Program-made: the position numbers and the translations under genes | The notes under the pieces: model-generated | Seen by the model: only the letters and a program-made list of their open reading frames with translations | Database searches by the model: none | What the model was told of the DNA's origin: nothing | Shown: piece after piece, positions 1 through 64,000 of the stretch | Numbering within the stretch: position 1 is the first letter of the stretch | Layout: the number at the start of each line of letters is the position of its first letter | Source: Pocillopora damicornis | Taxonomy: Eukaryota | DNA length: 64,000 nt | Reading direction: 5' to 3' | Assembly: GCF_003704095.1 (NCBI RefSeq) | Contig: NW_020845874.1 | Coordinates: forward strand, 248,001-312,000

Positions 1-3000
1 CCAAGAATGACAGTAATGACCTTAGCTTCAGTTCGAATGACGCAACCTTCGCGCGCAGTTTACGTTAAAAGAATCCTTTAATGAATTGATCACACCGCCA
101 AGGAAATTAACGGCTTAGTTGCTATTGGTTCCCACCTTATATCGACCGACATTCCAGACTCCTTTAATAACACGACTAATTTATGGCAACGCCACAACAA
201 CAGACCCTCTCTTAGTGTTAGAGGTGTTTGATGAGTTTTATGCCCATTCCCTTTTAACAAGAAAGGTAGGTAAAAATAAAATTTGTTTATTGGAATGATT
301 TACACCATTTTCACTCCACTGTCCTAAAATTAGGGAAAAGCCTCAAGGGTTATAGTCTCAACAAAATGGCTCATGAAAAATCTTTTTTATTTTGGACTAA
401 AACAGGTCTATCCTGTTTAGTTAATTTGGCATCATAACATTTTAGCAGGCATGTCCTGTTCTTCAACTCCCATCTTATCATTAAGGAAAACATAGGGATA
501 TTGGAAAGTTAGAACTCTACCATCCTTTCATGAACATGTTCAAAAGTTTCCGCTCTGTCATGAAATGCACTATCAGAGTGATTGTGGCATTGATAAGTGC
601 TCTATTCAGTCACCGTGGTTGTCTAAGTGTGTCACTCTGACCTATTCAGAAATCAAGTTTTTTTGGATCAAATCACTTAGAGCCCTAACTCAGGATTATT
701 TGATAAAAATTGATCTTCTCTCAGGCTCCTCTAAGTGATAATGAGGCATGCCGTCATCGCGTATTAGGAAGTCCCACTTGAATTGCTGTCTTAGCTTTGT
801 AACTAGCGTCCATTTTCTAATTGGCCGATTTATAGACGGATGAAAGGAAGTTTATTTACCTGCTCGTAAATATTGCTTCATGTCGTAATTGCCTGTGACC
901 TAAGTTTAACTTTTTATTTGCCTCTTTTTTTTCCTCCCTTGGTTTGAGAGGATATTTGTCCGCGAACTTGACCTGTTCCGGGAAGCAAAACGGTTTTCAC
1001 AAACGAAGCTCGAGGAAAACTATGTGCTTTAAGCCAAATGGAGGCTATTGTGTATGCCATCCTTCAAATGATCGTGAAACACGGGGGATAAAATTTTTGT
1101 TAACAGCTTACCGTTTACTTCGTGGGATGTTCACTTTTCAGCGTTCTCCGGTACGATTTTATAGGCAATTACACCAGTTCCTTTGTTATAACAACAAAAT
1201 GCTCTCTCGTCTGAATTAAGTTCTAAACGAAGACTTTTAATTGTATTGGACATAATGTTTGAAAATTGAGGAATATCACTTGGAGTATATTAAACAGTTA
1301 TTCCATTCGCACTTGTTGGATAAACGGCCCAAAATATCGATAGATCTTCCCAAATTTATTTTTTAAGAACAAACGAAATGAAAAAAAACACTTACCACAT
1401 TTGTAGAGCATGTTGTAATGGCTTATAACCCATGATGGCTAAACCGAAGAAAAAACTTGAATTTCGTTATCTAATGATCCAGTTTTTAATAAAATGAGAT
1501 ATTCCTTAGTTTTAGTTGGGCCTGTGACGTGTTTAGACCGAGCGCAAATATTTGATGGACTTAAGTCATATCATATCAGGTCAAGATCTCTTGATCAGGT
1601 ACATTGCTACGTTTAAGATGGGATTGCCTTTTCTTGTAAGCCTTTACCAAGCAAACGGGAGGAATATTTAGAGAAGCGGTCAAAAATCATTGAATTACGT
1701 TAGATATTTGTCAGCTACTCTGCCGTGGACAGGCTCTTAAATTTGAGTACTGCGAATAAAGTAGTTTTATGTGTCTGCAAGGTTTTTCTATTTGCGTGAT
1801 TTGGGTAGACAGGTGCGTACACCTACCAGAATATTAATTTTAAACATAGTTGCGTGTTGAACGCTTATAATTGTTTGAGGTGATTACGCGGGACCCATTT
1901 CAAGTGAAATATAAAACTTTTAGTTTCTACTAAATAATGAAACAGTTTAGATTCTTTTGTTTTGCGGCCTAAGGACATAACGCTATTCTATCGAAAGTTA
2001 GAGAGCTGAAGGAAGATTATGTTGTGAAATACTTTCATATCGAGAAAACACGGTAATTGGAAAAAAAAAAACAATTCAGAGAACTTTGATCAAGACCATT
2101 GTTCAAAACTGAAACTTTGAACCTGGTTAAAAAAAGAGTTAAATATATTGTTTTTGTCTAAATCGTATCTCCATTGTGATTCTTTGTCATTTTATTATGG
2201 TGAGTAAGAAATTGAAATCAGAAATTATTTCTTAGAAACCCTAAGTCGAAACTAGCCTGCTACTACTAGACCTGGATAATTCAGATTAAATTTTAGATTG
2301 TGGTCTGGTTGAAATTATTGTAATGGACAATGGAGTCTATTTTGTTTCGCAATATAGGTTATTCTGTCTGTCAATCAGTTCTTTGGCAGATGGCATCATA
2401 GCATCTTTAGTTGTCCGCACCAGTGATATTTGCATAAGATTAAAGAAAGCGTCGTAACAACGGATTCAAGATTTGGCGAGCGCGTTTCAGGGTATAGCTG
2501 CTCTTAATAGGTGAGTGAGACAGCCATAACGAGTTTTCCTTCCTTCAGTGGTCTCTATCATTTTGACGAAGCATTCGCTTTGCGCTGTGTTGAACAGACA
2601 ATTAATTGAAAATTTGTAAAGTAGCTCGTGTTTATGATTTTATTGCCAAACAATTTTTCGAAATTTCGTTGCCAATGCTCGCCTAAAAGTTTCGTTATTC
2701 TGTTGCAAATGTTTCCAAGCTTGTGAAATAACCTGGCTGGGAAAGAGATCATGTTTATCTGGCCCCGGGAATAGTTGATCATTATGAGTCCAATATGACC
2801 TGATGTATTTATTTCTAGGCGTTCCGAATAAATTGAAAATTATTAAAAGCCGTTATTACCATGAGAAATACTTCGAATTGGGAATGATTTTGGTTCTGCG
2901 ATTTTGTTTCTACAATACCTTAAATGCAAAAGTCGACCTCTAAAGATGAAGTTTCACTATAGCTGTCACAAACGTTTCGTTTTGTGACGAGCATTCAAAA

Positions 3001-5189
3001 TGAATTTTCTGTCTCACTTTTATTAAAATAAGGTGGCCTGGAAAGGCGACGACCTGACAATATCACTACGTCATTTGAATTAGCCTTCGTAACAGAGAAA
3101 CGAAACTTCAAGTGTTCCACGTTGTACCGGAATAAGCATTTTAATTTGCTAGTTTGTTTGCGTTAAAATACCTCTTTCTGCTTTGTATAGTTACCTCCGT
3201 AACAAGTATTTCAGATTTGGTGATGCCAAAAGTCACGTTCGAACTGACATTAGTGACTGACATTTTCGCAATTTTCTTTCAAGAAGTCGCTATCTTAAAC
3301 TAGTTTTTTTATAAAACTTTATCTTTGGCAGCCACTTATGATAACAGATGGCCGTAATTTGCATGATGTATAATGAAAACAAAGACAAGTACAGCGTGTA
3401 AGTGATTAAAATTAAAAACCAGACACGTCAAATCGGGAATGCTTATCGAAAAAAATATCACCAGATTTTGAACAGGTCTAAATGCTGCTAGAGAAAAATC
3501 GAGTTAAATTAGCTAAAAGCTGCGATAACTTGGTCGTCTGAATTTGCTTTTGTGTTTGTCACCGCCCTGATGGCGGTCAAATGACTGAAAACGTTTTTGC
3601 ATCTGATCATCATTGCTTTTGAGTTTTTCCGACGATCATGCCTATTACTGAAATATTGAGTCTGCAGAAACGTTTTTCAAATATGTCAATTACAGTTTAG
3701 GAATAAAGCCGGTACAACTATTTATGCAGTCAATTTGTTTACAGTTGATCGTGTGGTCTGATGCCCAGGTGAGAGTAGCCATTAGGCAGTGTAGATGGAA
3801 AAAATATGAGAAGTTTTCAAGATACCTACCTGAATGGACGTGTAAGTTTTTGTGCAGGGCGATTTGTAACTAAGAACCCTTAACGATGACGAAATTTTCT
3901 CATGAAGATCACCCGAGAAAGACAGTTGTCAAGGAAGTTGAAAAGGGCTGAAGGGAAGTTGTACTCCCGCAGGTATTCTTGACAAATGTTGTTTGCGAAT
4001 GTAAAAGAGGTCAAATTTTCCCTGACAGGTGCTTTTGATAGAGAAAACTTGCAGGTGTAAATACGGCTTCGTTGATCTGGGCGGCTCCGTCAGTCAACGT
4101 GACAGCAACCTATCATATCCGTGTTAAGTTACAGGCATAACACATAGTTTGTCTTGCTGACCCTAAGTTATCATTTATTAAGTCATCATTCTTTTGAATA
4201 CAGCCCAGTTTCTGGTTAGATCCATCTTTTTAGCACTGTACTGCCTTATGCTAGCTGTCTAGTTTATTTAGGATTATCGCAATACTACTATAATTATTTT
4301 TGGAAAAAAGAAAAACATTACCTTTTTTTCCACCCATTACGGGGGCATTCATCAAACAGCAGAAACTAATTAAATGTTGCAAAGCTTATTTTTAAGTTTT
4401 AAGCATTCAGAGGAAAAAAATCAGGGTTTATTTCGCTATTTTTGTCACCTCCATGGACATAATAGTAGATGTTCAAGTCTAACCAGGTGCAAACTCTCCA
4501 GTTTTCTTATCTTAACGTAGTAAAGGGGCGTCTGCGGATCACCGTTAAGAGAATGTGGGCATCTTGCACCAAATAACAGTTTAAGACTGTGTACAGAGTG
4601 TTTGTATGCTGGATCAAAAATTTTCAGATTCGACTGTTTCAAGTTCTTTCTGGTAATAACGACTCTATTAACAATTGAATCTGCCATGAATCTGTAGAGG
4701 ATTACTTATAATCAAGGAGATCATGCAATGGCAACACTATTAATAGCAAAGCAAGGTTTTCTTGATGCAAATTTTGAGTGAATAATTAATTGCTTTAGAC
4801 CGCGTAACACACGATCGTCGAATTTGGAAAGATGGTAGATTTTTGTCATAGATCGTAAGAAATGAATTGAGCATCCTTTCCTCAGCTCGAAAGTAGCTGT
4901 AAGAAAGACTCGAGGTGCATAAAACAGGGCCAAAGTGCCTGAAAGAAAAAAAACTAAAAATGTGTCATATATTTTAAAATAAAGAAAATTGGCTGTATTT
5001 TGGCTGGAACGATAATTAGACTCAGAAAAGTACATTTAACTAATTGACCAATCGGATATATTGGAGACTGTCAGCTGTCAAATAGATATTAAATGTAAAA
5101 ATGGTAAAAGGAAAAAAGTTTAAAAAAATTACTGATACATCTTCCTGTAATCGCTGCAATCTGGTTTCTTTTCTTTTCAGAACTAAGTG

Positions 5190-8100
5190 ATGGAGGATTT
5201 AGAAACGCTACCAAAACGAAGGTAAGTTATTATTGCTGGGGCGGATGAAAAATAGTAAAACAGATGCTCACCACCTGAGAACGATAACTCGTCAAAAGTC
5301 TTATTCATGTTTTTTAGTGTGAGATCTTCTCTAACGCGTAGTCAATTCATCTGTCTAATAATTCGAGGCGGAATAAATATTGAATTGTGATCAAACTTTC
5401 ATTCCGTTTGAACAGAACTTTTAAAAAAAATTACCACCGAGAGATGATCTTATTGTTAAAACACACGCAACAACTTGCATAATAAAGGTATGAAGAGTTC
5501 GATTGAGTCTTTAGGACGCTCAACATTTTTTTTTGTGGCGAAATAGGTAAACCAAAACTGACATCACTTTGGGAAAAAAAATCTTTGGTGTAGAGTGCCA
5601 AGAAATTGACTTTGTTGTATCTCCCATCATTGACAGGAAGCTGAGTGATCCTGGAGATGCACCTTATGGTAAGTTTTTTTTTGTTTGTTTTTTTTTTATG
5701 CTGATAAATTAATAAAGTACTAGATGTCTTTTAATGTATAATTTTACTATTTTAAAGTGTCTATGACACAAATTTTTTTTGTATATTCCGGTTGATAGCT
5801 GTATTTAAAATTAGAACAAATCGACTTTAGCGCCTAGCGACCATTTTTTGTGCACTGAAAGTGTAATTTGGCGGCCAAAAAGTGTCCCCATCAAGTGCGC
5901 GGCTAAAACGATCAGTTACATAGCTGTGACGTAGAAAACGTCGGCAACTATGGTGGAGAAAGGAGAAATCTGGAAGAAAGGACGAACGCATTGCATGGTC
6001 GAAGCGCCAAATGATGTTAGGTACAAAAATAATATAAACATACCGGGTCTGATTTCTATACACTACTTTCCAAAGGAAGTAGCTGTATGGCCAAAATGGT
6101 CGCGTTTCGATCTTCGACATCGAGGAAATTTTATTCTTCAATGTCGTCTGCCTCATGTTCTTACCGGCTTCGAAGACGGGTGTTACGAAAACATGCCACA
6201 AGTCAAATCAGGGGAAGATGGCCAGTGAATTCAGCTAAAAAGAATGCTGATTAAGGGGCCTATTCCCACACGGCACACGATCGTTCAACATTCTTTTCGG
6301 CTGACATTTCGCAAGCGAAGAATGGTGAGCTTCTTATTGTTTATTTCACGTGCTTGAGATGTACTCATACTTCATCTCTTTCCTCTTGACTACATTTGCG
6401 CTTTTCTTATTGCATGAAAATCCTACCGATTTCAGTTTCCATCGTATTTTAATAACAGAAATACATCATTTGTAATAAAGTTTAAGCCCTTTCCTGAGCT
6501 TACCGATATCCTGTTGCGTGAACAGTGCGAAACCTCTAGCGGATACTGGCATAAACACCAGCTCGAAGGGGCCGTGTATTCTCCTAAACCTAGGTTTCCG
6601 AAATACATCCCACGAGCCATCAATTCCCCCTTGCCCTCAAGAAACCAAAGGTAGTAACAATAGCAAAGTCATTATGATGACAGCACTGCCCGATGACTTC
6701 TCGGCGAAAAATCATCGTGCATCGTGATACAGCTGATCCTTTCGTCAAAAGTTAGCTTTCGGTTTGCTAAGGGAAATACTCTACAGTAACGAAACTCTAG
6801 AGCACTGACTAAGGGGAACCTTCGCCGCACTCGAAGGAACGAAAATGTTATGGCAACACGGAAACGAACACAGCTACCCATTCTTAACATGTGTTTCGTC
6901 ATAGAAAAAAAAAACACAAACTCAACAAGCTGAACACTTTCAGTAACGGGAGTTGTTTGTTCTAATCTTGACCTAAACACCGCAGGCGAGAAACCGTCAT
7001 GGTCAGTCTTATTCGAAGTCTTCGTTTGATGCATGCGGTTCTCCTTCGTAGGGCTGAACCGTACTGGCAACTTCCATTTCTTCTTTTCTACTAGAGTACG
7101 ATGTATCAGAACTCTCGGTAGAGCTTGCTGAAGGTAGGTATACATCGCCATCGGAAATTATTTCAAGAGTATTTCAAAGCTGACTGATACAAAATTACAA
7201 CAGATGTGAGAGATTTGTAAGTGTCAACTGAGAGTTTCACAGTTTTCTACGTCATCACCCGCTTATTCATTACCAGTCCACGGGACACTTTTAAGACAAA
7301 ATAAGAGCACTTTGGGGCCCGAAAAAATTGAGTTTTAGGTTTTTGGAAATTTTTTCTTTTACCGGAATTGGTTTGTACAAATGATAAGCTAAATATTTTG
7401 GCCAAAAATTTCGTTTCATAAGCACTTTAACGTCCAGCTGGTGCCAGCCGCTGTTTGCATAATAGAGTTATAGAAAAAACTACTCATTGCCAATCTCTCT
7501 TATTTAACCTCTTCAACGACCATCTTTCAATATCGGTAACGGTACGAAGGTGCCCACAATGGGCATTTAATCATTGACTAACGACAAAAGATTATAAAAC
7601 AGGGTAACAAAAGACGGGAAAAGTAGATCAAGAAGCTAAATATTGAGCCTTAAGATGTCCGGAACGAAAACTCAACAAACCGAGAGACTTCCTGTACTTT
7701 CATTTTTTCCACACCATCAGTCTTAGGTTTCTTTTTTTTTTAATAATGATATCATTACTTTGAGTAAAAATCAGATATCATATTCACCCCAATCCTCTAC
7801 CTATAACGGTTATCATTATGTAGCGTCAACTTTCCTGTGTGTCTTAAAGGCCCATTTTCACCCTTGATGCAACGTGCGCCGCGACCCAATTTCCTGTAAC
7901 ACGAAACTCCCAGATTACTGAAAACCTTCTAAAATCGTCTTTCTCGAGAGCCATCCTGGACGTATAGTCGTCTGTTTTACGGTAAATACATTCGCCGTTC
8001 GTCATTTTATAGTTTCCTTACGGTATTTTGAGTTTTGTCCGGTTCGAATCTTTCTTAGCGGCTTGACCGCTTTGCTTGTGACTTAGCATTATCTTATTCT

Positions 8101-11100
8101 TTTTTTTGTTATAATCATCAGCAATGTGTTCCATCAAAAGGAGCTTCAGATAAAGGCATCCTTGTATAAAATTTTCAGTTTTTTTTCTTCGCCAAACAGA
8201 TCAGCCGCTCTTCTTGAATCGCGCGTTGAACTTGTATGACCTGAACACTGAGGTGTTACTGAGTCGAATTTTTAACTTTTTCAAAAGACGTGAGGTTTGA
8301 CCATTTCAGTTTCTCTAAGCGACCTAAAAGAACGGTGTTTCTTGGTGGAGATGAAATAAAATGGTTTTTGGAATGTACCTCTCCCTTTAAAAACATGCCG
8401 TACCTTTGCTAGCGGTAGTTTGTCGCGGTTTTATATCCCTGTCATTTATTGTAGTCTTCGTTATTGGTTTTTTTTATCTCCTTGCAATTTGATTGTCCAC
8501 TAACACATAATATGTGATAAAAAGGTCCAAGTGGAAAAGGTGCTGCTCCGCTGGTGGATGAGGCCAATGTTGAGGACGCAATTACCTGCCAAAAGCCGCA
8601 TAACGACGATAAAATCACACGGAACTTTAAGCGTGTTCACCCTGAATTCTTCAAATGCAATGGAAATATCATCGAACGCACAAGAACAGCGGACAGAAAG
8701 GAGAGTGATAGCACAAACGCACTGCAACAGGAAAATGCCCTGACTTTGTCAAAGATGGAACCAATGGAGAATGCGCGAGCTCCCAAGAGGAGACTGAAAA
8801 TAGTGCATGCGCACAACACGCAAGGTGAAGAAAACTACCTGAAGATATATTTGGTTTCAAACATCAATTTCAATTCCATTGTGGAAGCCTCCAATTTAAT
8901 CTATACAAGGTTGAGAATTTTTACGAATATATACTCAGCATTTTGAAAATATCCAACAATATGTTTCTTTAGAAAGAAGCAATGGAAACTCGTCAGACGA
9001 CCCGATAGTCACAGAACAGTATTCCCCCGAGGGTGTGTTTCCAAGTCCTCTCACGGAAGAGAACGTGCGCAATGTAAGTCATTTATTCAATATCATTGCA
9101 AATTGGCCCTCTCTAGCTTAAATGTACAAAATTTAGAAGTTAGGTGTTAAACGACTTCATTCTTTTCTTTCTTCATAAGGTTATCAAGAAACTGATTAAA
9201 GATCACACGAGGGAGGCAGCTGACAACGCTGATATTTTACGGGATAAAATATCCGCACTAGAAATTGAAAACAAGCGACTTAAGCATAGGGTCGTGGTCT
9301 TGTTCAGAGCGCTCAAAGAAGTACTTTCCCGTCGGAGGAATCAAGAGGTTTGACTACTAGTATACCTTACACGTGATTTTAAAAAGAATTGACACCTACA
9401 TACGATGCCTCTAATTTCACAACGTGGCAAATAACTTCCCAGGTCGATTTAGCATTATGAGCCGAACCTCACTCTGCTTTAATTGGTTATGGGTGGAGCG
9501 TCGGAAATTCTGTATCAGTAGTATTGCCTTCATTAGAATTTTGTCAATACTTTTGTTTGATCACCATTTATGACCCGTTTTTCGGACGGTTAAATAATGC
9601 TTCATATTTTCATTGTTGGTTTTTCCTTCCCTCCCTTTCCAAAAAAGCAACGATAAAACAATTGGAATTAAATGCGACCTTTCATCAATACATTTGTGAA
9701 TGCAACGTCGCTTTTGAATTAATTGCAAACGGTAATTCAGTGCGTGGTATTTTACGATTTTTCAGGTAATTCCGACCACTGTCCAGACAAGTTCGATACA
9801 GATGAAACCTTGCGTTCTAGCAAACAATCTTGGATCTCCACAAACATTACCCGGAGAGGTAATGCTTGCATCTCCCACTAATAATTGCGGTAAAACGGAT
9901 GTATCTAAATCCCGTGAGTTGCCTACCGATGTTTCAATCTACAATTCTCTGGCCCCTGTTACTGATGGAGTCGGTTCATTCCATCAGAGGTGTAAGTCAC
10001 CTAAAACTGTTGTTAGTGGACTTCATCCAGGGATATCCCATGATGCCACATCCCCTCCAATCCCAAAAAGAACACCAAATATCCACACCACCTCCTTGAA
10101 TGGTTCAGCTTTGAATTTCCCGATGAAATCCATCTGCGAAGAGAAGGCGTCTTCTTTTACTCATCCACCAACGTTCTCAACAACATTTTGCACAAATCAA
10201 GTTCAACATTCACATGAAAGTATGGCCCTAGCCAATCAAGGGTACTGTACAGTTACAACTTCTTCAACCAAAGCCGTTATGGTATCTAAAGCTATTCAGA
10301 ATACCGTGCCCCTTCTCACTCAAGTCGTAAATGAAATTGTGCCAAACACTGTGACAGAGATGCAAGACCAGTCTCACGTGACAACTGAACCTAAACTTTC
10401 CAAAGTTCCCAACGACTTCAAGGAGTCTCGGCTTTGCAGTAATGCTGAAATAGACCAAGTTCCCGCTAAAGTTTCTACCCAGAATGGAAGTACATTAGTA
10501 TGTTCTCCTCTTGACCAGAACATAAAATCGCACACTTGTAACGAAAGTTCCCCCAAGAGGCACAGGGAGAAGTTAGTCGACCAGCAGTTCGAAGATCTGA
10601 AGAGCTCGGAGGCAGAGAGCAAACAGGGGTATGAAAGGAAAAATGTCTTGGAAACCAAAACCAACGGATTAAAGAAGATATCGAGTCCTTCCAATGGGTC
10701 GCCTAAAATCAAATTCTTTCCTCAAAGCCTTCCCCGTGTTTCTCATGAATGCTGGAAGGGTGGTCTGCATACTGAGTCTCCAAGAACTGCCTCCATCACT
10801 TCACAGCAAGTTCCTTTGTCAAACTCTGAGTGCTCTTTTGTATTGGACATTCCCATCCCTGGTTATGGTGAAAGAAAAAGTACGCCATTAAAAGACGCTG
10901 GGCTAGGAAATGCAAATTCTTCTCCAAAACTTGGTTTAGTAAAATCCACTTCAGTCTTCACCCCAACACCTCAAAGGATAATACCTAACGGCAGTATTGA
11001 GGTTAACAGACCAGATCCGAGTCCGTACTTCGTTAATGACGACAAAGTAAACAAGGATAAGAAAGCAATGCATCAAACTCCTTATATGGTGGAAAAGTCA

Positions 11101-12540
11101 AGCTTGAACCTCCAATTACCTTCAAAAAGTTTGGCTGCTGTATCTAAACACTATTGCTACAGTCTTAATCATGGACAAGAGTTCTTTAACGGAACAGTAA
11201 GAACTGATGGTACAAAAACTGTTTCAAGTCCTTTGACTGAGAAACCAAAGTCATCAGCCCACGAGGAAGAGAGATCGAACACGGGCATTATTTTGCCAAA
11301 TTTCAAAAAAAGAATAAGTACCCATTCCCCAAGCGACCAACACACGTTTCCCCATCTGGAGAGAAGTGCCATTTCTCAAGTGACCGAAAGTTTCTCTAAT
11401 AAAAATTTAGCTGAATTCACGTCGGGTAGTACAAGGAAAGTCCGAGAGGCGCCTTCTTCCGCTAAACCAGGCAATTTTCACAACTTGCTTTCATCTGCCA
11501 AATTTTACAATGGGCGTGAGTGCAACCAGCACACAAGGCCATCCGAAGGCTCCACTACCAGCGGTTATCATGTTCCTGTCAAACCGAAGTTCTCTCCTTA
11601 TGCAACGAAAAGTACAAAACCAGAGAAACAGGTTCCTTTGATGGGGTCTAATGGGAGATTCGCCCCACCAGTGACCGAATTGCAGGCACCAGATCCACAC
11701 GTTGTGGCTCACATACCACAGTTTCTGAATGCTGAGGCAAAGTTCGCCAGGAATCAGTATTTCATGTTACCGATGAGGCATCAAATCGAGACTGCAAAAC
11801 GCAGTAGTAGAGAGTTGGACACAGAATTAGCAAGAATCTCTTGTTTGCCTGAGAATTCATCCGGCAGAGACACATTTACCGCTAACTGCCTCTGTTGTAC
11901 TAAGACGCACCTGAGTTATGACAAAGAGCGACTTCTGTTGCAACTTCTTGAATCCAATCGAGCATCGTTCATTCCACAGCGTACACCAAGGACCTATAAT
12001 AACTTTCCAGCTACAGACAAGCAAAACTTACTTAGCACTCGATCAGGGAATCCGGTTACACTGTCAAGTCATAACTCTGAAATAGGAAATCGTTACGTTA
12101 ATCTCCAGCCTCAAAACCATGCTAAAAATAGATTGAAAAAGCCTGCAAGACCGTCGTTATTCGATATCAGTAACGGAAAAGCAGACAGTGTAGTCTTACC
12201 TGGTAACCCTCCTTCAGACGTAGAAGGCTGCAAAGCGAGATCATGGGGAGCAACGTGTTCCTTTACACCTCAGTTGGAACTATCCAGTTCGTGCCAACGA
12301 TACCTCGATCGGCTCAAAAATTCTACTGGACTTCCAACATTATGTCAGCAAAATACTTTCCACTTAGATTCTACACCTACACCACATTTAGAAAGAGAAG
12401 CAATCAGTATGAATGAGAGTTTGCGTGCTTTCCCATTTTCCCCTCCGGGTAGTTTAATAACGCAAAAAAACAGTCAACAAAATGAGACTTGCAGTGAGCA
12501 GCAAGTGAATCTTAAATCACCAAACGCAGAGAACAGTTAA
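5190..12540 (+). CDS. ATF7IP-like paralog without the FN3 domain (~1135 aa). Exons 5190-5221, 5637-5668, ~8525-8824, 8973-9073, 9180-9347, 9766-12540
   Basis: GT/AG-bounded exons join in frame (phases 2,1,1,0,0). The N-terminus MEDLETLPKRR|KLSDPGDAPY|G and the coiled-coil exon VIKKLIKDHT...ADNADILRDKISALEIENKRL...LFRAL align with the downstream ATF7IP-like gene. The 912-aa S/P-rich ORF ends with no FN3. The exon-3 acceptor is weak (8525 or 8540, both phase 1). Confidence 0.75.
5950..6290 (+). pseudogene. Degenerate THAP zinc-finger (N-terminus of a Kolobok-type transposase)
   Basis: ORF 5950-6228 has HC...SIHYFPK...W..F...HR..F...FEDGCY. After the stop comes LKRMLIKGPIPT, which resembles the THAP C-terminal AVPT box. 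Some Zn ligands are lost. Confidence 0.65.
6430..7151 (-). pseudogene. Degenerate KolX-like (P2X7 C-terminal/nanor-like Cys-rich) ORF of the element
   Basis: Minus-strand fragments DGFSPAVFRSRLEQTTPVTE and VSALEFRYCRV...KLTFDERISCITMHDDF...RAVL resemble the EC.CC...CIT.H..F pattern. They are frameshifted and point towards the THAP remnant. Confidence 0.55.
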
Positions 12541-12840
12541 GAGAACGACATAAACTTCAGAAACCTCTCCGCTTCCGTTATCACCAAAAAAAAATTCATC
12601 AGTCCACACCAGCGGCAAATACGAGTCTAGGAAAAACAGTAATTCCCTCACATTCTATTAAAAACTCATCAATAAATGAAGAACATTCTCAAGAGCTCAA
12701 AACAAGACAAAATGTCAAAGCAAAGTTGATTGTAGAGAGCCGACACTGAGATAAAGATGTAAGCGGTGAGTTACAGACGCAGGTATCACGCCTTTTTAAA
12801 ATTAGCGTGCAAAAAACTGTTTTGTCGTACACGGAAAGAT

Positions 12841-13199
12841 TTAAGGCGGCCGCCCTCCGCACTTACCGGTTTCTCAATGAGTTTGAGAACGTAGCGGTCT
12901 TTTTTGTTCTCGGCTTAGCACACTATTCACAGCATAAAGGCGATTTTGGGCCCCGAAAACACGGTCGAGGGAGTATTTTGTTTTCCAATTTATTTCTACG
13001 TGTAACTGTTAGGGGCAGTGAGATTATTGAAAACCGCACAAAAATAATGGTGAGAATAATAAACTTTGCGTAAATTTTTAGCACATAATTCCCTTTTTTT
13101 TTTCTTATCAAGGATCAGATTTCAGAGTTAAACGGAGCTACGTTTTGAGTTGTTTTTAGTGTCCCAGAGAATCGCCTTTGTAGAAGTAGTCCTCCTTAA
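12841..13199. mobile_element. Short non-autonomous TTAA-flanked element (TTAAGG...CCTTAA, Kolobok/Crypton-like MITE)
   Basis: Left end TTAAGGCGGC, right end revcomp TTAAGGAGGA. About 360 bp with no credible coding content. Confidence 0.4.
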
Positions 13200-13297
13200 G
13201 TAAAATTTGGTATCATGGGCTGGCTCACCATTACTAGGGTAATTCAGTATTATCAACTGAGTCGATAACGTCAATTGGCCATCGTAAAGAGTTTCAA

Positions 13298-13333
13298 AGC
13301 TGACGTTTCGAGCGTAAGCCCCTCGTCAGAGCG
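13298..13333 (-). ncRNA. Minimal type-I hammerhead ribozyme motif of a Penelope-like repeat
   Basis: Minus strand reads GCU-CUGACGA-GGGGC-UUAC-GCUC-GAAAC-GUC-AGC: conserved CUGAnGA and GAAA boxes, stem II, GUC cleavage triplet and GCU/AGC stem I. A partial inverted copy follows (13350-13367). Confidence 0.55.
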
Positions 13334-13729
13334 ATGTCTATCGTCTATCGCTCTGAGGAAGGGCTAATATAAGGCGCATGACCAAAACCAAATTCTACAA
13401 TTCCCCGGAAACAGTAAAAATGGCCGACTATTCATATGGTAAACTTAAATATACATAGAAATAATAGATAAACATATAGGTGGTGCGACTTACATGAAAA
13501 CATTAAACTATCACACAATAACCAAACCAAGCTCGTGACCCTCCGAACATAACTGCAATCAGCTCAATGCCCTCTGCCTTATGTTCATTTCAGTATTCGT
13601 GCAACTAAAGACTAGAAGGAAAGTGAAGTTCGTTTATGTAAACTCGGTGGAAAACATGTTTATGTCTCAATCAGAAAAGCTTTGAGTTAAAAGAAATTTG
13701 ACTAATTTAACCTTGACTTTACGACGGCG

Positions 13730-13784
13730 GCCGATGAAGTTTTGCCGAGATAAAGCCGCTTTGTCTCGGCGAAACTTCGTCGGC
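13730..13784. repeat. 27-bp-arm palindrome/hairpin
   Basis: GCCGATGAAGTTTTGCCGAGATAAAGC-C-GCTTTGTCTCGGCGAAACTTCGTCGGC, with three mismatches, all T:G. Confidence 0.85.
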
Positions 13785-15032
13785 AGACTGAAAGTCGATA
13801 AAAGATGCATGGTGAAGGGCGTAATCGGTTGTTATGGTAACGGGGGTTTAAAAGTTGTCATCCGTTGAATTTTTGCTGCCGATTTTCAACGTGGTGAATA
13901 CATTTTCAATGAGTGTGGATGGTTTTCGTAGAATCCAAAATTACGTGGACACATGAAAACTCTGACCGTCCCCTAACATTAAGAGCTTGAAAATTGCAAT
14001 TACTAAAATAAAAGTATCGTACTTCTTTATCGGAAGCGCTCATTTGTGTGAAAACCAACATACATCGAAGCCCTAGGACTGACGAATGAATGAGGTTTTT
14101 GTTCTTGCAAGCTTTTTCCCGCATCATTGAATCCTTCCCAACTCCGCCGGAAGTCTATTTCCCTTTCCGCTTGTCAGTTTATTAGACACGTTTATGTTCA
14201 AACTGTCCAGCTACGTGAACTGAAAATTAACTTGGTAAACAGATAACGGGTCGTAACCTAGAGAAAAGATAACGAGAAACGGAAGATGTAGAATCTCTAA
14301 CATAGGTAATTCCTCTGTTGGAGGTTGTTACCTTAAAGACAACCCGCTCCCCATTTTCCATTTGTCCGGTTGGAAACGTGTTAAAAATACAGTGAAACAT
14401 AAAACTGCGGCTCACCGCAGCTCTTGATATCCTGGCATCTGGCATCGTTTTTGTATAACACCCTGAGTTACGTGTTATTAATACCAATACAACAGCAAAG
14501 GTCATCCTAAAATTTCAAGAGCGGTTCACAATCTGTCTCGAAGCTGACATCAAACTAGTTATCTGGAAACTCAAAGATAGTTGCTAAGAGTGTGAGGTCA
14601 CTGTCCAGGTGTGTATGTATCTTTAACGTCGTTAACATATAAGCATTTGGTGGTGATTTATTAAGACAAACTCGACTGGTTCTATACACAATAGAAAGCG
14701 CCGTCCAACAGTTTGTTACTGAACCTAGTTTATCTCAGCTCCAACTCTTTTCACGTCACTTTCGTTTAGCAAATGTCGGTTATATAGATCTGAGTTAGAA
14801 TTCTAGTCAGGTGAACCAGAAATTGTCATTATCGATTCACTGACGCTAATTTCAGAATGACGTGTTGGGCAATGTCCGGCTTCAACTTGCTTTTAGTATT
14901 AGCTTTTCGTCAGACTGGTGAAACAAAGCGTGAAACTTCCAACTGAAATTACATATCCCGTCCTGAAGCTGCTGGTGAAACTATCCATCTGATACTGCAT
15001 GGAACCTCCAGATTAAAGGTATCTCGATATCA

Positions 15033-15245
15033 TTAACCCTTTGCTCCGTAAGAGTGGTCAGCATCTAATTTCTCCTTACAATATCACTACCGAATCACGC
15101 TTTAAGGTCATGAGAATAAAGGAAATGATCAACAACTTAGGAAGGTCTTGATTGTTGAACAAAATCTCCTTATCTGCACCTCAGGAAATGTGTAAATAAC
15201 AGTATGGAGAATATGCTTGATGATGTTAGGGCGTCAGGGATTTAA
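15033..15245. mobile_element. ~210-bp TTAA/CCCT...AGGG (piggyBac-like) MITE
   Basis: Starts TTAACCCTTT and ends GGGATTTAA. Internal TCTCCTTACAATATC, GAATAAAGGAAATGATC and GGAGAATATGC recur in other copies at ~25983-26310, 27070-27184 and 48609-48820. Confidence 0.7.
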
Positions 15246-18200
15246 GATGACTCTTCCATTTTCTTTTGATAAAAGCTTCACCGAATTGTTAATCGTTTCC
15301 GACATCTTCATACCTAAGAACCTCCGCTAATTTTTAAGGGTCGGTTATTTACACAAAGTCTAACCCAAACCACGGTTTTACGCAATCAATGGGCCTTAGG
15401 CTCTCTTTATAAGAGGGCTGATTTAATCACATAATTGTTCTTGGCACTGTTGGCTTTCGGCCCTCTTGGCACTTTTTACATAAATAAATGTTCAGGTAAA
15501 AGATTCCGCTAAATTGAGGATTGGTTAGGACGTAGTTTTGTTGAATGATAATCTCATCAAAGCGACAACGGAGATGAAAGAAACTTACTCAAAAATGTCT
15601 ACACTTCAAATCGTTCACGCATGTAGAATTCCTTACTTGCGTATCACCGTTTACTGAGTATTTAATATGAATTTTTAAATTACGGTATATTTCCGAAAAA
15701 TGGGTGGCGTAGACAATAGTGAAAAAAAGATGATCAGACTACATCTTCGAAAATCATTTCATCTCCCAGTGGCACAGATGAATAACATTTTCAGTAAATT
15801 AATTCGAACAATAACCACGTGGAATATTACAGCCTCGATAGTGGGTTCCACCCACGACTGGTCTTCCTTTCAAGGTTTGGAACTTGCATATTTGTTTTCG
15901 CGATGGAAGATTCATGGAAATTTCACCTTTCTTCTTATGTAAGTTATGCGTACATATCACGTGAATAGGACGAAATTAGAAAAAGGAGTTCTCTAGAGTA
16001 TCATCACATGACGCTCAATAGGAAAACAAAACATACAATCTAAAGAGGTCTGTTATGAGTAAAAGTATACTCAAAGCGTTGAGATCGAAGGAATATCCAC
16101 TTAAAAAACAACAAGAGGGTGGGTGAGGCTCAGATAGTGTTATGCAAAACAAACGACGTAATTGTGCCTAACAGTTATCAGGAGAGCAAAAGAAAAGATC
16201 CTCACTTGAGAATTTTCACGTGAAAACTACTCTCTTGCGAGGCTGGTCTTTCTATGATGTCACGTCACGGTCACGCCCAGCGCAAGTGCTTCATTATTTG
16301 TCATCAACTAACTTAATTTGGGAACGTGAATCACACATAAATTCTATTGTTTATTTTCGACCTCATCGCTCCTTTTTTCTTTGTAGTTTGATCTAAATTA
16401 CGCTTCGTGATTTCTTTAGTGTTTCTTTTGTGTGGCGACAGAAATTCGACAAAAGTGGATCGTTCGTTCAGCAACACGCCATCTGGCATGAATGAACAAA
16501 CCTGGTCCATTAAAATTCATGAGGCTCAGTTTAACCAATATGCCACCAGCCCTCACGTGCCCCCCTACTTCGCGAATGGAGGGAAATGGATCTCCAAGTA
16601 GGGTGCACATGAAAGAGAAAGAAAAAAGTTCATCACAAAAATAATCAAGTAAAATTGTGTCGGGTTTAGCTTACGAAAATGTTTTAGCATATGCTAAAAC
16701 ACAGACGTTGGATTCTGAACGATAGACGATAGACATAAAACAATAGACGAAAAGCCCATTTTAAGGTCACAATTGTCACACAATCTTCATTATTGGACAT
16801 TGCATCATAAAACAGACTCTGGTTTTTCATTTGGAAATGAAGATCGTGCAACAAATTTGACACGGGCATATTGTTCATCGTCTATCTTCCAGAATACATC
16901 ACCTGTGTTTTGGCAAATGCCAATGTGTCGAGCTTGTATGTTTGTTTTATAATCAAATCTAATTTAATCCTTGCCATCCGTTAATCCATTCTAATAAATC
17001 ACCGACAGGGGTCAAGTCAGTTGTCCAACGAAACGGATCCGTCAAAATGCGTGACAGTTTAAATACCTAAAACACCTTTGTCCTGGGATATCACTTCATC
17101 AATAGTCCATCAAAATGAAAAGCAATAATCAAAAATTATATCTTGACCTTAGGTCTCGCAGACCTGGTCATGCAGCTACAATCTTTTTAACGAGGTTAAT
17201 CATGACGTTTGTGGAAAACGGCAAATAGTTATATTGAACTTGTCGCTGTCTGCTGTCAGCCATTTCTGCACTGTGAAGAGAAATATTTGCAATAGCTTTG
17301 AACGAGAGATTTTTGTTATTTTTTTTACAGGGCTGTTTTATAGATTAGAGGAAAGGTGAGTGAAATTCATTTTTGCTATTAGCGTCATGTTTAGTCCGGT
17401 TACCGTGCCTGCCGACATTTGCAAATACAGTTAGTTGTGCCATATTCTAGCCGAGAAAAATTATAATTGTTACCATGAGACTTAGACCTGCTAAAGGTAA
17501 ATTTGACACTTATACTGTAAATTATCTTAACAAAATCTTCAACACTGCACTACAACAGACCACTCTTAAAAACGGCAAGCTATGTACAATTCTATTATAT
17601 GAATGTAAATAAACCTTCTAAACCAAAACAACTATCAAAAGAAACGTTAAGAAGGTTTATTGACATGCAAATTACAGAATGATGGTTGCGCCCGCTGTCT
17701 ATGTGAGCGTCCTTATACTCATTGGTAAGAGAAGGATTTTCTGTATTTCAAAACTCCAAAATGATACGTACATCATATCACAACACAGGTAATATGATTG
17801 CCTCCAGAAGAAACCTAGCTTTGCCTAATTCATCTTTTTTTAGCGTATAATCCAACTATGCGAATATTCATGCGGTCACTTTGATTTAACTGCCTCGAAA
17901 TATAACTCAGTGAATTTCGCTATCTAGTCAAAGTGCTTGGATATGACATTGGAGCGGTCGAACCAGCACCTCTAAAGTAAAACATTATTCTTATGGGTAA
18001 ATGTTTTCCTGTAAATAAGCGTTACCCATGAAAAACCTACCACTGACACTATTTTTTCTCTTAACAATTTATCTTTGAACGGTAAATTAGTAATAATGTC
18101 AAGCTGGCATGCTTATGAAGGGACCTTCACATATTCCGCTCTAAAGTGGAAAGTACTTTCGGTTTACATAAATTAGATGCATACTAGTATTACGTTCTCA

Positions 18201-21200
18201 TCCATTGCAAGAGCCGTTATGACTCCAGCAGTCATTCAGACAGATGCCATTTCACCGATTAAACAGCTCAAAATAAAAAAAAAAGAGCAAGCAAACAATC
18301 CCTCTTAGGTTAATCTCTAAGGTAACCGACAACCACTAAAAAGATGAACACCAGAGAAATCTTCATCAAAGGAAAGACACTTGGAACTATAAAGTAGTCA
18401 ATCAACTTAGAGTATGAGACTAAAAAAAATTAGAGGAAATCCTTCTAACCACCATTTACCGCCGCTAATCGCGATGACCAAGAAACAAAATCTCGACCTC
18501 TACACTTTGCTCGTGACGTCGTATGAAAACATTTTCATCACATACATGGCAAACAAACTTAAAACTTTTACGTTTTGTTATATATGATTAAATAAATGAG
18601 GGTGCAGTATGCTACAGGTTGGCTTTATAATTCTCATTATCTTGGTTACGCATATGTCTTTGGCTTTCGAATGGACGAATATCAAAGTATAATAACAAAG
18701 GTGTCAAAAAGTTTAAATATTCCACGAGGTCTAAGACAATAAGCTTCAACTAATGAAGTTTTTATCATTTTTGTTTCATATTCAGAAAAGGCATGGCGGA
18801 ATACAGTATTTCATAAAGAAAATGACACCATTTCTGTCCGAAAGCGAAATTTCATTTCAACCCGTTGAGATATTGCGCAAGAGGAATTTCCCTTTACTCT
18901 TTTGTGGTTTGAAAATTTTGCAACAGTTTCCCTGATTATGTTGCACCGAAGCAGGTGTTTTTGGCCATTTAATTTATTTAGAGCCTCGCTTGGCATGTTT
19001 CATTTGTCACTGAGCGGAAAACTCGGGGAAAATTTGAAATTCTCAATTTTCTAAATTTCTTGTTGCCGTAAAGCGTGCGTTTTAAAGGCACTTTTCAAGG
19101 ACTTATAGTCGCCCTTCGATAAACGAAAACCCATAATATTGGCAGAACTTCGCGTATATTGCAATAACTCACGTCGACAAATTATGGACAAGATTTAAGA
19201 GATATGTTTTGTCAAGTATATGAAGAGTGGCGTGGCGCCAACGGTATTAGGCCTTTAGCAAAACCGATATTGTTAATCATAGGGCGGTCACGCACTATTT
19301 CAGAAACTAGATCAACTGGTTTAATTAAAACTAGAATCTTGTTTGACTTGATTACGTAGGCGTGAAAGGAATGTTGCGAATGGTATTGTTTCACACGCGC
19401 GCGTGGTCTTTGAAAAGGACTTTGGGTTTATACTCTGCTCTCACGTGAAAGTAGGTCCAAGAAGGTTTACTTTGCAGGTTGCATTGCCAGGACACATGTA
19501 CTTGGGAAGTTCGAATGAATTCTACGTGTTTTCTGAAGCGCAAAAAGACTTGAAATTTTTGTCAACGTGAGAAGGTAAATATCATAAAAGCAATGGCTTA
19601 GTGATTTTGCAATTCAAATGATGGCTTTATTAATCACAGCCATGACTGGTCAGTCATCGTTGACTCTAGTAAAATTTTAGTGCTGTTGAGCACTCAACAT
19701 TCTCGAGAGAAAAACTTGCCCGTAACTGTGATCATGAGGCCAAACGTTTGAGGCAGTAGTTGGGGACGATTTTGCCATGTAGTTTGTCTTCTTTGTTTCG
19801 ATTCTATTCACGTTAGAACAAGAGAAAACGCAAAACAATCAAAAGAAGTAGACCCCGATAATGCGAAGCGAAATACAGAATCAAATTGTCAGTCGTAGTT
19901 GTTATCGATGAAATATCTAGCTAGCGGCGACTTGTTTCGTAGATCTTTCATTTGTTTCATTGCCTTGACAGATGCTAGCCGGTGGCAACCGTAATGAATT
20001 TTAAAAATCTCGAAGACTTGCTTTTGTTTTCTCGCCAAATATTATTCACCCCTCGGCAAGTACATATTAGGAATATTTAGCATTTCATTCTCTACTTTGG
20101 AATATGGTAACCATCTTCCCAGGCACAACCGTAACTAACAACAAAATAAGAGACACGCTTGAGTTGTGACACTTTAATGAAAGTGGCCTCAGTTAACCCG
20201 AGTTTACTGTATTATCGAACGAAATATGCGCGATTATAACCCAACGCCGGGCTTTAAGATGGTCCATAACGCTTTCTCTCGGGTGATATTGCCTTTCGTT
20301 GATATGGTATTACAAAACAAACCCAAGTGCTAATACTTTTGACAGTCCTGTGCTCAATATGGCGCTGACATTTACGGCCTGATCCATTGGTGTAGCGGAA
20401 ATTGTTTCCTCGTAAACGAGTCACTGTTGACATCTGTCAGCCCGGGTGTGCCAGAGTGTTCTATGACGTCGTTTTTTTCTTGTTGTCCGTAATTGTTCGC
20501 GTCAGGGTGTCCAATTGAATTGATATTTTTTTGGAAGAAAGAATTAAAGCCATGAATCTGTAATTATGATGAGAAAAACAAAATTAATTTGTTTCGCCTC
20601 GTGAATTTTTCGATCCCTTGAGGACTGAGTGATTGCGACACGATATCGATCGCATGTCCACCGGTAATAAAATGGAATTTTCGAGAAGAAATTTGACTGG
20701 AGACAAAATATTTTAAGTCTCTAGCCTAGCAGTAACAACCAAGAACATGTTTGGTTCACACAAAAAATTAAAAATATCAGAGCAATACTTCACAAAATGC
20801 GTTGGTTTAAGCCTTTGTTTTGGAAAGGAAATTTCATGAACTAGCAGCATAGGAAATTACGCCATAGATAAATACGTATAAAAAATGAAGCACTCGACCC
20901 CCTTTGATTTCACGCTACATTAACTCCACTGTCGGTAGCGTGTGTAATTTGATTCAACTCTAAACTGCCTGTGGCTTAGTAATATTACTGAAGTGGTGCT
21001 ATACTGTAGTCTGGTACCAGGTACAGAGATGTTTAGTGTCAAAGGGTGCATAACCGTAGTATGACTAGCGCAAACATGCTTAGGCCCGCGTTTTGGACTT
21101 CGTTATGGGATTAACAACACGACTGAAATATTAGTCTTCGAACCTAATGATGATGTACGGACACAAATTATTTTTGAAATAAATCGAATATGACCTGTGC

Positions 21201-24200
21201 ATGTTGTTAGAAAAATGACGAACTTGTTCTCACAAGTGCACCGAAAACATAGCAATTTCAAAAAGCTTGAAAATATATTTCTGGTATCGACGGGGCATGA
21301 ACTCGTGCCATCCGGATACCGGTGTTAGCGCTTCTATCAACTAAGCTATGAGGCCAGAAACCTGCGTGAAATCCATCGATTGATTCTTCTTTCACAAAGA
21401 GAAACAATGACGATAACCACAAAATGGAAAATCCTTGCGGTTTTTCGGCAGCTTTTCGAGGGTCTATTTGTTTACTCTTTTTCCCGAACACATCAAAGAA
21501 ATATAAAGCTTGAATGTGTCGTTTTCTGTTTGGCATGCCAACCGGAATGAATACAATTATTTCAAGTTTGTTAATTCAATTTTTGAAATATGCGAACACA
21601 CCATAGTAACCTGAGATAAATGATACGGAGAGAGGTTTATCCGGTGGTTTGGACTGGACGCACAGTTGTAAGGTGCTTTCAGTTTGATTTGCCATATTTC
21701 ATTGAATTTCCGGTTGTACTAATACAGTTGAAGACACCTTTGATCCCCTGCATAGGGCTTAATTTGGTCTACTTTGCCGAATCCCGGAAACCATATGGAA
21801 TCACAACTATTTTCAATGAATTCCATCAATATTTTAATATTTATCGTTTTACATTTACAGAGGTAGTTAGTCCATTGCATTGATACATTTGGATAAAGAC
21901 AACCTTCAGTCGACACGAGAGTTTCCGTTCAAGGCGTGCTTATCATTAGATAGAGATCATTCTTACGAAGATCCAAGGGGATACGTACTTTAAATCTGTT
22001 TAAAATGCATAATTCGAGTCAAGTGCTTTCACAATATTTTGAAACACACGAAGGAGATGCAGTAATTGATAATAAAAATGTTTTGGCCATTTGTTTCTTT
22101 CGAAGACCATTTAAAAACCAACGGTACACTGAGTTGAATCGCGACTGAATCTTAACTGTTCGGGAAAATCATGCCATCCCTACGAAAACAACAAATGAGA
22201 TACTTTCCCCTTTCGCCGACCAAAAGGGTAAAACGAAATATTAATTCGTAGAGTATCGCTTCTCTCTGTCTCTATGGAAACCTCTCGTTTGTTTGTGGAA
22301 TTTAAAACTGGTTTTGCAAGTTCCAAGAACTTGTTTCGACAGTAAGTCACACTGTACTTCATTCAGTTATTTATTTATTTATTTTTTTATAGAATAAAAG
22401 AAAATGTGAACACGAATTCCCAAGTGGGCTTACAGATCGTTTGAAACGTGAAAGAAAACTAGAAATAACGACAAAGGCATTTACCAATGTTTAATAGGTA
22501 GATTTCTCAAAGTTTTAAGCCCTAGCGATTGTCCACCTAGACATTGTAAGAAGTATCACCTCAATTTACATTCCCTCTGACAAAAAACGATAGAAATACA
22601 TTATGCTAATTCTGCAATGGCCAAGAAATGGAAAGAAAGGCGCGCTGCGGGTAGTCCTCGATACTCAGGCGAAATTTACACAAATTTCGAAAAATATGTA
22701 AAAATCTTCTTCATTCTAAATAATCACTTAAATGAGCTTTTTCCAAATCCTGTGACTCACTAGCAGTGTCTTTCCGTATTTTCTTTCGTCTTGCTTTCGT
22801 CTTGCTTTCGTCTTGCCATTTCAACAATATCTTGTAATCTAAAGATACATTCCAGTCCATACTCTTGTGTAGGAGATCCGAAGAATTAGCTTTAAGTATT
22901 TAATGTCGTAATCTTTAATTAGTATTCATCTCTTATAATTTTTTCCTTCTTGGTTTTTCATTACTTTTTTGGTGATTTTTTTTCTCTCTGTGATTGGAGG
23001 CAGAATTCATGGAGTCGACATTTGCTCCACACGGATCTCTATCTGGTTTCTTTTTTAAGATTCATTCTTCTATAGAAGTCACATGAACGTTTTAAAAGGA
23101 ACCTTGAGCCTGCATCGACACCGCTCCGGGAAATTCAAGTGCCCAGTTCATGTTCTTAAAGAGTCATACATTCCTTTCTGATTTTGCAGCATTTATGACT
23201 AGTGCTTATCTTAAATCGTGTAAACCTCTTAGTGGTGTTACAGAATTTGACCAAATCATGATAAAAGTATAAAACGATAAATATTTATGTAAATCGCAAA
23301 TTTGAGCCCCAGCCGCGGAGAAAAATTGACTAAAAAATTCCAAACCAGTCCGTTTTTTATCAGTAGTCACGATGGCTTTTATGATTTGCAGCAAATTTTG
23401 TTATGATGTGAAGAGTCAGGCACATCTCGCATGATTCTACCACTGTCACGCGACTCTGCTATTGTTAACTCGTCCGTGATTATATGACTCGCCGAACTTG
23501 AAACATTTCTTTAATGTTAAGTATGCGATTCTGGCGGCCTAATTAAAGAGCTGCGTCGCTGTATATAATGTGTTATTTTTGCGATGCACAGTGGCACTTC
23601 AGCTTAAATTTTAAATAATAAGCTTTATGAGTCACGGCGTAATAACACACAGACTTGGGAACAAGTTGTTGGAGGTGGAGAGGGAAAAGACAGAACGAAA
23701 ATGACGAACTTGAAAAGTGTAAAGGTAAATTTTTTATTACACACGAACCGTGACGTGTTTTATTAACTGTCGTTTATTTCTTTCAATTTCGTTGTAATTT
23801 TTCTCGAAGTTAAATACTAGCCAAAAGCGCGTGGTTTTATTTATGACCTCATAAAAATACATAAAGGAAAAACCGAAAAATCACGAGCGAGTCATGGCTT
23901 AAAATATTGACTGCTGCTAAACACAACTCTAATGGGTCATGACCACATCCTGTGACAAGAATGTATAGTGTTACCGCAAAGGAAGACGACGGAAACAGAG
24001 CGAAACATCTGCTTCCATCAGTTGACAGTGAGAAGAAAATATATTGGATACGTCACTGCTCCGCCGCCTACTTCCATGTCTATGTCGTGGTTCAATTACA
24101 GCCTTCGTTTGAATATGTTGCTTGTTTACCATATGAAAGCATGACGTTTTCAGTACAATGCGAAAGGGAACAAGTGTACTTCCCTTCGTCTGCCTTTACC

Positions 24201-24934
24201 TGTTGGTTTGCTTTAGTGAAAATGTTGTAAAATATATTTTCTATTGTCTTTTTAAGGTAATTTATGGATTACGTTAAAGATTATCGCCGTAAAAGTCATG
24301 CCTGAGCGCTTACTATCATGGTATATTGACTAACCCCCTACCCTCCCCTAGACGCGAAAATGAGAGACACGATCTAATGAGCGAGATTTGAGCGTACAAT
24401 CACGAGTTGAGCGCCGGTATCAAAATCACTGTCAATTACCGTGCAAGTAGGATATTATGAATTGCATTTCAATCCCTAGTCCTTTCCATATCTCCTTTGA
24501 TGTCAAAGAAAATAGATTTCTTTTTCATTCCATTTGTAAATTGTGTCACTTGTAGTCATTCTACTTAATCTGATACATAGAAGACTAAAGCCGTCGACAA
24601 AAACATCGACATTTCTTTCATTGCATTCCTTGTATCTTTTTAAGAGCATTCGGTAGAGCGCTCGGCCGGTTGCTGCCGAGAAGACTGGAGTTTAAGCCTC
24701 TTAGAAGATTTAATTACTTTTCAGACTTTTCTTTCTGCCATACATATTACTTTTTTTGCACTTTGTATAAGAACAGACATTCGTCACTCGTCATGTCATT
24801 CGTGATTTACTTTAAATTTTTTCTTTGTAGTCATGCCACGCAACGTCTAAAACACATGCCCTCGAGAGAGAGACTTTTACAGTCACTGGCTGCAACACAT
24901 CAGAAACTTTTTTGTTAACATATAAATTATTCTA

Positions 24935-24978
24935 AAGACCGCCTCTGAGAGACCGCCTCTGAAAGACCGCCTCTGAGA
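24935..24978 (+). repeat. Tandem repeat, 3 x AGACCGCCTCTGA(G/A)
   Basis: Direct reading of the sequence. Confidence 0.85.
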
Positions 24979-25376
24979 AAATAAAAAAGTAACAAAAACT
25001 ATAAACCTCTTTTCAAAGAATAGCTTTTAGCTAACACAAAAAGAATCCTTCAAAGACAACTGACGTTAGGGAAAATAATACAATACTTGTTTGTCGCGAA
25101 ACCGGTTTGTCTTGCGGCAGGTGTGGAGGCACAATTACCTCATTAAAAATTGAATGGAATTGTCTGATGGAGTTCCTTATTTGGGATGCTGTGGCACCAA
25201 TTTCAGAAGCAAAATGTCTCCACTATGTCTATCAAAATGTCTTCATTCGTAGCAAGGTCTTCCCTAACACTACTCAAAGGAAAATTTGAAGATGCATAGC
25301 AAGAGAAGTGATCTGATGATTTTAATTTAAGGTTAAAAATTTATGTTTAATTTGCTCATAGAAGCAGGAAACGAGG

Positions 25377-28300
25377 ATGGAAAGTTACGCAAGACCAAAC
25401 AAACGGAGGTAAAAGCCGAAGTATATTTTAAAATGATGTTACTTAACTCTAATTTTTCTTATATCTCCAATGATTCGACTGCTTTGATATTTCTTGCCTT
25501 TTTTGACGCTATAGTTGACACCACAGTGTCATTACTATTTACATTAGGCTCTTAAAATATTCCTTACTTTTTACAACTCGATATGCTAATTTATGTGAAA
25601 TTTATTTGTTGTTGTCAACTTCATAAAATCTGCATTAGTTCTCAAGTAGGTTTCTCAGAGTCTATGCAATCCGTTTCAATTAGAATTTTGCAACAAGCCT
25701 TCGACCCCTTGACCTGCTGGCCTATACCCCTTGGTCTCCTACGTCATAGGTTTGGGATTCTCCTACCTAACTGGTCAATCGCGGTCAAATAATCATGATT
25801 ACAGCAGCTATTAGCGACCGATGACAATACTAGCAAATGACAAACTGACTGCTGTTGGCTCAAGCTTCATGGACACGATAGTCTTAGAATAATGCAACCT
25901 TTTAATTTTTTTCTTTATAGAAAGCTCGATGAAGTCCACGACTTACCCGGTAGGTAACCTTACGAAGTTTGTCTAATCTTTCAACCCTAATGCACCTGAT
26001 GTCTCTTTACAATATCTCTCGCCGCCCCACCCTGAATCATAATTATATTGAAGTCACCAGGATAAAGGAAATGATGGCGAGCTTAAGGAGCTCTTGATTG
26101 TTTGGAAAACAATTTGTTAAACCTTTTACAGACTAACATCAGTATGCATATTCTCCTAACTGGTGCCTAAATAATTCACAAGGTGCTGACAAGGAGAATT
26201 TGTTTAAAAAACAAGAGCTTCTTCTGTAGGTGATCATTTCCTTTCTTCTCTTGAACTTGATATATGATTCTGGGGTGATGTTGTTAGGAGAAGTTAGATG
26301 CTAGTCACTCCAAGGGGGGTCGGAGGGTTTGGATGGGGGGGGAAGGGTACACTCGCTCCAATTTTACAGGTTAAAATCTCAAGTATTTATTAATTTTTTT
26401 GTTGTCTCACGGCGTTTTTCGAGAAATGATTATAAGACGAGAAAAAAAATTCTTGAATGGATCAAGCTGTAATTTTTCACAACGTCTTTACTCGCTGTGT
26501 TTTTGTCTTAGGACCAACAGAAAGCCAATATCCTCACGAGCCCAGCTCTCAGGTAACCTATGGAGAACGTAAAAGAAATATACCTCAAGACCTGATCGAC
26601 AAGTTGAACATCAGTTATGACGTCACGGAGAGATTACGGCGGCTAACGAAATTTTGTGGGAAAGCGGCTACCGCTGAGAAAATAGGAGGTGTTCTTACTG
26701 AAGGGGAAACGAATGATGGGTCAAACTACAACAGAGAGGAAATGACTAACGGGAATCACAACGAAGAAGACAAAGAAAGTGCAACTAAAGAAATCGGATG
26801 TAATAAATATGTAGATGGAGACTGCGAACGAGGTAAGGGTTGAAGAGAGAGTTAACCCTTTTTTTTTTTTTAACCGAGAAAAAAATTGTTGCTGATAGGG
26901 ATTCACTCGCATTACCTTCCGAAAAGAGCTAAAGAGCTTGATTAACCCTGAGCCACGCGAGAAACTTCTGAAATTGATTTTCACGCCTTATACGAGACTC
27001 GCACGTGATACCTTTCCTGCATGGTGCTTGCATCAGCAGAGTTAAAGTAGCCTGAGAGTAAAATTGAAGTACAGAAGAAGCTCTTGTTTTTTAAACAAAT
27101 TCTCATCGTCAGCACCTTGTGAACTGTTTAGGCACCAGTAAGGAGAATATGCATACTGATGTTAGTCTGTAAAAGGTTTAACAATGTGCAATGATACCGG
27201 TAGATATAAATCTTAGGCCTTTGTATTCCACAGACCATCTTTATATCAGATTCCTAGAGGATGGACTTAGTTTCGATAAACATTATACTCTGTAAACAAG
27301 AGCAAGACGTGCAAGTGACAAATACGAATACATACAAGTACATGCGGCTACATAAGAGTGACATACGAATACATATGGGTTAAAATTTACCATTTTTTCT
27401 CTTCATAATGCAACCGAACCGTCAGTGCAGGTTGCAATGACCTGTTTTTACAAACACTCACATGTATTTACTCGTACGTACCCGTATGTACTCGTGTGTC
27501 TCTCGTATGTAACTCGTATGTAACTCGTATGTCACTCGTATGTTACTCGTATTTCACTCGTATGTAACTCGTAGCGTCTGCGTGGAGTTTTCGTCACGAT
27601 CTTAAAAGTTTTTTCCTTTCAAAGGTTTACCACCACTTCAAAATATTATGAAAGGCACAGAAACTGCAGCCTTAGACAATGAAGATAAATTTAAGGATGC
27701 CGCCAATAATGTGGAACAGGCCGCTCCTGATGTTCTTATATTCAAACAGGTACAGTATATGACATGCTTGTGTTCATGAAAATACTTCTCGGTGAGGAAT
27801 CGATGATTAAATTTTCTAAGAGGGTAAATGTGTGCTCTTAAAAGGCTAGGTTACGACAAGTGTATGCGCATTTGGAACGGAAAAAATATTGGTGCCTTTT
27901 GCCGTCTGGTTTCGTACAATCCGTTAAATCCTGAGATTGGGCCACTGCGATAAGGTCTGAGATAGGATTCACGTCAAGGGTATATATTGGGTTTACTTTC
28001 TCCTGTAGATAGAGAATACTTCTTTGTTGATTATAATCTTTCTTTAGGTGTTGAAAGAAATTATCGAACAGCGCACAAAGGTTGTTGAAGAAAAAGTGGC
28101 GGAAAATTCACTGAAACTTCAAAATCGGATACGAGAGCTCGAGAGAGAAAACAGAGAACTACAGTGGACTGCAAGGAGAATATTTGCTGCTTTTCGACAA
28201 TTATTGATAGAGAATGAAAAAGTAAGTCTATTTCACCTGATTTACGTTCAAATGATATTTGCTTCGAATACCTACAATTTTCTTTTGAAGTTGCTCTAAA

Positions 28301-31300
28301 CCCTCGTGAGTGTCTTCTGTAACAAAACTTGGTATGCGCGCTGTTTTTTAGGAAATCACCATAAATTATATATAAATGAAAAGGTTATTAAGTGCAGAAG
28401 TCGTTAAAGTTAAAAGTTATTTTGTTTTTTTCCTCTTTTAAGGCAAACGAAACCGGGAAATAGAAAATGACTAAACGCCATACCATCGAGTTAATTGGAT
28501 ACCAAACTTGATTGCTGATGAAAAAAAGCGCCGACTCCCTTTTGTTCCTCAAAATTCATTATATATTCAGACCGAATTCAACGGAATTCGCCCGATTCAA
28601 CAAACTCTATTCATTACGATTACGGGGGGGAGGGGGTGTTTTGTCGATTTTTTTAGTTTTCTAAACATCTCACTTCTCCTCGGAAAATTATGTCAACACC
28701 AGGCTCGCACCGTCAGCCGTCAGCCAATAGTATAGTAGAACCCCTGATGTTCACAAAAGGCAAAATGGCGCTTCACAGTTTTCGATAAGCATGAGACCGA
28801 ATGCTGAGGAAAGCTCTTTTTAGGGGGAGCCAGCCTAAGGAGATTGTTCCTAGTGTCCTCTCCTTCCGTTTAGCTCTAGGTGATCTAAAGAAGAGGACTC
28901 TCTGATGAATCAGTTTTTCTTTTTTTTTTTTTTGTAAATTGCCTAACTATAAATTAAACGCCTAGCTTTCCCTAAATCAAGTTTGTTTTATTTCAGAGAA
29001 AAGAGCCAAAAACATCACGCGGAGTCCAAGTCAGCACCATCTGTGAATCGGTAAAGAAACCTTTTGATTAGACAGTACTGATCGAACGATATACCTTATT
29101 TGTTAAAAATCCTTTCAGCAAAGCACTTTTACTTCACACCACTAAAGTGCCAATTTTAAATGAATGAACTGATCATTGAACTTGATTTACGAGCACATAA
29201 AGCTAAAATTAAGTGATTTTCTTTGATGCTGTAGTGTTGCTATAGTAACCTTGCATAACGTGAAGATGGTGAAATAATGTTGAGATGTAACTGGACACTC
29301 TTTTGACACTATTTTGAGGGAAAACTATTAAAACATGTGGAAGTATCGGTCCATCTAAGAATTGGTGTTTCAAATTAACAAAAACATTTTTAACAACCTT
29401 ATGAAGCCATTGTTTTATTTCCTAAATTGCAGGCCTCTGAGAAAGAAGTCTCCGAAAGAACACTTCACATAACCACTGCCGCAAAGGTAAATGGTGTAAG
29501 CACAATTCTCGCGTCGACGACAGCAGCTCCCCTGACATCTATTGCATCAAAAGTTGTCACATTAGCAGAAGATCCACAACCCTCTCTTCAAGCAGCGCCA
29601 AGGGTGTTATTTGATTCGCAGCAACCCTTGACAGAGAAGCCGGCACCTACCGCTGTTGTGTACACTGTGAAACCCAGACTTGCCCAACTTGCAGAAAAGC
29701 AGAATGGTACTAGCACTCACAACCGTCTCCATGTGCCCCGTCCTTCAGCAAACGAATCCACAGCGGCTTTCTTACAAGTAGAACCAGGACAATCTTCGGA
29801 ATCAATAGCCTCCAGAGCATTCAGCCAACCTCCTCCGGCTCTGCAGAATCAGGCAAAATCTCTTTTGGAACTGATTCGAGAAAATCAGCTTAAGCTATCC
29901 CAGCAAACGGAACGTCTGGAACGACAGCAGCAAATTCAACAGCAACGCACATCACATCCGTTGGTTCAATCAACGCAACATCATCCATCTGAAACTACAG
30001 CTTCCCTTTTACAACAATTGCAACGTCAGCAACAACTTCAGCAACGGCAACAACACTATCAGAAACTGGTGGAACGCCAACCGCATAAAACACTTCTACC
30101 AACATCAAGTCAAATAACTGATCAGGTCACACCCACTTTGTCAGTCTTTTCCTCCCAAAAGCAACGACATTCCACACCAGAACAACAAGTAAAATCTCAG
30201 TCCCAATTGGTCAGACCTTCAGATGAATCGCAGGAAAAGCGGCCGTCAGCTAATTCTTCTATTGCCTTGCTACAGCAAAGAGATAATTCAGCAATTTATC
30301 ATAGGCCATCCCCAAGTCACATGCATTTCGTGGTAAACTCACAGACCAAGACATCGTCAGTTCCCTCGCATCCGCCAATCATGTTCAACACAAAACAGAT
30401 TGATGAGGTCTTGAAACGCAACGAAACAGCTTTGCCTCCAAATGGGAAGAGTCCAATGTACATGTCAACCCCTCAAAGTGAACCTCCATCCCAGTCTACT
30501 TCTTCAAAACAAGCTCCAATTAATCTTCAAAGATCAAACTTAACGCACACGAAGCCTCCAGCACAGGAGGTGATTAAACATCACGTCCACCACGAACGGC
30601 ATGTATTATCAGCACAGCCTGCTGCAGAAGTGACAGTGGAAAATGCGGTAGCACGAGGTCAAACGAATACAACACTTTCTCAGCGCCTAGTATCAACTGA
30701 CATTTTCCATGCTCGACCAAAATCAGTCGGTATGCAAAAGCATGCGCAGCATCCAAGCTCTCAATTGCAGAATATGCAATCACGACCACCACCTCAAGTT
30801 GCAACCCAAATGCAGAACACAACTGAAACCAGGCGTGAACAAGAGGTTTCCTCCTCCCTGTCTACAGCAATCGCCAAGCACAAACCAATTCAATCGGATG
30901 TTTCAAGCATGCCACAAACTATTTTGGTTCCAGCTCGCAAAAAACATACAAGTGAAGAGCTCCTTCCTTCTGGTTACAGATTCTCGCTTCCATCACCTGA
31001 GTATCTTCTTCAGCGTCGGAAGCTATATGAACAAACGCAAAACCATGCTCAATCGCTGACTTCCCAAAGTAGACAAGTATCCATGACTCATTCCCTTGAA
31101 AATAACTCTTTGAATGAGAGAATTATGGTCTCTTCGACGCATTCTAGTGGACACGCAGAAGCTGTATATACGGTGCAGTCCTCCAACTTTCACACCACAG
31201 CCATCCCAACTCGACCATTCCATCAAAATGGGCAGCGCGTTGATGTACCAAGCCAGTTGCCTCATACGGACGCTTATAACCCTTTTCTATGTCGACCATC

Positions 31301-31913
31301 AGATATTCTACTGTCGCAGAAGAAGCAACATGAAAACCTTTCACAGTCTCGTAACCAGTTATACAAACCACTTCAAGGGCAAGAACAAGGTCAGTTACCT
31401 ACAGGAACAGACGGAGGTGGAAATCTTCGAAGTAGCGTACCATCTCTACATAGGCCTCCCATCCAATCTCCAGGAATATCCTCGAGTGATCCACGTATTG
31501 AGAAGAATCCCCGTGAGGCTGAAAAATCAAGTATGGCAAACAGTTTAACCCGGAGTTCTTTAAGCGATCATGGAGATGCACTAAAACCTCTTCCTAAGCC
31601 GTCAGCGTCGATTGCTGCGAGGGAGAAAAAAATTGTTCTCTCTTGGAATATGGAACATGATGACACATCAGTCAAAGTAGATAATTACGAACTGTTTGCA
31701 TGCCAAGATGTCGACGAAAGCAAAGGCCAACCAATCAAGTGGAAAAAGATAGGTATCGTGAAAGCTCTTCCACTTCCAATGGCTTGTACACTCACTCAGT
31801 TCTCTTCTGGCAGCAAGTATTTCTTTTCTGTTCGAGCAGTGGATGAAAAAGAACGAGCTGGTCCATTTAGTGATCCGTGTACTGTCTCACTAAGTTCTCA
31901 CAAAGTTGCTTGA
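25377..31913 (+). CDS. ATF7IP: ATF7IP/MCAF1/Windei-like SETDB1 cofactor (~1071 aa). Exons 25377-25408, 25921-25949, 26512-26832, 27625-27749, 28048-28221, 28997-29050, 29433-31913
   Basis: C-terminal FN3-like domain (IVLSWN...YELFA...WKKIGIVKALPLPMACTLTQF...KYFFSVRAVD...GPFSDP) carries the ATF7IP family signature. It is preceded by a coiled-coil exon and a long Q/S/P-rich disordered region. All exons join in frame (phases 2,1,1,0,0,0). Confidence 0.88.
26114..26228 (-). repeat. MITE half-copy, left arm of an inverted pair flanking ATF7IP coding exon 3
   Basis: Reverse complement of 27070-27184, about 5 mismatches over ~115 nt. Confidence 0.9.
27070..27184 (+). repeat. MITE half-copy, right arm of the inverted pair flanking ATF7IP coding exon 3
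   Basis: Reverse complement of 26114-26228. Confidence 0.9.
27310..27600. repeat. Element with inverted arrays of a 10-11-bp unit (ACATACGAGT-like on the left, ACTCGTATGT(A/C) on the right)
   Basis: About 9-10 ACTCGTATGT-like units at 27468-27573 and degenerate complementary units at 27315-27376. Confidence 0.7.
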
Positions 31914-33934
31914 TATGCAACTGAACGAAAACTTACCCAGGCTATTTAATAATTTATTCATTTTTTTTGAGGGGGGAGGGATGTGACGATTTCTCGACAT
32001 TGTTTTGATTTTTCTATAACATTGTCGAGTACGTTTTTTGTTTGTTTTTTTGCTTGGATTATATAAAAAATTGTAAAATGATAACACCGAGTAGAATTGT
32101 CAAATTAAGTAAATTGAGATTGGAAACATGAGAGGACTCCGATAGTATTTGGTTTGTCCTTCCTAATGTTCCTTTCCTTTGCAATGTGATCATTGTGCTC
32201 ATAAAGGCTTTGTTCGCCTTGCTCCTCAGGCTACTTTCACTTCCAAATAGGTTTTTCCACTTTCTTGAAGCCCTCTTCCTGATCGATAAAATTCTCCATG
32301 AACGTTTCTCGGTTTTCTAAATAAGCATGAATCAGTGATATCACTGAGACCTCATTTGCTATTTTGTAATTTCGTCATAAAAGCGATAGCGAAAAGTCAG
32401 ACAAAATCCACATAATACGTTATAGACACAGGTGCGTCTTACATTTAAAAGTAATGATGGTGGAGCTCGCAGCGCCCTAAAGGTGATTCATCAAAAAAAA
32501 AAGTTATTATTAGTCATGGTTCACGGTACATTATGAGGCAGCTAAAAGCAAGGGCTTTCAAAGTTACACTTGAAAAAAACTTGATAGGTAGGAATTCTCA
32601 AGCGTAGGGAACAATTTGACGTAAATCTGTGGAAAAATCACGCATTTTTAAACAACATCAACCCGTAACGTTCCTCGAGTCGTTGCCCTCCGCGTCATAG
32701 TAGGAGGGCAACGTTCCTCGAGTAATGGGCTTCGTGCACGCTTTTACCTAGATCTTCTTTTCCCTTGGATGAAGTTTTTTTAGTTCTCCAATTTGAAGGA
32801 GATAATTTGTACACCAAAATTATATGATAAAATATAGGTGACCGTTCTCGTTCAAGAGCTAAAAATAATCACACCTCTTTACCGGGTCCATTTACTGAAA
32901 ACCACTACCTTCTTCTCGGAATGTGCGCGCTTATTCGCCTGATTACGCAATTTTTATGCTCAGTACAGGATGCGCGGTGCAATCCTAAGAAATCACCTTA
33001 GGACAGGCGTGCAGTGTGGCATATCACTTTAATAATTGGTAACCCAACAAAGCCCAGAAAATTTGGTCTTGATGTTAGACCATACATCCATCCGTCCATT
33101 TATGAGTTACGTGCGCTGCATTGCGAGTGCAACACGTGCCTTGAAATGTAAATGAATATTAGCGACTGTCAACGTCCCCGAAAAGAATGTTTTTTACACC
33201 CTGTCTCGATCGAAAATAATATAGAGCTCCGAATGAAAAGCAAATATGTTAAAGAGTACTAGAATTTTTTGAAAAGTGCTTTGACTCTCAATTGCACCAT
33301 ACTTGGATTCGCAAAAGCAATGCGAATTACGGCAGGAAAATAAAACCGAAGTCGCTCACTCAGAGCAAAATGTTTCGAAATTTGGAAAATTAAAGATATC
33401 GTTTGATTTAATACTTTGTGTACTATCAAGCAGAAATCAGAATTTTCAACAGAAACTTGCAGAATTTCCTGTTTGTCAAATCAAATCAACAACGTTCAAG
33501 TATGGATTATACTGTTGCGTGGTTTTCGTTTTTGCGAAAAGCTCCCATTTTTTTGTACTACTAAAAGCAAATCAGCTCTTCTCTAAAGATATAGGAATTT
33601 AATTTTTTGATCAAGGTGTAGGGAAAAATACCTGGAGATTCGCTTTCAAGCCGCGCCAAAATCTAATTTACGTCTTACTTGCATTTGAGCCAGCAAAGAA
33701 AGCGCTGTTTGCTATATCTTCACGGTCACTACGAGTAGAAAACGACCTAAAAGGCCTCTTGGCGAGTCATTTTCCTCCATTAACCAATCACAGTCCTCCT
33801 TAATTATGAGTTGCGTTGATCAAGCTCCGTGAGTGACACCAAAGATCAAGAACTGGTGCCGCCACCTGTTGCAGCTAGCTACTGAAAATTTCCGGCATTT
33901 TTTTTATTTGAACACAGCTTTACGTGATTTGAAA

Positions 33935-34070
33935 TCCCCTATAAATCTGTAGGACACCAAGGAGTATTTTGATGTTTATTATCGTCCTTTTCATTGTGGA
34001 TTAACTGGTTTTAGGCAAAAGCTGTGCACAAAAAAGAACTCTCCAAGGAATAATAGTGCGACTGACCGAG
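33935..34070 (+). promoter_or_regulatory. Putative TATA box and non-coding first exon of the mucin-like gene
   Basis: CCCCTATAAAT at ~33936-33946, CCAAT at ~33784 and a consensus donor GAG|GTAAGT at 34070/34071. The next acceptor (TAATAG|, 35621) opens the signal-peptide exon. Confidence 0.5.
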
Positions 34071-35648
34071 GTAAGTCACCAGTTGGTAAATTATATGTAA
34101 GTAGGGAATTTCTTGTTTGCTTTCTTGTGGTAAAGGTTCTTTTAGACTTGCGATTTCAATGTGATTTACAAGTCTTAACCTCAGTTGAAGTAAGCAGAGT
34201 CTGTTCTTCTGGGCTGAAACTACAACATCATCTTGAATATAGTAAACACTGACACGAAACCAAAACCATTGTAATTACGGAACAAAGCTATAACACGGCA
34301 GCGTTATGAATCGGTTTTTATAACTTCAACTGACTATCTTTTCAACAATTCGAGAGGGAAAGTTAATAACCTTGGTTTAAGACTGCAAAAAAATTGTAAC
34401 GTATTGCGATTTGAAATTATTCATGAATTCAAACAGGAAGACCGCAGTCGCCGCCCATCTTGTATTTTAGGCCTCGACGGACAACATTAATTGACGACAG
34501 ATTGCCATATCAAAGATAAAGGCGGTTAGATCTCATTTCCGTTATGCATCGCATTTCGTAGGGTCATTCGATCAGTAAATCAGTAAAAATACTTTTTTTA
34601 AGCCGGCGACATTTTGTACTTTACAGAATGTTTAATCTACGTGGTGTCAACAGATTGGATAAGTCGAATTCTGCCCGCTGTTGGCGTGAAAATTCATTCT
34701 TGATTTTGAAAAAATACATGTATTTTTTAATTTTTTTCCCTTCGTTTGAGAGGCGGATATTGAATAGTCTTTCTCTGACTCTAACAAGAGATAACCACGA
34801 GAAGCTTTGACACATGCTAAATATAAACAGTGTGAAACTCTTAAGCTTAAATTCAAGCGTGTTGAGAACATACTGTTCACAACTCCAGGAAAATTCATTA
34901 AATATCTCTGTTCTTGGATTTTCCTGTGAATTTTTGAAATGCGTTTAGTACAAGTAAGCGGGATTTTACTTAAGTTCCACTGATTAGGCGCGCTCAGTGA
35001 AGAGATTATCCACCGATAATGAAAAAGATCAAGGTCAAATGCAACGATATTGAGCAAATAATAAAATAGTAAATAGATAGGTAGGTAGGTATAATGAATA
35101 GGTAGAAAACATATGAAAGAATAAGCGAAAGTTTAGGGATACTTGCTAATTCTGACAGAAGTCAACCGGAATGTGAACTGAAGCAGACGACGACATACAA
35201 CTTAACCCGCACCATCATAATAACAAACAACAGGTTTCTCACTGTTCCCATTAACGACCAGTTAGTGTTTAAGACTGGACTCGCTACGTGCAAAAATGTC
35301 CTCGTTTTTAGCCGGGTTTTCATTAATTTTCAAGAAATAAGAAAGTTATCTCTAAACAACAATAAAGTTACGGCCATCAAGGCCACATTAGTCAATTTTT
35401 GTCCTCTTTAGATCTTCAAGTTATCTTTTGTTTTGAAATGTTTTTAGGGCTTTCACATCCGCTTTAGTTTTTGTAACTACAGATCAAACAATGTATCCTT
35501 TGCGCAATGATTTAACATCTAAATTTCACAATTTAAAAGGAGAAAAGCATACCAACATCTATTTAAAAAGAGTCATTCAGGATCCTTGAACATCAATTGG
35601 TCAACCTTTTCTCTTAATAGGTTTATCTTGAATGAGATAAGGAAAGAG

Positions 35649-38600
35649 ATGAGGTTACTTTTCCTTATTTTTGTGATAGCCTGGTTTCATCCATCGGTTT
35701 ATTCAGGTAAGATGTTTATCGCTGATATACCTGCTGTCGTAATTAACAATAATTCTACTTTATCTATGACATGGAATGTTTATAAAGCCCAATATTCACT
35801 GCAAAGGGGTTAACGTATAGTTTATTTTTCTTGACATCAAAAAAAATACTAATTGATTTATGGATTCATTGACTGATCTTTTGACGGATTGATTGGCTAA
35901 CCGTAGATGTCGGAAATCCTTCCGAGTCACATAAGTCTGCGTGGAACCTAAAACAGGTCAACAGGATCCAGTTTTGTGTTCACACCACTCATGGTGAAGT
36001 TTTGGATGATTGGAGCATTGCATTGTGGTGAACAGTCCTATTCGATCGAGTCTTGTTGTTCTTACGCCAGTATTTCACATTTTAAATACAGATCTTTGTT
36101 CAATGTTTCACATCCTCGTTAATAGTCGTCATAATCTTCAAGATGTGAGAATGTTTTCATCTTCTGTTTTCTTTTATTTCAGCTCCGTTTGACGTTCGCA
36201 TTGGAAGAGGTAAAGATTGCTCACATTTGGTTCAATGTGTGTAATTAAGTGGAATAATTTGATAATATTACATTCACGATAACTTGGTTTTTCTTTATTG
36301 TACCTTCCTTTGCTTTCATTGTTTTTCAAACTTATGAAGATCGTGTCTTTAACGCAGGGCTTGCACTAAGACTTCATAGAAGGCAGGTTGCATATCAAGG
36401 TGAGCAATTATCTTGGGTTGTATTTGAAAGTAAACGTGACATCCGATTGGTAAATTATCATTTATCGTCGTTTGTGAACAGAAGCAAACCAGTAGTTCTT
36501 ATGTTTATTTCAAGAAATTATTTCTCGTATTATTTTTCATAGGATATCCAGGTTATCCAGAGTACACGTCTACCACGTCACAACAGACATTCAACCAGAA
36601 TGTTGCAACACAGCAGACAGGCGTCACATCTTCACGTAAGTACAGCCTTTCTTTTGCTTGTTTGATCAGGAGGAATTTCGACCTCCTTAGAAATTTGTAA
36701 AACCACAGTCGGAAATGCGTTAAGACAGCTTATGTCTTTGGTTTATATTTTCTTCTTCTTCTTACATATTTTAAACATTGCTTTTGTTTTGTAGCATTTC
36801 AGCTTTTAACAGTAGATCTTAAAAAAAATTCACACATTTTCAACCCGGAGGCTTCACACAACTGATGCATATTCAGAATTATGGACACCCTTAAAAACTA
36901 GTAGGAAGCTTTTAGACTATCACAAACACTTTTATAACGAGATTTATCTTGAGTTGCTTTTTAAAATAGAAACCTTGAGCTCAGCTGATTTGAACGGCAG
37001 TCCCGGAGCGACGGTTGCCTCAACTCCGACAACGCAGACAGGACAACAGCAACTAGCAACCCAAACTGGTGCTCGGGTTGTCCCAGTTCAGAACATCTAT
37101 CACACTTCCTATTCTTCTTTGTCAGCTGCTGAAAATTCATATCTTAAAAACAGCTCTTCTGCGCAAGATGTGACACAATCATCAGGAAATTCATACAAAA
37201 ACAGTTCAGCAGCTCCAGTTGCCACAAATTCAACCCTTGGCGACAGTTACCCTGTATACTATGTGTCAAGCTATCAAGAGCCAACTATACAGCGGCCGAT
37301 TTCACAACCTACATCAAATGCAACGACAAATCCGCCTTCTTCCTCATCTACACTAATAACTTCATCATCAGCACGTAATAAAAATAATTATCCAGTATAC
37401 TACGTCACGAGTCCTAACGACGAAAGCCAACAGACACCTGGAATCAGCGATAACAATTCGATCCTCGAGAAATCAACAAAAACCGTCTCTCAAAATAATG
37501 ATACCGATAGTTATCCTATCTATTATGTGAGCAGCTATAACAATGCCACCACTCAGAAAACACCAGCTCAGAATATAACAGCTGGTTCAATCAATGGAAC
37601 TGATACGTCTGACAATTATCCTGTTTACAATGTGGTCAGCCCTGAAACGAGTAAGGACGGTTTAAGAGAACCATCGAATAGCAAGGTTCCCGACTCACCC
37701 GTTACTTATGAAATAATAAATAGCACGTCAACTTCTAAACTGAACGGTAACAATTCTGTTCCTTCTTCAATTCCATTCAATAATACCCAGTCTACAGCTA
37801 GTAGCAGTAACTATCCCTCTGCTTCCACATCAGCGCCGGCATCACCACCAGCAAATAGTGCCTATAACTATTCATCTTATCCTGTGGCTCCTGCTCCCTA
37901 CAGTACAGGCAGCACATCATCCCCTGCAAGTGCTCCTTCTCCAGCAACCTACCAAGGCTACGGAACACCATCAACCTCAGCATATCCAGCGCCAGCGCCA
38001 GCTCCATATCCTGTGCCAAGCTATTATGGCTACTCAGCCAGTCAACCATCTGCATCACCATCAACAGTTCAGTCACCTGCACAGCCTTCAAATAACTCGT
38101 ACGCTTCCACATCTCAAGCTCCAGCCCCAGCCCCAGCCCCAGCCCCAGCCCTAGCTCCGGCTCCGGCTCCGGCTCCGGCTCCAGCCCCAGCACTAGCTCC
38201 ATCTTCTTCGTCTCCATCGACCATACAGACATCTGCACTGGCTTCAACCAGCTCCTATATTTCCACAAATCAGTCCTCAGCCCTTGCACCTGCTCCAGCA
38301 CCAGCTCCACCTCCAGTTCCTGCTTATCGTCAGACTCCAGCTCCAGCACTGACACCAGCTTCAGCTCCAGCTCCAGCTTCAGCTTCATCTGCATCTTCCC
38401 CTCAAATCACCGGCGTGTCATCTTCTCCTCCTCCTCTTTCATCAGAAGCCGAGTCCTCCTATTCTTCAGCTGGAGATCAGACGTCTTCTTCTGTTCAAGT
38501 CTTGAACACTCCTACCTCCCTTTCTAACCTGAGCTCACAAGAAACTCTCAACTCAGAATACGAAAACGCATCATATGTCATCGCCACCCCTCCTGAGAAA

Positions 38601-40174
38601 GAAACGATTATGTTTCTTCCTTCTCCTTCTTTTCCCCTGTCTTCACAAGCCACAAAATCAGCAAGTTCTAAAAACGCAAAAAGTTCGTCATCCAAACAAA
38701 TGAATCAACCATCTCTGTTAAATGCCACTATTTCTAAACCCCCAGCTCTAGCCAATACAACAGAGATCACTGCCAATCCCACTTCTAAACCACAAGTGCC
38801 TCCACCGGCTATAAACAATACCAACATGCAACAAACCTCAAATGCTTCGCTGTCAGTCGTGCCCCAGAACATCAGTTTTCCTGCTTTCAGAAATATGACG
38901 GACATGTCTAACACATCTTTTGGTGAACCTAGTTATAGCCCTCTGCCAGCTCCAACAGACGGACCAATAATCGAGATACCATTATCTCCTGAGGATCAAT
39001 TTCATTCGCCTTCGGTAGTCAAGACGAAACCGCCTCCATCGCACTTACCGACAAAGCCTCCCCCTGCGGCTCATTCTGTGCTAGTCACGACAAAACCTCC
39101 TGCGGCTGTTGGAGCTCATGCAACTGGCAAACATAAGGCGAATGAGTTGGGCTTTGGCGACAAATATTTAGGTATGAAAATTTTGCTCCTATAACTTCAT
39201 CTACCTTTTTTTCGGAATTTTTATTATGTTTTTGGGTTTTTACAGCCCCTAAAAATAAACGTGCTTGCCATAGGAACGTAATATTCGACGATATACTTTG
39301 TAAGGCGGAGATAAAAGTTTTTTATGGAGTATATATATGTCTCTTTTTTTAGATAGGTAAACCGTCAGGTCTTTTGACTTTATACTGTTTGTCGATTTTA
39401 TTAGAATTATTCAGACAAATTTGCTATAGTAGTTCTTTTTTTTTTGATAAAGGATTGCAATGAAAAGAGCGGCAAGCACAAAATAATAGTGAAAAAATCC
39501 AATCTAAATGCCTCTATGAATTTTTGTTTTATTCTTTGGTTTCTACAGCCTCTCAAAATAAACGTGCTCGCCATAGGAACGTAATATTCGACGGAATCGC
39601 CGGAGACAGTCAATGTAAGTATTTTAAGAAAACAAAATTGAGACAGTAAGAGAACTTTCTTCTCAAATTTGTTCTCAAATAAGCTTTGTGCATGGGTTAG
39701 AGTAATAACCATGGACGATTTGCAGTCAAACAATATGACAGTTCCTCTTGGTTTAAGAGTGATAACCTTGATGTGGTTCTCTCGAGTCGAATAATCTCGT
39801 TCTTACAGTCACACTTAAGGATTCGCGAGCATTTCCATTCCTCGTCCTGACATATTCATTACCATATGTCCACATCGATTCTTTTCCTTTCGTGCAGAAG
39901 AAAATCCTTCTCTCCCCAACACCTCATAGATTGGCATTAGAGTAGTACTAGGGCGCCATATAAGTTCCATTGCCATGTTTAATCCGTGATATACAGAGTG
40001 ATGCACATACAGTGTGTCCATCTCAAATTCCTTTCGTCCGCATTTTTGTTATAGTAAATAAACACAAACTTTCTTTTCATCCTATCAGCCTTCAGCAACT
40101 ATCAAGTATTCAGTCAGCATGATGTATTCTTCCCAAGAAATGGTAGGAAACGAAGAAATGTACCCGTTACTTAA
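35649..40174 (+). CDS. Secreted Ser/Thr/Pro/Ala/Tyr-rich mucin/extensin-like protein with a C-terminal RHRNV peptide module (~875 aa). Exons 35649-35706, 36183-36209, 36358-36399, 36543-36635, 36970-39171, 39246-39299, 39549-39614, 40089-40174
   Basis: Signal peptide MRLLFLIFVIAWFHPSVYS. All introns are phase 1 and GT/AG-bounded. The large exon matches the 746-aa ORF, with (AP)n tracts, many N-x-S/T sequons and YP[VI]YYV repeats. The tail reads KRARHRNVIFDGIAGDSQSFSNYQVFSQHDVFFPRNGRKRRNVPVT*. Confidence 0.8.
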
Positions 40175-41802
40175 ACCTGGTGACTGAAAAGTGTGGATGA
40201 TTTACCGCAGGTCAAACGCAGGAACAAGTATTTTCAATGGGAATCTTAAATGCTCAAAAGCAACCGCCACGTTTGCAAAGACGTAGAAAATAAGCATTGT
40301 AAATAACATTTCTCATAATATATGTTTATATATCTCTTCCAGTATTCTAAAGCGAATCCGGGATCTGATTGGATGCAGTCCCAGCTATTTATAAGCTCAG
40401 AGAGCGGAAAAAAACTCAGGTTTTCGCTAATAAACATTTAGTAATAGTCACTACTAACCCGCTTTTGGAATACAGTACTTGAGAGAAAAATGGGAAAAAC
40501 TTAAAAAGTTTCTTTCGATTTCAGTTCTCTTCCTGATTAGAGCTAGGGAGAAAAAATTAATTCGAAAACGTTTCGGTAATATAATTCTATGTTTTGAGTC
40601 ATTGTCACCAAAGGAATTTGACGACTAACAGCATAACTCTATATATGTTTATTCCGAAATCTTACTGTTCAACGATTTTACGAATGTTAAGATATCAATG
40701 AAGCAAATTATTTTCGTAGCAACCGTTAAAGTTGAAACACATTCAATGGTAAATTCTGATTCATGAAGCACTTTAACCAAGTGCTTCCTTGGGACGTGTA
40801 GACTGTAACAAAACTCTGTTCATCTTTATCAAGATACTCTGAATGTAAAAGATGAATTATCTGTTCCGAAATGATGTATTTCTCTGAACAGATGTTAGCA
40901 AATGTATAACCTGTACAAGACGATCTCAGTAAATCCCTCATTACATTAGAATCTCGTCTATGGCTGCCAAACCCCTATAATATATTCCATTCTGCTTATC
41001 GAGAAGATTCTGCTAATCAAAAATTCAGGGGAAATTTTCCTGTCCCATAAATGAGCTTCACTCATAGACAAAATTTAATTGTTTCAACATTTTAAGTTCT
41101 TCCTTTTTCGATTGCGCCACATTGGTTAACCCATGCATTTCCTGGTCATTAAAGTTGTGATATATTTGAACCAGTCTCCATAAGTAACAAAATAAGGTTG
41201 TTTATTCTATCTCCCTTTGTCAGAAATTTGATATGTACATGTATACATAGTTCAGACATCACTTGTTGTGGCCACGATTATAACTCATTCATATCAAGCG
41301 ATTCGTAGCTTCTTCTTTAATGTTTCCCTGTAGGCAAGACAGTTCAAAATATATTAAAATATGTACTTAAATCAATGTTGTGACAACCATACATCACCAA
41401 TCTTAAACGCAGAGTTTTCTGTGTTTGATGTTAGGTTTAAAAATTGGGGAGTATTACTCGGATATCCTTCAGTTTTATCTGGGAGATTTAAGTCACGGGA
41501 CACGTTTAGTCCAATCGGGCGCGAGAAAAAATATTTCTTGTATCATGATGGATTTTATCTTAGAGGTTTATTTATAACCTTGTTAGAGGTAGTATTCTCT
41601 TGGTATGTGACGTTAGTCAATTCTATATCATTATATTTCACTCATTATTGTATTTATGGTTGTACACCGTCTGGTTTCTTTATCGTACTTAATTGATTCA
41701 CGTTACAACCTATTCATTTCCCCCCTAATCTTAAAAAAGATAAATAGAGGAAAAGGGGGGAGTTCCAAGTAGGAGAATCTAAAACCAAGTGGCAACTTTT
41801 TA

Positions 41803-44800
41803 TTACCCAGTTTTTGTCTCCTTCTCTTCCGCTGATCTTTTGTTGTGGTTAACCAAAATGTGTTGCCTTGTGAGCACCGTGCTGCTTCCGCCTGCAGAAA
41901 AGAGATAGCCACAATGTTGCGTTAGGCACTCAACAAAAGCAGAGTGCAATAAGTGTACTACGCGTAACAACCGAATAAGTACTGAAAGATTATTTGATGA
42001 TTATTTCAAAAGCGAGCGTTAATTTTGACTTGGTTATGCACATCACGGGATAACTGTTTTACTCAAACCGAATATACTGACTGTCATGTTCATGTTGCAA
42101 TCAATCGCCTAAAAAAGGACCTCCAGCTTAAATCATAGTCAAATAGCAAGTGATGGTTAAGCCAAACAGAACTCTAGAATTTCATTTTGGATCTAGTTAT
42201 CCTATAAGATCTTACACAACATCAGGTCTACCACTGCCGTCAACCAATCAGACGAAGAATGATAACCATTGGTGTGTGGTCGCCCTTAGTTCGGTTCAGT
42301 CGAGGCAGTGTATTCTCACGTATTCTCTTTGCTCTGATTGGCCAATCTGGTTAGGTTGGTTTTATTGTTACTACACCAATCAAAAAGCGCTCTCACATAC
42401 TTTGTATAAATGCAGATTTGTTTTCTTACCGTAAGGATCTCCACCAACAGAATCAAAATAAACATTGCGGTGTCTTGCAGCGTAGTTTAACCTTGCTGTC
42501 GACAGAATCATCATTATTCACACCAATGTTAATAGTGAATTTCATCAATTAGCGGAAGAGGGAGCCAGGAGTGGCATAAATACGTTTTTTATCACCTCTG
42601 AATGGTTCAGGCCAACATCTAGTTAACTTAAAAGCAGTAACTGCACAAATCCCTTACCAATGCCATCTCTCTTCACGGCTTCTGGGACGTTTGAAGGACT
42701 GGATTGAACCGCTGGATAATATTGACTGGTGGCTCCGGCTATAAAAAAAAGAAGGACTATAAGATAAGGACTAATGTTCATTCTCAAGGCTTTGATCGTT
42801 AGTTGGCTTTTTCTAAAACGTTAAACACAACTCACATGAATCTAACTGTATTTGTATCACCATGACAACTCAATCGAAAGTGAGATTTATTGCTTAATAC
42901 TCCCCTTGAATTATTGAATTACTTAAGTACTCACGTGCTGGTGATAATTCTCCTAGTGAAACAGATCTCCTCTTTTTGTGATTAACGGCAATATGTGAAC
43001 GAGACAGAACAGGGCTACTGTGACCTGTTTGTAAAAGGGGTAAGAAATACGAGTGATATTTAACTCTAGACGATAATTATGCTTATGATATATTGTGGTA
43101 CCCTTCAAATGATGTTTTTCGATGATGCAACTTATTTTTTGACTTGAAGTGGCCCCTCGGGAAATGATAACACGTCTGACTGACACTATTCGTTATTCTG
43201 ATGAAGAATGAATAGACGACCCCACGAAGAATCCACTTAAGCATATATCATGGCACACAAATGGCAACCTCTAGTCCTTCTCTGAAATTGGCAGTGATCT
43301 AAAATCAATTTTAGAGGGCAGTACCTATAGGGTAAGGTTAACAATGCCTTTATCACCTATTTTTAGATTCTTGCAACATTTGTTTGGAAAGTTTTTAGGG
43401 CTAAAATGTACGCCTTTTACCACCAAATGAAGACTGTAGTTAAGTTCGTATTGTACCTACCATATGGATCTCCTCCAACAGTGTCGAAATACACATTGCG
43501 ATGTCTGGCGGCTTGATTTAGTTGTTCTGCAGCATTAAATAAACGCAAAATGTATCAGAGGAACTAAAAAAAGTTCGATACCGCCTCTATAGTTATGAAA
43601 AGCTTTTGCCCTTCATATCATATTAATAATTTACGCCTATACATTAAGAAGGCCCCGTCTTGCGAATTCTTACATTAAGACTCGTCCTGAACCTGAGATG
43701 GGTTTCTGAAAACGTTTCTCGCCTATTTGTGATTTTTCTTTCGCTGCAAAAATCAAGTGACAAAGATCAGACAGCAATATAAGCGAAAAAGGCCTACAAT
43801 CATACCAATAGTGTATCTTTTGTCATCAGCTGGGTGTCTTCCTCCGGTTATTTGCTCTTCAAAGAAAGCGGAAGGGAGCTGACTACCATCAACAGCTTGA
43901 GCTAAAAGGGTAAATAAATAGAATTCAAATTTCTAAAAAAAAATTAGTACTATGTCGATTAGTTCTCTGATCTGAAGAGTGTGCCAAGCGATTTAAGGAA
44001 CTATGCCCAATGACGAAATTGAGAGCGAAGATTTTCCCGTCTCTTAATTTCATCTCCCCAGTTTTAATCATATACGCTTAAAATCATTTACATGTATAAA
44101 ACCGATTCACCTGATTCGGGTTGAGTGAGTGATCTCTTTTTCTTGTGATTGACAGCAATATGTGAGCGAGACAGAACTGGACTACTGTGACCTGTTTCAT
44201 GGGTGCAAAAAAAATGCAGTATTGATGATAAAGCAACTTTATTTCATTTCGTTTAGTAGTTTTGAAGAAATAATATACCTGAGAAACTTTCTCACCGTTT
44301 TTAGCTCAATACTCATAGTTGGTTCAATTTAGCAGTTTAAATTGAAAGTGATTCACTCACCATACGGGTCTCCACCAACGGTATCGTAGTAAACATTACG
44401 ATGTCTCGCCGCTAGGTTAAGTTGTTCTGAGGAAAAGTTTAAGTCAAAAGATATCATATCGTAAAGATAAGAGATGTAATAGTAAAGAGTTATTGTATGG
44501 CAATATCAAAGATTTTTAGGTACCAATTGTGTATCTCTTGTCGTCATTTGGATGCCTTCCTCCAGTGATTTGCTCCTCAAAGAAGGCTGAAGGGAGTGGA
44601 TTTCCAATGGTCTGACCTTCAAAAAGAATAAACGTGTTTCAGGGTATTTGGATGTTGCAATTGTCGTGATTTACGTGATTCGAACTTACTTGCTATCAAG
44701 CTTGACCCATTTTCGTTTAATTTCTTGGTCAGACGAGCATGAATTGTTCAAACGTCTACATGCAGCTTCTACTCTCATGGAACGTACGACGAATTTCCTC

Positions 44801-45234
44801 ATGTTTAAGGCACAATGATATACAAAATACCTACCGATATTTGCAGGGTCCGCTATTCCACTTTTCTTAAATTCATTCATTCCATTTTGACCGGCGTAGG
44901 GTATTTCCAAACCTGAATAAAATGATTTTTTATGAGCACGTAGTTTTTCAAAAAGGAGCTCGGTAATCGGAATAACAGAATCATGCAATTGAAATGATAC
45001 CATCTTCTGCTGTGTATCAACATCAGTCTAATAAAGATCTAAGAAATTTTGAAGTTAACCTTTACTGAATTGAATTTATAAAAGAATTAAAATGAAATAA
45101 ATCTCAATTCTCGAGATTTTGGATTTTCATCTTCGTCCAGTGACTGCATTTTGTCTGGCATTTCTTCCCTTCGTACCTTTGCAAAAGGCAACAGCTCCAC
45201 ACAATATGCTGATAATGGGTATAAAACTCCCCAT
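41803..45234 (-). CDS. Secreted multi-copy peptide precursor (261 aa). Exons 45234-45177, 44616-44524, 44426-44361, 44191-44111, 43901-43806, 43526-43461, 43024-42935, 42738-42658, 42495-42430, 41891-41803
   Basis: Signal peptide MGSFIPIISILCGAVAFCKG. Nine phase-1 GT/AG introns, with a three-exon unit repeated three times. Differences between repeats are mostly at third codon positions (TCA/TCC, GCC/GCT, GAG/GAA, ATC/ATA, CAT/CAC), which fixes the frame. KR and KKKR/KKRR/KR sites flank each repeat. Confidence 0.88.
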
Positions 45235-46522
45235 TTTGGCCTACCTGTTAGTATTGGAAATGAAAATGAAGTTAATCTTTGAGGTCAAAAGCTATTTCTT
45301 TGGTTGCCCCCCCCCACCCTCTTTTCGCTCACCCTTAACTTAGTCTTCTATCTTTATTTCTGTTTTTTTTCATTGCCACTAATTTGCCCCATGAAATCAT
45401 CTGTCCTTGACAGATACCAATCTTTAAAAAACAATATGACAAACGTACGATTATTATTATATGAAGTATGTTAATTTTGATTTGAAAATCGTATCTCCAA
45501 CTTTAGTAACCAGATAAGGCCCTTAATAGTTTCCCCGAGTTGCGTAACCGTCCAGTGTGTGAATCTGCTTCTTAGTAATCAGTCCTGTCGGTAAGTTAAT
45601 GGCTAAAAAATCTAGCAAACACTTCCATAAATTATTTAACATCCTTGGTAATTTAACACACAGCACTTAAGTTAGAAGAAATTGCCTGTAACCATACACC
45701 GATGTCTGCTTTCCTTTATGAATTTATTATCGTTTCAGCGACGTTTTTCCGAGTTTCAGACGGATCTATTAGTCCCCCATTTACTTATATGTTGTGTTAC
45801 GATGGTTTTCTTTGCATAAACACAACAGTACCAGACATACGGGTAATTTGCTTATCAAGTAGTCACTGGTAAGAACTGAGGTCTGCAAACATACAGGAAT
45901 AGACCCATTCAGGAGCTTTAAATATGGATCCATAATTTCGATCTTCTCCAGGCTGTTTCGCATATACTTATTTCCATAATGAGCTTTGAAATTAGGATCT
46001 CATCGGCGAAAAATAGGGGTCTTTCTATCCATCATGAACAATTCTTACTACGGAGAGTATATCTCACCAAGCAAAACTAGAACAACCCTGTTGCTGTAGT
46101 TCAATTTGACCATTCACCAAATACAATTCATTTCGAGATTGTACTTAAGAATACAGATATCAAGTCTTGATCAGCATAACCTCTTCAAACAGACCAGCTC
46201 CTCAAATTGTTTTACCCTGTACTAAGCAAATAACTGGCGGAGAACATATCGCTGTTTATAGACTTAGTCTCCGGGATGCCGTTATTTTTATTTCCTCCCG
46301 TACCTCTACGATTTGTGATTAAAAAACAAAATATCCCATGGAGGCAAGAGATTAGGTCTGAATGAATAAAAGTAAAATAGTAAAACACCATGTGTAATTA
46401 ACGGCCATAACAGCATTTATAAAATTCGGACAGTCCAATATTTACAAGAATCTAGTTACCGATTCAATTTAGATTCCTTCTCAATGACAAACAAAAATTT
46501 GAATTCTTCTGCTAATCACTTA

Positions 46523-46891
46523 CCAAGTGTTGTCCGTTTCAAAATTGTAATCAGCGAATTCCAACTAATTTTATGTTAGGATTTCACACGAGAAGAAACT
46601 CGTCCAAAGATCTGTTGATGCTCCAAGGCGGACCGTGTCGATGTTGGTTTCATCATGGTGGCTTACCACAAGCAAGCTTTCTTATTGGTTGTGCCTTAAA
46701 CTCCTGTCAAACAGGTACCACCTATGATGGGTCAATAATATCAATATCCTTGTTTGAAAATGACGTGTTTGTAAATCTTTCGTACACTGATTTTCTCTCC
46801 TCAATCCCTCTCGTTCTCTCTAAGGGGTAAATAATTTCTTGAAATCTAAACTTTGTAACTTTCGCTCGCAGCTACTTTCCAATTTTATAAA
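46523..46891 (-). promoter_or_regulatory. Putative TATA box and non-coding first exon of the peptide-precursor gene
   Basis: Minus-strand TATAAAA at ~46883-46889 and donor TTG|GTAAGT at 46523/46522, upstream of the acceptor before the ATG at 45234. Confidence 0.35.
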
Positions 46892-48608
46892 CTGTTGTTT
46901 CCTATCGTTTGTACAGTTAATACAGATAATTTTCGGTCGACTGTTCAGTTGTGTTTCGAGCAGTAAGACACTTCGTTAGGTTGCCTCTCTCTTGACGCTA
47001 TACCACTAGTGAAAAAAAAAGTATTAATAACGTTTCAAAACTTAATAAGGTTCACACTTTCAAAAAATTACGAAGTTGACCATAGTACTACGTTTAATGT
47101 GGTTTGACCTTAGGGCAATAGTTTTGACGTCCTTCTTCTGATGGCGTTTCGATTTTCTCGGAAAAAAAGATTGTAGGAGCTATGAAACGTTTTTTGCATT
47201 TTCAAAACAGTAAAATACATTTGTTTTCCTCTTTTAAGGGGTTGGTGCATCCCCATCAGGTTCCTTTTTGTTTTGTGTTTTTCTTTATTCGTTGTAGTTT
47301 CCTCACATGGACGATAATTTTGAACGACGGTACATGATCCTCTAAGTTAGATAAATGTTGCAAACTGAATCCTAAAGTAATGCAGACTGAGATCATTAAA
47401 TTATGCCTCCTGTAAATGGATCATTATTTTCCTGGAGTACGTGAAACAATCCTATCCGCTTTAGAATGAAGCTGGGTCAGAACCCGCAAAAGTAAGCATG
47501 AAATACGATTTTTTTGTCCTTAACCCACTAAACAAAAATGCACTTGGGGAGCATGCATGCAACTTTTCTGTTTTGGTTTTGCTTTGTTTTTGTGCTTGTT
47601 TTGTGTTTTACATTTATTTTTATTTGCATCATTCTTATAAAAAATCTAGAACTAGTTTGGGTTTACGCACATTGTAATATCCGGTCTTGAAACAATGAGA
47701 GCGTAAAAAGTACGCTTGGATCAATGATACTTGATAAAGCGGTTAAGTAATTAAGTTCCTATATATTTACACTACTTGTGTCTTTATTGAATTTTTTCCA
47801 AAAGTAAAAAGAACTTAAGTAAAACAGTTTCTGTCCTAAGTCAAAGAAATATTTCCTGAGAAAGAGGTACGTCAATCCTTGTAAAAGATGGAATTTTCTT
47901 CCAAATGAAATATAGAGATCTTATAAAACAATGTTTCATCCTGGTATCTAATGCACAGGCTTTTAAGAAATATGCATATGACCAAAGGACCAACAACCTA
48001 AACTTATTCGCACAAACCAAACCAAGCGAAAATATTCAAAATAAACCAATCTTTATTTCAAGTCGTACTTTATGTAAAGAACTAAACACCCGTTTATTAG
48101 TGTCTTTTGTTTTTGCCCTTTGGGATTTTTGTAGGTTAGTTCGTCGTGCGTGCGGAATATATTTTAGCGTGTTAGTCGAGCAATTTATTGCAATATATTC
48201 GTTAGTGTCTAAAGGACGTGTAAGCCTTTTCGGGTCAGTTTTTTTTGTTCGCTTGCCATTTCCAAGCGATCATTTTTCGCCCTACGGCAGCCAGATTTCA
48301 CGTTACAGTTTGTCGCCGCTCCAGTGCAGTCTTTTCCCAGCTCCCAACAAATGGAAGTGTCGCTTTGGTCCAACTTTCCGTTGCATTTTAGTTCACTTTG
48401 CAACGTTCTTTTCTTTGTTTGCATTTTAGTTTTAACCGCTTTGAACAACCGCAACTACAACATCGTTTCTTAAATAAAGCGCGTTAATACAATGCTGGAG
48501 TGTTTGGAGTGTTTAGTCCACTGTTGGAAGTTATAATTTATCTCAGGTTGCAATGTGTCTAAAATTCAAGCTTGACGAGAGCGTTAAAAGAGCAGCGGTA
48601 TTGTTAAA

Positions 48609-48820
48609 TTAACCCTTTAATTCCCATGGGTGACCAAGCAAAATTTTGTCCTTACAATATAAATAGAATATCAAGTAGACAAACAATGTGAATAAAGGAA
48701 TATATCAATCAAGGGATTGTTAGCTGATCCAATACCAAATTCTTCATATTAACAACATGAGAACTGTATTGCAGACCGTAAGGAGAATTGCTAACGAGAT
48801 CTTTGGAGTAAAAGGGTTAA
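48609..48820. mobile_element. TTAACCCTTTA...TAAAGGGTTAA MITE (same superfamily as 15033-15245)
   Basis: Terminal inverted TTAACCCTTT/AAAGGGTTAA, ~210 bp, internal CCTTACAATAT and GAATAAAGGAA motifs shared with the other copies. Confidence 0.75.
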
Positions 48821-49705
48821 GGAAACCTCTGGCCTCATTACAAGGTCGTGTCTTCATTTTATTTAAGACTATCTGGCAAATCAAAGTTAAAAAAATTGCC
48901 AAGATTCTCTCCGTGACCAAAATTTCAGCTAGTCGTTTATTTGTTCTGCAACGGCTTTATTATAAAAAAACAACCCAGTTTCCACCTTCCCCATACCTGC
49001 CCTTACAGTTTCTTGAAACCATTGCATTGAATAGTTACTACGAAGTATTTAACTTGTCAACCTTAAAGTGTTTTCCAACTAGCTGGCAATAAAAGAATAT
49101 AATCAAAGTATTCGTGTAGATCGAATAGATTAAGTTGAACGTCTTTCTTTAACACTGTAAAAAGAACCACCGTCTTCTTGACCATTGTTTTGACACTAAA
49201 TAAACAGCCGTTCATATTTACATCATAACTGCGGTACAAACTCAAGAAATACATCTAATTTCTTAGTAGAGATAAGTTAAACAACACTTTTTAACCAGGA
49301 ATAAAAGCAAGTTTAAGTAAACGTTCAATGTTAAGTGGCAAAAAGTTATCATGAAAACGATCATGTGTTTGTTTCTACATGTAGCATGTAGGCTACCCCT
49401 CTGCGAAAGAGAAGTCAATTGACAGGAGCCACTCCTCAGCATTTTCACAGTTGAGAAAACGAGGCAAAACAAATAGAATCAATAATGCTACCTATTGAAG
49501 CATTGATCTAGCTATTATTCGAAGAACAAGGACTGATTGGATATGTTGAAGCACATGCCAGGAACTCAGAGACTCCACTCCAAATCAATCATCTCACAGA
49601 CATAGTCACCAAGGACGATATTGTGTATCTGGCAATCCCACTTTCGTCCACAAACGCTTCTGCCAACGATGAGTTCCAAAACACAATCGAATGTGGGATT
49701 CATTC

Positions 49706-52700
49706 TTAGCCCTTTTTCACTGGCTTCAATTTTGTCATTATATCGTCAAGCGTTTCACCTGCATAACATTAAAAGAAAAGAACACTGTTTTAAACAAAGT
49801 GAAATGCGTATTTCTTTTATAATATTCTTATTTCTTCGATCTTCTTTCATTTATATGAAAATTAAATTTATTTCTGCTAATTTTGTTACTTATATCAATA
49901 TCTCTTTGGATTAAACTGTTTTTACTTATCCTTTATCTTTCAAAAAATTCTGGAATTGATGTTATCCTCTGCATTAATGATTATTTACCAGAATTCCCCT
50001 CCAGTGTTGTGCCTTATGAATCTCAAAAACAAGCACAAACCATCTTAACTATTATTTGAAAAGTTAAAATTACATTTTTAGTGCAAGAAGTGGATTACAG
50101 GACAATGAGGAACTTTGTTAAAAGGTTCTCTATCTCTGAGTTAATTTTGTTACTTGACGCCCGGCTTGTGTTCCTTTTGTTACCTGCCATTAATTAAAAA
50201 TAGGTGAAATTATTGGGATGGTGGAGACTTTACTCTTTTTCTTACTGAATTAAAGCTGATTGAACTAAGCCCTTTTAAGGAAACTTTTAACTAGTCGAAT
50301 CTTCGAAATTGAGGAACAAGCGAGTGAGTGGAGTTTTAGTCGATTCTGTTTGACACAAGGAGCTATAATTGTGCGTGGGTTTAATTATATAATAGGAAGC
50401 ATGGCTTAAATGGAATTATTAATTTAACACGAAACATCTAAATCGTAAAGATAATGCCTGAAAGGATGACTTTCCCGTCTCCTTGGATTCCTTTCTAAAT
50501 CATTTCACATTTGTCTCCTCAAATAATAATTCGTTTTTACTGTTTTGATTTTTCTCGTTGTTGTTGTTGTTTAGATAATTTCTAGCTGCAGATAATAAAA
50601 AAAACTATTTTACAAGGGCATGCCGAATATTGAATGATAAATAACCAACGCGGTGTAAAGCGCCGATTTGGCTATAACATCCTCATATTTGGCAAACCTT
50701 GGTTGAATAATTGTTTTTGTGCACAAGAAATTATTGTACCAACTAGCTTATATTTGGTTTGACAACGACCAGGAGACAAAAGTAAAACAACAAACTTTCG
50801 CTTGCAGCAAATGTTAATCGCAATATTTTTTTCGCCATCGCGTCACAGCTCGCTTTCACAGATTTTTCCTCAATTCGCTGACGAATTTATTAACCGTACT
50901 AGTCAGAGTTAGGTTATGAGCTTGGAGCCAAGTTACAAGCTCATAACATGGCACCATTCTGCCAATCAGATGGCTAGAAATTCAATAACCGTGCTTCAGT
51001 TTTACTTAACATTGATAACCATAGATAACCAAGTTTAGTACCTTTGGGTAATCCTGATTTTTTCATGTTTTTGTCTGAAAATGGAAAAATATTAAAATCA
51101 GTCTATTGTTATCAATGATCCAAGTTTTTAAAATTTATCGTTCTTTCGTTCCTAATTTTTATCCAGCAACCTCTTAACTTAGTAAGCTATCTCTTGAGAC
51201 TACGGCAACACTGGGTACTCCTGTATAAAGTGGTTAAGGCATTATATGATGTTAAAAGCCTTTTCCTTACCTTTCGTTACATAACTAGTATTTTTCAGGT
51301 TGCTTGTTTCTGAAGGAGTAAAGAAGGAAAAAAGAATATTGCTCAAGAGGACATTAGGACATTAATGTAGTACATTAGGGTATTGTTGTCGATGAAAAAA
51401 TCCAGATAAACTTAGACAAACATCTTACCTTTGCTTGTTTAATGATAATTTTTTTAACTTACCACTGCTTTTTTGTTTAATATCTCTTCTAACTTTCTTT
51501 AATCCTGGAATTCTTAAACTTCTATAGACTGAAAGCAGAATATGCGTTACTAACAAAATTATCTCTGGTATTGCAATACTACAACTATATAAATTTGATT
51601 GAGCTGAAATAAATGCTTATGGAAAAAGAACAAAAAAGGGACAACCCAAACCGTAAGCTGAAGGTGCATTTATTTGCCGGCTTCAAAAGCTGTCATTCCA
51701 CGCGAGAGTAAATTTGTTCTTCAGTTCTAATACTACTATATCTCGTTGGAGACAACATCTTGGGCAAGAATTCGCGTAACCCAATACTTTGTTATGGTTA
51801 CAGTTCTTAAATACGAGAAACAATGGATTGCATGGGAGAAAAAGGCTTTGTTTAAGAATAGTATGGGGCTAAACGGAAATCTTCTCATATATTTTTTAAA
51901 AAAAGGTTGTTTCAGACGTCACGGCAGGGAGCTATACCCTTCAAGATGATATTCGTCCGCTGTTAGAATGTGCATTTGCTGCATAATTTTAAAAGAGATT
52001 TAACCATGGTTGATTGTTTACTGCATTATTCAGCTAGTGCTGAACCTGACCAAAGAAACTTATCTTTTCTACCATATGGACAAAGTCGGAAGGGTTCAAG
52101 CTACTTACACATTTCCTGCGTTTTTCTCGGTCTTTTGAAAAAAGGTGCACTATTTTCCATAATTCGGTGCCTATCAACTGTTTGAGGACGAAGGTATTGT
52201 CCACTCATTCCGTGATATTGAAGACCCTCTACAAGCAGGAGAAAAAAGGTTTTATATTACAAGACGGCAACTCAATCAACTGATACTCATCCCACGATGA
52301 TTTAAAATGTTACCAACTTACCATCATCATTTTGAAGAAGACTTTGCCTTGCTATTGTCCTCGTTTCTAAATCTGGAGACAATTCCTGGTTTCCTTGTGT
52401 TGGAAAAATGATCAAATACGGCGTTTGATAAGTCACATATATAAAAAAAATATATTTATCAAGCTGATAAGTGAATTCAAGGACACTAACTACACTAATC
52501 AAGAATTTATTTTAAAAATATTGTTTACGATGCACCACAAGCGCCGTCACCACCTACAAAAGGCCTTGATAAAGGTTAAATTACTTTAAATCATCAGCTG
52601 TCATCTCCTTTTTACGGAGAAAAAGCCTTCTTACTATGTTTCTAATTGAACGCTGAATTCTATAAGGTTTCAAATCTTAATTTAATCAGGCAAATGTTAC

Positions 52701-53220
52701 CAGTAGATTTATAAACTAATGAGTGAACACTCTTATACTGTACCTAGTGGTTCTTGAATTCCCCAGGTACTTGATCTAAAGGGCCCATTGATTCTGTCGG
52801 AAAAATATCTTTTTCCCTCAGCACCAGTTGCTTTATTACAAAGAAATAAGAGTGTACCGATTAGATTTAACAACTCCAAGGTCTATTACGACGGAAAACA
52901 AAACAATGCCTGTCGTTACCTTCAGTATTGACAACCGTGCTCTTTTTATGCGAACCTGAAACTGATTAAGTAAAAACGCACATAATTTAATAAATCCGTC
53001 TACCTACCGCTCTTTACTTCCATATCCAGCTTCTAAATATAAGTAATGTTTTTCACTGTTCTATCAAATTCAAATACTACTACCACCGCTGCTACTACTA
53101 CTAACTACTACCACCACCACCACCACCACCACCACCANNNNNNNNNNNNNNNNNNNNNNNNNNNNNNNNNNNNNNNNNNNNNNNNNNNNNNNNNNNNNNN
53201 NNNNNNNNNNNNNNNNNNNN

Positions 53221-53256
<36 letters not shown>

Positions 53257-55210
53257 TTGTTACCGATACCTTGGTTATGAGTGTAATAGATCGGTAATTC
53301 AGCGCCGACAGGCAGTGAGAAGAAAACTGCAATAAAAATTAATATTCCATATTTACAACGCACACAAAAATGACAAAGGTTCAGTTTCATGTGCCAAGTT
53401 ATCAATAAAAATCATTACCTTGGCAAGACCACATGTATCTGCCACAGCTATTTACTTACTTCTTTGAATTAAATTTTTCTTTTTATTGAGCCTTCTTCCT
53501 ACAACCAAAAATAATATTTAAGTCGGAAGAAATAAAGAAGAAATAGTCACAGTTTTGTTCTTTTTTAGAGCGCTTGATTTTATACAAATGTAATCTTTTA
53601 GGAGAACAATGACGGATCTTCACTTTGTGAGACCAAAATAAAACTAATCACCCAGGCCAGTTAGAATAATAAATGGGTTATCTTCGTACATGTACCCATG
53701 CAAGAATGTTTACAATACGGATTCGCAGCTCACCATCTATAGAAACGACCACTGACTTCTGATTTAAGCAAGAAAATTTATTCAGACCGATTAAGAGCAA
53801 AAAGACTCCGACGAAAATTGGCACTCACTCAAACGACAATTTTAATCTATTATTGGGAATACGCGTTCTCATATCAACACTTTTCTTGTATTATTATCTT
53901 ACGGTTAGCTATTGAGGCATAAAAAGCATTTGTTTCATATTGACAAAGAAATCGCTATCAGTGTGTTTAACAATTCACCTTTGGCCATGCTAGTTCGTGC
54001 TGGAACATACACGTGTTTTACTACGTGAACTCTGGGAAACGGATGTGGAACTGTAAAAGACACAAATATGAACTGTTAAGTGAAATAACATTAAATTACG
54101 TCGAATCTTTCATCTCAAGATATGAAAGGGAACTTTTTATACCTCAATCCTTTCAATTCTGTTATAATACCTACAGAAGACAAAGAATCGAAAACAAAAA
54201 CCAAAGAAATCACAACGGCCAATCAAAAAAAATCTTAAAATTATAAAAGACCAATCAGATTAAAGAGCTTTCGACATGAAGCGCGAGAGAACGCTCCTTA
54301 ATAATCATAAAAGAAGCGTGAGGTTTCTGTACCAACCACGAGGCAAAGGAAAAAAAGCAAAGACGCAACATTTTTAAATTTCTTATTCTAAAAATTCAGA
54401 TCATAAAAGGATAAATTTGTAAGCTCACTTTCCCCTCGTTTCTTGTACGCTTGAACATCCGCTGGGGCAGGAGTGGGGACAACTGTAAAATGTACAATTC
54501 GGCATAAATTAGAAAATCGCTCTGACGAAGGGCTAACGCTCGAAACGTTAGCAAATACAGCTCTTTACATGCAGTAATGAAAAAATATTTCTTCGTAAAA
54601 CCGTTTTTTAGGAAAAGTTCCTAATTGCTTGCAAGGTGCTGTAATTACTTTAAGTATAATGAACAAAAAAAAAGAACTCAGCCCTCAATAAATTACTAAT
54701 TTGCATGGTGAAATGCTCATGATTTTTATGAAAATCTTTTCCCACCGCGCGTACTAATGCAGTTTTATAAAGCAATACTCTAATTTCTGGGGACAAAAAT
54801 TACAACAACAACAAAATTTTTGTCTGTATTTGTAAGCTTCGAGGAAATCCGTGTGCGAATCAATTGCAATCCTGCAGCTCGGAAAAAGCGCGCTTTTTGA
54901 AAGTTTTTAAACCCCACTAGTTCCCCCTTTTTCCCTAGTAACTACTTAACTCATTGGAAATAAATATTTGGCACTATGTTTTGAAAAAACTCACCAGATC
55001 TGTCCCTCCAATTTGGAGAGTCTTTCCAAGAGACCATTCCATGGGCACCCTTGACGAAAACTTGAACTTCAAATGAAATAACAAGAACTCCTAAATTTCA
55101 AGTCCAGTTTCAAATTAAACCAAGAAAATTTGCCTGTTGTAAGTACCTGCATAGCAAAATCCACAACTCCAAATCAAGAAGAAAGCTGCCAGGTTGGACA
55201 CTCTTTGCAT
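49706..55210 (-). CDS. Putative secreted Lys-rich micro-exon protein (~160 aa). Candidate exons 55210-55147, 55021-54995, 54482-54429, 52955-52920, 52372-52322, 51528-51463, 51309-51271, 51074-51042, 50183-50154, 50012-49989, 49758-49706
   Basis: Signal exon MQRVSNLAAFFLIWSCGFCYA with a phase-1 donor, then a chain of AG/GT-bounded, stop-free, symmetric phase-1 exons of 24-66 nt (e.g. VVPTPAPADVQAYKKRGE, DLETRTIARQSLLQNDD, DKNMKKSGLPK). Individual micro-exons are uncertain and an assembly gap lies inside the gene. Confidence 0.5.
53075..53252. repeat. (ACT)n/(ACC)n microsatellite, 83-N assembly gap (53138-53220), then (AAT)n
   Basis: Direct reading of the sequence. Confidence 0.95.
54517..54552 (+). 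ncRNA. Second minimal hammerhead-like Penelope motif (probably degenerate)
   Basis: GCU-CUGACGA-AGGGC-UAAC-GCUC-GAAAC-GUU-AGC. Same family as 13298-13333, but the triplet is GUU rather than GUC. Confidence 0.45.
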
Positions 55211-56878
55211 CTTGGGAAGAACAACGAAAACTGTCTCTAAATGAAGCAAAGTATTAACATTGAAATACAAACATTGGAAAAACCTAGAATGCTCACACAC
55301 ATGCGTACTAGTATAATAGTAATTCCCAAATGTTAACAAATGCAGCATCTAACTCAGTGAGAGTAGCACGTGCAAAAATTTAACCTGGAAACCTCAGTCA
55401 TACATTCAGTTGCACTGTCCACGCAGCTAAGAGAACTACGAGACAGCAGAAAAGCCGAGTCGGAAACAATAGCATATTCCGAGCAAAAAATTTCAATAAG
55501 GTAAGGTAAGTATTGTTTACTGAGGATTGCCACATATTACACACACCTTATGATTGCATTTGTTCATGCTAACAATAATATAGATTTATCCATTTTCTTG
55601 GCACAATAACACTAACAACATTTTTGAACTTGAAAAAGCAGGAACATTTTTGTCTAAAACACTTATAACTCTCACTCATAATTCTAACTGTGGAATTCTG
55701 ATGATGTCGATATTTCAGTGAGTCGTTCATTGTCGATAAGCGTGCTAAGAGTTACATCCCACGATACATTGATAAGTCATGCATGAAATATGTCTGCCGG
55801 TGTGGAAGAGACGAAAATGTCGCTTAAAATTGTTTATATTTAATTCGTCCTTGGGGCATTCTACCAAATGTAGTCTATTCTCTTGAAATATATCATTACT
55901 TTGTCACGATACGTCTATGAACGATTAAGAAACTATATCTCTAAACTTCTAAAATTTCCATGGTCATGAACAGGTTCTAGTATGTTAAAACAAACAAACG
56001 AGAACATCTACATAAAAAGTCTTTCCTAAGAACTACAGACAACAGACAAACCTTCCTTTGAGTGGTTCGCTATTTGAATTAAAACTTTGATGTAAGTACT
56101 TCGGCTAAACCATGTTCATTGTTCGGTCACTTCTGGCGATTCTTGAATTATCGGTGAGAACGATGCTACGAGTGGTGAACTGTGATGTCATTTCTACATC
56201 TCACCAATCCCACCTGTCTCTGGGGTCAGGTACTTTTGGTTTGAATTGTTCGGCGGTCAATGAAAGCACCTGAAGTGTAGGTTAGACTCAGTTGTTATGG
56301 CACCAAAAAAATAACAAAAAGGTTATCAAAAGTTAAAGCTTTATTTGCAAACTTAAGTTTTGATAGATTTAGTACATTCGATTAAAATAATTGAACATAG
56401 CTGACTTATAAACGCCTTTGCGCATTTAAAAATTACAACATTTTTTGATAAACGAACATTTTATTCAAATGATAGGTATAGCTGCGGGCTTCCTTTACAA
56501 AGATGTACTCATCTTTTCAGTTCTTCTTTATTTCCCTGTTAATTTAGTTGGAAAGTGCATAACATTTACGCTATGAAATAATCAATAGGAATTTATGCAT
56601 TATTACTAACTTTCATAATAATCCAATGCCTCACTGGATACTGTCTGCGTATGAGAACCAGTAGCACTATCTGAACTGGCTTTAGACACAAAAATTGCAA
56701 GCATCGTTGTACATGTTCCTTCTTTGGTATGGTTCAGAGTTGAACAATGTTAGAAGAGCTACAGCTTCCTACCATAAACAAAGATTTAGAAGCTAACCAA
56801 GTGAAATCTTACATGGAACCCCTTGCCTTTTAGTTTCTTTAAAGCAACATGCAACACCGTAGCTCTACTGAGCTGATG

Positions 56879-59800
56879 TCAAACATGGGCTAACAGGTCT
56901 TTATAAATGATCTCTGCCATTCGTTCATACCCAGCAGACTTCATATGCAATCCCACCTCCCACATTTGTTTTCGTTCCTCGCTACTTAACGAGTATCGTG
57001 GAAATTTATCCGCAAGATCACAAAGGATGGTAAATTCGTTGGATCTTGCGTAATATCTCAATTTTTCATTGATGTATCTCCTTTCCAAATGTGTGTGAAG
57101 GCAAGGTGGTCTCTTGGATTCCTCGCAGTCCATCTCAGGGATGGTGACCGCCACCGTTTTCGCGCCATAGCGATGAGATGTGATGTGAAGGTTTATGATG
57201 CGTTCTGCCGCTTTGTCCCAGGCTCTTCTGTTCCGATCGTGGCTGTTGTGAGCGATATCGTTTGTGCCAGCTAGTATTATGATCCAGGAATATTTGGATT
57301 TAGCTGTTAAGGAAAAAAAACCGTTGAAAATAATTGGATTAGAACGTACACCCTTTACTTTTAAAACAAGTAGGGTGAATTGAATGGTAGCTAAACAAGA
57401 ACAACCAATAAGGCCGCATTACAATACGGATGAAGGGGGTTAGGATGAAGGATGTTCATCGTATGAGGTAAAAAAGAACCTTCACTGCTGTTGTTGTTTC
57501 CAGAAGCGAAAAATTTCTCTCAGTGTAGACATCTTCCACGCAAGAATTGTCGTTTCGTCAGTTTGACCAGGATGTGACTGATATTAATAGTAGTTGTCAA
57601 AATATACGCCGTGCCATTCCACTCCCAGTAAAAATGATCTAGAATACCATGATAAGGTGTCCGCAGACCTCCATAAACGCATAACAAAACATTTATATTG
57701 GCTTAATAAAGCAGTCAAGTCAGTCCAAGTGACATGTACTTTGCGTATTATTATGGGTGTTAATATAATAAACGTTAACACAATGATGATCATTTTTTAA
57801 TAATTCTGTACCGCGTTTTAGATGATCTTGAAGCCTGGAAGACATTTCTGCCGCTTCAGTACCGTCTTTAGCTACTGTAGTCACAGTGTAACATCTGTGT
57901 TGGTCTTTGTTCAGCAGAAACTCCAGAGTGTTGCCGTACGGCGTGTGACTTAAATCATCAGCATGGAAACCGTTTGTCAGGCTGTCGCCAAACGCAAGAA
58001 TAGGCAATACCCGCACTCCTGTAATGAACATAGCTATGTTGACTCGAGTGAACTCCACCAGGAAAGTCTCCATTCCCCCCACCCTCTCCCCTAACTCTGA
58101 ATTGTTGTCTATCTTTTTGTAACATTATGCAACGTTAAACCTGAATCAATATTGTTCACAACGAAGTAAATTCTGATCGACCGAGGCCTAACCTTTACAT
58201 TAAAAAATGGTTTTTGATTGTGTCGTTAGAGCAAATCCTAGAAGCATCACAAACAGCCAATCATAACGAAGAATGATAAAAGAAGGATTCACCAAGAACC
58301 CAAGGGCAATAAATGTGACCTCGTCGCCAATTTCTTTGACACTTAATCTATTAGAATTTATCAGAATTATTGTTGTCACAGAAGGACAAAGAGCCGAAAC
58401 CCATGTTATTACCTTTCCTTATTTCGCATATGTAACCAGCCTTCGGCTCTCTGCACGAAACCATGTTGATGGAACCTTCAAATAGAGCCGCGCAATTTTT
58501 GTTCCCCAGCTCATCTTTTACGTCAACGTCACGTGTGTAGGGTACATCATCAATCCATGTCCAGATTCCTCCCTTCTTTCGCAGTCCTATGTAGAAATTT
58601 TTTGTGCGATGTTTCAACGACACAATTTTATTTTGTAAAAATTGTACTTCTCCGTCTGTTTTTGGCATCGCAAGAAGACCATTTTCTTTATTGCACTTTT
58701 GCGGAAACTCTTCCCATCTCCCATTTGATTTTGAGACAAACAAATAGCAGAATTCGTCGAATGCAAGCCATCCATGAGGACACCTCTCTCTGTAATCTGT
58801 GCAAAAAATTGGAAAAAGGTCAATTCCAATCATTTCATAACCAAAAGGAATAAACCGCTGTGATGGTAAACAGCGCTTAATCGATACTAACTGCAGAAAA
58901 ATTCTTAACTAACTCAAAAACACACACTCCGCTTTCCCGAGGGGCAATATATCTACTCATCTGACATCAGTCGTGACGCTGATTAATGTTGATATGTTAT
59001 ACGAATTAATACAAAAAAGGGAAAAAATCTTTTGATTACAATATGTAAATGTATGATTGCTGAGTTCCTTACTTCCTCTGATGTAACTGATTTTATTATT
59101 GGGAAAATCAAGTTCTACGAAATTTATATTGCGCTGCCCCTATGCGACAGCTCTCTATAAGAACACGTTTGTTTAAACAAAGGAGACCAAGTAAAACCTA
59201 ATTTGATATTATGTTACCAGTTTTTCCCATTTTTTCGCATTTCGTTATTGTTGCCTTGTCTTCAGCTCCAAAAATACCTAATCAAAAAAAAGCATGGTAA
59301 ATGGTTGATTAAGTTGTGAATGCAATAGTAATTTTAAAAATATGGTTATCTTCCCTGCACGTTTTAGCTCGACGAGATTACCTCTATGTTGCTTCGTCTT
59401 TGTCGATAGGAAAACTTTGGTTATCCTATGTGGATGAACTTGTTTCTGATGGTGTTCATGTGCTGACACAAAATGATCACCACTACCTGACTCTCCTCCG
59501 CTGCCATGAGCAGACGTGTCATGAGCCAGACCAAATTTTGGAAATGGAATTGTTGTCCTTCTGTTGGTAATCAAAGAGGTTGGTTTTGTAAAATGTCTCT
59601 TCTTTGTGGGTCTGAAATGTTGTAAAGGATTCACTTTTTTGTCTTCTATGCTCCCATTTCCTTTGGTTTCATTATACATGTCATCACTTTCTTCCTCAAT
59701 GTGAGATAAAGCTTTTTCTCTGTAAGGTTGAGGTAAGGCAGGAGACGTTGTGTTCTTTATCCTTATGTCAGTTTGGATGGCAAGTCCTAAAGCTGTCTTT

Positions 59801-61802
59801 ACCTTCTTATTTAGATCATCACTGTTCTCGCCTGAATAAGAATCGTCTCCTGAAGACAACGATGCAGTCTCAGTTGTTTCACTCTCTCCTTGAAACTTTC
59901 CCAGTATTTCCTCTTCTCTTAAAGGCACAGTTGCTCCATTCATCTTCCAGGGAGTCGTCGGTCGCACAATTGAACCTTTGTTTTGAAAAGGCTCATCTTG
60001 TGCTGAACCAGCTGTTATAAGATTGATCGCCATAGGATTTTCCATAAACGCACTTTGAAAATAGTATCTGTCATCTGGATTCCCTAATAAAAACAGGTCG
60101 CTGGAGCGATATCCCGCAGCGTTCTCCGTTTCTGTGTTGGATGCTCCTTCATCACTTTGCTCTTTCATTGTATAGGGGGTACTTTTTGCACGTTTTTTAG
60201 TGTTTTTTACTGTTTCAGACCTTTCGTCCCATAATTGACCATAAAGCTTTTGCTGGAAAGATTTCAAACCACTACTCCACGCTCTTGCCTTAACGTCCTT
60301 GGCATGATTACGTAGAGCCTCTAAATCATTCAAATCGTCAGATATTTCTCCCATTTGTGGTTTAATAAGCGAGTTCAAATATCTGAAGCGAGACGGCGTC
60401 ATGGACATCCAGCCCGGGTGTTCAGTGCTTTCTTGCCTAAGGGAATGATATCGAGAGCTTGCAGGTATTCTGCCAACGTTGTTCCTCTTAACAGCCTGAG
60501 ATTTCCTTGACTTCTCGAGTAGCGAAGCAATATTGACAATCGCGGAACCTTCCACTGAATTTACGGAGTTTATGTCAGCGTAAAATGGCACCTCTCTGAG
60601 GGCACTATCCATAAACTTGTTACTATGTGCAGTTAGTTCTGGGTCTTTTAATAATAAAGCTGACTGTTCATTATCGTCCTTTAAAGAGCTTTCCTTGGTA
60701 ACTTTTCTCTTCACTTTATCAGGATTGACATAATACTTATCCAGTATCTGAATCCGGGATCTAATCGTTCTTGTCTTTCCAGTTCTTCCCTTATCACCTC
60801 GCTTAGTCTGAAGTGTTACATGGCCACCAGTCAACCACTTATTCCGCGATTCCCTGTGCGGAAGGACCGCCGTTGATTCCTCGTGTGTTAAGTTGCCTTC
60901 ATGTTTTACCTCGGGCCAAACGTGGTGAAGATTAGTCTTGACAGGAAAAGTTTCCACGCCTAAATGGTGAAGAATCAAATCTTAGATTTGGAGATATATT
61001 CAGAAAAATATATTTTCAGGTACATAGGTAAGATTCCAGTGAAATGGCTAGATGAAAAGTAAGAAGAACGCAGAGGGTAGTATAGCTATGATATCAATTG
61101 GAATAATTTATATTTGAAAAAGCAAGTATCTTAAATGGCAGATCCTCTCTGCTACGCTGGTTACACGACATTTGAATTTATGTCTAGAGATATCAATCAA
61201 GCGCTTAGCTGTATCTTACACATCACAGTTACCAACTCGTGCGTATCAGCCATGACAAACGTCAGTGCTTCAATCGTTTTCTATCCATATGAAGCCTTAC
61301 TGAACCTGTTAATCTACCAGACTCTCGAGACAAGAAATGAAGCCAAACTAATGAAACAACCTTACCGACGCCTTAGGGTGATCATTTTCCAGTTATCGTT
61401 GCACTCGAGTTATTTGACTGAAATCCTGAAATAATGTTACATTTACTTTCCCTGTTACTGCAGTGTTTTTTCAAAGAACGAAAGTACGCGGTATGAAATG
61501 TCCAATTAAATTCGTGCGCCAAGATGTCTTAGATTTGATTCCGCTGACGTCTCTTGACATGAGAATGGTATAAGTTTAACTATCTTAGGAATAAGTCTTC
61601 CATGGCATTCGTAGTCTCATAGCCTGATCGTCTCCTGCTCAAAGTTAATACGATATGGTTGTGAACATACATGATGGCAGTTTTTAAATGCTGCGATATC
61701 TAAATTAAAACTGGCAAATCAAAACGTTTACCAACCTGTTAAAACACACAGGAAAAAACAAACCACTACAAATCCTCTTAGCAACCACACATCGTGAGCC
61801 AT
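56879..61802 (-). CDS. Secreted protein: long disordered region, C-type lectin-like domain, SGNH/GDSL hydrolase (~886 aa). Exons 61802-61736, 60959-59382, 58796-58413, 58018-57812, 57303-56879
   Basis: Signal peptide MAHDVWLLRGFVVVCFFLCVLTGVET, all introns phase 1. CTLD: CPHGW...CYLF...W...C...L...FYIGL...WTWID...CAAL...C....YIC. SGNH blocks: AFGDSLT, KDG, IILAGTND, VGLH...GYERMA. Confidence 0.85.
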
Positions 61803-62372
61803 GTTTCTAATACCAGTATTACCGATCTTACAACAAGTCAACGACTCCACAGTTGCAACGAATTACTGAAGCTGTGTTTCACAGCTTAATTATTCAGAAT
61901 GAAACAAATCCACACAGACATGTCTCACAAAAGCTCTTTTTTCTCGAGTTGGTTCCTTTAAAGTAACCACTCAAACACTTCAATTTTTGAGTCAGACCTC
62001 TTTAAGATTCTTAATTGGGTTGCTGGTACCACCTTGAGAGGAAGAACAGTCCAAAACATTCTTCATGTCTTACTAAAGGGATAAAATATTTTGTTTCTGC
62101 CTCTTCGCAATAGGAATATCCATGCAGGATGACGCCCTAGGTAAATATGTCAGAGGAAATTGTTATTTTTTTAAGAAAATTCAAACTACGTGGCCCTAAG
62201 AATGAAAAACCTGTTAATGATAGAAATCAACGGGTAACACATTCTTAAGTTGTCATACGCTTGATTGGGCGCATCGATGCGAAAAGACTCAAATTGTGAA
62301 GTTGATTTCACGGCTGACAAAGTTCCTAACGTCTGAGCGCAAAAGCCGAACTGGGTGTTTTCTTTCCATCTA

Positions 62373-62620
62373 GCGGGTCCCATATGTTTCGCGTACCAAC
62401 GCCGCGCAAAACTGTTGTAGCGGTAGCGTTTGAACGCGGGAATGGAAAGGATCACCAAGGATACGATGACATCTCGAGCCCCGCATATACAGACGTCGCC
62501 AGGACAGGGCAGAACCTTCATTCTTTAGAGGAGAGCAATATAACGTCACTTCAAGACTCCGCTGACAGCTCTGAAGTATTTAGTAGTAAGAAAAGCACAA
62601 GATGCACCTTAATTTGCTAA
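62373..62620 (+). other. Possible isolated exon or gene fragment (78-aa ORF after a pyrimidine-rich acceptor)
   Basis: TTTCTTTCCATCTAG| precedes a more GC-rich open frame (MFRVPTPRKTVVAVAFERGNGKDHQGYDDISSPAY...). No partner exons were identified. Confidence 0.25.
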
Positions 62621-64000
62621 CGTACCGTACTGAGAAACTGTTGACCATAGATAAAAAAAAGGGTGTGCCTTGGTTCTGAATCTGGTAAAAAAATAACATT
62701 ATGGTTACTGAAAAACATCTCATAGTGGTTTAAAAGTGCGACAAATTCGGCTGTAACCATATTAACCATAGAATGTATTGGAATCATGTTAGCCAAAAAA
62801 ATTGTTCGCAATGTTTTGAACAGCTTACACGGGTCCTGTTTGACAGAAACAAACTAAAAGTTTTCTTGAACGGCTTTGCTGCTTGTGATTGATAGATTGT
62901 ACTGAGTCGGTTATAGCTTCGATTAATGACCTAAACAAGCAAACGCGCGAACGAAAGTTTGTAATCTCTATAGAAGTGGAGAACGTTTAAGGAAGGATAT
63001 TCCTTCTGTTTTTAATACTGTTTCTGTTGAAAATCACTGAGTGCAGCTTCAAATTTAAACACGTGCTAACTCGAGACAGACCGAAAGAAAATGATTGGTA
63101 CATTATGTATTTATTAAATATACGTATCAAAATATTCCTTATTTACATTTTTCAATACCTAAGTTTCCCCAATTTTCCTTTCATTCACCCAACCCTTTTT
63201 AATTCTGGCGTTTTAGTCATAACCAACTTGAAGATTCATTCACAGTTTATACAGAACCAGTGAACGTTAGGCGATAGAAAGGTCTGAATTCATGTAGCCC
63301 TTAATTTGGTATAACTACACTACCAAGATGTTAGTTTTACGCTATTTTGTGATACCTGGCTTTTAATCCTAGGAGGAAAAACGGAAAACCACAAAAGATA
63401 TTTACAGTTCTCGCAAAATGTCAGGATCTATGTCAGTTAAAATCTAAATTGTCCACGCTAGAAAAAAATTTACTGCAATTTACAACCGCCCCTATTAGTG
63501 ATAATTTATAGCCTTTTTTCTCCTCCATTTCGGCATTAATATCAACACGGAAAGACCGAGCAAACTTTCATTCTTACCATAAATATTTAAGCGGTTTGCC
63601 CCTAAAAGATACCTTTGTTTAACTTTGAGAAGTCTCTGCAGAGGAGATTATTTTACATGGCTAATAAAACCTTCACATATAAATTTTTAAAGGTGTCACT
63701 AATGTTTCCATGGAAATAAGTACTCTTTCCACCAGACAGTACTGCTTAGTCACTGATTTACGTTGCCAGGCAAAGTTCGGGAGGTAAGCGCGTATTACCA
63801 AATCAGCAAAGAATTTATTCTATTTAGCTAGGAATCCGGCTTTCTTTTAATTTACACCTCTCTTTTTATCTGTGTGTTTTAGAGTCTTCTTATGGTTCTT
63901 TGACTTGTGTAAACTTCGCCTCCATCTTTTCACGTGTGGCTTCTTTCTCAATGCGTGTATAGTATGCTCTGCCTTGAGATACTTTAAAATTTCCCGCTGA

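What the first reader, a model, noticed from the sequence alone, without database searches (positions are those of the whole stretch)
39549..44426. Same RHRNV module ends the convergent mucin-like gene: a possible tethered versus free peptide system
The + strand mucin-like gene ends with KRARHRNVIFDGIAGDSQ|SFSNYQVFSQHDVFFPRNGRKRR. The facing - strand gene repeats AARHRNVYFDTVGGDPY|GHSSPVLSRSHIAVNHKKRR. Both put the ARHRNVx[FY]Dxx[AG]GD core on a 66-nt phase-1 exon, with the intron at the same place and a basic cluster closing the next exon. One module is therefore used once at the tip of an ~800-aa glycosylated stalk and three times in a compact precursor, in tail-to-tail genes about 1.6 kb apart. 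Inference: exon shuffling or inverted duplication produced a two-gene system. The module could be a ligand or a self-assembly/cross-linking tag linking a mucus or matrix scaffold to soluble peptides.
Basis: partly seen in the sequence, partly recalled or inferred. Interest (0 to 1): 0.85.

Follow-up and report, generated by a model that had tools for sequence, protein, structure and literature searches.

The report
Ancient coral peptide-precursor gene pair
Two facing, expressed coral genes do share one peptide-coding unit: one belongs to an undescribed, cnidarian-wide family of secreted precursors that would release ~41-residue peptides, the other carries a single old copy at the end of a mucin-like protein, and sea anemones keep the same gene pair.

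Summary
The + gene joins 39171>39549 and 39614>40089. The - gene is a 12-exon, 297-aa secreted precursor with three units.

The shared part is a whole three-exon unit of about 45 aa with the same three phase-1 introns, not only the 22-aa core. A profile of the core finds only these five copies in the 234-Mb genome. The fifth (39246-39299) is a degenerate duplicated exon that the RNA skips.

The - gene (GenBank pdam_00005122, Pocillopora damicornis, incomplete model) belongs to an unnamed family found in stony corals, anemones, octocorals, scyphozoans and hydrozoans. Each unit is bracketed by KR and a basic cluster. No Pfam or PDB relative was found, and the family is absent from the hexacoral neuropeptide catalogue.

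The + tail is an old paralogue on a long branch. It has no conserved upstream dibasic site. In stony corals it ends in Gly plus basic residues.

The tail-to-tail pair is kept in three other stony-coral assemblies, Nematostella and Actinia.

Release of peptides and their function are inferred. The "tethered versus free" idea fits the cleavage-site pattern but is untested. The same - gene was noted before in this scan (s1-765087).

The parts
35649..35711 (+). + gene exon 1: start codon and signal peptide (MRLLFLIFVIAWFHPSVYS). The boundary is at tblastn level only.
   Evidence: tblastn of transcript protein P0001 on the window; P0001 sequence.
36357..36664 (+). + gene, two small 5' coding exons (about 36357-36401 and 36530-36664). 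Boundaries are approximate.
   Evidence: tblastn of P0001.
36969..39171 (+). + gene large exon. It encodes about 735 aa of Ser/Pro/Ala/Thr-rich, Cys-free sequence with 25 N-x-S/T sequons in the whole protein and four YP[VI]Y[YN]V motifs. It ends ...GFGDKYL in phase 1.
   Evidence: ORF; tblastn; 3' boundary from RNA joint 39171>39549 in 4 of 4 runs; composition.
39246..39299 (+). Degenerate duplicate of the core exon (54 nt, KRACHRNVIFDDIL). It lies in a 303-nt tandem duplication that includes the acceptor region. It is skipped in all RNA contigs and no counterpart was found in the other coral loci.
   Evidence: Direct repeat D2, 88% identity; profile E 0.01; the 39171>39549 joint skips it and depth is zero at 39288-39481; only one + copy in L006-L008.
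39549..39614 (+). + gene core exon, 66 nt, phase 1-1: (A)SQNKRARHRNVIFDGIAGDSQ.
   Evidence: RNA joints on both sides in 4 of 4 runs; present in P0001; profile E 4e-11.
40089..40174 (+). + gene last coding stretch: SFSNYQVFSQHDVFFPRN-G-RKRR-NVPVT, stop at 40172-40174. The 3' UTR continues to at least 40703.
   Evidence: Joint 39614>40089; translation; P0001 C-terminus.
45177..45234 (-). - gene exon 1: ATG at 45234 and signal peptide MGSFIPIISILCGAVAFCK.
   Evidence: Translation and splice signals; identical N-terminus in transcript protein P0084 and GenBank protein P0087.
44835..44912 (-). - gene exon 2: ..IPYAGQNGMNEFKKSGIADPANI, the conserved N-terminal PY.GQN motif.
   Evidence: The loose ends of the contigs at 44617 continue with the letters of 44836 onward; model; P0084.
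44524..44616 (-). - gene unit 1, first exon: ..LPSAFFEEQITGGRHPNDDKR|YTI.
   Evidence: RNA joints; model.
44361..44426 (-). - gene unit 1, core exon, 66 nt, phase 1-1.
   Evidence: Joints 44189>44359 (cut +2) and 44426>44524 in 3 of the 4 runs (X10 contigs do not reach these joints); profile E 6e-15.
44111..44191 (-). - gene unit 1, third exon: GHSSPVLSRSHIAVNH-KKKR-SLTQPES.
   Evidence: RNA joints; model.
43806..43901 (-). - gene unit 2, first exon.
   Evidence: RNA joints in 4 of 4 runs.
43461..43526 (-). - gene unit 2, core exon, 66 nt, phase 1-1.
   Evidence: RNA joints; profile E 1e-15.
42935..43024 (-). - gene unit 2, third exon (..HKKRR..). It is missing from the GenBank model pdam_00005122.
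   Evidence: RNA joints in 4 of 4 runs; P0087 compared with P0084.
42658..42738 (-). - gene unit 3, first exon (diverged, ends ..EAVKR|DGI).
   Evidence: RNA joints.
42430..42495 (-). - gene unit 3, core exon, 66 nt, phase 1-1. One run also holds a form that skips it (41890>42657).
   Evidence: RNA joints; profile E 4e-14.
41807..41891 (-). - gene unit 3, third exon: GGSSTVLTRQHILVNHN-KR-SAEEKETKT.
   Evidence: RNA joints; model.
40755..41327 (-). - gene terminal exon: ..ETLKKKLRIA, stop at 41296-41294, then 3' UTR running down to at least 40755. It meets or overlaps the + gene 3' UTR.
   Evidence: Joint 41326>41806 in 4 of 4 runs and contig 40755-41326 joined to 41806; the ..TLKKKLRL tail is conserved in hexacoral orthologues.

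Best explanation
The locus holds an ancient pair of paralogous, convergent, expressed genes for secreted proteins. Both are built around one ~45-aa unit encoded by three phase-1 exons.

The - gene:
- It is pdam_00005122; the corrected model has 12 exons and 297 aa.
- It is the Pocillopora member of an undescribed family of signal-peptide-bearing, disordered precursors found across Cnidaria.
- Every unit follows KR and ends in a K/R cluster.
- The most likely mechanism is cleavage by subtilisin-type proprotein convertases in the secretory pathway.
- That would release three peptides of 41, 41 and 42 aa (about 4.6 kDa). Each has a helix-prone N-terminal half (..I..LN.AARHRNVY.D) and a flexible GGDPYG..S.VL.R.HI half.
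- These would act as secreted signalling peptides on a conserved partner.

The + gene:
- It encodes an 851-aa Cys-free Ser/Pro/Ala/Thr-rich ('mucin-like' by composition) secreted protein.
- Its last three exons carry a single, long-diverged copy of the unit.
- This copy has lost the conserved upstream KR.
- In stony corals it ends in Gly plus basic residues, the usual substrate for carboxypeptidase trimming and amidation.
- So the unit probably stays on the end of the stalk.

What is shown: exons, splicing, expression, homology of the whole unit, family range, and conserved linkage.
What is inferred: signal-peptide use, cleavage, amidation, glycosylation, and any signalling role.
For: Splice joints for all exons appear in RNA contigs of 4 studies.

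Transcript-derived proteins match both models: P0001 (851 aa) and P0084 (297 aa).

Only 5 profile matches exist in the genome, all at this locus.

The profile search of 1.84 billion proteins gave 57 hits. Named ones, all 'uncharacterized' or 'hypothetical':
- Nematostella, Actinia, Exaiptasia
- Xenia, Dendronephthya
- Hydractinia, Rhopilema, Sanderia
- Montipora, Desmophyllum, Oculina

Across 44 units the consensus is kr..i..LN.AARhRNvy.D..GGDPYg.ss.vl.r.hi.....kRs, with at least 90% identity at 14 positions.

Anemone and octocoral units end G+KR or G+RS. A 115-aa single-unit precursor, P0051, has signal peptide, RRRR, then the peptide at its C-terminus.

The core exon boundaries are the same in Nematostella and Dendronephthya genomic DNA.

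The + tail aligns over the whole unit and is conserved in the Montipora 'mucin-2-like' protein and three other coral loci, where it ends FFP[RK].GRK-stop.

Linkage:
- Tail-to-tail in L006, L007 and L008.
- Tail-to-tail in Nematostella L009 and Actinia L015.
- Linked on the same strand in L013.

The AF2 model is disordered (pLDDT 44) apart from helices at residues 76-86, 157-170 and 229-245.

The nearest named clusters by language-model features are neuropeptide precursors, at 0.76-0.81. This is a lead only.
Against: - No mature peptide, cell type or receptor is known.
- The three coral - units lack a C-terminal Gly, and all units lack the pQ/Pro N-terminal protection typical of cnidarian neuropeptides (PMC7523074).
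- The peptides are near-neutral (pI 7.1-8.5). They are far longer than the known cnidarian neuropeptides, which I know to be about 4-10 aa.
- The Nematostella and Actinia + tails end without Gly (FPEN-stop, LQRKK-stop), so amidation of the tail is not general.
- In Pocillopora itself KR precedes the + unit, so it could be cut off there.
- Contigs cannot give expression level or strand.
- The signal peptides were judged by eye only.
Confidence: 0.7

Rival explanations
1. The same receptor- or matrix-binding module is made in a diffusible form (the - gene peptides) and in a stalk-tethered form (the + gene). The two act on the same partner or on each other, as competing or cooperating free and immobilised ligands or as a cross-linking tag. 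Convergent, 3'-overlapping transcription may co-regulate them.
For: The cleavage-site pattern fits: KR precedes all 44 - type units, but no conserved dibasic site precedes + units. The tail-to-tail pair has been kept since the coral-anemone ancestor. The 3' UTRs meet or overlap. Both genes are present in all four RNA studies.
Against: The + unit is only about 50% identical to - units in the core, sits on a very long branch and has changed core residues in anemones (AVRRNVIFD, ATRRNVVFD). A shared partner is therefore not implied. There are no expression, binding or localisation data. Anthozoan microsynteny is generally slow to decay (my own knowledge), so linkage alone is weak evidence.
Confidence: 0.15
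2. The - family is not a hormone precursor. It is a granin- or 7B2-like helper of the regulated secretory pathway, meaning a convertase-binding or sorting protein, and its conserved unit binds a processing enzyme.
For: Medusozoan members carry RRSRMPYLGQNLD.LG[IV][VI]RA.P directly after a polybasic site. The human 7B2 C-terminal peptide reads [23 protein letters not shown] (PMC3202544). It follows a polybasic (RRKRR) furin site (from memory of the human sequence, not checked here). By hand, 11 of 24 positions are identical with one gap, about 20 bits. Coral members start with ..PYAGQN..FKKS.IP. The proteins are disordered, like granins.
Against: Pfam Secretogranin_V (PF05281) matches none of 10 family members at E up to 10, and nothing in the genome, although the control genomes were silent too. 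No member has a PPNPCP motif. The resemblance is short, was first noticed from memory and carries a large look-elsewhere factor. Multi-copy units with flanking dibasic sites, and a single-unit 115-aa precursor, look more like released peptides.
Confidence: 0.1
3. The unit is a structural element of mucus or extracellular matrix, for example a self-assembly or cross-link motif. Both genes would encode matrix components rather than signals.
For: The + protein is Ser/Pro/Ala/Thr-rich with 25 N-glycosylation sequons. Both genes were recovered from every coral RNA library laid.
Against: The dibasic sites bracketing every unit are conserved from corals to hydrozoans. Members include small single-unit precursors. 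There are no Cys, collagen, VWD, EGF or other matrix domains.
Confidence: 0.05

Closest known systems
Cnidarian multi-copy neuropeptide preprohormones (Antho-RFamide, GLWamide, XPRXamide; Koch and Grimmelikhuijzen 2020, PMC7523074)
   Same: A signal peptide is followed by repeated, near-identical peptide units separated by basic processing sites. Some units, in anemones and octocorals, end in Gly plus basic residues.
   Different: The units are 41-45 aa, not about 4-10 aa (the short length of known peptides is from my own knowledge). They have no pQ/Pro N-terminal protection. The three coral units are not amidated. Each unit is split over three phase-1 micro-exons. The family is absent from that catalogue's text and its 11 held supplements.
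Neuroendocrine protein 7B2 (SCG5, Pfam PF05281)
   Same: Both are secreted and disordered and are cut at a polybasic site. A PY(L)xGQxLD...basic-S/A-x-P motif follows such a site in medusozoan members, as in the 7B2 C-terminal peptide.
   Different: There is no Pfam match, no PPNPCP motif and no conserved Cys pair, and the units are repeated. Membership is not supported.
GenBank pdam_00005122 (Pocillopora damicornis hypothetical protein; UniRef auto-name 'Zasp-like motif domain-containing protein')
   Same: It is the - gene of the window: all shared exons translate identically.
   Different: The deposited 257-aa model omits exon 43024-42935 and the terminal exon. The Zasp-like name has no support in Pfam.
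Montipora capricornis 'mucin-2-like' (P0008)
   Same: It is the orthologue of the + gene. It has a signal peptide, a Ser/Thr/Pro-rich body..GFGDKYL and the same C-terminal unit.
   Different: It is only 33% identical in the body. 'Mucin-2-like' is a compositional name: there are no VWD, Cys-rich or cystine-knot domains and no Pfam hit.
Mucin-stalk-tethered ligands with soluble paralogues, such as fractalkine (CX3CL1). This is an analogy from my own knowledge.
   Same: A small ligand-like module sits on a long Ser/Thr/Pro-rich stalk, while related modules are secreted free.
   Different: There is no sequence relation and no transmembrane anchor was seen. The module is at the C-terminus, and binding is unproven.

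Membership tests
Peptide-hormone / neuropeptide preproprotein (generic class) | N-terminal signal peptide | tested here: inconclusive
   Hydrophobic N-termini MGSFIPIISILCGAVAFCK and MRLLFLIFVIAWFHPSVYS were read by eye. No signal-peptide predictor was available.
Peptide-hormone / neuropeptide preproprotein (generic class) | Conserved peptide units bracketed by di- or polybasic convertase sites | tested here: met
   KR lies upstream and a K/R cluster downstream of all three window units and of most of 44 units across Cnidaria.
Peptide-hormone / neuropeptide preproprotein (generic class) | C-terminal Gly for amidation | tested here: inconclusive
   Present in anemone and octocoral units and in the stony-coral + tail. 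Absent from the three window - units and from the anemone + tails.
Peptide-hormone / neuropeptide preproprotein (generic class) | Mature peptide detected; expression in neurons or secretory cells; cognate receptor | not testable with these tools
   Only RNA contigs were available. They show transcription and splicing, not cell type or processing.
7B2 / Secretogranin V (PF05281) | Match to the family profile | tested here: not met
   No PF05281 hit at E up to 10 in 10 members or in the genome (the control genomes were also silent, so the genome search is uninformative).
7B2 / Secretogranin V (PF05281) | PPNPCP motif with conserved Cys | tested here: not met
   A regex found none in 11 members. 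Several members have 0-1 Cys.
7B2 / Secretogranin V (PF05281) | Inhibitory C-terminal peptide (..NPYLQG....KK) after a furin site | tested here: inconclusive
   A similar motif follows RRSR in medusozoan members and follows the signal peptide in corals. It was compared by hand with the sequence in PMC3202544, without a statistical test.
Gel-forming or classical mucins | Pro/Thr/Ser-rich domain | tested here: met
   The mature P0001 is S 18.6%, P 13.0%, A 11.1%, T 9.6%, with 25 N-x-S/T sequons. Glycosylation itself was not tested.
Gel-forming or classical mucins | VWD, Cys-rich, cystine-knot or SEA domains | tested here: not met
   No Pfam family at E up to 10. There are zero Cys in P0001.
Zasp-like motif proteins (UniRef auto-name of P0087) | Match to a ZM / DUF4749 profile; PDZ-LIM context | tested here: not met
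   No such Pfam hit in P0067 or P0009 at E up to 10. The SMART model was not available.
CRH / diuretic hormone 44 (Pfam CRF; accession PF00473 from memory) | Match to the family profile | tested here: not met
   A memory lead (EQL..A.H.N, 41 aa). No Pfam hit on exon translations or full proteins.

The most novel reading that the evidence does not exclude
The pair is a free-versus-tethered signalling system kept for the whole history of Hexacorallia. A cnidarian-wide ~41-aa hormone-like peptide is released from one gene. A diverged copy is displayed, C-terminally trimmed or amidated, on a glycosylated stalk by its convergent neighbour. The overlapping 3' ends would couple the expression of the two. 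A further, separate possibility is that the family is the missing cnidarian relative of the 7B2-type convertase partners.
Probability: 0.12. Interest if true: 0.85.

Novelty: new variant of a known kind. Interest (0 to 1): 0.6.

Why it matters
Cnidarian peptide signalling is known almost only from very short amidated peptides. A ~41-aa unit with 14 near-invariant positions shared by corals, anemones, octocorals, jellyfish and hydroids would add a long-peptide family of cnidarian-ancestor age. It has evidently escaped the catalogues.

The family is directly testable in Nematostella (LOC116606013 and its convergent neighbour) by peptidomics, in situ hybridisation, knockout and receptor screening.

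A paralogue carrying the unit on a mucin-like stalk has stayed tail-to-tail with the precursor since the coral-anemone split. That gives a concrete case for asking whether convergent neighbours are functionally coupled.

The work also corrects the deposited model of pdam_00005122.

Tried and rejected
- Pfam on exon translations and on 12 full proteins gave nothing meaningful, and nothing for CRF or Secretogranin_V.
- NCBIfam and PDB sequence searches gave nothing.
- The precomputed PF27337 on P0009 is 'YorF (faint)', which is irrelevant. PF27337 is not in the local library.
- The ESM Atlas on a part of P0060 gave no usable hit.
- Paper searches for motif strings and gene identifiers gave 0 papers. 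Supplements of PMC7523074 had 0 occurrences.
- Complex prediction (P0001 residues 790-851 with P0084 residues 74-114) was busy five times. It then returned 'no answer' with score 0.00. This is not evidence for or against binding.
- P0008 is not on record for genomic context.
- No + type gene lies within 10 kb in Dendronephthya (L010) or Rhopilema (L014). Absence beyond 10 kb was not tested.
- A recent inverted duplication is rejected because of the long + branch and the anemone pair.
- A reading of the 39246-39299 copy as a used exon is rejected.
- The joined spliced model was built only inside a local script, to read frame and phases. Searches used exon references or proteins that the tools returned.

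Full report
**What is in the sequence**

A six-frame scan finds five HRNV-core copies. Two are on the + strand, at 39246-39299 and 39549-39614. Three are on the - strand, at 44426-44361, 43526-43461 and 42495-42430.

The two + copies lie in a 303-nt tandem duplication that is 88% identical and includes the acceptor region. The three - copies are 75-80% identical to one another at the DNA level.

A 23-position profile of the four good copies (A1) finds exactly these five places in the 234-Mb assembly. The E-values are 1e-15 to 4e-11, and 0.01 for the degenerate copy. The similarity is therefore not chance, and the module is unique to this locus in this genome.

**Splicing and expression**

Fourteen RNA runs hold parts of the stretch. 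I laid contigs of four runs from four studies on 38900-44700.

For the + gene:
- All four runs show the joints 39171>39549 and 39614>40089 (GT..AG).
- The 39246-39299 copy is skipped.

For the - gene:
- Every intron is seen as CT..AC on the + strand.
It runs from 41807 to 41327 and leads to a terminal exon that extends down to at least 40755.
- One run also holds a form that skips the third core exon (41890>42657).

I joined the exons in a local script only, to read the frame. This gives a 12-exon, 297-aa protein in which all internal introns are phase 1. I did not send that joined model to any search tool.

Two proteins returned by the databases from transcript assemblies confirm both models:
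- P0001 (851 aa, 97% identical) ends ..GFGDKYLASQNKRARHRNVIFDGIAGDSQSFSNY..FFPRNGRKRRNVPVT.
- P0084 (297 aa) equals my - model except for four residues, two of which coincide with variant letters seen in the reads (43849, 43870).

GenBank's pdam_00005122 (P0087, Pocillopora damicornis) has identical exon translations. It lacks exon 43024-42935 and the terminal exon. This also identifies the genome.

The two 3' UTRs abut or overlap. The + gene last exon reaches at least 40703, the - gene terminal exon reaches at least 40755, and coverage is continuous between them. Contigs cannot place the poly(A) sites; candidate signals are listed.

**Anatomy of the unit**

In the - gene each unit is three exons:
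- The first ends ..GGRHP.DDKR|YTI.
- The second is the 66-nt core.
- The third reads G.SS.VL.R.HI... and is closed by HKKKR, HKKRR or HNKR.

Cutting at the basic sites would give peptides of 41, 41 and 42 aa, of 4.6 kDa and pI 7.1-8.5. They correspond to P0084 residues 74-114, 155-195 and 234-275.

The + gene's last three exons align with a whole unit:
- GDK-YL matches DDKRYTI at the end of the large exon.
- Then comes the core.
- Then ..S.SNYQV[FL]SQ.DVFFP matches ..SSPVL[ST]RSHIAVP.
- Then comes the basic cluster.
- The three phase-1 introns are at matching places.

**Range of the family**

The profile search of 1.84 billion representatives gave 57 hits, 27 of them below 1e-10.

Named members, all 'uncharacterized' or 'hypothetical', come from:
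- Nematostella, Actinia and Exaiptasia (Actiniaria)
- Xenia and Dendronephthya (Octocorallia)
- Hydractinia (Hydrozoa)
- Rhopilema and Sanderia (Scyphozoa)
- Montipora, Desmophyllum and Oculina (Scleractinia)

Across 44 units the consensus is kr..i..LN.AARhRNvy.D..GGDPYg.ss.vl.r.hi.....kRs.

Other features:
- Anthozoans outside stony corals have two units, several of which end in Gly plus KR or RS.
- Stony corals have three units.
- Medusozoan proteins are 300-540 aa with two units and extra conserved motifs: PYLGQ[ND]LD..GIVRA, AKAYAEGYKAA, and repeated [KR]S.IP.
- A 115-aa member (P0051) is a minimal precursor: signal peptide, RRRR, then one unit at the C-terminus.
- Core exon boundaries are the same in Nematostella and Dendronephthya DNA.
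- The hexacoral C-terminal ..TLKKKLRL tail, encoded by the terminal exon, is conserved.

**No known relatives**

- Pfam, NCBIfam and PDB give nothing.
- The AF2 model is disordered (pLDDT 44), with helices only at the start of each unit.
- Language-model neighbours of the Rhopilema member are neuropeptide precursors at 0.76-0.81. This is a lead, not evidence.
- No open paper holds the motif strings or the gene identifiers.
- The hexacoral neuropeptide catalogue and its held supplements do not hold the motif.

**The + type and the pairing**

The + units from Pocillopora, Montipora and unnamed transcripts form one clade with 100% support, on a branch of 3.9 changes per site. Their position among the other units is unresolved. 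The split is therefore old.

No dibasic site is conserved before the + unit. It reads NKR, NQR, NDR, NER, NRF, NQY or NKY in different species. Stony-coral tails end FFP[RK].G-RK(-stop).

Genomic context:
- In three other stony-coral assemblies (L006, L007, L008) the + tail exons are followed, 4.5-9 kb on, by two or three - strand core exons. In L006, which the flank spans fully, the full - gene structure is seen; L007 and L008 show most of it.
- In Nematostella (L009) the precursor gene is followed about 550 nt later by a convergent 193-aa gene. That gene reads ..EEYGFSDKYL, then ASQNRFAVRRNVIFDVVGGDSM, then AFSNYNVLSKQEISFPEN-stop.
- Actinia (L015) has the same arrangement.
- A further unnamed organism (L013) has the two types linked on one strand.
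- No + type was seen within 10 kb in Dendronephthya or Rhopilema.
- The upstream fn3_4 gene is also syntenic in L006 and L008.

**Interpretation**

Shown:
- two real, spliced, expressed genes
- homology of a three-exon unit
- a cnidarian-wide family
- an old + paralogue
- linkage conserved across Hexacorallia

Inferred:
- secretion
- convertase cleavage into ~41-aa peptides
- trimming or amidation of the + tail
- glycosylation of the stalk
- a signalling role

I rank a secreted peptide-precursor family first (0.7).

A granin- or 7B2-like role is a lead (0.1). It rests on a short motif resembling the 7B2 C-terminal peptide (sequence from PMC3202544), and the Pfam test does not support it.

**Limits**

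- Contigs, not reads, were laid, so levels, strands and ends are unknown.
- The organisms of the ENA and Logan loci are unnamed.
- The N run at 53138-53220 was left alone.

Noticed in passing
window 39215-39593: A 303-nt tandem duplication (88% identity) made a second, degenerate core exon at 39246-39299. It has Cys for Arg and has lost the GD half, but keeps intact AG/GT signals and frame. RNA in four studies skips it, and the other coral loci have only one copy.
   Followed up: yes
window 40703-41328: The 3' UTRs of the two convergent genes abut or overlap, with continuous RNA contig coverage. Candidate poly(A) signals: + strand AATAAA at 40429 and ATTAAA at 41148; - strand AATAAA at 41201 and 40648.
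   Followed up: partly
window 41807-45234 (-): The GenBank model pdam_00005122 (257 aa) omits exon 43024-42935 and the terminal exon at 41327 and below. Its UniRef auto-name 'Zasp-like motif domain-containing protein' has no Pfam support.
   Followed up: yes
window 42430-42495 (-): One RNA run (X5) also holds a form that skips the third core exon (joint 41890>42657). The form is in frame and would delete the core of unit 3.
   Followed up: no
P0013, P0060, P0015 (medusozoan members); window 44835-44912: The motif RRSRMPYLGQNLD.LG[IV][VI]RA.P, and ..PYAGQN..FKKS.I.DP in corals, resembles the human 7B2 C-terminal peptide [23 protein letters not shown].
   Followed up: partly
L006:15796, L007:14708, L008:16451, L009:15738 (terminal exons): In other corals and in Nematostella the genomic reading frame after ..LKKKLRL runs on into a Cys cluster (CSKCCC, CKGCCC) before the stop. 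Pocillopora stops earlier (..LRIA) and has no such cluster. Some transcripts of other corals also end before it.
   Followed up: no
window 29427-31913 (+): An 828-aa open frame sits upstream of the + gene. Its counterparts in L006 and L008 carry Pfam fn3_4 (PF16794). So microsynteny extends to a third gene.
   Followed up: partly
window 53138-53220: A run of 83 N. It was left untouched.
   Followed up: no

What the first reader, a model, noticed from the sequence alone, without database searches (positions are those of the whole stretch)
41803..45234. Hidden micro-exon prohormone-like gene releasing three near-identical ~41-aa peptides
No ORF in the track reports this gene in its true frame because every coding exon is under 100 nt. 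Spliced, it gives a signal peptide and three units: KR|YTIEQLNLAARHRNVYYDTVGGDPYGHSSPVLSRSHIAVNH|KKKR, KR|YTIEQLNQAARHRNVYFDTVGGDPYGHSSPVLSRSHIAVNH|KKRR and KR|DGIARLNYAARHRNVYFDSVGGDPYGGSSTVLTRQHILVNHN|KR. Seen directly: exon chain, repeats, synonymous-biased divergence with unalignable introns. Established: dibasic sites are PC/furin cleavage signals. Inference: a long, Cys-free, non-amidated secreted peptide family, unlike the short amidated cnidarian neuropeptides (RFamide, GLWamide, PRXamide) and the Cys-rich toxins. I do not recognise it.
Basis: partly seen in the sequence, partly recalled or inferred. Interest (0 to 1): 0.9.

Follow-up and report, generated by a model that had tools for sequence, protein, structure and literature searches.

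The report
Conserved cnidarian secreted peptide-repeat precursor gene
This is a real, expressed coral gene made of small exons; its secreted precursor carries three copies of a ~41-residue module that is conserved across all major cnidarian groups, belongs to a family nobody has named or studied, and is probably cut into signalling peptides, though that is unproven.

Summary
On the minus strand there is a spliced gene whose coding exons are all under 100 nt.

The real ORF is 297 aa, ends at 41294 and finishes in ...ETLKKKLRIA.
- There is a 5'UTR exon near 46524-46647.
- The gene is not unannotated. GenBank holds it as hypothetical protein pdam_00005122 (Pocillopora damicornis), but that model lacks exon 8 and uses the wrong stop.

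Repeat units 1 and 2 have dN/dS of 0.013 at near-saturated dS, and the introns cannot be aligned.

The module (LN.AARHRNVY.D..GGDPY...VL[ST]R[QS]... followed by a furin-type basic site) occurs in Scleractinia, Actiniaria, Octocorallia, Scyphozoa and Hydrozoa. Every member with a source name is called uncharacterized or hypothetical. Nothing matches in Pfam.

Sea-anemone and octocoral units end in Gly plus basic residues. Published Nematostella peptidomics (low-confidence class) lists an amidated 62/63-mer that ends exactly there, with the KR before YTI left uncut. Release of 41-mers is therefore unproven.

The convergent mucin-like neighbour ends in a diverged copy of the same module.

Best reading: a convertase-processed secreted peptide precursor from a new, ancient cnidarian family.

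The parts
46524..46647 (-). 5'UTR exon (upstream end approximate)
   Evidence: Loose ends of 101-123 nt in contigs of 4 runs at 45245. Their consensus matches 46525-46554 exactly. GT donor after 46524.
45177..45244 (-). Exon 1: 10 nt of 5'UTR, ATG at 45234, signal peptide MGSFIPIISILCGAVAFCK
   Evidence: In-frame TAG 9 nt upstream of the ATG. Hydrophobic core with Kyte-Doolittle score 2.3-2.6 and small-residue cleavage sites at 18/20.
44835..44912 (-). Exon 2: N-terminal region with the PYAGQ...FKKSGI motif
   Evidence: Junctions 44910/45175 and 44614/44833 seen in 4 runs. Motif is shared with the long medusozoan forms.
44524..44616 (-). Exon 3: unit 1 part A (conserved spacer LPSAFFEEQITGGRHPNDD, then KR, then YTI)
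44361..44426 (-). Exon 4: unit 1 core (66 nt, phase 1-1): QLNLAARHRNVYYDTVGGDPY
44111..44191 (-). Exon 5: unit 1 tail HSSPVLSRSHIAVNH, then KKKR, then start of the next spacer
43806..43901 (-). Exon 6: unit 2 part A
43461..43526 (-). Exon 7: unit 2 core (66 nt)
   Evidence: 22/22 aa identical to Desmophyllum.
42935..43024 (-). Exon 8: unit 2 tail plus KKRR. Missing from GenBank model pdam_00005122.
   Evidence: Junctions on both sides seen in all 4 runs. Absent from P0069 and present in P0066.
42658..42738 (-). Exon 9: unit 3 part A (a different spacer, then KR, then DGI)
42430..42495 (-). Exon 10: unit 3 core (66 nt)
41807..41891 (-). Exon 11: unit 3 tail plus NKR plus SAEEKETKTG. It ends at the donor ACTGG|gtaata.
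   Evidence: All 4 runs carry a contig that fits the window only down to 41806 and then continues with other sequence, which maps to 41297-41326.
41180..41327 (-). Terminal exon: last 11 codons (ETLKKKLRIA), stop TGA at 41294-41296, 3'UTR with AATAAA at 41201-41206 (downstream end approximate)
   Evidence: The tail TLKKKLR is conserved in orthologues. The 3'UTR block is conserved with Desmophyllum.

Best explanation
The gene encodes a 297-aa secretory polyprotein precursor from a previously undescribed, pan-cnidarian peptide family. The signal peptide takes the protein into the ER. It has no other hydrophobic segment and is predicted to be largely disordered. Furin/PC-type convertases then cut at the multibasic sites that follow every module in every species (KKKR|S, KKRR|S and NKR|S here). 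This releases three products that each carry the invariant core AARHRNVY.D..GGDPY and begin with a short amphipathic helix. Whether the KR just before YTI/DGI is also cut is open: cutting would give 41-42-mers of about 4.6 kDa, and not cutting would give 76-95-residue 'spacer plus module' products. In stony corals the products end in free ...NH or ...HN after carboxypeptidase trimming. In sea anemones and octocorals they end in an amidated residue. The released peptides most likely act outside the cell as ligands (hormone, neuropeptide or paracrine factor). Shown: gene structure, splicing, expression, selection, family range, site conservation. Inferred: convertase cleavage in the coral, the exact products, ligand function.
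For: All 12 junctions appear in polyA RNA contigs from 4 studies. The ORF is intact at 297 aa and has a signal-like N-terminus with no second hydrophobic segment. The three units have dN/dS 0.013 at dS about 1.8, and their introns cannot be aligned. The module plus a basic site after it is conserved in named members from Scleractinia, Actiniaria, Octocorallia, Scyphozoa and Hydrozoa. The core exon has the same boundaries in Nematostella and Desmophyllum. Units in Actiniaria and Octocorallia end in Gly-KR, Gly-R or Gly-RKKR, the classical amidation signal. PMC11087051 Supp. file 1 lists Nematostella NVEC200_005559_1.1 peptides running from the signal-peptidase site to ...PIISSR with amidation, at 2.2 and 0.5 ppm mass error. 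AlphaFold gives mean pLDDT 45.7 with only short helices at the start of each unit, as expected for a peptide precursor. Multiple tandem copies are typical of bioactive-peptide precursors.
Against: No processed coral peptide has been observed. The Nematostella identifications sit in the authors' 'Poor' class (-10lgP 24-28, areas 0 or NA), and they show the internal KR uncut. The precursor was not included in that study's proneuropeptide list (no motif hit in Supp. file 2). The spacer is as constrained as the module, which is odd for a discarded linker. Long relatives carry mucin-like or Q/P-rich regions of 300-850 aa, which looks more structural than hormonal. The cell type of expression is unknown, and no receptor is known.
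Confidence: 0.6

Rival explanations
1. It is a secreted structural or matrix/mucus-associated protein. On this reading the conserved module is a protein-protein interaction, assembly or anchoring motif rather than a released ligand. The basic clusters bind polyanions or serve only for maturation of the structural protein.
For: The same module ends an 851-aa mucin-like protein encoded next door. It also ends 300-460-aa Q/P-rich medusozoan proteins. The whole protein is predicted disordered. Contig k-mer depth in adult holobiont RNA is fairly high at 10-130, though this is a poor measure. The spacers are conserved too.
Against: Tandem amplification of a ~40-aa unit with furin-type sites after every copy, Gly-basic amidation signals in two orders, and an amidated product in Nematostella MS are hallmarks of processed peptides, not of matrix proteins. 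The family occurs in skeleton-less cnidarians, so it is not a skeletal matrix protein.
Confidence: 0.2
2. It is a secretory-pathway regulator that binds or inhibits proprotein convertases, working like 7B2 or proSAAS. The PY[LA]GQ...[KR][KR]S.[IV]P motif would be the convertase-binding element.
For: Long forms carry RRSR followed by MPYLGQDLDKLGIVRAVP, and the coral N-terminus reads IPYAGQNGMNEFKKSGIADP. The human 7B2 C-terminal peptide is [23 protein letters not shown]... (PMC3412831). Both show P-Y-L-(Q)-G-Q-x-L-D ... basic ... V-P after a furin-type site. No PF05281 match was found in this genome (a weak test).
Against: The resemblance is a short motif noticed after the fact. The 7B2 Pfam model gave no hit to any family member at E up to 1. 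The PPNPCP motif is absent. Nematostella and octocoral members lack the motif. One RNA allele changes the first K of the KK pair to Q. The most conserved part of the family is the module, not this motif.
Confidence: 0.06
3. It is a precursor of antimicrobial or defensive peptides secreted into mucus.
For: It is secreted, multi-copy, flanked by dibasic sites and His-rich.
Against: The predicted peptides are near neutral (charge 0.1 to 1.0 at pH 7, pI 7.1-8.5). They are not amphipathic-cationic overall. Near-invariance over the whole of Cnidaria is unlike fast-evolving host-defence peptides.
Confidence: 0.04

Closest known systems
Cnidarian multi-copy neuropeptide preprohormones (GLWamide, Antho-RFamide, GPRGamide, RPamide, pQSITRFamide, FHIRamide; Koch & Grimmelikhuijzen 2020, PMC7523074)
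   Same: Signal peptide, tandem peptide copies separated by spacers, basic processing sites, and (in sea-anemone and octocoral members) Gly-basic amidation signals. Conserved across cnidarian classes, like GLWamide and RFamide.
   Different: The peptides are ten times longer (36-42 aa or more, against 4-10 aa). There are only 2-3 copies instead of 5-50. There is no shared C-terminal motif. Coral copies are not amidated. Each unit is split over three small phase-1 exons. Spacers are conserved. Long mucin-like or Q/P-rich paralogues exist. The family is absent from the published scleractinian and Nematostella precursor lists.
Bilaterian long, Cys-free helical peptide hormones (CRH/DH44, calcitonin/DH31, PTH, secretin-type)
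   Same: Length of about 31-44 aa, an N-terminal or central amphipathic helix, no disulfide in several members, amidated C-terminus in many, and release from the precursor at basic sites.
   Different: There is no sequence similarity, and no Pfam hit to any of these families at E up to 1. No receptor link is known. The similarity is in kind only.
Neuroendocrine protein 7B2 (SCG5) C-terminal peptide
   Same: A short motif P-Y-L-(Q)-G-Q-x-L-D ... basic pair ... V-P that follows a furin-type site, in a disordered secretory protein.
   Different: No PF05281 match, no PPNPCP motif, a different architecture, and the motif is missing in several family members.
GenBank hypothetical protein pdam_00005122 (P0069) and Nematostella XP_048584688.1 / NVEC200_005559_1.1
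   Same: pdam_00005122 is this very gene. Its 257 residues match my model at 256 positions. The Nematostella protein is the two-unit orthologue.
   Different: The GenBank model skips exon 8 and stops at the intronic TAA, which loses 40 residues. UniRef's automatic label 'Zasp-like motif domain-containing' is not backed by any Pfam hit here.

Membership tests
Convertase-processed multi-copy secretory peptide precursor (prohormone/proneuropeptide kind) | N-terminal signal peptide and no membrane anchor | tested here: met
   Hydrophobic core with Kyte-Doolittle score 2.3-2.6 over residues 3-18 and small residues at -1/-3. The maximum 19-aa hydropathy after residue 25 is only 0.23. SignalP itself was not run.
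Convertase-processed multi-copy secretory peptide precursor (prohormone/proneuropeptide kind) | Repeated conserved peptide units flanked by di- or multibasic sites that are conserved in orthologues | tested here: met
   Three units, with KKKR, KKRR or NKR after each and KR before each. A basic site follows nearly every module extracted from named members of five cnidarian groups; the exceptions end the protein at KKH or KKHK.
Convertase-processed multi-copy secretory peptide precursor (prohormone/proneuropeptide kind) | C-terminal Gly amidation signal | tested here: not met
   Coral units end ...VNH-KKKR or ...VNHN-KR with no Gly next to the basic residues. The signal is present in Actiniaria and Octocorallia orthologues, so it is a lineage difference and not a family-wide absence.
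Convertase-processed multi-copy secretory peptide precursor (prohormone/proneuropeptide kind) | Processed peptides detected biochemically | tested here: inconclusive
   The only record is in the Nematostella orthologue: amidated 62/63-mers in the 'Poor' class of PMC11087051 Supp. file 1. There are no coral data.
Convertase-processed multi-copy secretory peptide precursor (prohormone/proneuropeptide kind) | Expression in neurons, endocrine or gland cells, and a cognate receptor | not testable with these tools
   Gene ids were not found in the main text of any held paper. The atlases could not be queried.
Known cnidarian neuropeptide families (GLWamide, RFamide, PRXamide/GPRGamide, RPamide, QITRFamide, HIRamide) | Short peptide with the family's C-terminal motif plus amide | tested here: not met
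   None of these motifs occurs in the 297-aa product. The family lists are in PMC7523074.
7B2 / secretogranin V (PF05281) | Match to the Secretogranin_V profile and the PPNPCP motif | tested here: not met
   No PF05281 hit at E up to 1 for 9 family proteins. PPNPCP is absent. Only a short motif resembling the 7B2 C-terminal peptide is shared.
CRH, calcitonin, PTH and secretin-type hormone families | Match to the family profile | tested here: not met
   The Pfam scan of 9 family proteins at E up to 1 lists none of them.
ZASP-like motif proteins (UniRef automatic name of P0069) | Significant match to a ZM/DUF4749-type profile in an intracellular PDZ-LIM context | tested here: not met
   No such Pfam hit. 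The protein is secretory and has no PDZ or LIM domain. The SMART ZM model itself was not available.
Cys-rich cnidarian toxins (ShK, Kunitz, defensin-like, SCRiP) | Conserved cysteine framework in the mature peptide | tested here: not met
   The only two Cys are in the signal peptide.

The most novel reading that the evidence does not exclude
The module is the ligand of an ancient peptide-signalling system. That system was present in the last common ancestor of Anthozoa and Medusozoa, has been overlooked because its peptides are long and its genes are split into small exons, and exists in two forms: a short multi-copy precursor and a long mucin-like or Q/P-rich protein carrying one terminal copy. 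These could represent a free and a tethered (or locally released) version of the same signal. It would be a candidate ligand for orphan cnidarian receptors.
Probability: 0.35. Interest if true: 0.8.

Novelty: new member of a known kind. Interest (0 to 1): 0.66.

Why it matters
Very few peptide families are shared by all cnidarian classes, and those few anchor our picture of how peptidergic signalling began. This module is nearly invariant across named members from five cnidarian groups. Its repeats are under extreme purifying selection, yet it carries no name, no Pfam family and no functional study.

If it is a ligand, it adds a long-peptide system to a repertoire thought to consist of short amidated peptides. 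It would also give deorphanization screens a new candidate, because the published Nematostella library did not include it.

There is a practical point too. The gene is mis-modelled in the P. damicornis GenBank annotation, and no Stylophora or Acropora protein appeared among the length-limited search hits. Small-exon precursors of this type may therefore be under-counted in coral annotations.

Tried and rejected
- **Pfam scan of nine family proteins:** only sub-threshold noise.
- **PF27337:** this precomputed Pfam tag on P0001 is not in the local library, so it could not be assessed.
- **ESM Atlas:** best score 0.77, to a bacterial hypothetical protein, which is meaningless.
- **AlphaFold with a 16-sequence alignment:** mean pLDDT 45.7, so no fold search was run, because it would give meaningless matches.
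- **Own-genome search with the core exon:** found only this gene's three copies. The diverged neighbour copy was missed at that sensitivity. A profile search of the own genome failed on a parameter error and was not repeated.
- **PF05281 (7B2) in the own genome:** no match, and the controls did not ring either, so this says little.
- **Paper searches:** motif strings, LOC, pdam and NV2 ids returned nothing in main texts.
- **The look-up of encoding contigs for P0069:** not on record.
- **Readings rejected:** skeletal-matrix protein, because the family occurs in anemones, soft corals and jellyfish; Cys-rich toxin, because there are no Cys; classical antimicrobial peptide, because the peptides are neutral.
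- Searches used single exons by reference or full-length database proteins that those searches returned (P0051, P0066 and others). The joined translation was computed only inside scripts, to check frame, composition and selection and to compare it with the returned database proteins.
Full report
**What is in the sequence.**

**Transcript evidence.**
- RNA runs from several studies hold 15-23% of the sampled words of the 3.5-kb stretch. That is about its exonic share.
- I laid contigs of four polyA or cDNA libraries from four different studies on 41760-45280. Each of the ten junctions appeared in every run, with the expected CT..AC ends on the plus strand. No exon-skipping joint was listed.
- The contigs also fit only as far as 41806 and 45245, then continue with other sequence. 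The two consensus ends map uniquely to 41297-41326 and 46525-46554.
- The gene therefore has a 5'UTR exon ending at 46524 (GT donor) that joins exon 1 at 45244. An in-frame TAG lies 9 nt before the ATG.
- Exon 11 does not run into the TAA. It is spliced at ACTGG|gtaata (41807/41806) to a terminal exon beginning at 41327.
- The true ORF is 894 nt (297 aa) and ends ...KTGETLKKKLRIA, with TGA at 41294-41296.
- An AATAAA lies at 41201-41206. The surrounding 3'UTR block is conserved with Desmophyllum.
- CDS segments measure 58, 78, 93, 66, 81, 96, 66, 90, 81, 66, 85 and 34 nt.

**Selection.**
- Over the 40 peptide codons, units 1 and 2 differ at 19 synonymous and 2 non-synonymous sites (Nei-Gojobori): dS 1.76, dN 0.022, dN/dS 0.013.
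- Unit 3 is saturated at synonymous sites, with dN 0.23-0.27.
- The six intron pairs align no better than shuffled sequence. The duplication is therefore old and the peptide sequence is held tightly.
- The 21 codons upstream of the unit (LPSAFFEEQITGGRHP.DDKR) are constrained almost as much: dN 0.042, dS 1.58.

**Identity of the genome and public annotation.**
- The assembly has 234,350,878 bases in 4,393 contigs.
- A search with a full-length orthologue returned 'hypothetical protein pdam_00005122 [Pocillopora damicornis]' (P0069, 257 aa).
- P0069 matches my model at 256 of its 257 residues, but it lacks exon 8 and stops at the intronic TAA.
- P0066 is a 297-aa product of Logan transcript contigs. 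It matches my model at 293 of 297 positions end to end, including exon 8 and the terminal exon.
- The gene is therefore annotated, but wrongly. UniRef's automatic 'Zasp-like motif' name has no support in a Pfam scan.

**The family.**
- A profile of the three core exons, given by reference, was run against 1.84 billion representative proteins. It found 49 proteins at E up to 0.001.
- Members that carry a source name come from:
  - Scleractinia: Pocillopora, Desmophyllum, Montipora, Oculina.
  - Actiniaria: Nematostella XP_048584688.1, Exaiptasia, Actinia.
  - Octocorallia: Dendronephthya, Xenia.
  - Scyphozoa: Rhopilema, Sanderia.
  - Hydrozoa: Hydractinia.
- Where a source gives a descriptive name, it is 'uncharacterized' or 'hypothetical'.
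- The module reads LN.AARHRNVY.D..GGDPY.G.S.VL[ST]R[QS]... and is almost always followed by a furin-type site such as KKKR, RSRR, HRHRR or KHKR. In a few long forms it instead ends the protein at KKH.
- Stony corals have three units, and anemones and octocorals have two.
- Medusozoan proteins are 300-460 aa. They consist of two halves, each beginning PYLGQ(D/N)L and ending in a module.
- In Nematostella and Desmophyllum the core again occupies its own exon with the same boundaries.
- No identified member is from outside Cnidaria.

**Evidence on processing.**
- In Actiniaria and Octocorallia every unit ends in Gly followed by basic residues (...SSR-GKR...HRH-GR...TF-GRKKR...NR-GKR). This is the standard amidation signal. 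Scleractinian units lack it.
- The supplementary mass-spectrometry table of Thiel et al. 2024 (PMC11087051) lists the Nematostella precursor as NVEC200_005559_1.1. By eye its printed sequence is the same as P0002; I did not align the two.
- Two peptides are recorded, of 63 and 62 residues. They run from the signal-peptidase site (flanks SA, AI) to ...PIISSR before GKR. Both are annotated as amidated, with -10lgP of 28.2 and 24.3 and mass errors of 2.2 and 0.5 ppm.
- These peptides are in the authors' 'Poor' sheet, with areas 0 or NA. The precursor does not appear in that study's list of proneuropeptides (no motif hit in Supp. file 2).
- This is weak but specific support for signal-peptide removal, cleavage at the Gly-basic site and amidation.
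- In the same species the internal DDKR-YTI site is uncut. The products may be 76-95 residues long.

**Fold and known families.**
- AlphaFold with 16 relatives gives mean pLDDT 45.7 and pTM 0.14. The only predicted structure after the signal peptide is a short helix at the start of each unit and a four-residue helix in the C-terminal tail.
- Pfam and the ESM Atlas give nothing.
- The scleractinian neuropeptide survey lists only short amidated families.
- After the signal peptide there are no cysteines.
- The predicted 41-42-mers are near neutral.

**The neighbour.**
I confirmed and extended it.
- After the large Ser/Thr/Pro/Ala exon (ORF 36954-39194) there is a 66-nt phase 1-1 exon at 39549-39614 reading ASQNKRARHRNVIFDGIAGDSQ. 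It is identical in Desmophyllum.
- A last exon at 40089-40174 reads SFSNYQVFSQHDVFFPRNGRKRRNVPVT and then stops.
- P0085, an 851-aa protein from transcript contigs that is 97% identical to the big exon, carries a signal peptide and ends exactly in this joined sequence. Montipora 'mucin-2-like' ends the same way.
- The neighbour is thus a long-form paralogue with one diverged terminal module that ends in Gly plus RKRR. The two genes lie tail to tail, about 1 kb apart.

**How it most likely works.**
- I read the gene as a convertase-processed secretory peptide precursor of a new, ancient cnidarian family (confidence 0.6).
- Main rival (0.2): a structural or mucus/matrix protein in which the module is an interaction motif. 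The long mucin-like and Q/P-rich relatives favour this, while tandem amplification, furin-type sites and amidation signals argue against it.
- Third idea (0.06): the N-terminal motif PY[LA]GQ...[KR][KR]S.[IV]P resembles the PC2-inhibitory C-terminal peptide of 7B2 ([23 protein letters not shown]..., PMC3412831). However, the 7B2 profile does not hit the family, PPNPCP is absent, and several members lack the motif.
- An antimicrobial role is unlikely (0.04).

**Limits.**
- No coral peptide data exist, and the cell type and any receptor are unknown.
- Read laying was limited to one call, so the terminal exon, the 5' exon and the neighbour's splicing rest on loose-end mapping, orthologue conservation and transcript-derived database proteins.
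- Exon references and database proteins were used instead, and the joined translation was handled only inside scripts.

Noticed in passing
window 36954-40174 (+): The convergent neighbour is an 851-aa secreted mucin-like protein with YP[VI]YYV repeats and Ala/Pro-rich runs. Its last two exons (39549-39614 and 40089-40174) form a diverged copy of the same module, ending FFPRN-G-RKRR-NVPVT. The transcript-derived protein P0085 and Montipora 'mucin-2-like' P0093 confirm the splice.
   Followed up: yes
window 39228-39281 (+): A second, 54-nt phase 1-1 exon-like copy (APKNKRACHRNVIFDDIL) lies between the big exon and the 66-nt exon. It is skipped in P0085 and only weakly matched in Desmophyllum. 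It could be an alternative exon or a decaying duplicate.
   Followed up: partly
window 41294-41327 (-); proteins P0002, P0003, P0064, P0067: The C-terminal tail TLKKKLRL is conserved across Anthozoa. In Nematostella, Exaiptasia and some corals it continues into a cysteine cluster (C.K.CCC), which the Pocillopora product lacks. Its role is unknown.
   Followed up: no
window below 41327 (-): RNA contigs of 1.4-4.1 kb (X6 record 12, X11 record 4, X16 record 9) run 1.1-3.9 kb past exon 11. This is far beyond the AATAAA at 41201-41206. They probably merge the two convergent transcripts through overlapping 3'UTRs, which would imply antisense overlap of the paralogues.
   Followed up: partly
window 44555, 43849, 43870, 44865: RNA variants: 44555 C>T in all four runs, and 43849 T>G and 43870 G>C in two runs, are synonymous. 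44865 T>G (X1 only) changes K36 to Q inside the FKKSG motif. The pattern again fits purifying selection on the units.
   Followed up: partly
window 46575-46658 (-): An ATGATG in good Kozak-like context (gccaccATGATG) opens a 27-codon ORF that ends at a TAA within the 5'UTR exon. The ATGs lie just upstream of where the RNA contigs begin. It may be a uORF if transcription starts further upstream.
   Followed up: no
proteins P0005, P0008, P0009, P0039, P0042, P0044, P0074: Long medusozoan-type members share further conserved elements that hexacoral short forms lack: a helix AYAEGYKAA(L/I), HTVVERS, and many [KR]S.[IV]P motifs spaced through Q/P-rich sequence.
   Followed up: no
protein searches: No Stylophora or Acropora RefSeq protein appeared among the full-length hits, and many hits were short ORF fragments of single exons. 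Small-exon genes of this family may be missed or broken in other coral annotations.
   Followed up: no
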